Source: Penicillus capitatus
Lineage: Eukaryota > Plantae > Chlorophyta
Assembly (NCBI GenBank): GCA_965649825.1
Contig: OZ287695.1
Span: 1,413,188-1,477,187, forward strand
DNA: 64,000 bases
Direction of reading: 5' to 3'
Shown here: piece by piece, positions 1-64,000 of the stretch
Layout: each line of letters begins with the position of its first letter
How positions within the stretch are numbered: the stretch's first letter is position 1
Notes under the pieces: generated by a model
What the model was told of the DNA's origin: nothing
Databases searched by the model: none
The model's input: the letters and a program-made list of their open reading frames with translations, nothing else
Program-made: the position numbers and the translations under genes

Positions 1-333
1 CAAAGAAGGTGTTCACGCATTTGATATGGACAAGGGCGATGTGATCGCTGTCGAGTTCTCTCTCGTGTGGCATAGAGATCGAAGAAGATTCTCCCTTTAT
101 CTGTTTCGAGAGGCAATCTCATTGCTAATGTAATGATTCGATCAACAATCGAGATGATACGATCGTCTCAGAATGTCATGACAAATTTGCAAAGATTAAG
201 GCTTCATGTATTCCTAGGAAAATCAATGGTTTTCCACGCCTTTATTCGTCATTCAGAGAAATAACAATCATGTGCTCTGTAAAAGCAAAGAATACATCGA
301 TGTGGATATTCCCACCAAAACAGGATGCTACAC

Positions 334-1146
334 TCAGTGGTTGTCTTGCCCATCTTCGATGGCAAGCTGGTGATATGTTGATACGCCGCCGGCCTTCGTT
401 GCTATCTCCCGCTTAGTTGTGTGTTTTGGAAGCCTGTCGAACGGAACGTCTGTCTGAGAGAGAATGGAATTGAGCTCATGCACACGCTCCTTCTCCCTTT
501 TCATTCTCAGCACAGTAAGATGCCTCACTGCCACTCCACCGATCGCAGCTCCCACAACAAACATAGCTAGACTGATCAGAATCACTGCCACCGTCGATGT
601 TCCTTTCCCACCAGCAGAGTTCTCAGAGGTCCATGTCTTGGCTGCAATACTGTTTTGCACATAGGATCGTGACTCATGTGCCACAGAGTCTGCCTTGTCC
701 ATGACGTTTTCCTTGGATTGTTCATAGCGCTCTTTGCACATGGGACATTCAAAGCGTGCATGAAATTCGCCCTCCGCTTTGACTTCTGATACGCCCGTTC
801 TAAAATTCTCCTCACAGAGATTCATTTGTCCATAGTTATCGTCCGAATCAAAAATATCGAATTCCATGAGGGCACACTTAACACACTGTCCTTCCTTGAC
901 GTGGGTGATAGGTATTTGTTCTGGTTTATATTTGTACGCTTTGTTAATCTCAACCACTTGACGTAGCATCAACGGACCGCGGTCATCTTCGCAGATAAGG
1001 TACACTTCTGGAGCATTGGGTAGAAAATTGTTCTCGTGTGAGGTATAGACCTCGAGTTGACGCAAATAGATTTCCATTCCGACGACTCTTGTCACAAGAC
1101 ATGTCAACATCAAGTACTTCAATCCAAAGGCCTTCGACAGTTCCAT
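334..1146 (-). CDS. Cys-rich type I membrane protein, uncharacterised plant-type family (paralog A)
   Basis: Single-exon ORF; likely start is MELSKAF at 1146. It has a signal-peptide-like N-terminus, a PEVYLIC..CVKC..C..CPMC domain, a TM helix (VAVILISLAMFVVGAAIGGVAV) and a basic tail. It aligns by eye with 6049..6963. Confidence 0.8.
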   Translation of the reverse strand: MELSKAFGLKYLMLTCLVTRVVGMEIYLRQLEVYTSHENNFLPNAPEVYLICEDDRGPLMLRQVVEINKAYKYKPEQIPITHVKEGQCVKCALMEFDIFDSDDNYGQMNLCEENFRTGVSEVKAEGEFHARFECPMCKERYEQSKENVMDKADSVAHESRSYVQNSIAAKTWTSENSAGGKGTSTVAVILISLAMFVVGAAIGGVAVRHLTVLRMKREKERVHELNSILSQTDVPFDRLPKHTTKREIATKAGGVSTYHQLAIEDGQDNH

Positions 1147-1330
1147 GTTCGCAAAAGGCGGTTCGCAAAAGAATCGAAAAACGGATGTGCTTTCAAATGC
1201 TTGGAATCGAGATGCGTGATGTGACGTACGCATGGTATCTGCTGCTGCTGTTCTTTGCGTTCGGCTTGCACGGTGCCGATTAGTGCATGTGTGAAGTCGT
1301 CAGTCACAAACAAAGCGACGCATAAAGTCG

Positions 1331-2577
1331 ATGTCGCTAGCAGTGCAGTCTGTAGAAAGATGGGAGTTTCATGGTCCGGACGGTAAATTGAAACACCAAG
1401 ATGTTTCTCAGCCGTGGAGAACGGACAATGACGAGAAGTGCATGACCGCCGACCCGTTAGATGATTGTCTATGTGCCGTGACTGACCCCTACCCTCCCAC
1501 AGAGACCAGTAAGCATGAAGCTGACAAGCAAACAGTCACGGCAACACGTCGCCCTCAGAAAAGCGTAAGAAAGGACAAAATCGCCTTCGTTCTGGGTGTA
1601 CTGCATTTCTGGTAAGACTCCAGATATAGAGAAGGCGTCATGATGATGATGGATGACATCATCAGGGTGTGTGTTTATTGGCTCGGATCCTATCCCCACA
1701 CTTTCTACAAACTCTACAGTGTGGAGTCCTTTATCCTGTTTCCCATTCGCTGGAAGTCATTTAAGAAAATGAAGATGCATTACTACATGTTTGATTTCTG
1801 CTACGTGGCAAACCTGCTGCTTCTCATTTTCCTGTGGGTCTTTCCTCGATCTGCCTTCCTGTCCAAAGTTCGTCTTCATGATGTGACGGATGTGATGGAA
1901 AGATGACGCCTGTAGGTTCTCTTTGCTTACAACTCGGGACCTCTGGCCTGGTCCATTGTCTTGTTCAAAAACTCCATGGTCTATCACAGTCTCTCAGAAG
2001 TCACGTCATTATTTTTGCATTATTATCCAATGTTAGTTTCCTGGACGCTGAGGTGGTATCCCGACTGTCAGTTGCATAATATTTGCGACGCATCCACGGA
2101 GTATTTACTGCATCATCTATCTGCACGTCACATCAGCGATGTTTGTTTGTGCAGATCCTGGTGGTTTGATTCCAGACTCTCGCATTTCTTGCTATGGCCA
2201 ATGGCTCCATATTTCGCTTGGGCCGTCTTCTACTACCTTAAGCTCTTTGTGGTTTCCTCAAAGAAAATTAGAGACAGAGATTACCAAACCCTCTACAAGT
2301 ATATGGTTGAAGGAGAAGCACAGTTTCCCCTTCTTCAACGCATTATATTCAGGTAAGCATTCTCTTTTCATTCTCTGACAGATGCCACTCTATCTGTCTT
2401 GTTAGATTCTCACCGCCATGGAGGCCACGTATCTACATGTGCATCCATTTGATGCTGGTCTTTCTGAGCCTACTCGGCTGTATTCTTATGTGGAATTCTT
2501 TCTGGATGCACTCCGCATGGCTTGCGATCGCCACATTGTCCTCCGCTTGGAATGGCGCTTCGCATTACTTTTACTGA
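1331..2577 (+). CDS. GPC1: Glycerophosphocholine acyltransferase 1 (GPCAT/Gpc1-like, DUF2838), multi-exon
   Basis: Exon peptides DKIAFVLGV, HYYMFDFCYVAN, FKNSMVYHSLSEVTSLFLHYYP and WNGASHY match Gpc1-type multipass proteins. The stop position comes from manual splicing. Confidence 0.75.
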
Positions 2578-2688
2578 CGTGGATGATTCGTCTGTTCAAA
2601 AGATACACGTTTTGCAAAATCATTTGGTGTATCGCGTGAGGCTGCGTATCCGCATTTCGGCCAGGCGCGTTGAAGTGTTGCGTTCACC

Positions 2689-4721
2689 ATGTCGACCACG
2701 ACGTTATCGGAGTCGTTGAGTGTCGCCTCACAGTTTTTCTTCAGCAACTCGTTCTATCGCGACATGTTCGATGTCACCGTTCCTGAAACGATATGTCTCA
2801 CCATTGTCGTCCTTGGAGCGAGTGGCGACCTGGCAAAAAAGAAAACATATCCTGCTCTTTTTCAACTCCATAGCAAAGGGTCTGTCTGTCTCGATAAGAT
2901 TGAGAAATGTGATATAACTATCACACGGATGATTTTAGGTTCTTTCCACCCAATGTTCACATTCTGGGGTATGCTCGGACGGAGATGACGGACGACGAGC
3001 TGCGCTCACTCGTACGTCCACACCTTAAGGGACCGGAAGATTCGGTGAAGCAGTTCTTGAGAGTCCTGACCTACCAATCTGGCCAAGTACCCCTGTCGAT
3101 CATCTCACCCTCGTCAAAGAGATATGAAGACTTCTACAGTATCACACGGCCGAAGGGTTCATTCAGCTTCAGGAGACAATGTATGCACGAGAACTTGAGA
3201 ATCCACGATGTCCTTGTGGACGCCTGTACTATTTGGCACTGCCACCATCTGTCTATCCACAGGTGAAGGCAAAACATCTTCTGCCCCGGTGCAGTTTCGT
3301 GATAGGTGTGCACGCAACTGAAAATCAACTGCGATTCAATGAACGAACGACAACATCCAAAGAGCTTCCTCCGTGTCGTTGTTGAAAAGCCTTTTGGTCG
3401 TGATTTTGATTCTGCTGAAAAGTAATGTCACTCTTTTGATCCATATTGCATGATCGAGTCCTCCACCGACAGGCTCTCACACAAGTTGGGAAGACTGTAC
3501 CAGGAGGATCAGCTGTACAGAATCGATCATTACCTCGGAAAAGAACTCACTCAGGTAAGGACATCGATCCAGCACTGCAGAATCAGAGGCCGTGTGTTTT
3601 CAGAATTTGATGGCGATGCGATTCGAGAACGGCTTTTTCGAGAGTTGGTGGAATCGCCAATACGTTGCCAACGTACAGATCACATTCAAAGAAGATTTTG
3701 GCGTCGAGGGGCGCGCTGGATACTTCGATCAGTATGGCATCATTCGGGACGTTATTCAGAACCATCTCCTGCAAGTAGGACGGAGCATCATAAAGGGGCA
3801 TATCTTCATCTGCGTTTTGTGTCTGGCTCAGCTCATGACGCTCATCGCGATGGAAAAACCAGTGAGTAAGCATCCAGATGACATCCGCGACGAAAAGCTC
3901 AAGGTTCTAAGATGCGTCAAGCCGCTGGCGGTAGATGACTGCGTGATCGGTCCGTATTCCTATGTCTGCTGCGCGCGAGATCTCGAAGTAGATTTCGTTT
4001 GTTTTAGGTCAGTACGCCGGCCGCGGAGAAAAAATGGGATACTTGCAAGACACAAGCATCTCAGCTGAATCGAACACACCAACATTTGCCGTCTGTGTGC
4101 TGCGCGTGCACAACAGTCGTTGGGACGGTGTGCCTTTCATCCTGAAGGCAGGAAAGGCACTTAACGAGCGAAAATCTGAGGTGATACTCTACACAAATGT
4201 TATCTCACTTTGTCTATTCGAGGCTTCTGCTTTAGATCCGCATTCAGCTGAAGACGCCGCCAGCTCCTCTCTTTCTCAAGGACGACAACAATCGCAACGA
4301 GTTTGTGATGCGTCTCCAGCCAGACGAGGCGATCTACATGAAGATGATTGTGAAGAAACCGGGTCTAGAATCTGACGTTGTCATGAGCGAATTGGATCTA
4401 TCTTATGGAGATCGCTACAAGGACATTGTCATTCCGGATGCCTATGAGCGACTGATTCTGGATGTGATCAATGGAGATCAACAGCATTTTGTGCGCCGCG
4501 ATGAATTGATGGAAGCATGGAAAGTTTTCACCCCTTTGTTGGAACAAATCGACCAAGGCATCCTGCGTTCCGAATCCTACGTCTATGGTAAGTAATCTTC
4601 ACTGAATTGTGAGTGTGTCATAGTAGCGTGCAATACAGGCACACGTGGGCCACGCACGGCAGATGAATTGTCGAAGAAAGTGGGCTATATCCGATCTGAA
4701 GACTACACTTGGAAGAAGTAG
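2689..4721 (+). CDS. G6PD: Glucose-6-phosphate 1-dehydrogenase, cytosolic type, multi-exon
   Basis: Motifs [54 protein letters not shown] and [10 protein letters not shown]; no transit peptide. Confidence 0.97.
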
Positions 4722-4825
4722 AATAGCCCACTGACGCAACTGCGCTCTATTTTGATGCTAGACACCTCGTTTTCTTTTCTTTGATCGAATGAAACGGTAT
4801 TCGAACAACATGGACGCGTCTATGT

Positions 4826-5903
4826 TTAAAGCACACCATCACGAACGTTAGGCGAATTTTCTAGCAAGCAGTCTATCGATTCTCGCATATTTACACACGC
4901 ATAAACCCACCCACACCATCGTATGCCATTGCAGAATTGAACGCCTATACAGATCATGATAACTTCAACACACTGTAGCAGTGTTTGAGGTATTGTATTT
5001 CTTCGTCTTTTGGCATTCCTGAAGCTCTCCACCGAATCCTGTTCTGCATGTCTAGCAGATACACATACCTAAGAGCGAAGACAACGCTTTGCATCGAAGC
5101 AAAAACGAAGCAGAGGAGAACGCTGTGAGTTTGTTCGTCATCTCCAGTTCTTCACAGAGATTTCGATAATCGCCGAAATGAAAGAGGCACGTGGACTCCG
5201 AGTCCTTTTTGCCAGACGCCAGAATCACATTGCGAAATGGCCAGAGCCACATCAACTACAAATAGAAGACCAAAGTTCCCTCATCTCCTCACTGCTCCCC
5301 ATAACCGACCCTGTGTTCAATGACATGGATTTTGAAGCAGTTCTCCAGTGACGAGATTGCCCGAAATGCCTTCACCCATTCAACGACCATATCCTTCCAC
5401 ACCAAAAGCATCGAGATTTCTACAATCTCTCATCGCTCGGTCTCTTTACCCGTGCACCTTCTCGGAACGAAACACACACAAAGCTGGGCACGGCAGTGTC
5501 TTCTCGTTTTTCTGGAAACTCGACGAAAGAGGAATCGGGCTTAACGAACTGAAAAGACATGATGTTTGATGTGATGTGCAGCAAGGCTATGACTTGGGTG
5601 GCGGGGAATGCAACGGAGGTCTCGACAGGCATCAGTTCTGTCTTTGCCTCGAAGAGTTTGCCTTTGTGCTCCTTAAATTGGCCAAAGTCATCGAAATAGC
5701 CTTTCTTAAATTCTTCCTGATCCAAGAGGATGCACTTTTCGCTGCGACGTTGCGCGGATCTCCACCTTCCATATCTCGGCGCTTGTCCGTTCGGACTTGC
5801 TGCGTCGTCTCTCACCGCAACACCATTCGACGCCACTCCATTCCTTTCCTAGATTGTGCAAGCCACAAACCCAGCCCCTCCCACTGACGACCACTCGTCG
5901 CAT
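4826..5903 (-). CDS. ATP10: Mitochondrial ATPase assembly factor ATP10-like, multi-exon
   Basis: Presequence-like N-terminus, then EEFKKGYFDDFGQFKEHKGKLF, VCVSFR, ELEMTNKLT and GIRWCG, resembling plant ATP10. Ends are approximate. Confidence 0.65.
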
Positions 5904-6048
5904 CACTTTGAACGCTCTGCATGATGCTACGACCCAAAATGCCATCATTTACAGGAGAATGCGAAATAAGCAGAGAGTTAGAACATCTTTTCCGATTCAT
6001 TAGGTCGTTAAGTGGATAGAAAGAGACCAGCATCCAGTTACTTGCCTA

Positions 6049-6963
6049 TCACTTATTCGCCTTCTTCATACTGAATCCAATCTTGGCAAGTTCAATGACT
6101 TCACGGGTCCTTGGGTTCTCCCGCGTGATCGTCGTAATTCGCCAGAAGAGCAACACACCAACAACAACGCCTATAACTAGGAACGTGAAGCAGAGGGACA
6201 ACACTGCTGCGATAGTTGGTCCCTCCGAAGAGCTGCCATCATCAGATGCTTCTAGATCGTCTTCTTTATCCTCCATATCCCGCTCCTCATTCTGCAATCT
6301 CACGCTGGTCTCTTCTGGGATGGAAGATCTGTTCGTACCATCGTCAGGGTTCGGGAATGCGTAATAGGTGCTGTCTATTTCCTCACGTATCTCATCCTCA
6401 TAGTAAGCACTCGATGAGTCAGGCGTAGGGGCTTCGGCATCTGGCGCCGATGCAGGAGATGATACCTCGGAGAAGTCCGGCTCGAATGAGGGAGGCGCTT
6501 CATCGTCAGCAGGCTCCGAGGCAGGCGGTTGAGCAATTTGACAGTTAGGGCACTGGAAAACGATGTCAAACTCGCCATTGTCCAGAATCTCATAGAATCC
6601 GTCCTCGCCAAAATCTCCCTCGCACATGGTCCAGGAGCCAAAAGTGTCGTCTTGGAGGACAGCACTGGCATCGGACTCCCTCAGTGTGCATTTGACGCAA
6701 CCGTCAGCGAAGATTTTTGTCGCCAGGATATCACCAAGGCGATATTCATACAGCTGCTTCACACGGCGCACGTCGTTCAAGTTAACCTTCCCTTCTCCGT
6801 CGTCACAAGAAAGATAGACTTCGGGATGGTTGGTCCTGAATAGCCCGCTCGACTCGTGGCTTTGAAATATTGTGATATTCATCAGGTAGATGTCCAATGT
6901 CGGTTCAGCGTAGAGTGTGGCGAGAGTGCTCGCCAGAAGAACGGTACACAAGAGGAAACGCAT
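6049..6963 (-). CDS. Cys-rich type I membrane protein (paralog B)
   Basis: Signal peptide MRFLLCTVLLASTLATLYA, PEVYLSC..CVKC..C..CPNC domain, acidic/Pro linker and TM helix IAAVLSLCFTFLVIGVVVGVLLFW. Confidence 0.8.
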   Translation of the reverse strand: MRFLLCTVLLASTLATLYAEPTLDIYLMNITIFQSHESSGLFRTNHPEVYLSCDDGEGKVNLNDVRRVKQLYEYRLGDILATKIFADGCVKCTLRESDASAVLQDDTFGSWTMCEGDFGEDGFYEILDNGEFDIVFQCPNCQIAQPPASEPADDEAPPSFEPDFSEVSSPASAPDAEAPTPDSSSAYYEDEIREEIDSTYYAFPNPDDGTNRSSIPEETSVRLQNEERDMEDKEDDLEASDDGSSSEGPTIAAVLSLCFTFLVIGVVVGVLLFWRITTITRENPRTREVIELAKIGFSMKKANK

Positions 6964-7185
6964 TATTCGACGGTGAGACGGGCACTGGCCGACCAATAAA
7001 TGGCTCCAGAAGAACCGCTGGCGGATAAAGCTGTGTGAAGTTCGAAGTGATGTCACAATTCTCCTGCGGTTTTCTGTTCGAGCTTCAAGGACGCTTATAA
7101 ACGTCGCTGTCGCAAACATAGACAAACGTAAACGTCTTTTCAAGTCAGCACATTACAGACGACAGAGGTGGTCGTCCACAAGATT

Positions 7186-7736
7186 TCATTCCCATAGTTT
7201 CTTGATGACTCCTGTGAGACCCGGACCGCTAACGGCGAGCTTTGTCAGACCCAGTAGACAGAGGCCACTTGCCCCGAACACACCCCATCTTGACAACACT
7301 ACAGATATAAGGGTATCATCGTCTGCGTATTCCTTTAATGTGGAGCCAGACTTCGAACAGCGGGTGGCACGTAGTCTGAGATGATGCAGTTCATGGAGAC
7401 ATGAGAATGGTAAACCACGACGGGGGCAAGTGCGAGATCCACCACCTTCTGCATTGACCCACCCTACAAGCAACCGTCGGTTGGGCAAATCGAGAGATGC
7501 AGGAGAAGCAGACGCGGTCGGTAAAGTACGCCGCAGGGACCAGTACTAAAACACACGAGTGTTGGTCGCACTTTAGGGAGAACAGCGTATACGACCTGCC
7601 ATCAGTTTGCCACTGTTTTCGTAAAGCTTTCGCGCCGCAGGTCCGGCTTCGTCCGCTACGGAACACAGCCGTCGGACGACTATCAGTCCATAGAACGTCG
7701 ATGCCTACCCACGAGCAATTTTCCTAACATCGACAT
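7186..7736 (-). CDS. SDH4: Succinate dehydrogenase small membrane anchor subunit (SDH4/CybS), five exons
   Basis: Manual splicing over four GT-AG introns gives MSMLGKLLVADEAG..VLVPAAYFTD..DLALAPVVVYHSHVSMNCIISDYVP..LGLTKLAVSGPGLTGVIKKLWE. It has the conserved His and ISDY of CybS; TGTAA lies ~30 nt past the stop. Confidence 0.8.
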
Positions 7737-7877
7737 CTCTCCGAGTATAGAACGGAAGAGGACAAAACGCAATACGCTGCGAAAACGGACGCGCAAAAGA
7801 GCGGAAGCGAATGATCGAACGTGTCGGAATCTTACATCGATCGATCGATCGTACGACATTTCGAAATCGGCATCTGC

Positions 7878-8342
7878 TTATGCATTGGATAAGAGTTCTC
7901 GTACACGATCGTTTCCTGCTAGATCGAGTGGCGTATTGCCCTTCATATCTTTTGCTTCGACAGATGCACCAGCATCGAGAAGCTCTTGGACTTTGGGATC
8001 GTCGCCTTCTGCGGATGCCCAGAGCAGAAGGATGTCGATGGGATGCAATCCAGAATCCAGATAGGCTTGCATGCGATCGTATGTCCCGTCTTCAGCAAGC
8101 ATACCCATGTAGTTGAAGTACTGTTCGACGTCATCGTATCCATAGTCATCGCGCTTCTGACTGCCAACCATACCCGCACTCTCGGAGTCTGTTCTCAGAG
8201 ATTTCTTGCCGAAGCCGAACATGGACTGAGGAGGCATGCGCGTTCGGCCTCGGCTGATCGGCCGAGGCGCGAGACGCAGCGCGCGATGTCCATGAAGAAA
8301 GGCGCTGCGCGATGCGATGGCAGAAAAGCTCCTGAAGTACAT
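7878..8342 (-). CDS. LTD: LHCP translocation defect protein (chloroplast ankyrin protein)
   Basis: DDVEQYFNYMGMLAEDGTYDRM..HPIDILLLWASAEGDDPKVQELLDAGA matches plant LTD/GDC1; transit-peptide-like start at 8342. Confidence 0.92.
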   Translation of the reverse strand: MYFRSFSAIASRSAFLHGHRALRLAPRPISRGRTRMPPQSMFGFGKKSLRTDSESAGMVGSQKRDDYGYDDVEQYFNYMGMLAEDGTYDRMQAYLDSGLHPIDILLLWASAEGDDPKVQELLDAGASVEAKDMKGNTPLDLAGNDRVRELLSNA

Positions 8343-9260
8343 GACGCAACCAATACCCTCATTAGATTTGGAACGGAGTTTGATCAATGCGATCCCTGCC
8401 TCTATCTGTCTGATTTGATCTGCCATCTTCGCTGGTGTCTGCCAGTGTCGCTCATAGTTTTGACGATGAAGCTCTTAGGGGAATGGAGGAGGAAAGAGGA
8501 TGGGGGATATGTGTTCAGAAATGACGTTCCCTGAATCGAGTTGACGTAGACACAGATCTTCTCTACTACTGTGCTGTCCTCTGATGCATCACTTTGTGAT
8601 TGACCTGTTCAGAGTTAGCAGATAGATCCACTGACCCAAGGACTACTGATGTGACATGTGCTCAAGCGTCTTACTTAAGCTGTCAACATTGTCTGCAAAA
8701 ATGATCGACGCCGAACATTCCGAAGTCGCGTCTTGTAAAGATTCCTGCCTAAATCTCGATTCTGGACCAATATCGATTGCAGTAAGAATGTACGTGCCCT
8801 ACCGAGAAATCTGTCAGACCGGCCAAATTTCAGATGCAGTTGGGATAACATCACGAAGACAATCTCGATCTTGCGCAAGATCGATCGAACGAACGAGCAC
8901 CCTGTGTTGCATTTGTTGCCACGATCATCGAAAGCGTGAGTGAGTGACACACTATCGGAATACAGATCCTTCGAAACCCGGTGAATGCAAGTTTTTTTCC
9001 GGAACTCTTCTAAGTTCGATGGCCAATGATCAGGAGAGTGCAGCCACGTGCGGCTGATGGTCGGATGTTCGTTACGTAAAGGATCCTCTCGGGCACGTCG
9101 TGAAGTGCATGACGTTGACAAACACAACGGACAATGCGTCCCTTCCCCTACCAAAACCTTGAACAGCATATGAGCCATTTATGTACAACAAGAACAAGAC
9201 AACGATTACAATGTGTTGTTATGTGTAATGCGTCCATCCATCCATCAGGTCGACCCTTGA

Positions 9261-10502
<1,242 letters not shown>

Positions 10503-10646
10503 GGCTCAATAGATGCTCAGCATTCAGATCATTTAAGCTTCCTGGACACCCGGTCATCAGATTGAGACGACACGTCGCAAACGTGTTGCCAACAAACGAC
10601 CTCTAAAATTCGCACTGTCGTGTTTGACCTTTACTGCGACGTTCAA

Positions 10647-11743
10647 ATGGGAACTGGCACCTCCAAGACAGAGCGGGCAGAGTGTCGCAAGGGAGACGAC
10701 ACTCTGCGTTTTGGCTGTGGAGAGGACGTAGGGCGAAAGACGTCTATGGAAGATGCCTCATGGGCACAAGTATTGGCTGTCACAGCCGGAAAAGGCGACG
10801 CGACGGGGCGTCTGCCGAGTATTCGTGGTTTCTTTGTGGTTCCATCTCTCGTCATCCGAGTTCGTCTTGCACGTCAACGCACTCTTTTCTAGGTGTGCGA
10901 TGGACACGGAGGCGCCGATGCGGCCCATTTTACGAGTCAGAATCTCCTCAAGTACTTCCTCTTAGAGAAAGACCTCGACAGCGATGCACAAAGAGCGATG
11001 GTACGTGATGTCGATGTCGAAGGCGAACGTAAAATTGTTGACGGTGGTGTCGGTGCGTGTCGCAGTACCAGAGTTTTATACGCGTCGATGCTGAATTCTG
11101 TCGTCAAGTCTGTTTGAGACGACAAAGCGAATCTGGAACAACAGCATTGGCCCTGGCAGTATTCGGCCATCGAATGATCCTTGGTAACGCAGGGGATTGC
11201 CGAGCGATACTCTCGCGCAACGGCGTGGCGAAGGAGCTCACACACGATCACCGTCCAAACGCGACAACGGAGAAGAAACGCATTGAAGAGGCCGGAGGCT
11301 TCGTGGATTGCGATGGATACATGTGTGGCGATTTGGGCGTGTCTCGTGCCATTGGCGATCATCACTATCGACATTTAAAACGTGAAGACGGTGAAGGGCC
11401 ATTGATCGCGGCGCCGGAGGTCACGGAGCATCGTATCGAGAACGATGACGAATTTGTAGTCGTGGTGACGGATGGCGTGACCGATGCCTTGACGAGTCAA
11501 ACAATGATCGATTTGGTCCGAGACTCTCTTCGAAAACACAACTGCCCAGAGACAGCTTCCAAGGCATTGGTGGCGGCCGCCTTCAAGACGGGGATCAGAG
11601 ACAACTTGACAGCAATGACCGTCTGCTTCAAGCCGAATGCTCCTTCCAAGAAAAAAATCCCAAACTCCAAGAGTCGACTACGCATCGATCCAAACTCACA
11701 AAGCTTTGCTGATCTGGTATCAGCAATAGGAACAGATTCATAG
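10647..11743 (+). CDS. Protein phosphatase 2C family protein
   Basis: Motifs SMED, DGHGG, GNAGDCRAIL, VSRAIGD, VVTDGV and DNLT. Confidence 0.93.
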
Positions 11744-12207
11744 CGTTTTAATGATGAACATGAACATTCCGTGTTCTCCTACTTTAAACGACACACCTAT
11801 GAGGGTGATGGTAGTCTTTGTTTCTATTTGATGTCTCTAGAGCACTGAAGAGGCGGATCTGTGTTCAATTTCCAAATGAAAGAGTGATCCCATTTTATTC
11901 GTGCATCCGTCAGTCAGCCCGTGTTATTTTATCTTCTTCCTCTTTCATTTCAACCTCTTTCTTCAACACTTGCTTCGAAATGCATCTTTCCATGAAGTAG
12001 TGGTCAATGTTTTTCGTTCAGAGAAGAAAACCCAAGTGCTCTTTATCGCATCAAGTTTGAGTGGGAAACGACATCTGTGATGAGAGATGGATGGATGGAT
12101 CGCTCTGTTGTGTCTTTCAAAGTGCATCTTTGCTGTAGCTTGATACGACTGTAAGAAATATTACATATGATGACAGTCTCTGATCAAACGGTACCACGTG
12201 GCGTCAA

Positions 12208-13010
12208 TCATCCGCTATCCGGTTCATTGGATTCTCTGGACTCTTCAGCCATCGCTTAAAAATGATATCCTTGTACTGAGACAGACGCAGACCGGGCTTC
12301 TCCTCTTGTAGTTCGGCCAGTTGTTCCTCGTAGAACTTCTTGAACGCTGCCTTCCTTCTCCTAAACGTCACATCACGGAATTCGCGTATGTATGTGTCAA
12401 AAGTGTGATCGACTTTTCTGGATGGGCGTCTTCTGCGAGTGGCTGCTCGGCCGGGGTCAATTTCTGCAGGGCGTGGATGGCATCCGTCACATTCCGCGCG
12501 TCGATATCCGTCTCGGCGCGATTGACGTTCTCCACAACTACGAGACGGGCATAGGACTCTTCATCCACCTCCTTCCTCTCTATCTTCTTGCGTTGCGCAA
12601 TCTCCTCTTCCATTTCGGCAGCTCTCTGCTCTTTCCCCAACAACAAAGCGTGTTGCGTCACCTAAATCGCCCCATAAAACTTCAGGTGACGTCATACGAT
12701 CGCCTTCTCGCGCCTTAGGTGCAATGACACGTCCTCCCTTCGGTTTCTTTGATTTGGCGAGATCTTCGTCTTCTGCTTTGGCGAGTTCCTTGATTTCTTG
12801 CTTCTTTGCCAAAGCCGCTTGTTTTTGCTTCTCCTGTTCCTTACGTCTAGCCTGGGCCTTTGTCAAGGTACCCTCGCCAGCTTCTCTCCAGTACTGGTCT
12901 TCTTGTTCTTTGCTCTGCCGCTCCTTCTCTTCATTTCTATTGGCTGCTCTGCGATCCCGTGCTGCCGTTTTCTTATCATGTTCGCCAAAATCCTTCTTCT
13001 TCTTCACCAT
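12208..13010 (-). CDS. CCDC124: CCDC124/Lso2-like ribosome-associated coiled-coil protein (DUF1014), multi-exon
   Basis: N-terminus KKTAARDRRAA..EQEDQYW; ENVNR, DARNVTDAIHAL and HPEK; spliced C-terminus RKAAFKKF..EKPGLRLSQYKDIIFKRWLKSPENPMN. Confidence 0.88.
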
Positions 13011-13119
13011 GTCGTCGGACAACTGGCAGAAGTCGTTTTCGTACAAACACACGCACGACGAGACGAGACGACGGGACACGTCCTGATCCAGCGGTGTTGA
13101 TTGTGCATCTGCTTATCAA

Positions 13120-14751
13120 ATGACTTTCGTGGGCTCTGCGAAATGGACACAACGTCGAGATGGAGCGACGAAGGGCATCTATTTGGGACGCAATCAACGA
13201 ACGATGCGAACTTCGACGTCGACGACGCGACGCAGAGGCGTTTGCGTTCAATGCTGTTTTGAACACAGCGGTGTTCGGCCTGGCGTCGCGCGATTGAAGG
13301 TGATCGGCGTTGGAGGCGGAGGCGGTAACGCCGTCAATCGAATGATCTCGAGCGGACTGCAGGTGTGAATGTCGACGGATCTCAATCACGACAGCCCTGC
13401 CATTCAGAATGTCGACTTCTGGGTCGTCAACACAGATTCGCAAGCGATTAAACATTCCCTGGCGGCGCAAAAACTCCAAATTGGGGCAGAGCTGACCAGG
13501 GGACTGGGTAGAACATCGACATCCTGTGTTGCTTCAATGATGGGCGCTTGTGTCAGGAACGGGTGGAAATCCGCTTATCGGTGAAGAGGCGGGACAGGAG
13601 TCGCACGAAGAACTGAAAGACATTCTCGCAGATGCGGATATGGTGCGCATACATGTCTGGCTTCATCCGTATTGGAGCGTGTCGTATACATAGGTGTTCA
13701 TAACGGCAGGTATGGGTGGCGGAACGGGTACGGGCGCTGCACCTGTTCTGGCACGGCTCTCTAAAGATATGGGAATCTTGACGGTGGGCGTCGTCACTCT
13801 GCCGTTCTCCTTTGAAGGAAAGAAACGCGCGGTGCAAGCGCATGATGGTGTGGAGACGCTGAGAAAGAACGTCGATACTCTGATCGTCATTCCGAACGAT
13901 CGGTCTGTCTTTTCATCACACACCACACAACCTGCAATTGACTGGGTAGGTTGTTCACTGTCGCCAAAGAAGGCACTGCACTGCAAGATGCTTTTCTCAT
14001 GGCAGACGATGTCTTACGTCAAGTACATCGAAGCATTCTTGCTGTCGCATAGAGTGACTGTACTGGCACAGGGCGTGCAAGGGATCTCGGATATCATCAC
14101 CATTCCGGGATTAGTGAATGTGGATTTTGCAGACGTCTATTCTGTTATGAATAATTCTGGATCGGCGATGCTGGGCGTGGGTGCATCGACTGGCAAGAAC
14201 AGAGCCAGAGAGGCAGCTATCGTATGACGATCATGTGTGACCATCCCATCCTCACTCTTTTCTCTTCTAGGCTGCCACCACAGCACCTCTCATCGAGAGT
14301 TCCATCGAACAAGCGACCGGCATTGTTTATAACATCACGGGTGGAAGAGTGAGGACCTGAATGAGGTGACGGTTATCTCTGGAATTGCTGATTTTAGGAT
14401 ATGACACTCAATGAGGTGAATGAAGTTTCGCTGGTCGTGAAGGAATTGGCAGATCCATCAGCGATTGTGATCTTCGGCGCTGTCGTTGACGAATTGTTGG
14501 ACGGCGAGATCAACGTGACGATCATCGCTACCGGATTCCTTCAAAGCTACGACGATTCCATCGGTCGCGAAAAGGTGAGCCGTTTTCGCGATCGCTCTTC
14601 GAAAGACGTCATGCGAGCGGTCTAACCTGCCTGCCAGGACGCATATGATTCCGTCCTGCGGGAACCAAAGCAGACGCAAAAACGTCCAACACTTCCTCAA
14701 CTGACCCCTACTCGAAAACAAACGCCGTACATGGGGCGAAGTCTTTTGTGA
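13120..14751 (+). CDS. ftsZ1: Plastid division protein FtsZ1-type, multi-exon
   Basis: Motifs [38 protein letters not shown] and [10 protein letters not shown]; transit peptide present; lacks the FtsZ2 C-terminal core motif. Confidence 0.93.
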
Positions 14752-14890
14752 GAATGTTTTTGTGTGGTCGGTTATGGATGTTGATACAATGAGTGATTGG
14801 TCTGACACGACAGTGGCAGGAAAATACGCTTTTAGTCCCAGAATTTCGATTTTGAACGAAAACTGAGTCGATCGAGAATGTGCGACGGTA

Positions 14891-16765
14891 TCAAGGATTG
14901 GAAAAGTAGGACAGAACGTCACTGAGGGCGTGAATGCGTCGATCGAAGAGGTCAGCAACGGTGACCGGCAGTTCTGGAATCTTGATACCGAGAGATCGCG
15001 CCAGATCGAACTGCCGATGGAACGCACGCTTGTATACGTTCCACATCGTGATCGCTATCCAAAACAAAATCATAAACAATGAGAATGGGGGCAACATGGA
15101 TCACCTGCTGTCGAGCCGCCGTTCGCCAACGTATTGGCGGCATTGACGTATGATTCTGAATCGGTGATGTTATCTCGCACGAGGCGTTCGATTGATCCAA
15201 AGACGACATTCGAGAGATCAAGGTAGTTATGGACGGCCGTCTGTGCTGAGTTCGCCGTCAGATTTGACTGTGCCGTTCAAAAAAGCTGCATGTATGTACT
15301 TAAGATATATGCTGTCCTACCAAGTCGTTCAGGTACATTTCGACGCCCGGAATATCGATGTCTGGCAACTGATGGACTTTGGCAAAATGTATGATGTGCT
15401 GATTTCTCTCCTGTAGCCTGTCGTTAAGAAATCGCTCCAATCTGCCAAACACAACAATGTATGCGTTGCATATCAAAGGAGCGCTGCGTCGTTCTTACGC
15501 TGTCGCCTCATCGTCGAGGTGTTTGCTCAGATCGTTTCTCCATTTCTGAACTCGATCGATCCGCGAAACGATCGACGAGGTGCTGAGTCGATCGAGCCAT
15601 CGTCGCAAGGCGCTCTTGATTTCGTCGCTGCTAGGCCGATCATCGTTATTCGCTCTGCTAATCTGATCGTCCAACCGTCGAATGTCATCAGCGACGGGAC
15701 GGTTTGCGATCTCATCGGAGTCATCGTCGTTTTCCGCCAAGCCTCGAGAGTCGAAGACGTTTGTCGGTAGACTGATGAGATCAGAGACGGTGCTGAAAAT
15801 CGTCTCCAAGTCTCCGAGAACAGGAGACACAATTGCGTCAATGCCCAACGCCTATGCACCATCTCGTGCTGTGCCGCGTCGACACGTTGGCTTACGAGGG
15901 GTCCAAAAAGCTTCTTGTAACTGAGAACGCGTTCTTCGATATGCCTCAGCATAGTAAGGCGCGCATTGACTCCTGCGTCCATATACAAGTGATAGATCAG
16001 TGCCCGGAACAGGAGATTCTTCAAGGCTGCCGTCTTCGGGTCGCTTTCTACAAACCATGAGCGCGATGTCACCTTTAAGAGTGATACGTGTGATCACCTG
16101 CCAGAGCTTCGACGCTGTCGATGGCCCCTCGGGAGATACCTTCCTTCGTTTTATTGGCGGAATCGAGGAGATCGCCCGCCGTCGTTTTGAGACCCAGTGC
16201 ACTCGCGAGAGCATCGAGTTTTAACTGAAGTTTGGAAGAGACGATATCGCCACCGGCTGTGAGAGCCGTTTCTGTTCTGGTTTGAAAACGGCCTTTCTTG
16301 TTTTTGGCGACCGCAAGGGGATCGAATCTAAATGGATCGGCTTCGAGTAGGGATACGAACAGGTGATCGAGTTTGCCCTTGACTAAGGCAGTCAGCAATC
16401 CATTGCCAACCAGAGCTAGCCTTTCGCCACCGATATAATGCCCTTTCGAAATCGGAGTGCCCAGCAGTAGACCAGCCGACGCATACTTGCCACCCAGCTT
16501 GTCCGCGCCGACAAAGTAACCTGCGACGATCAGATTGGCCGAACGAAGGCAGAAAGGAATGAACGACTTGCGAAATTGCGGTTCCGCTCTGGAGACAAAC
16601 CGCCGTTCGGCAACTACAGACAAGAGAGTTCGCTCATAACAGGAGTGCATAAGCTGAAACAAAGACACATACTTGTGAGACGTCGTCGGCGTCCACAGAG
16701 AAGACACCGAGAGATAGAAGCATGGTTAACAGGTAGCCCAATGACCACATCCTTTGGCGATCCAT
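14891..16765 (-). CDS. Hypothetical secreted protein, about eight exons
   Basis: Separate ORF-track pieces join in frame through ~44-56 nt GT-AG introns; signal peptide MDRQRMWSLGYLLTMLLSLGVFSVDA. No family recognised. Confidence 0.6.
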
Positions 16766-17067
16766 CTCAAATGTGTGAGAAATGACAGACCAACGGACAA
16801 AGGCAATGACACGTAGAGGAGACAGAAAACACGACCAGCGCTTCGCAATTCCTCGACCGAGATCTCACAAACATTGTCGAGACAGGTGGCGTCCAAGAAA
16901 CGCCGGTTCGCATACGCACGCATCAGATACGCATTGCTTGCTTTTGCTGATCATACAAGACGCCCGCAACTTTACATAGCAAGAAATCCCGCCCGTAATC
17001 GAAATCTGTACAGGCAGCGTCGTATTGGTAAGCCACAGCCGATATATAGTACAATTTTGTGCCTCTC

Positions 17068-18013
17068 TCATGCGAGGCGATGCACATCTTCTTGTTTCTT
17101 CTTTTCACGACGAAGTGCTTTCTTTCCTTTCGTGTTCGTCTTTTTTCCATCAGACTTCTTCGTCGCCGCCACCACATGCGCATCAACATTTGCTGATTTC
17201 AGTTCCCCGACTGGCTGAGTGGATTGTGCAAAGACGCGACCCGAACGAATGTATCCATTCTTTCCGAACTTGCGATTCGCAAGAACGATTCTGGCCGAGC
17301 CTGAAACACAAGGTCCGACAGCGACAGCAGCTTCGCACGCACATACCTGCAGCGTTAGAAAAATAGTAGTCTTCCGTGTCGTCGATCTCGTTTGAATAGT
17401 AATCATCTTCATCGTCGTCCTCCCACGGTTCTTCATCCGAAGCGTCGTTGTACAAAGGAACGATCTTTTTCGCACCCTGAGCACGTGTCCGTCACATCAA
17501 TGGCAGATCGTGAGGATGGGATGGATGGACGTACTCGAGTGCGACGCAAATACCATTTTGTTCTTTTTAGGAGACAAATGCTTTCCTCTGCTTTCGAATC
17601 ACGAATACTTCCATCGAGATGACGCCACGTCAGCAATGTTTCGAAGCGCCTCATGCAGATAGGACACAGAGCATGATCCTTCTCTTCAGCCCAGCGTACG
17701 ATGCAGTACACTAAACAGCACAGAATGGCTTCGCGAGATCGATGAACAGCTCCTTGACCAACCGCAGTAGCTATGGTGGCAGCCAGGGACAACGGCAGCG
17801 TCTTTCAACGGGACAGTTTTCAAACAGATAGGACATGCGTCGTCGGAATCGGCGATGTCCTAAAGACGACGTCGAGTGTCGTATGCGACGGAAACGTGTT
17901 GAGGTGTCCACCATGGAATTTCGTCGTTTCGTCGTTCTGCCAACTGTTTGGTGTCTTTGTCTGTTTCTGCCGGCGTCCTGAACGGACACACCACATTTCT
18001 CCCCTCCATTCAT
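17068..18013 (-). CDS. C3HC4 RING-finger protein, multi-exon
   Basis: Spliced CPICLKTVPLKDAAVVPGCHHSYC..CIVRW..CPICMRRF..RHLDGS..EESICLL, followed by an acidic and a basic tract. Confidence 0.85.
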
Positions 18014-18179
18014 CGTGCAGCGTAGTCTTCCGTTTGGTGTGGCAGGACCGACGTGGCACAACGGCCGCAAAGATGCGGAGTCAATGAAGCATCGCCATCG
18101 CGATGTGCATTTATACCATCATTCGCTGCGCCGTCAACCAACACGGACTGCACTCTGTTGATTACTGCCGCATCGACTT

Positions 18180-18892
18180 ATGGTCTGCCAGTGGCTGCTT
18201 CGGATCGCCGCAGGAGATGTGTGAGATGTGTATAGGGAAAGGTTCGAACGAAGACGATCAAACGCGCCGCGCGTGTTTTGGTCGAGAAGTACTATCAAAG
18301 ACTGACAGTCGATGTCAGCACAAACAAACGTTTGGTCGATGAAGTGGCGGAGATCCAGACGAAAAAACTGCGAAACAAAATCGCTGGATTCACCACAGTG
18401 CCTTTCATTTATGTTATTACCTTCAGTATAATCCTGCGGGTGTAGCATCTGATGAAGCGCATTCAAAAAGGACCAGTCAGAGGCATCTCGCTAAAACTAC
18501 AGGTGTCTATCGATATCTGCTATTTGAGCGATGACGATAGGTTGTTCGCTCACTTTGTAGGAAGAGGAACGCGAACGCAGAATGGATTTCATTCCTGAGC
18601 GTTCTGCCGTGGATGTCACGCGAATCGAAGTCTGTTCGATCTGAATCGACGCTCGATCCACATTGCCTTTATGTATTGAAGGTGGATAAGGTGACACTGG
18701 AGATGCTGAATTCGATCGGGATGGGAAATCTGCCGGGCGTCGTGGAACAGGTGTGTGCCCGTGATAGCACGCTTCCCACAAAGTTGCGTCCTTCTGCTGC
18801 AGGAGGGGGTGATGCACGGGGGTGGCGATCGTGGCGGCCGAGGCGGTGATCGCGGAGGACGGGGTGGTGGTGGAGGAGGATATAGAGACTGA
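18180..18892 (+). CDS. RPS17: 40S ribosomal protein S17 with RGG tail, multi-exon
   Basis: ATG-only first exon (intron 18183-18235), then [66 protein letters not shown]. Confidence 0.95.
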
Positions 18893-18998
18893 GCTGGATG
18901 CTTTGGATATTTTCTTGACTTTGGCTCTTGCAAGAGATATCGTTTGCAATCATGGCACCGACGGTAGAGGCGGTCATGGACGACACACCATGCGCGCT

Positions 18999-19943
18999 CT
19001 ATCCTCCCATGAGCCGAGCAATTCCGATACCGGCTGCGACAAACGTACCCAGAATCGCCACGACGTATTTGATCTGCAAACAGGAGAAAGATGGCACTCA
19101 GACGACGGTTAGTTGCCTATTAACGGCAGACCGTCTCGTTTTTGGTCTGTTCGATGGCTGCCTTCAAGGCATTGATCTCCTAAACCATCAGCCTTTCATA
19201 AGAAAAGCCACCTGTGGTGAATACCCACTCTATCCATCTTCAGTTCCAAATCTACTGCCTTGTCTCGTAACGTCTGCAGTTCGTCTCTCATGCGCCTGCA
19301 ATCATACTGCCATCACGGCATCGTATCATGCGCTGTATGTACCCCTTCTCTAGATTCAGGTCCAGCCTCTGACTGGCAGTGAGCTTGTCTATATCGTGTC
19401 TACAGCCGATCAGATCTCAGCGTGAATGGGAAGCCGGTTCCGTCTGCACTCTACTTGACATCCGTTCGCATCTTTTCTAGACTTCCTTGAAGGCGTTCTG
19501 TGTCCTTAGTCACGGCACTGAGATGCATGTCCTGTGCCTTCTGCAATTCGCTCTTGAATGCCAGGATCCGTGCTTCTTGCTCCATAAGTGACTTGTCAAG
19601 GGAGTCTTTGAGAACAAACTTCTCAGACATCTTCTCCCGGGTGGATTCCACGAGTTCTGTCATTTGAGATGTGAGCTGCTCCGATTGCTTTCGCGTAAAT
19701 CCAATGCGCTCCAAATTCTTCATCTAACATGGCATCAACACCATGAACGGGATCTAGAGCCGCTACAGGATATGGTCCTTTTCTTGAGGGACCTACAAGG
19801 GAGAGGGTATCGACAAATAGCGCTTTGATAGCAGGAGCCAATGTCTTTGAATCCGAAGACGCTGATCGCGTCATCATGCATACACTGTGGAATCGCACGG
19901 CGCGCAGTGGCCGAAGGTGCATCCCACTGCCGACAATGATCAT
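18999..19943 (-). CDS. DUF1640/CCDC90/Fmp32-like mitochondrial coiled-coil protein, multi-exon
   Basis: FVDTLSLV, LERIGFTRKQSEQL, spliced HDIDKLTASQRLDLNLEKGRMRDE, and a C-terminal TM IKYVVAILGTFVAAGIGIARLMGG. Start is approximate. Confidence 0.85.
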
Positions 19944-21012
19944 CGCTGTCTTCTAATCACATGGTTTCGATTGTGATGTGACAGCGGGTTCGATGGCTGT
20001 GCTAAGAGTTGACCGTCCTCTGCACAAAACTTTCTGCGACGCGTGATGATAATCTCTGATAAGACACGACGTTGTATGACAGCGACAGGCATCATACACG
20101 GCGAGATAAGACATTGCAAAGCATCGTCGTTATGTGTCGATCGGTTATGCATTCACTTTGCGGTGCAATGGTGTGTGTGCTTGTAAATCTAATCGACTGT
20201 TCTCTTGCAATTGATCACAGTGCCTGGCTAGCATGATATCGGGAAATATGCAGCAGGGTGCTTTGATATTGATCTCATTTATACGTCCCCGGATCTATAT
20301 TCTGTTTTCACTGCCAGCTATTCCCTTCTTCGGTGTCCCACGAGACATAAAACTTGTCATTCAAGGCCGATGACTTTATATACACGCATGGGCGTAGCCG
20401 ACATCCCATCGCTCGATTTGGCATCGCGCAGGTCCAGACCAAATAGGAATGGAAAGTAACATTTGTTGAACTGAGCGTTATACATGGTTGCTATGAATGA
20501 ACATAATGTACGACGCGTTCCTTTATCGATTCTGCAAGATAAATCTGATACTTTGAAAGAATTTCTGACTCCTTCTATTTGTCAAAACATTTCCAGGTAA
20601 CTGACCAGGAAACAGAATTGGAGATGAATCTTGCGCCGTCTCAACAGTGCCACTCCAAGATCAAAAACGCCGACAGTTATCGCATACAGATTCTACCTAG
20701 AGTCCGATCCATCCATCACTTCATGTTCCCAACCCCCATCACATCGATCCTTCACTCCACAGATCACTGTACTTAATATCCATTCCATTCTTCCTCATAC
20801 GTTCTGTCTACAGATAAGGGATGATCATCTCCGAGCTAAGGGCTGGAAATTGCATCTCTCCGTCTGACATGACTTCACATATCCCTGACCTAGATGGATG
20901 TGTGCTGCCACACTCAACGATCGTGATGGCACTTAATGGTCTCCGATACGGATCATCTTGACATTTCCGTATTGGCATTTTGTCGAAGATCAGTTCGAAG
21001 CGCGACGGGATC

Positions 21013-21826
21013 ATGGTGTTCGCTTTAGGAAATCGTTCTTACTTGCTGCGACGTACATTCGTCCCCCGTTGCCGAGTGCACCATCGCCCACGACACCTCT
21101 TCGCCACACACAAACCCGTCGTCGCTCTCTTCTCTGTCGTCGTCCCCCGACGACGCCACTTCGCTCTCGGCGTTCTCCGCGCCGCGGAACAAGATGCAGA
21201 AGGAAGCTTTTCGGGCGAGTGGCCAATGAACTGGAGTCTCGCTAGTTACGAAGTGCGCACCGTCGCGTCAAAGCTCTCATCCATGACTTCGGTCTAGGAT
21301 CTCTCCGACTACTACGGCGGCAAATTGCTAAAGGAAGAAGTACGCCACGACGTTCTCACCCCACGTGGACATCTTTTCGCCGCCCATAGGGAATGGGAGG
21401 TTATCATTTGAGTGACATCATGTCAAAGGATGTGATTCTGACGTCTCCCACAACAACGCGTCAGGAGCTGATCACGCTCTTTGAAGAACATACGGGATTG
21501 CCTGTCGTGGATCGCGAGGGACGTCTGATGGGTGTGGTGTCTAGAAGCGATCTGAAGAGAGAAGGAGTGAGAGTGTGGATGTCCTGAATGGGCTAAAATG
21601 TGTGATGTCTGTTTAGGACGTCGTCAAAGAATTGATGTCGACGCCTCCCATCGCAGCAAAGCCGACAGCCCGTGTGGCCGATGCAGCATGTCTGATGCTG
21701 AAGCACAAAGTTCACAGAATTCCAATCGTGGGCCCAGATGCCAAAGTTCTGGGATTTGTCACAAGAACTGATATTTTTGAAGCTCTCGAGGCCGAGACGG
21801 AAATCTCCGAAGGCCTTCCAAAATGA
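21013..21826 (+). CDS. Chloroplast CBS-pair domain protein (CBSX-like)
   Basis: Transit peptide, then HTGLPVVD..GVVSRSDL and KVHRIPIV..GFVTRTDIF. Confidence 0.85.
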
Positions 21827-22178
21827 GCAGTCCCTTCTCTGATTGTGAGAGCGGTTATACTGTGCATGCTATGGATGCTGCGATTTTGACGGTCTCTTTG
21901 AAATGACGGCGGTATTAGAAGGTCACTCTTTTGCTCTCACTTTCAGCAGAACAGCAATGGCAGATCAGATTTGGCATTTTAACAAATCCAACTAACGATC
22001 GATCGATGGACAATGTCTACGTTTGGTGAAAGAAGGCTCTTTAGCGTCGTCCCGTCTCCTCCGCGTCGGAAACCGTTCCATGACTCATGCGCAGGTAAAG
22101 GTCACATCTTTCAAAGCATGTCGCCATTCTTCACTATACGATTCACTATAAATTGCTTTTTGCGTTTGCCCCGTAACA

Positions 22179-23910
22179 ATGCCGTCAAGTGCCGGAAAGA
22201 CCGTTTTGGCCAAATTGAACGAACAGGTTAAAGAAGTGGAGCCCGTTGGCTCCATTTCCTTCGACAGATACCTTCTCTCTGGACAACTGCTCCTAAATCA
22301 GGTCCTACTCACTTTTTACGTGACAGTGACCTTATCGAGTCCTTGCCAGGCTAACATGTATCGCCGAGCAGGAGATGTGTCTTCTGTCTATATCTTTCTG
22401 TTTCGTTTTGCAAAGTAAACACCTTATGTCCGGCGCTGATGTGTGACAGTCTGCACGGATAGTTTGCTGATGTACACTCTCCCACGACATCCTTCCTACG
22501 TAGACACGGCACCAAAGTATGTCTACTACAAAAAGGTAACCTGCACGATTATGGTATTGCTGGAACGAGGAGTGAGAAGATGGACGTGTCTGCTGACAGA
22601 AATTGGGCACTGAGTGTATTCCGGAGTTGGAAAGGATCAAAAGAAAGATCTTGGCGATGAAGACGGACATCGCTCTCGCTTATGACAACGTATCGATGAA
22701 GCCGAAACAGACAGGACTGTCAACAGCAGCGCCTCAATTGAATTGGCAAGCAGCTGGAGCTCCCACACGGGATCCACTACCTCCACGACCGACAGACACA
22801 TTGCCCGTCGAATTGACCACACAGATGACGCCACCGTCGTGCGCTGTCTCCGTTGTTTGGGAAAGACGGAGTGTGTGTTGTTAGACCTTCGATGCCAGAG
22901 GGACCGCCTATCTTTTCAACTAAGTACACGGCATCGGCGGCGGCGGCTCGTGAGAGACACAGTCTGTTTGGAAGTGTGACTTCGAGTGTCACACCGACGG
23001 CAACGCCATCTGTCCAACCGACCAAACTCTACCCGCCTTCCATCGATCCTCTGCCTCCAAATCTTATGGACATGCCACTCATTGAGGATATACCGAAAGA
23101 AATCCCCCTTGGTCCGCAGGAAGTGGAGGTGGAGTGATCGATTTTGTCCGTCGTGTGTCTATCGGCTTCCAACATTGTAGGTGCAACGTGTGAAGCCGTC
23201 TATTCGCAAGCCTGGTGCCCCTCTGGAGACATGCAGTTGTACGCCTCCTCCTCTCTCAGATTCTGCCATCGATCAACTCGCAACACCTGCTCAGGAAGTT
23301 CGGAAAACAGGGTTCCGTAACGTGCACGTTTCGATCGAAATGATGGAGGCTTTTCTGCGCGTGGCGAAGAGAAACACAATGAACGAAATCGAAACGTGTG
23401 CCATCTTAGCAGGTCTCTCTCCATCTTACCCACCCAAGACATGCATTCATACCTTTGCTTGCCTTAGGCGAAGTGAGAGCCGATTTGAACGTGCTCGAGG
23501 TGAACCATCTCTTGATCCCTCAGCAGAAGGGCACGAGAGATCAGGTTGAAATGATCAACGAGGAGATGCTGTTGGGAGAGGTTCTCAGTAATGGTCTCAT
23601 GGTGTTGGGATGGATTCACACACATCCCGTCTTTGAATGCTTTCTCTCCTCCATCGACGTCCACACGACTCTTCCTTATCAGCTCTTGCTGGAAGAAGCC
23701 ATCGCCATAGTCATGGCACCGACAGATCGAAAGAGAAAGTGTGGCGTGTTTCGCCTGACCACTCCTGGAGGAATGGAACTCATTCGGGATTGTCCGAAGA
23801 GGGGATTTCATCAACATGGACGCACCCGTACTGGACAACCGATCTACGAAATCGTATCCCATGTCTTTTACGATCCGAAACTCAAGGTCACTGTCAAGGA
23901 TTTGAGATAA
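22179..23910 (+). CDS. AMSH: AMSH/STAMBP-like JAMM deubiquitinase, multi-exon
   Basis: MIT-like N-terminus, IETCAILAG, IPQQKGT, and JAMM motif WIHTHP..FLSSIDVHT. Confidence 0.93.
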
Positions 23911-23920
23911 GGACATCTGT

Positions 23921-23938
23921 TTACAACGTCCCATGTAA
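23921..23938. promoter_or_regulatory. Opposed TGTAA polyadenylation signals for two convergent genes
   Basis: TTACA at 23921-23925 (minus-strand TGTAA, serving RED) and TGTAA at 23934-23938 (serving AMSH) sit inside a 34-nt gap between the two stop codons. Confidence 0.7.
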
Positions 23939-23944
23939 TACCCT

Positions 23945-25661
23945 TTACGTCTCGTCCACCAAACGAATACGTTTCCTGTTCTTTGGAGTGGGAAGCGTGG
24001 TTGCCGATGATGTATCGGGTTTCGGTGTATCGGAGGTCTTCTTGTCAGAGCGGAATGCTGCATCGTGCGAACGGCCATGATCTTTGAAAAGTTTCTCGAT
24101 CTTGTTAAGCTGTGTGTCCAGTTTCTGCTCTCTTCTGTGTTTCTCGACCAATTTCGAATGCGTCTTGCGTCCATCTGTCATCTTGATGCCGTATTGGAAA
24201 GCTGCCTTTGGCAACTGTTCCATGTTCTGCTTGTATTTTGACCATTCCTCATCTGTCTCGAAGCTATAGCGCGAGACTCCTTTGTTACGGGCATCCATAT
24301 GACTGAAATCCTCATCATCACTGTCCACCACAGCTCCGGCATAGGACTGGTGAAAACCGGGATAACACTCGGCGTAATGATCAGGAAGCGAAGACGGATC
24401 GATCTCTTTTCCTGTTCTTCTATCCATCTTCAGCATCTCGTGATCATCCAATTCCTTTTCGGCGCCGCCACTCTCCTGTATATATGCATCACACATATCA
24501 CACATAGATTTCGAGCATTGAATGGCCATACCTGAGTCTTTGGCGGTCGAGGAATCGATGTGCTTTCTTCTGTTGGCTTTTTCTTTTTTCGTGTCATATC
24601 GCACTTATAATCTGTTCCTACATCCGTGAAGATATCGTCTTCTGGATCGGCTACTGGCAGTTCCGTCTTCTTTAGAGTAGAGGGCAGTACGGGGATATCT
24701 GTTTCTTTCTTCTCAGGATGCAGTGGACCAATCAGGCTCTCCAGCATCTCTTGCTTTTCTTTCTTTCGCGTTTTCTTTTCTGAGGGAGAGAGTCGAATAT
24801 AAGAGATGATCTTCGCAAGCATGTCAACCACGCTTGCATCCATATCTGCCCTGACTCTCTCCCCGCCGTGTTCGCACTCTGCTTTCGGTCTTCTCACCAC
24901 AGTGGGGCGGTAATCAAACGCCTGGCCATCATCCAAACTGTAGAGAAAAGCCATTCTGCCAGGCTGGAAGAATTCTCGGGCGTCCACTTTGGTCGGCTTA
25001 AACAGAGCACTGTACACTGCCCGTCCCATCGGCGATGCAAAACTCACACCTTTCTGCAAGAAAGCATTGCCATCGTGCCGCAACACAGAGATCTACTTTC
25101 AGTTTCTTCTGCTTTTCTTGACGTTGTTGCTCTTTCTTGACATTTTCTGATTCGGTCTTCTGAAGCCGAGCCCTCTCCTTCTTTAACAGCGCATAGTCTA
25201 GTCCCTTCACCAAGTGGGTATGCTCCAAATCACCGCCCAGAAATTTCGACTGTTCAATCGAGATCCCGGTCGATGGCATCCATCCCGTTCCGTCCACTGT
25301 TAGCGCCCCATCCCCACTCGTTCCTTTCCCTTCCCTTCGCTCACGCGCACGGTCTCTGCAACAGATACACATTCACTATCATCATAATCAGTCCGCTAGT
25401 GTTCAACCTGTAGAGTGGTCTGTCCGTGTCTTCTTCTTCGGTAACAGACTCGACAGCTGAGTGCGCCTTTAGCAGGTCTGGGCTCGCATCTCCTTCCTCT
25501 TCTTTTACTGGAGCTGGTTTGGATTTCTTTGAAGTAGTTGGTCCTTTGGGCTGTCGCCGTTCACCGAATGTTGCTTTTCTCTTCTGCAACGGTGTTTCGA
25601 GAAGCTGGCGAAACTGTTCGTTGGATAGAGGCTCTTGAGAATCCCAAAGATCTTCCGCCAT
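23945..25661 (-). CDS. RED/IK family spliceosomal protein (SMU2-like), multi-exon
   Basis: Motifs LSNEQFRQLLETP, SKFLGGDLEHTHLVKGLDYALL, FQPGRMAFLY, YAECYPG and LPKAAFQYGIKMTDGRK. Confidence 0.92.
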
Positions 25662-25747
25662 AGTTCTTTGTTTCTCGAGCGATAGTCAGTCGTACATATA
25701 TTCAGGCCGACGGCAACCGTATCTCTTCTGTCTACGCCACTGTTTCC

Positions 25748-26340
25748 ATGGCAGACTCCGAACGGATGACGGTGGAAGGGGTGGAGCCAGTCGAATTTGC
25801 CGTAGAGAAAGAGAAGGCACTTTTCGTCGCGCAGCCATTGGTGACGGAGAAGCTCTACAAGAAGCTCGAAAAGATCATGAAAGCAGCCATCCAGATCCAT
25901 GCGTGTTCACGGGGCGTCAAAGAAGTGACCAAGACGCTCAGAAAGAAGCAGAAAGGGTGCGATGCTTTTGGGGAGAGATCGTTGTCCACGAAGCAATCAA
26001 TGATGCAGGTTCTGTTTGATCGCGGGAGACTGCACACCGATCGATGTGATTGCGCATTTGCCCGTTTACTGCGAAGACCGATCGATTCCTTATGCCTTCA
26101 TTCCCACACGCCGCGTGCGTCTCCAAAAGGGTGAGAATCACACTTTATCTAAATGACGTTCTTCGTGTTCAGTTATTGGGTGCATCGATTGAAAGTCTGA
26201 GAGGCACGAGCTGCATCATGATCCACCCCACGACGCGCAAGAAGAAAGACCTTGCGGCTAAAGACGTCACATCATACGAGGCTTTGTACAAGAAGGCGCT
26301 CAAGAAGATGAAAGCATTGCAGTCTGTGCCTTCATCTTGA
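25748..26340 (+). CDS. NHP2: H/ACA RNP subunit NHP2 (L7Ae family)
   Basis: AQPL..KKLEKIMKAA, RGVKEVTKTLRK, spliced IAGDCTPIDVIAHLPVYCEDRSIPY and LGASI..TSCIMI. Confidence 0.88.
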
Positions 26341-26425
26341 CGTCGTACGGTTAAGCGTCGTACATGTTCGTTCTCTTGTCTCTGCTCGTCGTTCTGGTTT
26401 CATCATTGCGTCGCGCTTTTTCGCA

Positions 26426-29400
26426 ATGGAGCTCCAGGAGCTATGCGCCGCTCTTCGGGCGACCGTCAGCGCGAATCGAGATGAGATGAAACACGCCGAG
26501 GCCGTTTTGAAACAGGTATCCTTCCTCTTCGCCGCGATCTCCTCGACGCGTGTCCAAACGCAGCACGAGACGGTCACGGGTCACGCGTCGAATCTTTTTC
26601 TCATTGTCGTGGAAGAGAGCGTCGAGGGCCAGGTTCGCCTCTCTGCCGCCATCTCACTGAAGCGTATCGTCGAGCGAGCCTGGGACCCGGAAGAAGGTCA
26701 GGCCATACGCACGCTCAGTAACGATTCATAATGAAGTCGTAGATATGCCAAAGCTCTCGGAGCAAGATAAGACGCAGATTCGTGCAAACATCATCGAAGC
26801 CGTCGTCAGGTAGAGATGCTCGAGAATCTCGCAGCAAAGTGGTGCGTCTACAGGAGCGTGGATCCGATTCAATCGCAACTCATCGAGGTGTTGAAGGCAG
26901 TCGTCTACGCCGATTTCCCGGAATCGTGGCCAGAGCTGAACAACGCCGTCGTACAGAGTCTCCATACTCAGGCATCGCCCTGTTCCACTACCGACCTACC
27001 ATTCATGTGCGCGTGATCCAGGATGAACGTCAAGTCCTGGGCGCATTGTTAGCATTGCGATGTATTGCAAGAAAATTTGAATTCAAAACGGTAAGCAACA
27101 GGGCGACAGGGAGTGTGCCGGTATATACAGAGTTGTTATGGAACAGGACGCGAAACAAGAGCTCTTCGATGAGCTCATGAAAGCAACCCTTCCCAAAGTG
27201 CTTGAGATTCTGCGCGACTGTGCCGTGAGTGAAGAGCCGAAGGAGGTCTATGCAGAAGTGCTCAAAGCGATTTGCAAGTTCTTCTGGTCTGTTACCTTCA
27301 CCAAAATGCCGCATGGACTGGAAGAACCTTCCACTTTCAAACACCTGATGGACTCCCTGCTCATTCTCATCAAGAAGGAACTGCCCTGGGTCATTCATGC
27401 TCTTGACGCTCCATGTGATGTGACATGCAATGGGGCTGTAGAATCTGATGCCGGCATCAAGGGATGAGCAAGATGGATGGATTTGGTGGAAGAGCAAGAA
27501 ATGGGTACTGCATCTGACGACACGGTTCTTTAAGAACTATGGATCGGTCGAGCGGACGAAAGATGGAGAGAAGTTGTTTGCCGAAATGTTCACCGTAAGA
27601 GGCAACGGATATATGAATCTCACCAAAGGGCGATGTCGTTGTAGGCAAATCTATCCATTCCAATGCTGGAAGCACACATTCAATTCCTGGATCGCATTGC
27701 ACAGTTGCCCTTTAGCCACGACCGCGTCTATGCGCAACTGGTGAACTATATGGAACACGCGACGAACATTCCGCAGACGTACAAGATTCTGAAGCCGCAT
27801 TTGAAACCTATGCTCATCAATATTGTCTTTCCTCTGCTCTGTTTCAACGATTCCGATGCACAACTGATGACAGAGGATCCAGAGGAGTATGTTCGAAAGG
27901 TACTGTTCTGTAGAGTGATAGATCGAGATGTTCGTCACATGTGTGCGCTGCTATTTTAGAGCCACGATTTTATTGAAGATGTTTTCGGCGTCAAAGCAGC
28001 CGCAGGGAATTTTACTCTGAATCTCTGCCGTACGCGCAAGAAACTGGTTCTCGAAGACTTTACGAATCATCTCTTGACAATCATGCGTCAGTACACCGAA
28101 GCTCGAAAGAATGGCAATGAGCCGATCGAGATGGCTAGACTCATGGACGGCGCTCTGACCGCTTTTGGAACCCTCGAATCTGTATTGGTCAAGAAGGCAA
28201 GGTACGCGCTCAGCTATACTGACGACGAAGGGTGATGAAATGCAGAGGAAGTATAAGGGAGTCGTGGAAGACCTCTTGCAGCAATGTGTCCTGCCGTGTT
28301 TTCAGAGTCAATTCGGACATCTCCGTTCACGCGCCTGTTGGGTAGCGGGTCGTTTCAGCTCGACGAAATTCAAGGACGGTCGTGGATCGGGCGCAACATT
28401 CAGGTCTCTTCTGGAGGTTGTCGTGTTGTCGATGAAGGACACCGAAGTACAGAGATCTCTCACATCTCACTCATAAATCGACCCTCTGCCTGTCTAGCTT
28501 CCCGTTCGAGTGGATGCCGTCATCGCTCTGAAGTTCTTTGTCGACGCGATGGACACGCTAGACGACTTCAAATTCATTCTGAAGGATCTTCTGAACGTTT
28601 TCTTCAGTCTGATGAACGAGGTCTGTATCGATGCATTCACCACGAGCGTGATGGTGACGTTTGTGTGTAGATTGAGAATGAGGATATTGTTTTCACTTTG
28701 GAGTCTATTGTCGACAAACTCGGCGAAGACATTGCTCCTTTCGCAGAAGATCTAGGGTTCAATCTTGCAGCTGCCTTCAAGAAGTGTATCGGAACAGGTG
28801 TCGACGAAGAGGAGGATTTTGAGTCGCTCTGCGCTTATGGATGCATTCGAGCGATGAATACTTTGATCGAAAGCGTCCGGAAATCGCCTCCGCTTTACCG
28901 GACGCTGGAGGAGACCTTCTATCCTGTCATTGACACGATTCTGGCAAAAGAGAACGTGGAATTGATTGATGACATTCTGGATATGATCTCCTGCTTCACA
29001 TACTTTAGCACGGAGATCTCTCCCAGGATGTGGGCACTCATGCCTCGCCTGCATGCAGCATACATGACATGGGCCTTTGATTACTTTGAATGCTTGGCTG
29101 TGTGCTTTGGGACATACATTGTCAAGGGCAGAGAAGTCTTTCTGCAGAATAAACAACCGGATTATATGTCTCTTTTCAATCAGGTGCTGGAGAATGCAAT
29201 GACTGGCGATTATCAGGAGGTTGATTTTCATCCCGCCCTGAAACTGATGGAGACAGCTATGCAGCATTTGAAGAGAGATATTGATGCCTTTGTCGGTCCG
29301 TATCTGCATCTCACTCTGCAAAAATGGAGAACAGCAGAACGCAGTGACACTCGCGTGCTGTTGGTCAATGTGGTTGCCAATGCTCTGTGGTACAATCCAG

Positions 29401-30089
29401 TGATAGCTGTGGCATTCCTGCGGCAGCAGGGGGCACTGATGGAGGTCTTCTCCAAGTGGTTTGAGATGATCTATACCGACAAAGAGAACGGAAGAATGAA
29501 GTATTTTCTGAAACACAGCGACAAGAAGATCGGAATCCTGGGCCTTATCTCTCTCCTCGCTGTCCCAGACGATCAATTTCCTAACGAACTGCAAGCAGGA
29601 CAGATTCTGGGCGGCGTGATGAAACTCCTGGCAGCCATTCGGCGTCAAGAGGAGGAAATGCGAGAGACTTCCGAAGATGAAGATTATGATCCAGATGAAG
29701 ATTCAGAAGGCGAATTGGGAGACGCGGATGAAGAGGAGGACGACGACGAGTCGGCCGTCGAATCGAGCTCCGGCTCAGCATACAATAAACTGCTCGAAAA
29801 AGAGACAAGAAAATTGCTGCTGGGCTATCAAGGATCGGATTCTGATGACTACTGCGAAACAGACATGTCGTCGGATGATGAAGATGCACCCATCTATACA
29901 GTGGATCCCTATGTGACGTTTTCGGAGATGCTGGAGTACTTGGAGACAACACACGGTAATCGATTGCAGGAAATGGTGGCTGGAATGAATGAGAGCGATC
30001 GCCAGGCCTTGCATCAGATGATGGATTATGGACGACAGAAGAAAGCGGAAGCGGAGAACGGAATCACACAACACTTGAATGGAAACTGA
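26426..30089 (+). CDS. Importin-7/8 family (SAD2-like) importin-beta, multi-exon
   Basis: IBN_N domain (VRLSAAISLK), DFPESWPEL, WWKSKKWVLH, DPEEYVRK, HLRSRACWVAG, and an acidic C-terminal tract. Confidence 0.92.
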
Positions 30090-30324
30090 AAAAGTGTGAT
30101 GAGCAAACGACGCGGCCCATAAATTTAAGAAGTACGAAAGCACGTAGGACTGGCGGCATTTCTCATCGCGACATCTCGATCTCTTGTCCTCTTGCGACGC
30201 AGAATGCACTCTCTTACAGCGCATCACGGATGGCACTGTAGGACGTCTGTCGAATGTAGAGGTCCATCCAATCGACGCCCTATCGTCATCGCCGTTGAAT
30301 GAGCATGGCGAACGAACGCACTCA

Positions 30325-32657
30325 ATGTCTGTCAACGCGACGAGTCTTGCTCAGGACCCACGTTTCGAAGCATTTCGTGTCGATGATTTCGACGCTGCGA
30401 AGTTCACCAGTCGTGCCCTGTCCGGTGCCGTCTCTTCAGCCCAGACAACGGCACAACAGCTGCGCGAACATATCCAGTTACTCGAAGGGGGCGTTCGAGA
30501 AGAGGTCGTTGAGAAGCAGACGGAACTGAAGCGTGTCGTCACGCACTTGGCCGAAATGGAGACCTCCTGTTTCGCCGTCGATCGAGCCGTCCAGCAGCTC
30601 GGGATGTCTGTCGAGGAACTTCAGTCCTCTCTTCGCGCTCCATGTCAACGCCTGCGTCTGCGCACGACGCAGCTGAAGAATCTGCGCTCGACGATCGCGA
30701 CGCTTCGAATCGTATCGCGTCGATTGAAGCTCATGAAAAAGCTAAAGAAGCGCATTGGCGATGCCGATGTCGAACTGGAAGGCGTCGATCTACCAGACGT
30801 CGCACGTATCATTACAGACCTCCGCGAATCGAGTCCTTATCGATCACATCATCACTCTTATCCCAAGATTTCGCTGTAGATGAAGAGATGGTCACATCAA
30901 ATGTTGATGCATTGAAAGACGACGACGCATATGTGATGTTAATGACCGAAAGAGTGCGTCACAGTGCAGAGATGAAATTACTGAAGGGACAGGAATCGTT
31001 GAACCAGGCAGACATGGGTCACGCTCTGCACGTGTACTTCAATTTGACGGAACTGCCCTCGGCAGTGGATATGCTTGTCGGCAAGAGAACGGCAAAGCTC
31101 AATCACAAGGCCAAAATGACATTCGATTTTCACAGACTATCATCAGGAAATCGCATCTCTGGACAGAGCTCTCTCCAAGAGAGTGTCTGGTCGAGTTTGA
31201 AAACCTTAATTGCCGAGATGGAAGAAGGCATGATGGCGATCTATCACCTGCAACAGGTTTTGGCAAAGAAACACGATCCGGTGACACATGTGATGTTTCT
31301 GAGTGTGGTGCCTCATGGAGACGCCTTGGTTGATCGTTTTTGGTCTCACGCTGTCGGCATCTTCGAACGGAGTCTCACACATGCCGTCCAGCCTGGGAAA
31401 TCCACTCCCATACGCGAAGTCCTGGTTCAAGGGTACCCAGAACTCTGTTCCAGTGTCGAAGCATCTTTGGATCGCCTCTCGAAGCGAACTGCCGAGAAGG
31501 GCAAGCCTTCATCCATAGGGGTCCAGCATCTAGAGCAGCTGCTAGGAAGCTGTCTCACTCTTCAGAATGTCTTCGTCACGCGGTCGCTGACCCACATGAC
31601 AGACACCATCAACGGCGTCTTTCCTCCGGGATCTCGTTCTGTTCCGCCATCGACTGAGATTCAGAAAGTCATCATTGCATTCCACGAAGAGATGAAACAA
31701 GCAGAGAACAGTGTCCAGACCTGTCGATTAGTCGCCAACAATGTTGCCAATGCTGTCCTTTCCATTTCGGAAAAGACACAGATGCTCTCCGCCACAGGTC
31801 CTGAGCTTCGCACCATCTCTGGTTCCTGCAATGCTGCTCAGCTGCGCAACATCAGTCTCTGTTCCAGTTTACAGGATATTCACAAGGCACTGGTCACACG
31901 CATCACAAAGCTGGATCAGAAAGGCATCGAGTTTCTCATTCCTGCGTGCGAGACGCTGAGGACGGCTGCACTGGAACGGATAACACCTATCTTCAAAGCA
32001 ATGATGGAAGCCCTCGAGCAGCATCTCCTGTCGATGCACAGCCTCTCCGTTTGGTCGAAGGACACAGGAGATGTCACACCTTCTGGCTACTTGCAAGAAC
32101 TGAGGCATCAGCTTCGCGCTTTCAGTATGGAATTCCTGGCTCGATTTGCGCCGCCCTTCTCACCGACGACACCTTCGTTCGTTCGTTCCTTAGTAAAACG
32201 TATGGGCTGTCGACTGATTCTCTTCTTTATCCGACATGCAGCACTTCTGCGTCCCTTGTCTGCCCACGGCCGCCAGCAACTTGTTGTGGATGCCATAGAG
32301 CTGGAGAACGTTATCACTCAGACACTGATCTCTGTCTCCACTCTCACACATCACTCTTCTGCCTTACAGTCTTTCAAAGAGCTGGTGCAAATCAGTCCAG
32401 CAGAGATTCGACATCGTCCAAACGTGATGGAACTGCCCAGAAGTGTCATCCTACACCATCTCTTTTCTCATGCTTCTGCACACTTGAAGCTTCCGCATGA
32501 ACGGAGTGGCTTGACCCCTTCTCAGTTTTCTTACTGGCTGGACAGTCACACAGTTGACGAGGCCATTCAAGGTGTCCAGTCCATCTTGGACGTCACCTCT
32601 GTCACATCGGATGATGTGAGCATATGTTCGGTACTCACAGATCTATGTAAGCCATGA
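30325..32657 (+). CDS. COG5: Conserved oligomeric Golgi complex subunit 5
   Basis: FDAAKFTSRAL N-terminus, VYFNL, HLQQVLAKKHDPVTH, RNISLC and FFIRHAALLRPLS. Confidence 0.88.
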
Positions 32658-32686
32658 CCTGTCACATCATTTGCAGTAGCGCCGTC

Positions 32687-34818
32687 ATGCAGTGCGTAAC
32701 ACTCTTGGTCGTGCTGTGTCTATCGACACAGGTGGCGGCCTATCGCTTTCCCGAACGCATTCCCGCTTTTCACCCGCCAGACTTCTCAGCTCACCCCAAC
32801 GCCCGTGCACGACGGAACGACGATTCGCTATGGGCAGACCGTTGCGTCGAAACCTGGCGCAACGCAACGTTGGACCATTTCTCATGGGTGCTGCGTCTCG
32901 GATTCCCCTCGCGCATCCACACAAGCACTCGTGCATGCAGGGACTCGAAGGGGGGTTCGCAAAATTCAAGCAACGTTACTTTGTCTGCGATGAATTCTGG
33001 GACAGCACAACAGATGAGAAGGGACCAATTTTCCTATACCTAGGAAACGAGGCACCTGTGGAGAAGTGCGCCAGGTCCAACCAACATCGCATCTCTGATT
33101 TCGATGTGTTCCAGATACATCGAAGCCACAGGTCTGATGTGGGAATTGGCACCCAAGTTCGGGGCACTGTTGGTGTTTATTGAACACAGGTATGCCTTCC
33201 CTCTTGCACTCTCGCTAGGATTGGACGATTTAGATACTACGGCAAATCCAAACCGTTCGGATCTGAATTCCGTGAGCATTTGGATTATCTCTCTGCCGAA
33301 CAAGCCATCGCCGACTATGCTGAATTCCTCTTTGAGTTTCAGGCGTCTCTGGGCGAAAGCAATCTTCCTGTGATTGGATTTGGAGGATCGTATGGTCTGT
33401 GTCTTTTTGTGTGAGATGATGGTCAGATAGATGTGTGAGATTAGGTGGTATGTTGGGGGCATGGATGCGTCTGAAGTATCCGCATCTCCTTCATGGCGTC
33501 ATCGCCTCCTCTGCTCCGATCTGGAGTTTCATGGGCGAAGTGCCGCCGGTCGATCCCAATTACTTTGACAAAATCAAAACCTATGCGGCCTCTTACCTAG
33601 CAAAAGCCGAGAAAGAATGTGTGCCCAATATCCGCCGTACATGGAGGACACTGTTCGACGTGGGCTCCAGTCCCAAGGCTGGCTTCGGATTGGAAGCTAT
33701 CCGTCGGGCTTTGAACATCTGTCCTGATGTGAAATTGGAACTGTCGTCGAACACGATTTGGCGGATCATCCATTGGATCGATCATGCCATCACGATCATG
33801 GCAGAAGGCAGCTATGGCTTCCCATCGGACTACATGACGGACGGTGTTGCCAAACTGCCACCATATCCTTTGAGACTCGGTTGCACATATCTGGCCGAAC
33901 CTCTCCACAGTGTCGATCTGCTCGAAGGTCTTGAGCTTATCTATGAGATCCGGCAGATGGCTCTGCAATGCCCTTTGCCTAGGTGTTGGCAAAATGATCG
34001 GGATCTACTATAATGTGACCAAAGATGCAGAATGCTTTCCACTAGAACGTGAGATTTCTGAAGAAGGCAAAGAAATCTCAGACATGTGGTCACATCAGTA
34101 CTGCACCGAAATGTTTCAGATGTTCGGCTCCGATGGAAGTAAAATCCACGAGACTTCCGTTGGGAGATCTCTTTGAGGTGTTTCGCTCTAGTCGAGGATA
34201 TGTTTTGGAGCGATCCATGGAATCCAGAAGGGATGAAAGAGTACTGCAAGCTACATCACAAGACAGAAGCCCGTCCTTACTGGGCAACGATTCAATGGGG
34301 AGGGAAAGATATTTCATATGCCTCCAACATCATCTTCAGCAATGGAGAGTATGATCCATGGAGAGGCGGCGGTGTGCAAACAAACATTTCGGACACAGCA
34401 GTTGCCATCCTTATTCTCGAGGTTTTCTCAGCAGCCGACACAATTGCAGGATCAAAATGATTATCTACAGGGAGGGCATCATGCAGATTTAATGTTCTCG
34501 ACAGAACAAGATAACGAAAGCTTAAGATCAGCAAGGCAGTTTGAAAAAGAGTCCATTGCTGTCTGGATCAAGGTGGTACGAGAGAAGAATAGAAAACTCA
34601 AAGAGCTCCTGGCAGCTCTGTCTCCAAAGTCTCCATCCGCCACGAGTTCCACCCCGGCGATCGAGAATTTCGACGCGTTCCAGGACACAGAAAAAAGCAC
34701 TAACAGGCTTTGGACGCTTGGGCCTCGTCTGGACTCTGATGCATCTAGTCTGACATCGGCATTTGATAAAGGAAAGCTAGAGGGTCTCGAAGAATCGGAC
34801 AGTCGATTCATTGTTTAA
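32687..34818 (+). CDS. PRCP: Lysosomal Pro-X carboxypeptidase (serine peptidase S28), multi-exon
   Basis: Signal peptide, GPIFLYLGNE, EHRY, GGSYGGML (catalytic Ser), ASSAPI, NIIFSNGEYDPW and GHHADL. Confidence 0.93.
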
Positions 34819-35710
34819 CGGGATCGGAAGCCTCCTCAATTCCTGCTGCTTCTGTTGCTTCCGTTTTTATTGTTCCCTTTTGGGATTGTGATGTAAGGTT
34901 TGTTCCTAGTTGCAAGAATGTGTCGATGATGCTCTGTTGCTGAACGTTATGCTGTGCCTGCTCCAGAAGAGCATCCGACTGTTCCGTCAGATACGTATCT
35001 GGATGGACACCGTCATTCATAGCCGTCCACATTTCGAGCGGCACCTCTCGCTTCTCTTTCTTCAAACGATGGCCATCGGCGGCTGCCTCTTCTTTGGTGA
35101 TTCCCTCCAGATGACGCAACAGATCACAATACTCTCGCAGTTTCTGTTCGAGACGTGCCGAATCGCGCTCCGGGAGAAAACTCTTCGTCAGGCTCTTCAA
35201 ATCGAGGGCCATGTTGAACAGAGCATCGACGCCTTCATCAAAAGCATCTTGTTTTGACCGATCTTCGTGGTCGTGTTTTTTATCGAGTGAGTGTGATTTG
35301 ACCAGAGGCGTTGGCGGCGGCGATCGAGATTCGACATGAGCTCCAAATACTTCGCCTTTCACATCCGTCACACTCTCACACTTTCGAAATTTATCAGGAA
35401 TAGATTTGAGTCGCATCTGACCTACTTCGACAATCGCATCTTCGTTCAAACGGGAAATTTCGGAGACGGCAGGAACCGTTGGCGCTTCGGAACGCTGAAC
35501 GAGACGGAAAACGATGCCGGGCTTCGAATCTGCGGATTGGAGGTGATTTCCTGGTCGTGGACGTTTCGCCGCCGCCGTCGTTTTGAGTGACTGCGATACG
35601 TGAGCCGTACTGCGATCCGAATTGCCCGTCGGTTCATCGGAACTGCGCGTGTGTTTGCTGCTGCTCTGTGCGGGTTTCACAGCCCGGAACATGATTTTGC
35701 GACCCTGCAT
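34808..35710 (-). CDS. MED10: Mediator subunit 10-like protein with long N-terminal extension
   Basis: The C-terminal part, VPLEMWTAMNDGVHPDTYLTE flanked by helices, resembles the Med10 VPxExxxxIDxGxNPD motif. Start is uncertain (35710, 35692 or downstream). Confidence 0.65.
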   Translation of the reverse strand: MQGRKIMFRAVKPAQSSSKHTRSSDEPTGNSDRSTAHVSQSLKTTAAAKRPRPGNHLQSADSKPGIVFRLVQRSEAPTVPAVSEISRLNEDAIVEVGQMRLKSIPDKFRKCESVTDVKGEVFGAHVESRSPPPTPLVKSHSLDKKHDHEDRSKQDAFDEGVDALFNMALDLKSLTKSFLPERDSARLEQKLREYCDLLRHLEGITKEEAAADGHRLKKEKREVPLEMWTAMNDGVHPDTYLTEQSDALLEQAQHNVQQQSIIDTFLQLGTNLTSQSQKGTIKTEATEAAGIEEASDPVKQ

Positions 35711-35715
35711 CGAAA

Positions 35716-37383
35716 TTACGTCATCCAACGATCCAGTGCGATCCCAGAAAACAGAATTGCCCCCAGCCACTTGTTCGATGCAAAAGTCCGCATGCAGTCT
35801 TCGGCACGATCAAGATGGACATGGCCGATCTGCCAAGCCAGATGACATCCAGTGGCAATAAGAGATGTGAAATAGAAGCCACCACAACCGGCGGCGTATC
35901 CTGTCGCTGATAGGCACATTAACTGACAAACGGCAAAACCTGTGCATCCAACCATGGAGGCGTGAATCCTATCCAAGGAAATGCACGAGGCAGATCTCAC
36001 CGGTGAGCCATGTTTTGACTCGGTCTTCGAAATAGAGTGCTGTCGATTTCACTCCAATGGCTCGATCATCGATCCGGTCCTGTACAACAGATGTGTGGAT
36101 GGTCGTGGTTATGAGCGATGGCCATGCCTGACAGGCGTAGATGGTGTCATAGATGAGGGTCCAGAAGACGCTGGATGCATAGAGGGGAAGAACGATGCTC
36201 CAATCACAGCTGCCTCGTACGGCAGACCATCCCAGCAGTGCACCCCAATTGATGGACATACCCAGATAGAGCTGAGGCTAGAAGGCTAGTGTTCTCGCGC
36301 GACATGCTTGGGAGAACAGAAGACGCTTACCAAATGTGTCCATCTTTTGGCAAGAGGATAGGTCACGACGAGGGGGACGGACAGCGCTCCGAGTACCTTA
36401 CTAGAGACGATATCATGTGAATAGCACTGGCGATGACCGCCACCGTTACCTGTAGTCATTGAGTTGCAGCAGAACAGCGAGTCCTGCTGTGAACTGAGCT
36501 CCTAGAAAAGCTGCACGACACCGTAGCCATGGAGTGGCATCGTTGCATTGAGCGTTTGCCTATTGCTTGCTTCCGTGTGAGCAATGATGCAGCCAACGGT
36601 CGGCTTTTGGTCCTGAAGACCAATCGATCGAGTTTGACATCCCACAAGTCGTTTACTGTGCATCCAGCGCCACGCATCACCTAGACGATCACCCATCCTT
36701 CCTAGCGGACAGATGTCCTTATCCCATTACTACGGCTCCTGCTCCAAAGAGTGCCAACATGTACATATCTGGCAATGATCCGTGAGGAGCTGCAAGAGCG
36801 ATGGACCTAGATCACTCGTTCAGTTGATACTGGAATGGATGTTGTCACATTAGTACCAGAAACAAGGCCACCCGAGGAGCCATGTCGCTGAGAACTTATC
36901 CACTCGCATGAGTTGAGCATATCTAACAGACAGGAAGGGGATCGCTCCATTGCATACTATGACAGAAGACAACGCACGGTATCCATGAGCGGGGCAGCAT
37001 TCGGAGCACAAATGATGATTTGAGTGATGACGAATGGGTACTGCTAAAGAACTGGAGAGAAGCACGACGCAGACTCAAGAGAGCAGAGATTTCAAGAGAG
37101 AACGTACACGAGATGGAAGGCGCATCCCTCGACGATGGAGATTCTCTACAAATCCTTTGATCTGTCCTCTGGAGTTGGCAATCGATGCAGAGCCTTCTCG
37201 GCATTTCGGGGTCATCTTTAAGGTCGAGATGTTCACTGTCTCCTTTTGCATCGCAGCCGCAAATGCTTCGACATTCCGTGGCTGTTGCGACGGTTCTGAC
37301 GCCTGGAGAAGAATGCCAGTCCATGGATGACTCGGGCAATAGACAGCCAAGGCGCGATGCGCCTGTCGAGTTCTGCCAAGCAT
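35716..37383 (-). CDS. COQ2: 4-hydroxybenzoate polyprenyltransferase, multi-exon
   Basis: [57 protein letters not shown] and GVKSTALYF; mitochondrial-type N-terminus. Confidence 0.93.
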
Positions 37384-37443
37384 TATGACAAGTGATGATG
37401 ATCATTGCCTGCGTCGATGCTGTAGACGAGAATCTGGCGTACA

Positions 37444-40236
37444 ATGTTGCAAGCGGTTCTGCAACACATCGAAAGCCATGAGGTCATCGCATACCCTCAC
37501 ACGGTATCGTATGAGGCGATAGAACGTGGCTCAGGTGCTGACGACGTCATCACTGGATCGCGTCCTCGACTCCCTCGCCGATGCTGAGAAAGAGGTTCTA
37601 CAGTTGTCGTGTTTACTGTTTCTGAAAGGAAACGGTTGGTGTGATTTTCGAGATCGAAGGGGAGGTTTATCAATGGCTGGTTCAGGTTATCGAAGGGCAA
37701 CCAAGAATGAAGGAACTGGAGGTTTTGGAATCGTCTTTAGAGATGTTGGCACAGAGCAATCATCGCGATGTCGACAAAATAGAATCCCTGAAGGCACTGT
37801 TGACCGATTACAAGTGGCCAATCCACTGTGGGTCAGCGGTTTGCACAAGGCGTATGGTTTCAGGACGGGCGTCCAAGATATTGCCAAGGCTGAATGCGAT
37901 CTGGAGCGTATGCAATTTGATATAAGAATGGACGAGCAGCTTTCGATGTTTGGCCAGCTGAAAGAAAAAGGTAAGTGAGAGCTCAGATATGTGGAAGATG
38001 TTATGCGAAATGTATGCGATGCAGGACAGTACAGCGAAGCGGCTTGGTGTCTCATAGGAATGCAGAGGATGTTGACAGAGTGTGACACAGATCTTCCAAA
38101 CAGACAGACACACGATGAGCGCGTCAAAGAGCTGATCGACGAGATGCAGCGCGTAGGCACAAGACATGCTCACTCTGTTGTTACAAGACGGATTGCTGCA
38201 GAAATTGAAGCAGTTCTACACTTCCTGTCTTGTGGTGGAACCAGAAAAGCAACGGTTGATGATCAACCTCAGCCATTCCAGCGACGGAGTAGACCTGACA
38301 GAGATATGGAAGGCTTCAGAGGTCCTGGGAACAACAGAAGCAGCCCTCGAGAATATCACAGGTATCTATCTGCCTGCAGCGTTTGAAGGCATATCCGTCT
38401 TTTCACTCTTGCACAGAGAAGGCAGAGTCGCTTCTCGACGATATCGTGCTTGAAGCAGACTTTGAGGGATCTCGTCTTGACACCAAAAATGAAGCTGTTG
38501 GAAAGGATGTTCATTTCTGTTGGTCCCATCACAAGAGCGAAGACAAACTGCAAGCAGTTCTCAGTCGACTGAAGGCCGTCGAAGCCTTTGCAAGTCTACT
38601 GGAGAACGTCCTCTTTGTCAAATTTCATAGCTTGACCCAGATCGCAGGGAGCAGATTGTGGCCAGATCTGCAAGACCGACTGGGAAGAAAGGCAAATGAT
38701 CATCTGCCTGTTTCCGGATACCAGTTTGGACGTTTAGGTATTGTCGGTGGGCGAAACCCTGGAAGAGAACGAACAACTGCTTTTTCTGGAGACGGTCTTC
38801 AGAGAAGCCATATCTCTAGAAGGAACATTGAAATGCAGTGGTTTTCTGAGCGAAGGTGTGTATACAACGACTGTTTCTCCCAGACGTCTCTTCCATTACT
38901 GTGTTTGCAGAGGACTCATGTTTCTCGTCGAAGATCTCGACAACCTCAAAGACGGCCTTTCAGAAGTTTTCAGAGAGATACGTTACAGAAGCACGTGATG
39001 CCTTGACATCTCCCACCTGGGACACCCTCAGTGTTGGAAAAGAAGCCGTGCTGGATAAGAACTGGTTGCAACAGCAATGGACGAGTTCTGTGTGTGAGTG
39101 GACAAGACAGGACTGCTCAGCGGGATTGGATTTTTTGCATTCTCCTCTTGGTCGGGGTACCTATCAAATCACAGAGACCACTTCTCAGATTCAGCAAACA
39201 ATCGAGACAGCGGCAGCAGAGGGATGCGAGAAAGGCACGCTGGTGCTGCAATCACTTGTGCAGGGGATTCGAGATATCTGCACACTGTATGGACGGATGT
39301 TCCCTTCGCTTTTTCGGAAAGAGATGGAAATTCCGCAGCTGGGGCTGCTTTCAGCAAACGATTTTTTCTACCTCAGCACTGCATTGTTGGTCTTGCCATT
39401 CGTGGTGCCGAATTTCAAAGAGATGGCACCGAACACCAACTTCACTAAAGAAGCACAGGAATTGCGTTCTCTTGGGCAGCGCCTTATGGAAAAGCAGGTA
39501 ACATCTGCTGCAGATCCGTGTTCTGTGTATTTCAGTTCTGTATTCAGGTTGCTGTTCAGAAGAAGGCCCTGCAGGAGATCTTGTCTCAGGCAGGTGACTT
39601 CGGCCACATCAAAACTGGACAGCAGGGCATTGCTCTGCGAAAATCTATGCAGCAGTTGCTCCGAATGCTTAGACAGCTGGGAGGTGTGCTGAAGGATGTC
39701 CTCTGTTTATCTGACCGTCACCGAGTTGCCGTTTCAGTAACCGAGGTACCATTCTCTTGACGCCAGCATCGTTTCTGCAATAAGCTTTCTTTCAGGCCAT
39801 TGCAGCACCCATTCTGACGAAGCTGATGTCCCGAACAGACATCTCTGCCCAGGAGAGCCAGGAATTACCGAAGGTTGTTCGATCGCTGTTGGACGAAATA
39901 CCATCCGCGATCTTAAACGTACCCCAGACGGCAGTCGACATGTTCACCGCGACTGCTCCGAATCCTCAAGCGGTGAATCTCGCGACAATGGAGTCCACGG
40001 GGAAAGACTGGCTTCTCTACAAACATTACGCAGAGGGCTGCCATTCCTACCGCAAACTGCAACGTCTGCTTCGAATTTGGGAGGCCAAGCTGGATCCGAT
40101 CGTACAGTGGTGGACAGCTGGGTTACTGACAACAGAAGGCTTTACAGCCGAAGAGATTCGCAATCTCATATGGGCACTCTTCGAGCACTCCGACAAAAGA
40201 GAGGACGCGATTGCGATGATCACACGAACAGTTTGA
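37444..40236 (+). CDS. ZW10: ZW10/Dsl1-family kinetochore/ER tethering protein, multi-exon
   Basis: Helical protein with NDFFYL, ELPKVV, KLQRLLRIWEAKL and the C-terminal FTAEEIRNLIWALFEHSDKR typical of ZW10. Confidence 0.75.
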
Positions 40237-40279
40237 GGTATGCGACGCCTCTCGGAACGATCCACGTCGTACGAACGTC

Positions 40280-43200
40280 ATGACTCGGCAGAGAAGCAAT
40301 GAGTTAACTGGTCTTAAACTTGCCATACATTGGCGGCGGAGCGATGCAGCAGAGATTGGTGCACGTGACGTTGCTGTTCTGAAAGATTCCTTTACTGACA
40401 GACCAGCACCATTCGACGCTCTCATTGATTGCTTTCGGAAGAATACATCTCACGCACTGCGCGTTTCGTCGACAGACGGCGCCGGATCCGTCGAGGATCT
40501 CTGGAATTTGGGCGAGGGTGAATTGCATGCGGGGGACCTCGGATGAAGAGCGGATGTGCTTTCGGCTTTGTCCATGACGACGTCGTGAATGGACTGCGCT
40601 CTTACGGCAATTGGAAAGTACGTGCGTGTCGTTCTGAACACTGCCTCGGTGAATCGTTCCCCGACGATGGACAGGCGCGTCAGGGCGCGATGGATGCGTT
40701 GCTGCTGACGATTGAACAGACGGACTTCGAGGATAGCGATTCGCGAATTGAGATTCCTGAGTTTCTGGAATTTCTGCTCTCGCTCATGGACGATCCAAAC
40801 TTCAAGATCAAACAGGGGAGCATCCGAACCCTGCACCTGTTCTTGCGAAAGATAGGACAGCGAGTCGAGTATTATCTAAGGTCGGTCGGAGAAAGGACAG
40901 TGGGCATTTCTGTATGATGACGATGACGGGTAGGAATCTCTTGCCGAAGCTGGCCGGAAAGCTCTCGGATCCGAAGGACTATGTACGCGAGGGATGCATC
41001 GGCGTCTTCAAAGCAATCTCGGATAGTATTGGCTCAGTTAAGCTGTTCTTGCTTTTGAAGAACTGCCTGAAATCGACAACGTCTCGAATTCGGCCAGAAA
41101 TCGTGTTGCTGTATATTACTGTGAGAAGATATGCCCTGACAGATAACGAACGCACTCTATGTGTGCGATGCTGTGTATTCAGATCTTACTCGAACGTGCA
41201 AAGGAAGATGCGCTGACAGATTTGGCAGGAGAGTATCTGATGAGTGTCGCGGTGGATATTCTGAAAGAGGCATTGCTGGATGAAGAACATCATGTTCAGG
41301 AACGCGCTATCGAGGGGCTACGGTTGATGCACAGACAGCTTGGCTCAGTGGCCTTTTGGGAATTGGTGCTGGGGAAACACGCACCGCCGGATTCCGTCGT
41401 CGCTGTTCTCAGAAACCGCTGCCAACAGGATGATCCGCTGCCCTATCTCGATGAAAATGGCATTGCCGTCATTCATGTATCGTTTCTCTATCTCAGCGAA
41501 CCTCACGATACCGGAACGTGTGTTTGTTCCAGAAAACCGACGGCGCATCGAATGTGGCCCCATCCGTCTCTGCATCCCTTGCTTTGCCGTTGGCGGCGAT
41601 GAAAGCACCATCGACAAAGGCAGCCAAAGACCTAGCCGAATCAGATAAGAGCAGAGGTATCGTGCACGTGTTCGACCTCATTCGTGTGACTGTCTGGATG
41701 TGTTCGTCGTCGTTTAGTGTGTCTCCTCAATCAAGCCATGTCCCAAACAGGATCGTTGCTCGAGAAACGCCCGGAGTTGCGATCCTATCCGATCAGTGCA
41801 AGAACGTCGTGCGATAGCGAATCGGCAGAGAGCAGCGAAAAAGAGAGATCGACGACGATATCCCAACTCAGGCACAAGGATCTCGGAATCCGTATTGCCA
41901 AGCCAATTGCCGAGGAGGTTGTATTGCAACAAGAGTCTTCCGAGGCAGCAGAGAGCTCAGAGAAAGAGAAGATAGCAGCAGGTTCTCGTTCAGCTGATCG
42001 TCCAGTTCACGATCACAAGTCGCTCTTTCGTCGTCTCTTCGAAAACGCGAACAGTGTGTCTCTGTCGTTATCGACGACGGGATCTCTGAATCTGTCGACG
42101 TCTTCTTTGGATCCACGAGCTGAAGAGACAACCCTTTCCAATCCTTCAGGTGAGCCATCTCCAGACGCGCGAGCTCTTGACTGAGTAAACTTACAGTTTC
42201 GGCGACATCGAAGGCGGCCAGCGGCAGCATCACATCGAGACTCGATCGCATCGCACAATTGATACGGGAACGCGATCGCGCACAGGATACCGATAAGTAC
42301 TGCCATGGCACTGTATTCGCTCCATCTTTACGGCGATTCCTTTTGTTTAGCGATACGGCAGTGCCATCGAAGTCTGCTTCGCTGGCCAGTAAGAAACGGG
42401 AGCACCTCGATGTCTTGAAAATGAAACAGAAGGATCGCAGATCGCACAGCGCAAGTGCCGTTCTGCAAAGAAGCGAACAACGGCCGAAATGCATCGCAGC
42501 CAAACATCTGGATCACTATACACTGCCCAGTATCCAATCAAAATCGCAAGAACGTCAGCGGAGGTCTGCAGGGTCTCGCAGAAAAACGATGTGTTGCGAT
42601 GGTGTCGAGGATGACAAGACGTCCCCAAGCAGAGACCGTGGCTGGAGTCGACACATACCGACCACTTCTCATCTCTTTTCTGAAGACGATAACGACGTCG
42701 ATGTGTCGGGCTGCATTTCCTCGCCCAGTTCTGCCGTGCCAACTCGGCCAGGAACGTACGCGAGTGGCATCTCCACAGCATTCAAATCCGCACCAGGCGA
42801 TATCACCGAAACGCAGCCCTTTATTGATCCAGATGCTGTTTTGCAGTCAGCCATCGATCGGCTGAAGAGAGCAAACAACACACGGAAGAAAGAGATAGAC
42901 TGGATTAGTCAGGCAGAAGCTCTGGGCGATGCTCGTCGGCTTGTCTATCATCATCCCGTCGTCGTGAAGAAACACAAGAGAGATTTCGTCAGCGCCTTTG
43001 TCCCTTCTCTACAGCAACTTCGCAGTACGATGGCGCGGAGTGCTATTATGTTATGCCAAGAAGTCTTTGAAGCCCTCGGCGATTCTCTAGAACACGAAGT
43101 CGACGACATCGTCCCTCTTCTTCTGAAGAAGGCAGGAGAAACATCGAATGCAGGTGACTCGGTTCGCCATGAGACATGTTGGAGTGATTGGTGGCGTTTT

Positions 43201-44747
43201 GCGCAGGACGGAATACTTTTCTGGCGTCCGAGGCGGACAAAGCACTCAGTGTCATGATTCGAAACGTCAGTCCATTGCGATCGGTGACCGTTCTCCTGAA
43301 CCACGCTGGAAACACATCGAAATACGTTCGCTGCAAAGTGGCGGCGCATCTGGATGACGCCTTGGAAGGCGCGGCGGCGAAGCTCTCGGCGGATGCGAAT
43401 CTCTCACTCATCGATCGGATCTTTAAAATCGGCGTCGGCTTCCTGGAGGAAGGATCGCTCGAAACACGAACCCACGGCAAGCGTATGCTGTGGTCTCTCC
43501 GAGGATGGATCAACAGTCGCGGAGCCTTTCAGCGATTGGTGGGTCAACTCGAGTCCGAAACGAAAAGAAGACGTGTCAGGGACGTGTTTGAGCAAGCGGA
43601 CGGTCCACCTCCTTTGCCTGCAAGAAGAGCCAACGTTCATGTATGTGCGCCATCGATGCATAGATGCAATGGGATCGACATGTTTGCGTCTTAGGCTCGA
43701 CGCATGTCGAACGGGGGGAATACCTTGACGCCCTTGACGCCTTCGCTTATTCCTCCACGGAGAGTCGAGGACTGCGAGCATACATCCATCGGGGGCACCT
43801 CGGCTATCGCGTCATCTCTTGTCTTGACGGGCGTCGAGATCGATTCCATGCAGAAAGAGACGTTGTTGGACGAAACGTCGTATCGAGATGTCCAAGTGTG
43901 CACCATTCGGCGACCACCGATGCCAAAGACACGGCGACGAAATCGCAATGGACCAGCCAATGATACCTCAGTCGGTCTCTCGGACTCCGTATCGGAGATA
44001 CTGAAGAATCTCGCAGCCAAGGAATGGAGAGTACGCATCGATGCCTTGCAACAGATGAAGAACATCACTGGCAAGTTGCGTCAACTGAACGAACGTGACA
44101 TCTTGAATATCATGGACCAGCTCACACACAGACTCAGCGACGGAAACTCGAAGGTTGTGTTGGCGGCACTTGAGGTACCCGATCCGTTATTGAGGGTAAA
44201 CTAAGTAACAACGCTTGTGTTGTGCCAGACATTGAAATCTGTCTTTGAGCACATGGGGCGGACTGCCATTCCTGCACTGAACACCGTTCTCCCAGCCATC
44301 ATCTCAAATCTCGCCTCTTCTTTTGAGAGAACGCGTTTCGCTGCCGAGGCGGCGCTGGATGAGCTGATTGGCAGTGTCGACAGCATTTCCCTCGTTCAAG
44401 TACGCCACCCATCCCCTTCACCATTCGTGCAGCTAATCCCCTCATGTTGGCAGATGTTAAGTCACTGTTGTGCTCAAGCCAATCCTCGAACCAAGGCGTT
44501 TCTGCTGCAGAAACTGGAAAGCATTGCCTCTGCCGTACACAGCAGGAAGCCTCAGTTCGTTCAGAAGTACATACTGCCAGTCGCCTTCTCCAGTCTGAGC
44601 GACGTACGCCTCGATGTTCGTCAAGCGAACGCCGATCTCCTGCGATATCTCGCCCAACTCGTCGGCAAACCGTTCATCGAAAAAGCCGAAGCGCTGACGG
44701 GATCCAACCGACAACGACTGTTCGATATTTTTCAGGGAAGTTTCTGA
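40280..44747 (+). CDS. TOG-array protein of the TOGARAM/FAM179 (Crescerin) type, multi-exon
   Basis: N-terminal TOG (WK..MDDPNFKI..KLSD), low-complexity linker, TOG with LRSTMARSAIM..LLKKAG..FLASEADKAL, and a final TOG (WRVRIDAL..RLSDGNSKV). Start is 40280 or 40543. Confidence 0.75.
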
Positions 44748-45040
44748 TCGTCACGTTACACGATCATCCTCTATCCACCATCCCATACGTGGACACACTT
44801 TTCACCACTGAGTATATCCATGAGAAAACATTTTAGCAGGCTGGATGGATAGAGTCGACCAACATTCCGCCTTACAATCAATCTCAGGGATGATGCTGTC
44901 TTCAGGCAAATTCATAAACGGCATGGAGTTCGGAAATGTTAGCAATACAACCGAAGACAAAAGGCACAACGATACAGCATGCTATTCAAAACGGAGTGGC
45001 ACACTACTTACACCTGTCCAGTTTGGTTGGTGACTGTTTT

Positions 45041-45738
45041 CTACTTCATTTGTCCTTCGTGTTGCAACAAAGGGACTTTCAGCTGCTGCTGCTGTTGTTT
45101 TGCCGCTTTCTTGAGCTTCTTCTGCTGACGTCTACGGAATCTTTTCAGAAGTGCATTGGCTTGGATGAAAAACAAAACCCAAGAAGCCAAACAACTCGTG
45201 AACAGCAAGACCATGAGTATAGTACGACGAGTCTCGTTTTTTCTCGTCTCCTTATTGTCATTGGTCATGACAAACTTCCTGGTTGAGCTTTTAACGGTTG
45301 GACCCGTCGTCGTTTTCTTTTCGACGACACTGACATCGAGGTAAACGGGCTTTCCGCTAGAGCCTTCAGCAGCTAAGTGACTTAGTTGTTGAAACGCCCT
45401 AGGCACCATTCAAGATCCGTAGGCATCTCATCCGAAGCTAGGATGACACTATACCAGTTCAGCAGACGGTCAGTGTCGACGCTGGACTTTTCGCTCCGAC
45501 TCGTCGTTGCTTGCGACTGATAAGAATCCACCTCGACGACGTAACTGTTGCCATGGCTTCCTTTGCCAGCCCAATACCAACTCTGTCTCACGATTTTGGG
45601 GTTATGGCTTACCCAGCCCTAGAAACGCACACCACTGTCTAGAGAGGAAGACTGAAGTGCGCCACGAACGGTTTCATAGACGACGACGTCGGCAAAGGCT
45701 TGGGCGGAAAGAGAAAGCAACAACAAACACGCAATCAT
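45041..45738 (-). CDS. Hypothetical type I membrane protein, three exons
   Basis: Signal peptide MIACLLLLSLSAQAFA; two ~50-nt GT-AG introns keep the frame; TM ILMVLLFTSCLASWVLFFI, then a basic/Gln tail. Confidence 0.6.
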
Positions 45739-45796
45739 CGTAGGGTGCAACTCAGACAACGCAAAATGGCAAAGCAATTTGAGCGAATCGTTCGTA

Positions 45797-46427
45797 ATGG
45801 ATTCAAACGAACCACACATTGAAATGACGGTCGCTGGTCAAATGGAGAGCGTTCTCTGGTGCAGCATCGCGGCAGTTGTGCTCTATATTGGAGATGGCAG
45901 ATCCAATCTGATCACGATTGCGATGCACGATTCTCGAGTCCATCGGTACCATGGCCGCTCGCGGCCACAGATGCGCCAGGTCGACGACGTTTGACTCTCT
46001 CTGCAGAATGTGGCTCTCCGCCGCCAATGGGCTCGTCCTGTGCAACACGTGCGTCTTTCTCTATCTCTGGAGAGGGTAAGGTGTCTCGCCCAAAGACTTC
46101 TTCACGTTCGTGGTTTTGCAGGGTGCAATGCTGGAAGTGTGGTAAGACGCCGGAAGAGATGGCTCCTCTGTTACCGAAGGCTGGCGGATTGTTGCTCATA
46201 CTGAGTCTCATCGCGTATAAGAGGCATTTTGCGTCTTAAGGAAGATAGGAGGTGCTTGTAGGTATGCCAATGCATTTTGGAGTGTGTTTCACTGGAAGAC
46301 ATGCATTGTCTTGCCGCTGCTGTTTTTCTGTTTGCTCTTTGCTTTGGATCTTATCCCAGGAGCTCCTTGTGACCCAGTGACACCGTCGAAGAATCGCAAT
46401 GCGAAGGACCAGTCGAAACAAGTGTGA
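45797..46427 (+). CDS. TMEM128-like multipass membrane protein, four exons
   Basis: Spliced ESVLWCSIAAVVLYIGDGRSNL..HDSRVHR..CVFLYLW..AFWSVFHWKTCIVLPLLF resembles plant/algal TMEM128-like proteins. Confidence 0.6.
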
Positions 46428-47053
46428 TGTGTTGCGTCGTCGGACGTGGCACGCATGCAAAATGCGAAATGCCTTCAGTTCATCTTCTTTTTTTCTGGAT
46501 GGCAATACTTCGCTTTTCTTCCGCTCTTCTGGTGACCAAAGAATGATGGTTTCCTTTCTGTCGCTTCGTGGCAGTTTCAAGAGTTCTCTTCCATTGTCGC
46601 AGCGTTGTACCTTGATACTTACTCTTCATGGGAGTCATTCTGATCAAAGATGCGATATGCCTGCACTCGCCCTGGTCTGGTAGATAACGTGCAACGGATG
46701 CCTCTCAAGAGTGACATATCAAGCACCCCCGCAACAAAAAAACATCAGATAGGACGGTACACCTTGCGGCTTGGTTCTCATACTCCCAGGGGAGGAGGAC
46801 TTCCGAATCTCTCGGAGTTTGAAGCACACTTGCTATATGATATAGTCCCTGGCTCTGTGAAAGAAGTGGGTGCCGTAATGCCGAAACACCAGACGACTTT
46901 CTTTCTGCAATCCGTGTCAGAGCACAGTCACATGTCCCGTCTGTTGGATGCAGCAACTTTCTAAGCACATGTATCTGCTTGCTTTAATAGAAGAGCGCCA
47001 CAAAGTTGCTGAATTTTCTGAAAGAGACTCCTTGTATTCGTTAAAAAAATTGT

Positions 47054-47899
47054 TCATGTATCTGCAGCCGATACTGACAGAACTTCGTTTCCCAGAGACA
47101 CCCAATGATTGCGCAGATTGTTCGGCCGAGCGAAGATCTCCAGATACCTTCCGTTCGGAACTAACTCTTCGATCAGGCTGTATATCTCATCGGGTTTCTG
47201 ACTTTGCCCTCTACGCTCACTCAAGATCACATCCGATACAGGACGCAATGCTGGTTTCTCTAATCTCCCTTTCATTCCGACCAGACACACCTCCTTTGCG
47301 TGCTGCAAGTAATATCCATGGCTCTTCGCCAGACGCCGATTGACCGTGAGCTTAACCCAGACGATTTCATCCACGACCGTATAGCCCCATCTGTCAAAGA
47401 GCGTCATGGCGAAATCAAAGCTAGCATTGATGACCCAAAGGAAGAGCAGTCCCTTGGACTGGAGTCTCTCTATCGGAATATTAAGGATATCTTTGTTCGT
47501 CAACTGCCCGTAGCCCAGAGCCACGCCTCGAGTCGGATTGGATGTTGCTAACTGCCAAGGCGGGTCCATCATGATGACGTCAAACTGTCGAGTGCGATAC
47601 AGCTGACTCCAATCATAGCTGCGCACGTCTGCCAGAATAGGAATACAGTGTGGCGGGATCTCTGTGGTTAGCCAAGGCGATTCCTCGGCCCCAGTGTCTT
47701 CGTGTATGAGGGGGTAAGCAGGAGGGAAGGAGAATTCAGAGGTCAGGTATCGAATGGCCTCCCTATACTCTTCAATCCGAGCATCCAGTTCACTGTCATC
47801 GCACAGAGCCCATTCGGCCTCCTCCTCATCGTCATCGCGTTCAACGAGCGCGCGGATCTTTAGCATCTCGGATTGCGCATTCTCCTTCACGTCTGACAT
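47054..47899 (-). CDS. AMT1: MT-A70 family methyltransferase of the AMT1/MTA1 clade (putative DNA ApT N6-adenine methyltransferase), intronless
   Basis: FDVIMMDPPWQL..PTRGVALGY, DEIVWVK, KSHGYYLQHAKEVCLVG, ERRGQSQKPDEIY and YLEIFARPNNLRNHWVSLGNE match ciliate MTA1-type proteins rather than METTL3. Confidence 0.9.
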   Translation of the reverse strand: MSDVKENAQSEMLKIRALVERDDDEEEAEWALCDDSELDARIEEYREAIRYLTSEFSFPPAYPLIHEDTGAEESPWLTTEIPPHCIPILADVRSYDWSQLYRTRQFDVIMMDPPWQLATSNPTRGVALGYGQLTNKDILNIPIERLQSKGLLFLWVINASFDFAMTLFDRWGYTVVDEIVWVKLTVNRRLAKSHGYYLQHAKEVCLVGMKGRLEKPALRPVSDVILSERRGQSQKPDEIYSLIEELVPNGRYLEIFARPNNLRNHWVSLGNEVLSVSAADT

Positions 47900-47960
47900 T
47901 GTCAACCGTCTCAGGGTGGCGCAATCGTGGACATCTATCTAGATACCTGCCAAAACAGGC

Positions 47961-49851
47961 ATGGCGAATGTATTGGCTCTGAATTGCGGTCTTTGGCGCA
48001 TCGTCCTGGCGATAACGGCTCTGAAGCTGCTTCTCATACCCTCGTATCGATCCACAGATTTCGAAGTTCATCGAAATTGGATGGCCATGACCTATGAGCT
48101 TCCCCTGGAAAAATGGTGCCATCTTCGCTAGCCACGATAGAATAGAGTGGATGGCATAAAGGTATGTGGACGAGACATCGCCATGGACACTCGACTATCC
48201 TCCACTGTTTGCCTGGTTTGAATACCTGCTAGCACGATTGGCTATATTCTTCGATCCCGAGATGCTGGTCAGTAATTGCGCTTAGCATTCCGTATCCCAA
48301 TGCCTAAATGCTTGTGCGTGAAGCTAGGTCGTCAACAATCTGAACTATGATTCCGATGCGACCATCATCTTTCAGGCAAGGCACCGGCCTCGCGTAGATT
48401 CGATGTTGATGGTGTGGTCAGAGACTAACCGTCATCTTGAGTGATGCTGTGCTGATTGGAGCGACTTGGTGTTCAGCAACACGTTCAAAGATGCATCCAA
48501 AAGAGAGGCTTGCCTTCTTTGCATTAGTTGTGGGAAATGTCGGGCTGCTTATGGTCGATCACATCCACTTTCAATACAATGGCATGTTGTTGGGTACGAT
48601 GTCTCAACTGCCATCGCATTCTCTCAGGAAGGGCCTTTCAGGACTGTTAATTTGGTCGATTGTGGCGATCGAGCAAGATCGTTGTCTGCTGTCGGCAGTT
48701 CTCTTTGCTGTGTTGCTTAATCTGAAGCATCTGTTTGTCTACTCCGCCGCCGTGTTCTTTGGCTACATGCTCAAACACAAATGCCTTCGATCTGGATCTC
48801 TCCAGTGGGGTGCCTTGTGTCAACTCGCTGTTGCAGTCCTGAGCATTCTTGCATTATCGTTTGGACCTTTCCTGGTGCTTGGACAATTCTCTCAAGTAAA
48901 GGAAAGATATCAGGGATGCTGTTGTGCGAAGTGTTCTTAGATATTCTCTCGTCTGTTTCCTTTTGGTCGTGGTCTATGCCACGCTTACTGGGCACCCAAT
49001 GCATGGGCCCTCTATGCCTTTGCTGACAAGATCTTGGCATCTGCATGGAAGTTGTATCGACCATCCGTCAGCTTTTCGGAGGCCAACATGACAGGTCTAC
49101 CCGTTTCTATTGCCAAATTCGCAAGAGAGCTTTCTTAGGAGGATTGGTAGGACAGTGGTCGTTCTCCATTCTTTCAGATGTGCATCCCAAAGTCACTCTA
49201 TGTCTATCTATGGCTTTTGCTTCTATTCCATCTCTCCTTCTCTACCGCAGACCGAACAAAGACTACTTTATGGAATGCGTAGCCTATGCAAATCTGTGCG
49301 GTTTCGTATGGGGTTATCATGTCCACGAAAAAGCCATTCTAACCGTAAGCACAGAAGATCCCGACTCTGCATCCAAAGAAGCTGTCACCTAGGTACTGAT
49401 ACCTTTGATCTTCGTGGCGTTCAGAAGAGGACCAAAGCTCTTTCCTTTCCACAGAAGATATTTCCTGTTTCTCTCGACGGTGATGCATTACAGCTTGACA
49501 CCATTGCTGTACACGAATCAGGAGTATCCTATAAAGATCCTGCTGCTGCTATCCTATGCTCTCTTGGTTGCAATCATAATGCGTCCATCGACATCCCGTG
49601 ACAAAAAAGACAATACCAAAATGGATTGTCCCCTCGGCCATTGGTCCAAATCCGCACTTTTTTCAGCTCTGTTCATACTGGAGGTATGGAAGCTGCTGAC
49701 ATCGATTGCTGGTGTCGGCACGTCTTATGCGTTCCTGCCCTTGATGATGACATCTGTATTGTGCTCCTTTGGGATCTGTACGTACTGGGCAGTTTGGACT
49801 CTTTATATTCTCCAAGCTCTTTTTAATACCAAGATTAAGAAGACATTGTAG
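47961..49851 (+). CDS. ALG8: Dolichyl-P-Glc alpha-1,3-glucosyltransferase ALG8, multi-exon
   Basis: Motifs [51 protein letters not shown] and HVHEKAIL. Confidence 0.93.
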
Positions 49852-49909
49852 AGGGAGAGCAGTTTGTGATGCGGATTGCTATTGTCCGTTATTTAGAAGA
49901 TGTCGATCG

Positions 49910-52111
49910 TCAGTTTCTGTCAAAGAAATTCCGAAATTGCTGTTTCTGTTTCTTCATTGCCGCCTTTCTCCGTTGCTTGTTCTTCAGAAGTATTCCTTGG
50001 ACTTCACTCTCCAGAGAGGCATCCAACTTCTGAACCTGCTTCAAATCCTCCTCCGCCTCATCGTAGTCGCCATGGAGAGAATAAGCTTTGGCCCGTCTCA
50101 ACAGAACTTTTGCATTCTCATCATCCACCCTTTCAAAACCGGCTGAGCACAAATCTGGTACGTACTCACGCCTCTCACTTTAGCGCTTTGTTGCACCAGT
50201 CGACAGCTGTCATGTATTCTCCATCCTGAATGGAACATGATGCCAGATTGCTATAGCAGACCGATGTCAGGCTCTCGGCCTCTTGGATCTGTTCGTCTGT
50301 TTCAAAGTCATGTACTGCTCTCAGTTGCTGCACGATCTATATCATTCTAGCAATTCGACATCTTCCACACTTGTGCTCATTGGCTTACTGTTTTGTACTT
50401 GTTGGAGGCCAACTGAGTAGCGCCTTCTTTGTATAGCTTGTTGGCGATGCTTTTCATCTTTTGACCTTCTTCAAGCATCTCTCGTGCAGAGATTCCTGCC
50501 CATTGCATTCCTTTCTCGAAACGGACGAGCTCTACTTCAAATTCCACGTCGTCTTCGGCAGAAATGCCATCAGGAACGTGGCAACGTGTGTTTGCATTGT
50601 TGTAGGCACAATCGGCGACGCATTCCACTCGACTGACTTCGCCTGGTAACATCAAATGTATGCAAGCTTCTAAACCGACAGGCAAATCGCCACAACCTGT
50701 GCAAGCATAGACTGTCAAGCATGGCAAAGAAGCCGTGCAGAAACCGAGGTCCACAACGAGAGGCTCTCCGGAGTTGGCAGCTCGCGAGTCGAAGCTCCAT
50801 TCGGACGATACTGGCTGATGAACATTCGCCTTGTCGCCACAACTGTAATTCCATTTCCTGACTTTGTAGTGCACCGACACTCTACAGTCCTGCAGAGGAC
50901 AGTCCGAAGGAAAAGTGCCTCGTCCATCCATCAGACGATACTTCATGATCCTTCCATCTCCATATATATCCCGTACCTATACATATCCATCACTCTCGTT
51001 TCAAACCCCGTCTCAAATGGACGACCTGGATAACGCGCCGTATTCGAATCTCTGCTTCAAGTTGCAAGACGTTCTGAGGCAGCGATGGAAAGACAGAGGA
51101 CGGCAAATGCTGGTCATGCGAAACGGAGAAGATGCAGATCGAATGTTCATTCTGCACCATGCTGCCCAAACATGACTGGATCTCTGCGGAGAACGAGCAG
51201 CGACGTAAGCACATAACGACCAGCTGTGCCTACCAGAAGGAACGTTTTCGTCTCCCATTGTCAGCTCGATGGGCTCTTCCTTTGTTGCAAACAAGACTTC
51301 TCCCTTCTGCCGAATCCCATCGACCGATACCTTCCGCAATTCCATAGACACTTGAACCTGAAGAGCATTGCCATTCACGGCTTCCTGCATTCCGTGATGT
51401 GACTTTGTATGGTGGTCTGGGATTTTCGTATCCTTCTCCATCTGTCAGTACCGTCTTCAGGATGAAATCCGAAGATGATCCCATAACGGATATGACATCT
51501 CTTGGATCATACCAATTCAGCAACTGCACATCCATCATCATTTCGATGTCTTCATCGACATGTGCATCATCTGGCAGATGGAATTCGCACTCCTTGTGTC
51601 CAAAACCAAATTCTGGCTGGACTTTCAGAACGCGCCTCTCTCCTTTTCGCATTTCTGCCATCTTCAAACGTCAACAGCGTGTCTTGGAAGCGACGAACAT
51701 GCCTAAGAGGGCCATTTCCCATGCACGGGGCAAACGTGGAGATTTCATGAGAACAGCGGCGAATGGACAGCCTTCCGTCGTTTCATCTTCGGGACGCGTC
51801 GAAAACACAGCGTTGTCTTTTGCATCGCTGCGATAGAGCGAGAAATGAAAGTACACGAGCGAACCCTCCTGCGGCGTCGCATCGCCTTCGCCTTTCTGCA
51901 CCGTCGCTTCCAGAATTGCGCCAGAATTTAGTGCTGCCGCCTCACTATTGCCACACAAAGGCGTCATCGATAAGCAATGCAACGAAGCCGCCCACTTGTA
52001 TTTCTTCACTTCATCGTCTCGCAGCTTCGCAAACACAGGGGTCCAGATCCGAGGCGTCGGAGTTGCTCGACAGATGTCAAGAAATTCATAGAACGCGTTC
52101 CGAGGCGTCAT
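49910..52111 (-). CDS. PAS1: Multi-FKBP + TPR peptidyl-prolyl isomerase (PASTICCINO1/FKBP72-like), multi-exon
   Basis: Three FKBP-like segments, GEGYENPRPPY, DGRGTFPSDCPLQDCRVSVHYK (PAS1-type), and a TPR end KVLLRRAKAY. Confidence 0.82.
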
Positions 52112-52309
52112 TGCTCAGTGAAAACACCATCTGTTCGACAACGCATTGCATTTCGCTGTCGAAGATTGTACGACAGTCCTTTGTCTTGAAGGGGTCCACC
52201 AGAAAAAGCTATCACGTTACAAGGGACAGGCCACCTTGATTCACGAGACACTTTCCAACCTTGTTTCCTTTCTTCGCGTTCTCGCCCGCACCGCACTACA
52301 TTGCACTCG

Positions 52310-53870
52310 ATGTGGAGACAGAAGGTTCGTCGTGGACTTGCTTCGTACGTCTGGGAACAAACGCGGCTACTCAGTTGTACGTCGACGTCGTCCTTTTTGA
52401 AGGGTACCGCTGAATCCTGCGTACAGACGGTATCCCTCGAGTGCGATCGGATGTGTGATGTGGGTGTCGATTCAGGGTCTTGTAACTCAACATCTTGCTG
52501 TGGCGACAAGACAAGGTTCAGCTTCTTATTTCTTGAAAAGGCCTTTCGATTCGGAATCGCGTCGTGCCCAGACGCGTCTTCTCTATTATCCACTTTGTGC
52601 CATCGTCGCTTCGGGTAAACCGATGTCGTATGGGGGAGATGGCTCCTGCTGATGCGTTGTGTCTTGTAGCCTTCCTCGCTCTCGAGTCTAGAGCTTTTGG
52701 GGATGGAGGAATTGACGATTCGCAAATAAAGCTGCGCAAAATCTTGGAGTGTTTGGAATCGATCGAACAGAAAACCGATCTGCAGCGCATCTATATTCCT
52801 TCGCGACATCTGCGATTAATTGGCCAGCTCGATGAAGGTGCATGCGGGCAGATCTGGATTGGGGAGTTAAGAGATGGGGCAAATGTCGAAACGGTAAAGA
52901 TCTTGCTGAATGCAAAGAGGCTGCTGCAAAAACCATTGATCTGCCACAGGTCGCTGTCAAGGCCTTGTCTGAAGATACCCTCGATAACGAAGCCTTGGCA
53001 GAATTGATTCGTACCGAGGCAGAGGTCTTTCAACGAGTCTCTGTGCGATGTCATCATGTCTGTCGTTTTTACGGCGTCAGTATAAAGTGTGGGAAATTGT
53101 GCTTGATCATGAAACACTATCGGCGTTCGCTGTGGCAAATGATGCGCGAGAGAGGAGGGGGTCTACCTCTCGCCGACGTCAAAAAGTACGGAACGCAGAT
53201 CTGCAAAGGATTGGCAGAACTGCACGAACAAGGGATTATTTTGCAAGACCTGAAGCCAGCAAACGTGTTGGTAGATGATCTGGACAATGCTGTTCTAACA
53301 GATTTTGGATTGGCATCTGTGATCGACAAGGAAGGAGGCAGTGTGATTACGCCCTCCAAAGGAACACCATCTTACATGGCACCAGAAGCATGGGATCCCA
53401 AAGCTATGGGGGGCATGTCAACGGGGACAGACATCTGGAGCTTTGCATGTACAATTATCGAGCTTTTGACAGGGACAGCTCCGTGGTCAGGTATGGAAGC
53501 AGATGAGATTTGTACAAGAGTGAAAGATCAGAAGGGGCGTCCACCGTTGCCGACTGGATTGCCCAAGACATTGCGTACAGCTTTGGAAAAGTGTTTTGCT
53601 TATCACAGCTGCAGTCGTCCCAATGCCAAAGATCTACTTCGCGTGTTTCTATCTGAGTGGGAAGCATCTGATCAGCATCATTTTCAGCTTCCTCCGATGC
53701 CAGACATGGAAACGCCAAAGATGATTCCAGCTGAGCAATCATCTCTCTATTCTTTTGATCTCTATCCAGAATATGTCTTTGCTATACCAGAGGTTAAGCC
53801 ACTCTATGAGGTCGATCCAGAACTGTATAGAGGTGTCGTGCGTATGCAGCACCGCATTGATGGTATTTGA
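52310..53870 (+). CDS. Ser/Thr protein kinase, KEG-kinase-like
   Basis: GxG loop, VAVK, LQDLKPAN, DFG, GTPSYMAPEAWDP and DIWSFAC. The N-terminal exons were joined manually, so the start is less certain. Confidence 0.85.
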
Positions 53871-54041
53871 AGTCATCATTTACTTCTCTTGCAATCACTC
53901 TAACTCGAAAGTCGGTGACACGGATTATCTTGTGGGGGACCAGCTGGAATTCAAAATTTTGATACTTTCGTCCCATGATTCATTCGTTTCTGCTTCGAAA
54001 AAGTCGAAATGTAACGCGCTGACAAAATCGTCATTTTGACA

Positions 54042-57000
54042 ATGGCGTCGTCTCTGCATCGCTCCCGCCGTCTTTGGACTCTCCTTCCTCAGTATTTGCG
54101 TTATGGAACGTCACTCCAGCACCTCTCTTTCTCGACGTCGGCTCATGTTTTGGCGCCCGACCCGCCAACACCGGAGCCCGTTCCAATGCGGAAGCTTAAG
54201 GACAGTTTTCTTTACGGCACCAGCAGTGCGTACTTAGAAGAACTGGAGAAACGTTACCAGGAAGATCCTCACAGCGTCGACAAAACGTGGGCGTCTTTCT
54301 TTCAGTCGCTCGAACAGGGCGTCAAACCCGAAGCCGTAGCAGAAGCGTATCACGCATTTGAGCGCGGAGAAACGTTGGAGCCTCTTCGATCTGCTTCTCT
54401 CACAGCGCAAACGGTGCCAGAGAGTCTCAAACTTATGACACTCATTCGAGCCTATCAGGTTTGTGCATGTCTCTCGAGGTCATCCAGGAAGTAAGGACGA
54501 CTGACAGGTCTATGGTCATTTCAAAGCGGATCTCGATCCTCTAAAAATGGAAACGAGAAAACAACTGCCATACCTGGAGCCAGCCTATTACGGATTCAAA
54601 CCGGAGGATTACGAACGCGAGTTTGCATTGGGGACGATCGGATTGGAAGGATTTCTTGGTGTCTCTTCACCTGTTGTCAAACTCAAGGACATCATTTCGC
54701 GCCTCGGTGAAGTCTACTGTGGAAACATCGGATATGAATACATGCACATACCAAACAGAGAGAAATGCAACTGGATTCGTGAACGGCTTGAGCTCATCAG
54801 TGACGTAGACACGCTTGGCTGGAGGCTGTGTGCATGAACTGTGCTGTTTCAGGTGGAATTAACGAAAGAGAGGAGAATACACATTTTGGATCGATTGGCG
54901 TGGAGTGAACTGTTCGAGGAATTTTTGGCAACAAAGTTTTCAGCGGCCAAGAGATTCGGCCTGGAAGGATGTTCGGTGGCTGTTCCCGGAATGAAAGCTG
55001 CGATCGACAAAGCAGCAGAACTTGGCGTCGAATCTGTCGTCATCGGAACAGCCCATCGAGGTCAAATCCACCAAGCACTCAGCTATACGCATTGCATGGT
55101 GCCTACTATATTAGGTCGATTGAATCTCTTGGCCAATGTGGTGCGGAAGCCACTGCGAACGATTTTTGGAGAATTTTCTGGCACAGGACCAGATGGCAAG
55201 TTCGAAGATCTGGACTCAGGAGACGTGCCTTACCATCAAGGAACGAGTTACGATCGACCAAGTCTGTCAGGCTCCATGCTGCACTTGTCTCTATTAGCCA
55301 ATCCAAGTCATCTCGAAGCAGTCGATCCGGTCGTCCTGGGCAAAACGCGTGCAAAGCAGCATCACGACAGAGATTTTGATCGCACGAAGAACATGCCGAT
55401 TTTGCTTCATGGTGACGGAAGCTTCTCTGGACAGGGGCTCGTTTACGAAACCTTTCATATGAGCGAATTGCCAGACTACACCGTCGGTGGAACGGTGCAC
55501 ATCGTTATCAATAATCAAGTGCATTCTTTGGCCGGACAAAAACGGAAAAGAGATGTATGAATGTTTGTGGTGGTGCAGTTGGCTTTCACAACAGATCCAG
55601 GAAAGGGGAGAAGTTCGACCTACTGCACAGATGTGGCCAAAGCCACGAACGCACCAGTCTTCCATGTCAACGGAGACAACGTCGAAGCAGTGGTGAAGGT
55701 GTGATGACCGCGACAGGGGCCTATGTTTGAGGGCAGTGATGTGACTAGGTCTGTGAATTGGCGGCGGAATGGAGACAGAAGTGGAAGTCAGATGTCGTCA
55801 TTGACATCGTCTGCTTCAGAAAGCATGGGCACAATGAGATCGATGAGCCCATGTTCACACACCCTCTGCTGTACAAGGTCGTCAAGAAGAAGAAGAACGC
55901 CTTGACACTATACCAGAACCAGCTCATGTCTGAAGGCATCATCGACCAGGTGCACGATAGAAGCTTCTACCGGAATGGGATTCAAGCACACCATATCCAT
56001 AGGAACATTGCGATGCCATGAGATCGCGAATCTTTTCCGAAATGTCAAACAAGTTGGAGGAGTCGAAGGATTACAAGCATCAGCCGCAGGAATGGCTGTC
56101 CAGTCACTGGAGAGGATTCAAGTCTCCTGAGCAAATGGCCCGTATCCGTTCAACAGGTGCCGTAGGAAGAGTTGGCAAACAGCCGCCCTCTCACAGACGC
56201 TTTCTCCTACAGGTGTCAAGATCGATATTTTAAGACAAGTTGGAACACAGATCACGACGATTGATCCGTCCATCACTCCTCATCGGCTAATCAAGAAAGT
56301 CTACCAACAACGGAATGAGATGATCACGAAGGGTCCGCCTCATCCTGCCTGGTCATTCGGGACTGTGTCTCTGTAGCGGACATGATGGGCGAGCTTGACT
56401 GGGGAATGGCAGAAGCTTTGGCTTTTGCTACTCTGCTCAGCGAGGGCAACCATGTCCGACTGAGTGGGCAAGATGTCGAGCGCGGAACTTTTAGTCACAG
56501 GCATGCTGTCATCCATGACCAGAACACGGCAGCGACATACACACCATTGAAGCATGTCTGTCGGGAGCAACACCCAGACCATTTCATCGTGGGCAACAGT
56601 CCATTGGCAGAGTACAGCGTTTTGGGTTTCGAGATGGGATACTCTCTGGAGAATCCTAACGCACTGGTGTTGTGGGAAGCACAATTTGGCGACTTTGCCA
56701 ACGGAGCTCAGGTCCGTCTGCTCTTCGGAGGCGCTCATCTGTCTACGCTCTGATGTTTACAGGTGATGATCGATCAGTTCTTAGTGGCGGGAGAGGCCAA
56801 ATGGAATCGTCAGTCTGGTCTTGTGCTGCTTCTACCTCATGGATACGATGGCCAAGGCCCCGAGCACAGCAGTGCCAGAATGGAGCGATTTCTGCAGATG
56901 ATCAACGAGGATGCCGATCGCGTACCGGAGATCGAGGAATCGAAATGGTTATCCGGAGCACATCTGGGCGTCCAGATTCAGAGCTCCAATTTCCAGATCG

Positions 57001-57735
57001 TCAATTGCACAACACCGGCAAACTACTTCCACGTTCTACGTCGTCAGGTTGCCGATCCCCCTCTCACGAGTGGCATTTACACTAGCAGTCGGTGTTTAGA
57101 TCCACCGTGAATTTCGGAAGCCGTTGGTTGTCTTTGCTCCCAAGAACCTTTTGCGGCATCCTGCATGCAAGTCGTATCTGTGGGAATTCGATGACATCCC
57201 AGATGACGAGGGCGTCCGAGGCGTGCGTTTCAAGAGGTTGATCATGGATGACAAGGGAATCCTTCCCAAACTGCGTGGACCTAATCCACCTGCCGAACCA
57301 GAGTTCAAGAGGGTTATCTTCTGCAGCGGCAAAGTCTTCTTTGACCTTCATGCCAGACGCGAAGAACTCAAGAGGGATGACATTGCCCTTGTCCGCATCG
57401 AACAAGTGCATCGTTTCTGCATCTCCTTATGGTATACTGACGATCTTTTTCCTTGTCAGCTGGCGCCGTTTCCTTTTGATTTGGTCTGTCGTGAACTTCG
57501 CCGATACCCCAATGCCGAGATTCTTTGGTGTCAGGAAGAGCCGGCAAACATGGGAGCCTATCGTCACTTCGAGCCGCGGATGTTCGCATGTCTGCGGAAT
57601 GAAGGGCGCGAAGTAACACCGCCGCTTAAGTATGCCGGGAGACGTGTGGCCTCCAGCCCTGCAACTGGCTTCAAGAAAGTGCACGTGCAGCAGCAGACCG
57701 AACTTGTCGACAAGGCGTTAGATCTAGACTTCTAG
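54042..57735 (+). CDS. OGDH: 2-oxoglutarate dehydrogenase E1, mitochondrial, multi-exon
   Basis: Motifs [65 protein letters not shown] and [23 protein letters not shown]. Confidence 0.98.
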
Positions 57736-59714
57736 CCTCCTGAGCATGTGTTGGTAATTGAATTGCAGAAACAGCATCTATGTATTCGTTGGATCGTCAT
57801 GCACAATGGTGTATTGAAGATGACCTCTGAACCAATGATTTGCTGTTCTCTCGAGTGAGAGCTGATTGCAGTTGTCAGTTTTATTTCTCCAAAGTCATGT
57901 CTCGAAGCCTCTCGAGATCTCTTACGGCCATGCTTACTCGTGCCACGCAAGTTTGTTCCTTTCCATGTTGAGGAGAACCTAGCGCCTCAATTCCCTTTGC
58001 TTATTTGCTGATGTCCTTCAATCAAACTATTGAATGGATTACGAATGAGTGAAAGAACTCTAACTATAAAGGTGTCAATGCGGTTGTCGTTCTCTTCTAT
58101 ATGTATCTCCAAAGACTTTACTTGCGTTATGCACGACATCCGTGTTCTCGAGCATCTGTCTCGTGGTGCACTTAGTCCGTAAGAAAGAGTGTCTTACCGT
58201 CTGCTGGAATCACGTTAAATTGAATCTGTGGAAAATGCTGTCAGCAAATAGCAACTGTCAACCAAGTCCAAGAGAGGTTTTGGGTAATGTCGAGATAAAG
58301 AGAGAGTGTTACCCACACAGGTAAGCAGTTCGAACAGGCGTTGTCACTCAACATCCAAGCAAACACCCTCGACGTGCGCGTTCACGATCAACTGTCATTG
58401 TTCTTCCGGCGAGTCGCGATCGGTCCATGTGATTGTGGTCAGTTTAATTGGTCCGTTCTCTGGGGGACAAGCTGATGTCTGTATTTCTGCTGCAAAGGAA
58501 CGGATTGGCAGACTGATGGATGATATCCAGCAGATCGATCGTATGACCGTTTTGAGACAACAATCATTTTAACAAACGATGCTAGGAGAGACAGATGATC
58601 ATCATCTTGTCCGTACGATGTTCTGAGAGCACTCGGATGATGTATTCTATGTTGCCCGGTCTCCATGACCGCCACCGTGAAGTCGTTCCTGGGCCCAGCG
58701 CTGAGAACTCTTAAAGAATTTTGGCGATCTCAGCCCACTGCTGGAAGAGGACACTGGCATCAACATCGAAAGACTGCGTGAACAGACGTGTATTCCAAAC
58801 AACACGTAGGGTTACACCAATCAGTGCCCCGAAATGCATCTCTCCAGATCCATGTCTGCATGCAGAGCAACTCGTCCATTTCTCCCTGCTGCTGCGATCA
58901 TACTTACTGGCTTGACCTGCTTCGTCACGTAGACATCGATCAAAGCACAGATCGCTCCCCGAGTCGTTGCAGCACCACAGCGAGATCCAGATCTTGCGGC
59001 ACTCTGTCTTACAGTCGCCGCCGCTTCTCATGCTGTCTTGGGCCAAAGCAAGTCGTCGACGGCTTCGCAGAAGGAGCAGCATTTCTCGCACAGCCGATGC
59101 AAAACGCGATTGGCTTTCACTGGCCAAAGCGGTCGAGGACTGCCGTAGCACTCGATGCCGCGAGCGAACTTGAACTGAAACTATGGTTCCGGGGCCGTCT
59201 GGTCGTCGCAGAAGATCGACCGTTCCGTTCCGCCTTCCATGTTCGAGAGAGTTAGCGCCATGGACAACTCCTGGAACCGATTTGCGTTACACCGCGCAGA
59301 TCGCCCTGTCGACGGCGTTTGCGACGGAAACGCCCGAAACAGACGGCCGTCCAGACGCACAGTCCGTTCCGCTCCTGCGAAAGAGAACGCCCGCCGCGTT
59401 CCTCTGCCCAGGCAACGCGGAGCTGGCTCGAGCGGTTGGCCGTTCGGAGAATCGCGTCGAAACAGCCGCAGAGAACGCATGCGCGTTACACTCAGAGCGG
59501 AACATGCCGACAAACTGTAAGGAATCTCTTCTGTAAAACACTTAGAAAAGCTTCCAGAAGTGCTCTCCCTTTCGCGACGCGCATCCCGACGACAGTACTC
59601 TGCGCTTCTAGAGGTCTGGCGGCCGATCGTTTGTCCGGCGGCGCATGCAGCGCCGCCAAACGGTCACGGTTCCCAGCCGCCACCCGCAGGCCGCGCTCGG
59701 CAACCGAGGCGGCC

Positions 59715-59720
59715 TATAAA
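59715..59720 (+). promoter_or_regulatory. TATA-box-like element upstream of the orphan Pro-rich gene
   Basis: TATAAA in a GC-rich context, 86 nt upstream of ATG 59806. Confidence 0.4.
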
Positions 59721-59805
59721 GGTCGCGTCGCAGACCCTTCCGCACTGTCGAGTTGTTTGAACTCCCGCCTTCCTGTTTTCCAGAGCTCAAGCGAAGAAGA
59801 AGACA

Positions 59806-61030
59806 ATGGCTGACGAACGCATGTTCACAGAAGAGGACTACGGATATCCTGACAGACCGTGAGTCCACTGGCCATTCGTCGAAACGTCGCGCGCTGCAGA
59901 GCCTTTCGACTGCGGCTGGACACTCTCCACGAACACGCATGCGTCCGGCTGCAGTCGAGAAGCTCTGCAGCGCGCGACGTTTCGACGAACTCTTCTTCGA
60001 CTGATCTCTAACCATTGTGTGTTCCCAGTTTTGCCCAGGTTACGTTGAGGGAGGTCCTGGGAAGTCACCCGCCCAGGGCCTTCGTGAGATTGGACGAGGC
60101 CGCGCGCAGGGAGTTGTATTGGGATTTAAAATCCCGAACAACTGCCCAGAGGGGTCAAGCGCACATCGATGCGCAGACCCCTCCTGTGCGGTTTGGACCC
60201 AATAGGGTCCAAACCCCACAGCCGCGGCCTGTGCGACGGGCGAGGGTCCTGTCCTCTGAGGACAGGAGAGCGCGGCTGGCCCAACAGGGCCAGCCTGCTG
60301 CTCCGCCGCCACCTGCGCGCCCTGCATCGCCACCTGCCCAGCACCCAGCTGCATCACATGTCTTGCAGCGCGCTCCTCCGCCGGCCTCCCAGCACAGAGC
60401 TCCTCCGCCACAGCAGCCAGCAGCGCCGCCGCCGACCTCGCAGCCGGCAGCTCCTCCTCCACAGCACCCAGCAGTGCAGCCGCCGACCACACAGCCGGCC
60501 GCTCCTCCTGCCTGGCAGCCTGGCCAGCCGCCCGTCATGGAGTGGTCGCCTGCTTCCCCAGTCACGCCGCCTTTCCAGCCTCCAGCCGCCAATCCTGTCG
60601 AGTCTCCTGACACGGAGTGGGTCCCGGTTCCCTGTGCGCAGCCCGTTTTCTCCCTGTCCTCTGTGCAGCATGACCGAGCTCCTCTGTTCCCTCCAAGGCC
60701 GGCTGTGTTCTGCATTCCTGCCTCACCTGCCCCCATAATTCCATCTCGCCCGTGCTTTTTCTCCCTCCCGGCTTGTCCATCTCCCTTCCCTCAGCGGACA
60801 TCAGTTTTTCTCCCTCCGGCAACCGCCCCCCATCCCTCCCCGCAACTCAATTTTTCCGGTCAGACGACCTGGATTCCCTCCCCGTCCGTTTTTCATGTCG
60901 GGCCAGTGCATCACCATCTGCCCCCCAGCCATCCCGCAACGACTGTTCTTCATGTCAGGACAGTGTGTAAGCAAGCCACTCTCTTCTTTAGTCTCTCTCA
61001 TGCTCTGTTTGTTCTGCAGGTTACTATTGA
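59806..61030 (+). CDS. Orphan Pro/Gln-rich protein, three exons (possibly element-borne)
   Basis: Exon 1 MADERMFTEEDYGYPDR ends at a GTGAGT donor (59859). A CTAAC branch point (60008-60012) and AG (60027-28) join it in frame to the long ORF. A second intron, GTAAGC..TGCAG at 60967-61019, precedes a TGA stop at 61028-30. Confidence 0.55.
59875..59989 (+). repeat. Near-perfect inverted repeat (47-bp stem, 21-nt loop) inside an intron
   Basis: TTCGTCGAAACGTCGCGCGCTGCAGAGC pairs exactly with GCTCTGCAGCGCGCGACGTTTCGACGAA (28 bp). The inner 19 bp has 3 G-U pairs and 1 C-A mismatch on the plus strand. Confidence 0.95.
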
Positions 61031-61279
61031 AAATTAGCATGAATTAGGGGCCGATCTCTGGAGTTTTTTGTGCAAGCTGTTTCTCGGGGGTAACAAAAAT
61101 ACATAAAAGAACAAATATTTTTCTCCTCTGTCTATAATCTCACACCTTTTTAAGTGTGAGAAAAAATAAAAATAAAAAAAAGATTAACAGGGGCTGTTTT
61201 TCTTTCTTGTGGAGTCTCACTGCCATTCCACCTCCGCTTTGTTGTGGATGGCCTTGTGGTAGCTGTTGTTTACTTGGAA

Positions 61280-61644
61280 GCTGGAGGCGGCCTATACTTT
61301 ATGTCTATCTCAGTGGACGCTGGAGGCTGCCCATAGTGTGTGTCTGTCAATCTCAGTGGAGGCTGGAGGCGGCCTATACTTTATGTCTATCTCAGTGGAC
61401 GCTGGAGGCTGCCCATAGTGTGTGTCTGTCTATCTCAGTGGAGGCTGGAGGCTGCCCATACTTTATGTCTATCTCAGTGGAGGCTGGAGGCGGCCCATAC
61501 TTTATGTCTATCTCAGTGGAGGCTGGAGGCGGCCCATACTTTATGTCTATCTCAGTGGAGGCTGGAGGCGGCCCATACTTTATGTCTATCTCAGTGGAGG
61601 CTGGAGGCGGCCCATACTTTATGTCTATCTCAGTGGAGGCTGGA
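61280..61644. repeat. Tandem array 1: 39/43-bp unit, about 9 copies
   Basis: Unit CTATCTCAGTGGAGGCTGGAGGCGGCCCATACTTTATGT starts at 61305, 61348, 61387, 61430, 61469, 61508, 61547, 61586 and 61625. Confidence 0.97.
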
Positions 61645-61649
61645 AACCT

Positions 61650-61900
61650 GGAGGCCGTCGATGATTACCAACCTGATGTCTTGCTGCTGTCGGAGGCCCT
61701 GGAGGCCGTACAGGATTACCTACCTCATGTCTTGCTGCTGTCGGAGGCCTGGAGGCCGTCATGGATTACCTACCTCATGTCTTGCTGCTGTCGGAGGCCT
61801 GGAGGCCGTCATGGATTACCTACCTCATGTCTTGCTGCTGTCGGAGGCCTGGAGGCCGTCATGGATTACCTACCTCATGTCTTGCTGCTGTCGGAGGCCT
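61650..61900. repeat. Tandem array 2: 50-bp unit, 5 copies
   Basis: Unit GGAGGCCGTCATGGATTACCTACCTCATGTCTTGCTGCTGTCGGAGGCCT starts at 61650, 61701, 61751, 61801 and 61851. Confidence 0.97.
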
Positions 61901-62185
61901 GGAGGCCGTCCTGGATGTCGTATCCCTGCGTCTCGCTGTGACTGGCTGCTGTATTGGATGCCCCTGATGATCTGATTGCCTGCTGGCGGCTAGTGGAGGC
62001 CCGTCTTGGATTACCTATCCCTGCGTTCTCGCTGTGACTGGCTGCTGTATTGGATGCCCCTGACAATCTGTTTGCCTGCTGGCGGCTAGTGGAGGCCGTC
62101 CTGGATGTCATATCCCTGCGTCTCGCTGTGACTGGCTGCTGTATTGGATGCCCCTGACAATCTGTTTGCCTGCTGGCCGCGAGTG
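61901..62185. repeat. Tandem array 3: 94-96-bp unit, 3 copies
   Basis: Unit GGAGGCCGTCCTGGATGTC..CTCGCTGTGACTGGCTGCTGTATTGGATGCCCCTGA..GGCGGCTAGT starts at 61901, 61995 and 62091. Confidence 0.95.
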
Positions 62186-64000
62186 GAGACGGCAATGGCG
62201 GCCAACTGACATCTGGCCGCCGCTGGAGGCCGACCCTCACGCTCTGGCTGCCAGTGGAGGCAGCCAGAGCACTCTACCTACCTGCTCTGGCCGCCGCCGC
62301 CGAAGACAAAGACAGGCGTCCAACCTGACGTCTGGCCGCCGCTGGAGGCCGGCCCTCACGCTCTGGCTGCCAGTGGAGGCAGCCAGAGCACTCTACCTAC
62401 CTGCTCTGGCCGCCGCCGAAGACAAAGACAGGCGTCCAACCTGACGTCTGGCCGCCCATGGAGGCCGGCCCTCACGCTCTGGCTGCCAGTGGAGGCGGCA
62501 ATGGCGGCCAACTGACATCTGGCCGCCGCTGGAGGCCGGCCCTCACGCCCTGGCTGCCAGTGGAGGCAGCCAGAGCACTCTACCTACCTGCTCTGGCCGC
62601 GAGTGGAGGCGGCAATGGCGGCCCACAGTCATCTGGCCGCCGCTGGAGGCCGGCCCTCACGCTCTGGCTGCCAGTGGAGGCAGCCAGAGCACTCTACCTA
62701 CCTGCTCTGGCCCGCGAGTGGAGGCGGCAATGGCGGCCCACAGTCATCTGGCCGCCGCTGGAGGCCGGCCCTCACGCTCTGGCTGCCAGTGGAGGCAGCC
62801 AGAGCACTCTACCTACCTGCTCTGGCCGCCGCCGCCGAAGACAAAGGACAGGCGTCCAACCTGACGTCTGGCCGCCGCTGGAGGCCGGCCCTCACGCTCT
62901 GGCTGCCAGTGGAGGCAGCCAGAGCACTCTACCTACCTGCTCTGGCCGCGAGTGGAGGCGGCAATGGCGGCCCACAGTCATCTGGCCGCCGCTGGAGGCC
63001 GGCCCTCACGCTCTGGCTTGCCAGTGGAGGCCGGCAATGGCGGCCAACTGACATCTGGCCGCCGCTGGAGGCCGGCCCTTACGCTCTGGCTGCCAGTGGA
63101 GGCAGCCAGAGCACTCTACCTACCTGCTCTGGCCGCGAGTGGAGGCGGCAATGGCGGCCCACAGTCATCTGGCCGCCGCTGGAGGCCGGCCCTCACGCTC
63201 TGGCTGCCAGTGGAGGCAGCCAGAGCACTCTACCTACCTGATACTCTGCCCGCCAGTGGAGGCGGCAATGGCGGCCCACAGTCATCTGGCCGCCGCTGGA
63301 GGCCGGCCCTCACGCTCTGGCTGCCAGTGGAGGCGGCAATGGCGGCCCACAGTCATCTGGCCGCCGCTGGAGGCCGGCCCTCACGCTCTGGCTGCCAGTG
63401 GAGGCAGCCAGAGCACTCTACCTACCTGATACTCTGCCCGCCAGTGGAGGCGGCAATGGCGGCCCACAGTCATCTGGCCGCCGCTGGAGGCCGGCCCTCA
63501 CGCTCTGGCTGCCAGTGGAGGCAGCCAGAGCACTCTACCTACCTGCTCTGGCCGCGAGTGGAGGCGGCAATGGCGGCCCACAGTCATCTGGCCGCCGCTG
63601 GAGGCCGGCCCTCACGCTCTGGCTGCCGCTGGAGGCCGGCCCTCACGCTCTGGCTGCCAGTGGAGGCAGCCAGAGCACTCTACCTACCTGCTCTGGCCGC
63701 GAGTGGAGGCGGCAATGGCGGCCCACAGTCATCTGGCCGCCGCTGGAGGCCGGCCCTCACGCTCTGGCTGCCAGTGGAGGCAGCCAGAGCACTCTACCTA
63801 CCTGCTCTGGCCGCCGCCGCCGAAGACAAAGACAGGCGTCCAACCTGGCGTCTTTCCGCCGCCGGAGATACAGACAGGCGGTCACAGGCGTCCAGCCCAA
63901 CGCTCTGGCTGCCAGTGGAGGCTGTCAGGGCACCTTACCTGATGCTCTGGCCGCTAGTGGAGGCGGCCATGGCGGCTTACCTGATGCTTGGCTGTCGGTG
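62185..64000. repeat. Tandem array 4: modular GC-rich satellite with a ~114-bp higher-order unit, degenerating at the window end
   Basis: Shuffled 40-, 31- and 43-bp modules, each starting GGAGGC, plus an occasional GAAGACAAAGACAGGCGTCCAACCTGACGTCT module. Confidence 0.95.

Follow-up and report, generated by a model that had tools for sequence, protein, structure and literature searches.

A hairpin with a 47-bp stem occupies most of the first intron of a proline-rich gene in the 64-kb window (the whole stretch of DNA analysed). We tentatively favour, at a probability of about 45% and from the geometry, a reading in which this is a structured, oversized first intron, whose stem would be renewed by copying of one arm from the other and would loop out the extra DNA so that the intron stays spliceable. 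The proposed history begins with an old, short stem-loop carrying a conserved GCATGC word in its loop, which would later have been lengthened and repeatedly perfected, with one arm serving from time to time as the template for the other in DNA synthesis, via template switching at the quasi-palindrome. On transcription the 47-bp stem would form and loop out 115 of the 170 nt, and the spliceosome would then meet 16 + 39 = 55 nt with a donor-to-branch distance of 37 nt, approximately an ordinary intron of 51-54 nt. We propose that a splicing system geared to tiny introns stays undisturbed by an insert only if the insert pairs with itself, and that this is why the extra DNA has been tolerated and the stem maintained. 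The locus is laid out as follows, with paralogues given by P numbers:

59650-59730, + strand: promoter block, TATAAA at 59716-59721; nearly identical minus-frame peptide DLYRPPRLPSAACGWRLGTV in P0021, P0022 and P0023
59806-59858, + strand: exon 1, 53 nt (ATG, 17 codons and 2 nt), in frame with exon 2 once 170 nt are removed
59859-60028, + strand: intron 1, 170 nt, GTGAGT ... CTAAC ... CAG
59859-59874, + strand: 5' linker from donor to stem, 16 nt
59875-59921, + strand: hairpin 5' arm, 47 nt
59922-59942, + strand: hairpin loop, 21 nt, containing the palindromic word ACGCATGCGT
59935-59944, + strand: ACGCATGCGT, extending 2 nt into the 3' arm
59943-59989, + strand: hairpin 3' arm, 47 nt
59990-60028, + strand: 3' linker, 39 nt; CTAAC at 60008-60012, branch A at 60011, 17 nt before the acceptor
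60029-60966, + strand: exon 2, with conserved N-domain, Pro/Gln-rich middle and PxxPxR-type C-domain (family alignment A1)
60109-60295, + strand: row of 5-6 separate short hairpins in exon 2
60826-60831, + strand: C6 run, at which the reading frame of this copy departs by 1 nt from that of the family
60967-61019, + strand: intron 2, 53 nt, GTAAGC..TGCAG, normal size
61020-61037, + strand: exon 3, five codons and stop

Intron 1 is predicted to be a spliceosomal intron, and its boundaries, the restored reading frame and the conservation of these boundaries in homologues support the prediction. The textbook signals described in the initial annotation are all in place, with GTGAGT at 59859, CTAAC at 60008 and CAG at 60026-60028, and removal of the intron joins the 53 nt from the ATG at 59806 in frame, at 60029, to the ORF 60015-61037. 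Four hand-checked local introns served as the size reference: 56712-56762 (51 nt), 57048-57099 (52 nt), 57406-57459 (54 nt) and 60967-61019 (53 nt). The first three lie in the neighbouring 2-oxoglutarate dehydrogenase gene, in which the expected Pfam domains are present, and the fourth is intron 2 of the hairpin gene itself. Measured against these 51-54 nt, the 170 nt of intron 1 amount to about 3.2 times the norm, in agreement with the earlier estimate of roughly three times. A scan for GTRAGY..CTRAY..YAG finds few sites in the window, and since local donors are loose and textbook signals scarce, the signals of intron 1 are stronger than the local norm. The 2-oxoglutarate dehydrogenase introns (56712-57459) have the weak donors GTCCGT, GTTGCC and GTGCAT, and consensus GTRAGY donors are found in both intron 1, with the hairpin, and intron 2 of the proline-rich gene.

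The exon boundaries recur across the family. In all paralogues (about 29), protein conservation sets in abruptly at the acceptor, immediately ahead of F[AS]QVTL, and upstream of this motif the called ORFs continue as unrelated sequence ending in C-V-x-C-x. This ending corresponds to an acceptor pyrimidine tract followed by CAG, so that the intron-exon boundary is a family feature. The donor in P0017-P0020 reads GTGAGT or GTAAGT by parsimony (VDSR versus DLR in the minus frame), and paralogue ORFs read through the intron-2 donor at the matching point, GQCVS (codons TGT GTR AGY).

From this family, the host gene is a multi-copy, lineage-specific, proline-rich gene, and not the orphan that the initial annotation took it to be. 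Protein searches used exon 2 alone, the 17 codons of exon 1 being too short as a query, and they returned 12 relatives with the whole exon-2 ORF, 16 with the first 96 residues and 24 in an exhaustive search of cluster representatives. In total the family has at least 29 unnamed members, all from ENA assemblies and spread over many contigs of up to 2.2 Mb; the family protein patterns have no match in JGI metagenome contigs, and the exon-2 ORF has none in Pfam. The shared layout is an N-domain starting with F[AS]QVTL, a Pro/Gln-rich middle and a PxxPxR-type C-domain (alignment A1). Exon 1 is conserved in P0017-P0020, where the inferred changes, counted by hand, fall mostly at third codon positions of the + strand (5) rather than second (1). 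P0021, P0022 and P0023 share contigs with the paralogues P0012, P0009 and P0005/P0010, respectively. The TATAAA promoter block is almost unchanged at these distant loci (P0021-P0023) and far better kept than exon 1. The earlier suggestion of a repeat-associated locus silencing itself fits poorly with a multi-member family whose TATA promoter block, donor and acceptor are conserved. After the C6 run, the frame from 60832 is 84% identical to residues 230-274 of P0005, and the one-base shift at 60826-60831 would either mark this copy as a pseudogene or be a homopolymer error of the assembly.

The hairpin itself is as first described, with a 47-bp stem and a 21-nt loop at 59875-59989; both the inverted-repeat coordinates and fold z-scores of about -10 bear this out. 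The arms are complementary at 43/47 positions (91%) across their 21-nt separation, and with satellites excluded this is by far the strongest short-range inverted repeat in the 64-kb window. As + strand RNA, the 170-nt intron (59859-60028) folds at -99.2 kcal/mol against -54.4 +/- 4.2 in dinucleotide shuffles (z -10.6), and the - strand folds at -101.3 kcal/mol (z -9.9). Taken alone, the stem-loop is slightly more stable on the sense strand (-94.2 versus -91.1 kcal/mol antisense), and as single-stranded DNA it reaches -57.5 (z -11.1). On the + strand the imperfections are 59903.59961 C.A, 59905.59959 U.G, 59914.59950 G.U and 59917.59947 U.G. The three G-U wobbles out of four that had been reported thus hold position by position, leaving one mismatch, and all four imperfections are transitions.

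Subtraction of the 115-nt stem-loop leaves an intron of normal size, as a clean insertion would. A foldback or MITE-type transposon inserted into a normal 55-nt intron would account for this, and the hairpin resembles such elements in being a short structure, nearly all inverted repeat, in non-coding DNA. It differs from them in that no target-site duplication or dispersed copies accompany it and it is inherited with its host gene. The arms are flanked by ...CTGGCCA and CTCTTCT..., which have no direct repeat in common, in line with the earlier statement that no target-site duplication is present; no second copy of the hairpin repeat lies elsewhere in the 64-kb window, and the arm core has no exact copy in JGI metagenome contigs. 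Moreover, every relative found sits in the same intron of the same family, with exon 1 and promoter homology, and the hairpin has therefore spread with the gene and not by itself. A MITE origin is barely credible, and we rejected it for want of a target-site duplication and of copies independent of the host gene.

The case for the favoured reading, in which the stem masks the extra length, comes from the position of the stem relative to the splicing signals. Between the donor and the stem there are 16 nt, and between the stem and the A of CTAAC (60011) a further 21 nt, so that intron 1 minus the 115-nt stem-loop leaves 16 + 39 = 55 nt and a donor-to-branch path of 37 nt; the corresponding distance in the ordinary intron 57406-57459 is roughly 34 nt. 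In yeast, stems that zip up long introns follow positional rules of at least 10 nt and at least 20 nt (PMC12350175), and the 16 nt on the donor side and 21 nt on the branch side observed here lie within both. The total linker window in yeast is 42-85 nt, and not every zipper stem promoted splicing there (PMC12350175). Both points count against our reading, as the 37-nt linker of intron 1 falls below that range while lying close to the local donor-to-branch distance. The likeness to yeast zipper stems (PMC12350175) extends to the way in which the stem would shorten the effective distance across an intron of unusual length for the genome, and to a stem whose sequence is poorly conserved and whose pairing is recurrent. 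This last trait, pairing kept despite sequence change, is seen at the level of peptides in P0006 (P 0.0002, three double changes) and P0021 (p 0.027). The intron-1 stem, at 47 bp, greatly exceeds typical yeast stems in length and perfection, its host is a green alga with 50-nt introns, its linker is shorter than 42-85 nt, and its role in splicing is a putative one.

Relatives were compared at the peptide level, by degenerate back-translation of the peptides of intron read-through ORFs and with shuffled-peptide nulls. The minus-strand ORF 59611-60015 has seven relatives (alignment A2), and in this minus frame the amino acids fix two of every three stem positions. P0017 (96% identical), P0018, P0019 and P0020 are close relatives and P0021 is a distant one; P0022 and P0023 cover the promoter part only. 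The palindrome search gave the following:

Window (control): 47-nt arms, 1 incompatible position, p < 0.004
P0017: 47-nt arms, 2 incompatible positions, p < 0.004
P0018: 49-nt arms, 2 incompatible positions, p < 0.004
P0020: 47-nt arms, 0 incompatible positions, p < 0.004
P0021: 26-nt arms (the full extent of its ORF coverage), 1 incompatible position, p 0.027

All 8 of the 8 fully determined pairs in P0021 are complementary. P0006 was compared with the window in the plus frame, in which the two share the peptide HACVRLQSRS; at the window register, 11/16 of its codon pairs are perfectly complementable, against 4.5 in shuffles (P 0.0002) and 2-6 in slid registers. Comparison by hand of the window with P0006 finds three middle-base pairs in which both partners have changed (G-C to A-T, T-A to C-G and A-T to G-C), and one G.U pair common to both. 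These peptide comparisons place the hairpin at the same site in three close relatives and two more distant paralogues. The 3' linker, including the branch word, has no residue change in P0017, P0018 and P0020. A free palindrome search in the plus frame gave no significant hairpin in P0001, P0003, P0004, P0008, P0010, P0013 or P0026-P0031, at a power that is low because codon position 1 pairs with position 3, the window control itself reaching only z 4.7. The first introns of six of these paralogues (P0008, P0010, P0013, P0027, P0030 and P0031) are about 120-250 nt or longer, and that this weak plus-frame test detects no hairpin in them speaks, if lightly, against a stem that keeps long introns spliceable.

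The two parts of the stem differ in their history. Between the window and P0006, 13/18 residues of the outer stem differ, yet the outer 28 bp are perfect in the window, whereas 3/14 differ in the inner stem (P 0.011). All four imperfections of the window stem fall within its inner 19 positions (P = 0.022). We read this pattern as an old core, made up of the inner stem and the GCATGC loop, flanked by 28 outer bp that vary from paralogue to paralogue on both arms. Inverted-repeat arms are known to be made uniform and lengthened by template switching (PMC13100816, PMC3820800), which can also generate a hairpin in a single step and is documented as an origin of new miRNA hairpins (PMC10710096). 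Intron 1 resembles such template-switch hairpins and quasi-palindrome mutations (PMC3820800, PMC13100816, PMC10710096) in its perfect outer stem with older mismatches elsewhere, in 'compensatory' changes that appear on both arms at once, and in arms that differ between paralogues and match within a copy. The difference is that its product sits in a length-constrained, tiny-intron setting, and that the switching event is here a putative one, read from peptides. Since arm copying alone can produce paired changes, such changes are by themselves no proof of RNA selection, which weakens the favoured reading as well. The covariation raised earlier as a check is thus present in P0006, at the peptide level, and the compensatory selection on RNA that it might have indicated does not follow from it.

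A neutral DNA palindrome, kept and renewed purely by template switching during replication and with an RNA fold that has no bearing on splicing, would explain the perfect outer 28 bp that differ between paralogues on both arms, the old mismatches confined to the inner stem, and a fold whose quality is the same for either strand and for DNA. It would also sit well with the surroundings, as both exon 2 and the downstream satellites are rich in hairpins, which is expected of a regional mutational process. The exon-2 segment 60100-60300, in the conserved N-domain, has an MFE of -128.4 versus -78.6 +/- 4.9 kcal/mol in shuffles (z -10.1). When counted at the peptide level across 29 paralogues, the exon-2 hairpins covary no more than slid controls do, so these hairpins are possibly copy- or subfamily-specific, and together with the hairpin satellites downstream they suggest that the region or the gene family is prone to palindrome formation. 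A neighbouring exon filled with hairpins points to a local mutational habit rather than to a purpose-built intron device. The frame shift that may make this copy a pseudogene likewise favours neutrality and tells against a splicing role. We nevertheless consider the neutral palindrome somewhat unlikely. Paralogues that share no more than about 67-77% identity in their N-domains have the hairpin at one and the same intron position, with an unchanged register and loop size, the 55-nt remainder closely matches the local intron size, and the stems of close relatives change no more than the rest of the region (4/86 versus 18/142 residues; P 0.06, with sequences that are not independent).

A small-RNA precursor is the other possible use of the fold. 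Dicer-like cutting of the stem, in the excised intron or the pre-mRNA, would yield one or two 21-24-nt duplexes for loading into Argonaute. The long, near-perfect stem has the shape of a suitable substrate, its 47 bp and -94.2 kcal/mol lying well beyond the approximately 21 bp expected of a miRNA precursor, with transcription taken from the gene model. In Chlamydomonas reinhardtii, DCL3-dependent miRNAs and hairpin siRNAs are produced from introns, and many of its miRNAs arise in introns of coding genes (PMC4817775). Intron 1 is like these DCL3-dependent precursors (PMC4817775) in that a protein-coding gene of a green alga has a long, near-perfect hairpin in one of its introns, and unlike them in belonging to a different green-alga lineage and in having no visibly conserved mature sequence. 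The documented origin of new miRNA hairpins by template switching (PMC10710096) also fits, as do the slightly greater stability of the + strand hairpin and its three wobbles to one. However, no Rfam family scores above chance, the best being mir-4888 at 23.7 bits against a gathering score of 90 (E 0.82). The initial annotation had looked to targets complementary to the arms; elsewhere in the 64-kb window, every site that resembles a 21-mer of the hairpin has at least 4 mismatches to it, and matches with up to 5 mismatches are few and shuffle-like (39 versus 15.8 +/- 8.5, within the window). Its caution that a 3:1 wobble ratio is statistically weak was justified, as the bias is still non-significant when relatives are added (4:1, one-sided P 0.19). 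Furthermore, paralogues have the pairing and the loop in common but not the sequence of the arms, so that no mature sequence is under visible constraint. We therefore consider a small-RNA precursor unlikely, and a microRNA or siRNA role of the intron-1 hairpin is possible but unsupported. As to the earlier proposal of a small-RNA-producing or splicing-regulating module, the geometry and the 55-nt remainder speak for its splicing half, and its small-RNA half finds no backing in Rfam or in targets within the window.

The loop invites a further reading, in which the stem is a scaffold presenting the conserved GCATGC loop to a sequence-specific protein, either an RNA-binding pre-mRNA factor or a dimeric DNA-binding factor. 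Between distant copies the loop is better kept than the arms: its peptide reads RMHVHGE in P0021 versus RMRVRGE in the window, and HACV is retained in P0002, P0006, P0008 and P0010. The loop peptide RM[RH]V[RH]GE is likewise present in P0017, P0018 and P0019. Words compatible with GCATGCG recur in the first-intron read-through ORFs of five paralogues (P0013, P0027, P0028, P0030 and P0031). In addition, CGCATGCG occurs in the 64 kb only at 59476 and 59936, that is, 330 nt upstream of the ATG and in the hairpin loop, so that both sites adjoin the hairpin gene. Set against this, GCATGC itself is not enriched in the window (17 versus 25 expected), loop changes are more frequent than arm changes among close relatives (5/24 versus 4/86 residues), the motif is deduced from peptides and the binding factor is hypothetical. 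We regard such a scaffold as very unlikely. A third GCATGC near the hairpin gene lies at 59643. The downstream satellite at 62241-63790 consists of hairpin units with 12-bp stems and an AGTGGA loop, and GTGGAG is also found in the loop of the intron hairpin, on the minus strand.

For the discovery of RNAs by covariation, the locus carries a caution, namely that paired changes in a hairpin can stem from the recopying of an arm and not from selection on RNA. New microRNAs are also proposed to originate from hairpins of this type. It is conceivable, although distinctly improbable, that template switching is a continuing source of long, perfect stems in first introns across this expanding family, and shorter ones in its first coding exon, with the intronic stems doubling as splicing aid and Dicer substrates. 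In that case, each paralogue would have its own young, copy-specific small-RNA gene, and the family would form a natural series of miRNA-like gene birth in a length-constrained intron. For the favoured splicing reading, the wider interest lies in intron size. Where all introns of a genome are tiny, splicing is thought to proceed by strict intron definition, and an intron of three times the usual length is then a natural experiment. Should the stem be the reason why this intron is accepted, the many paralogues with different stems would provide material for testing RNA structure as a substitute for length control outside yeast.
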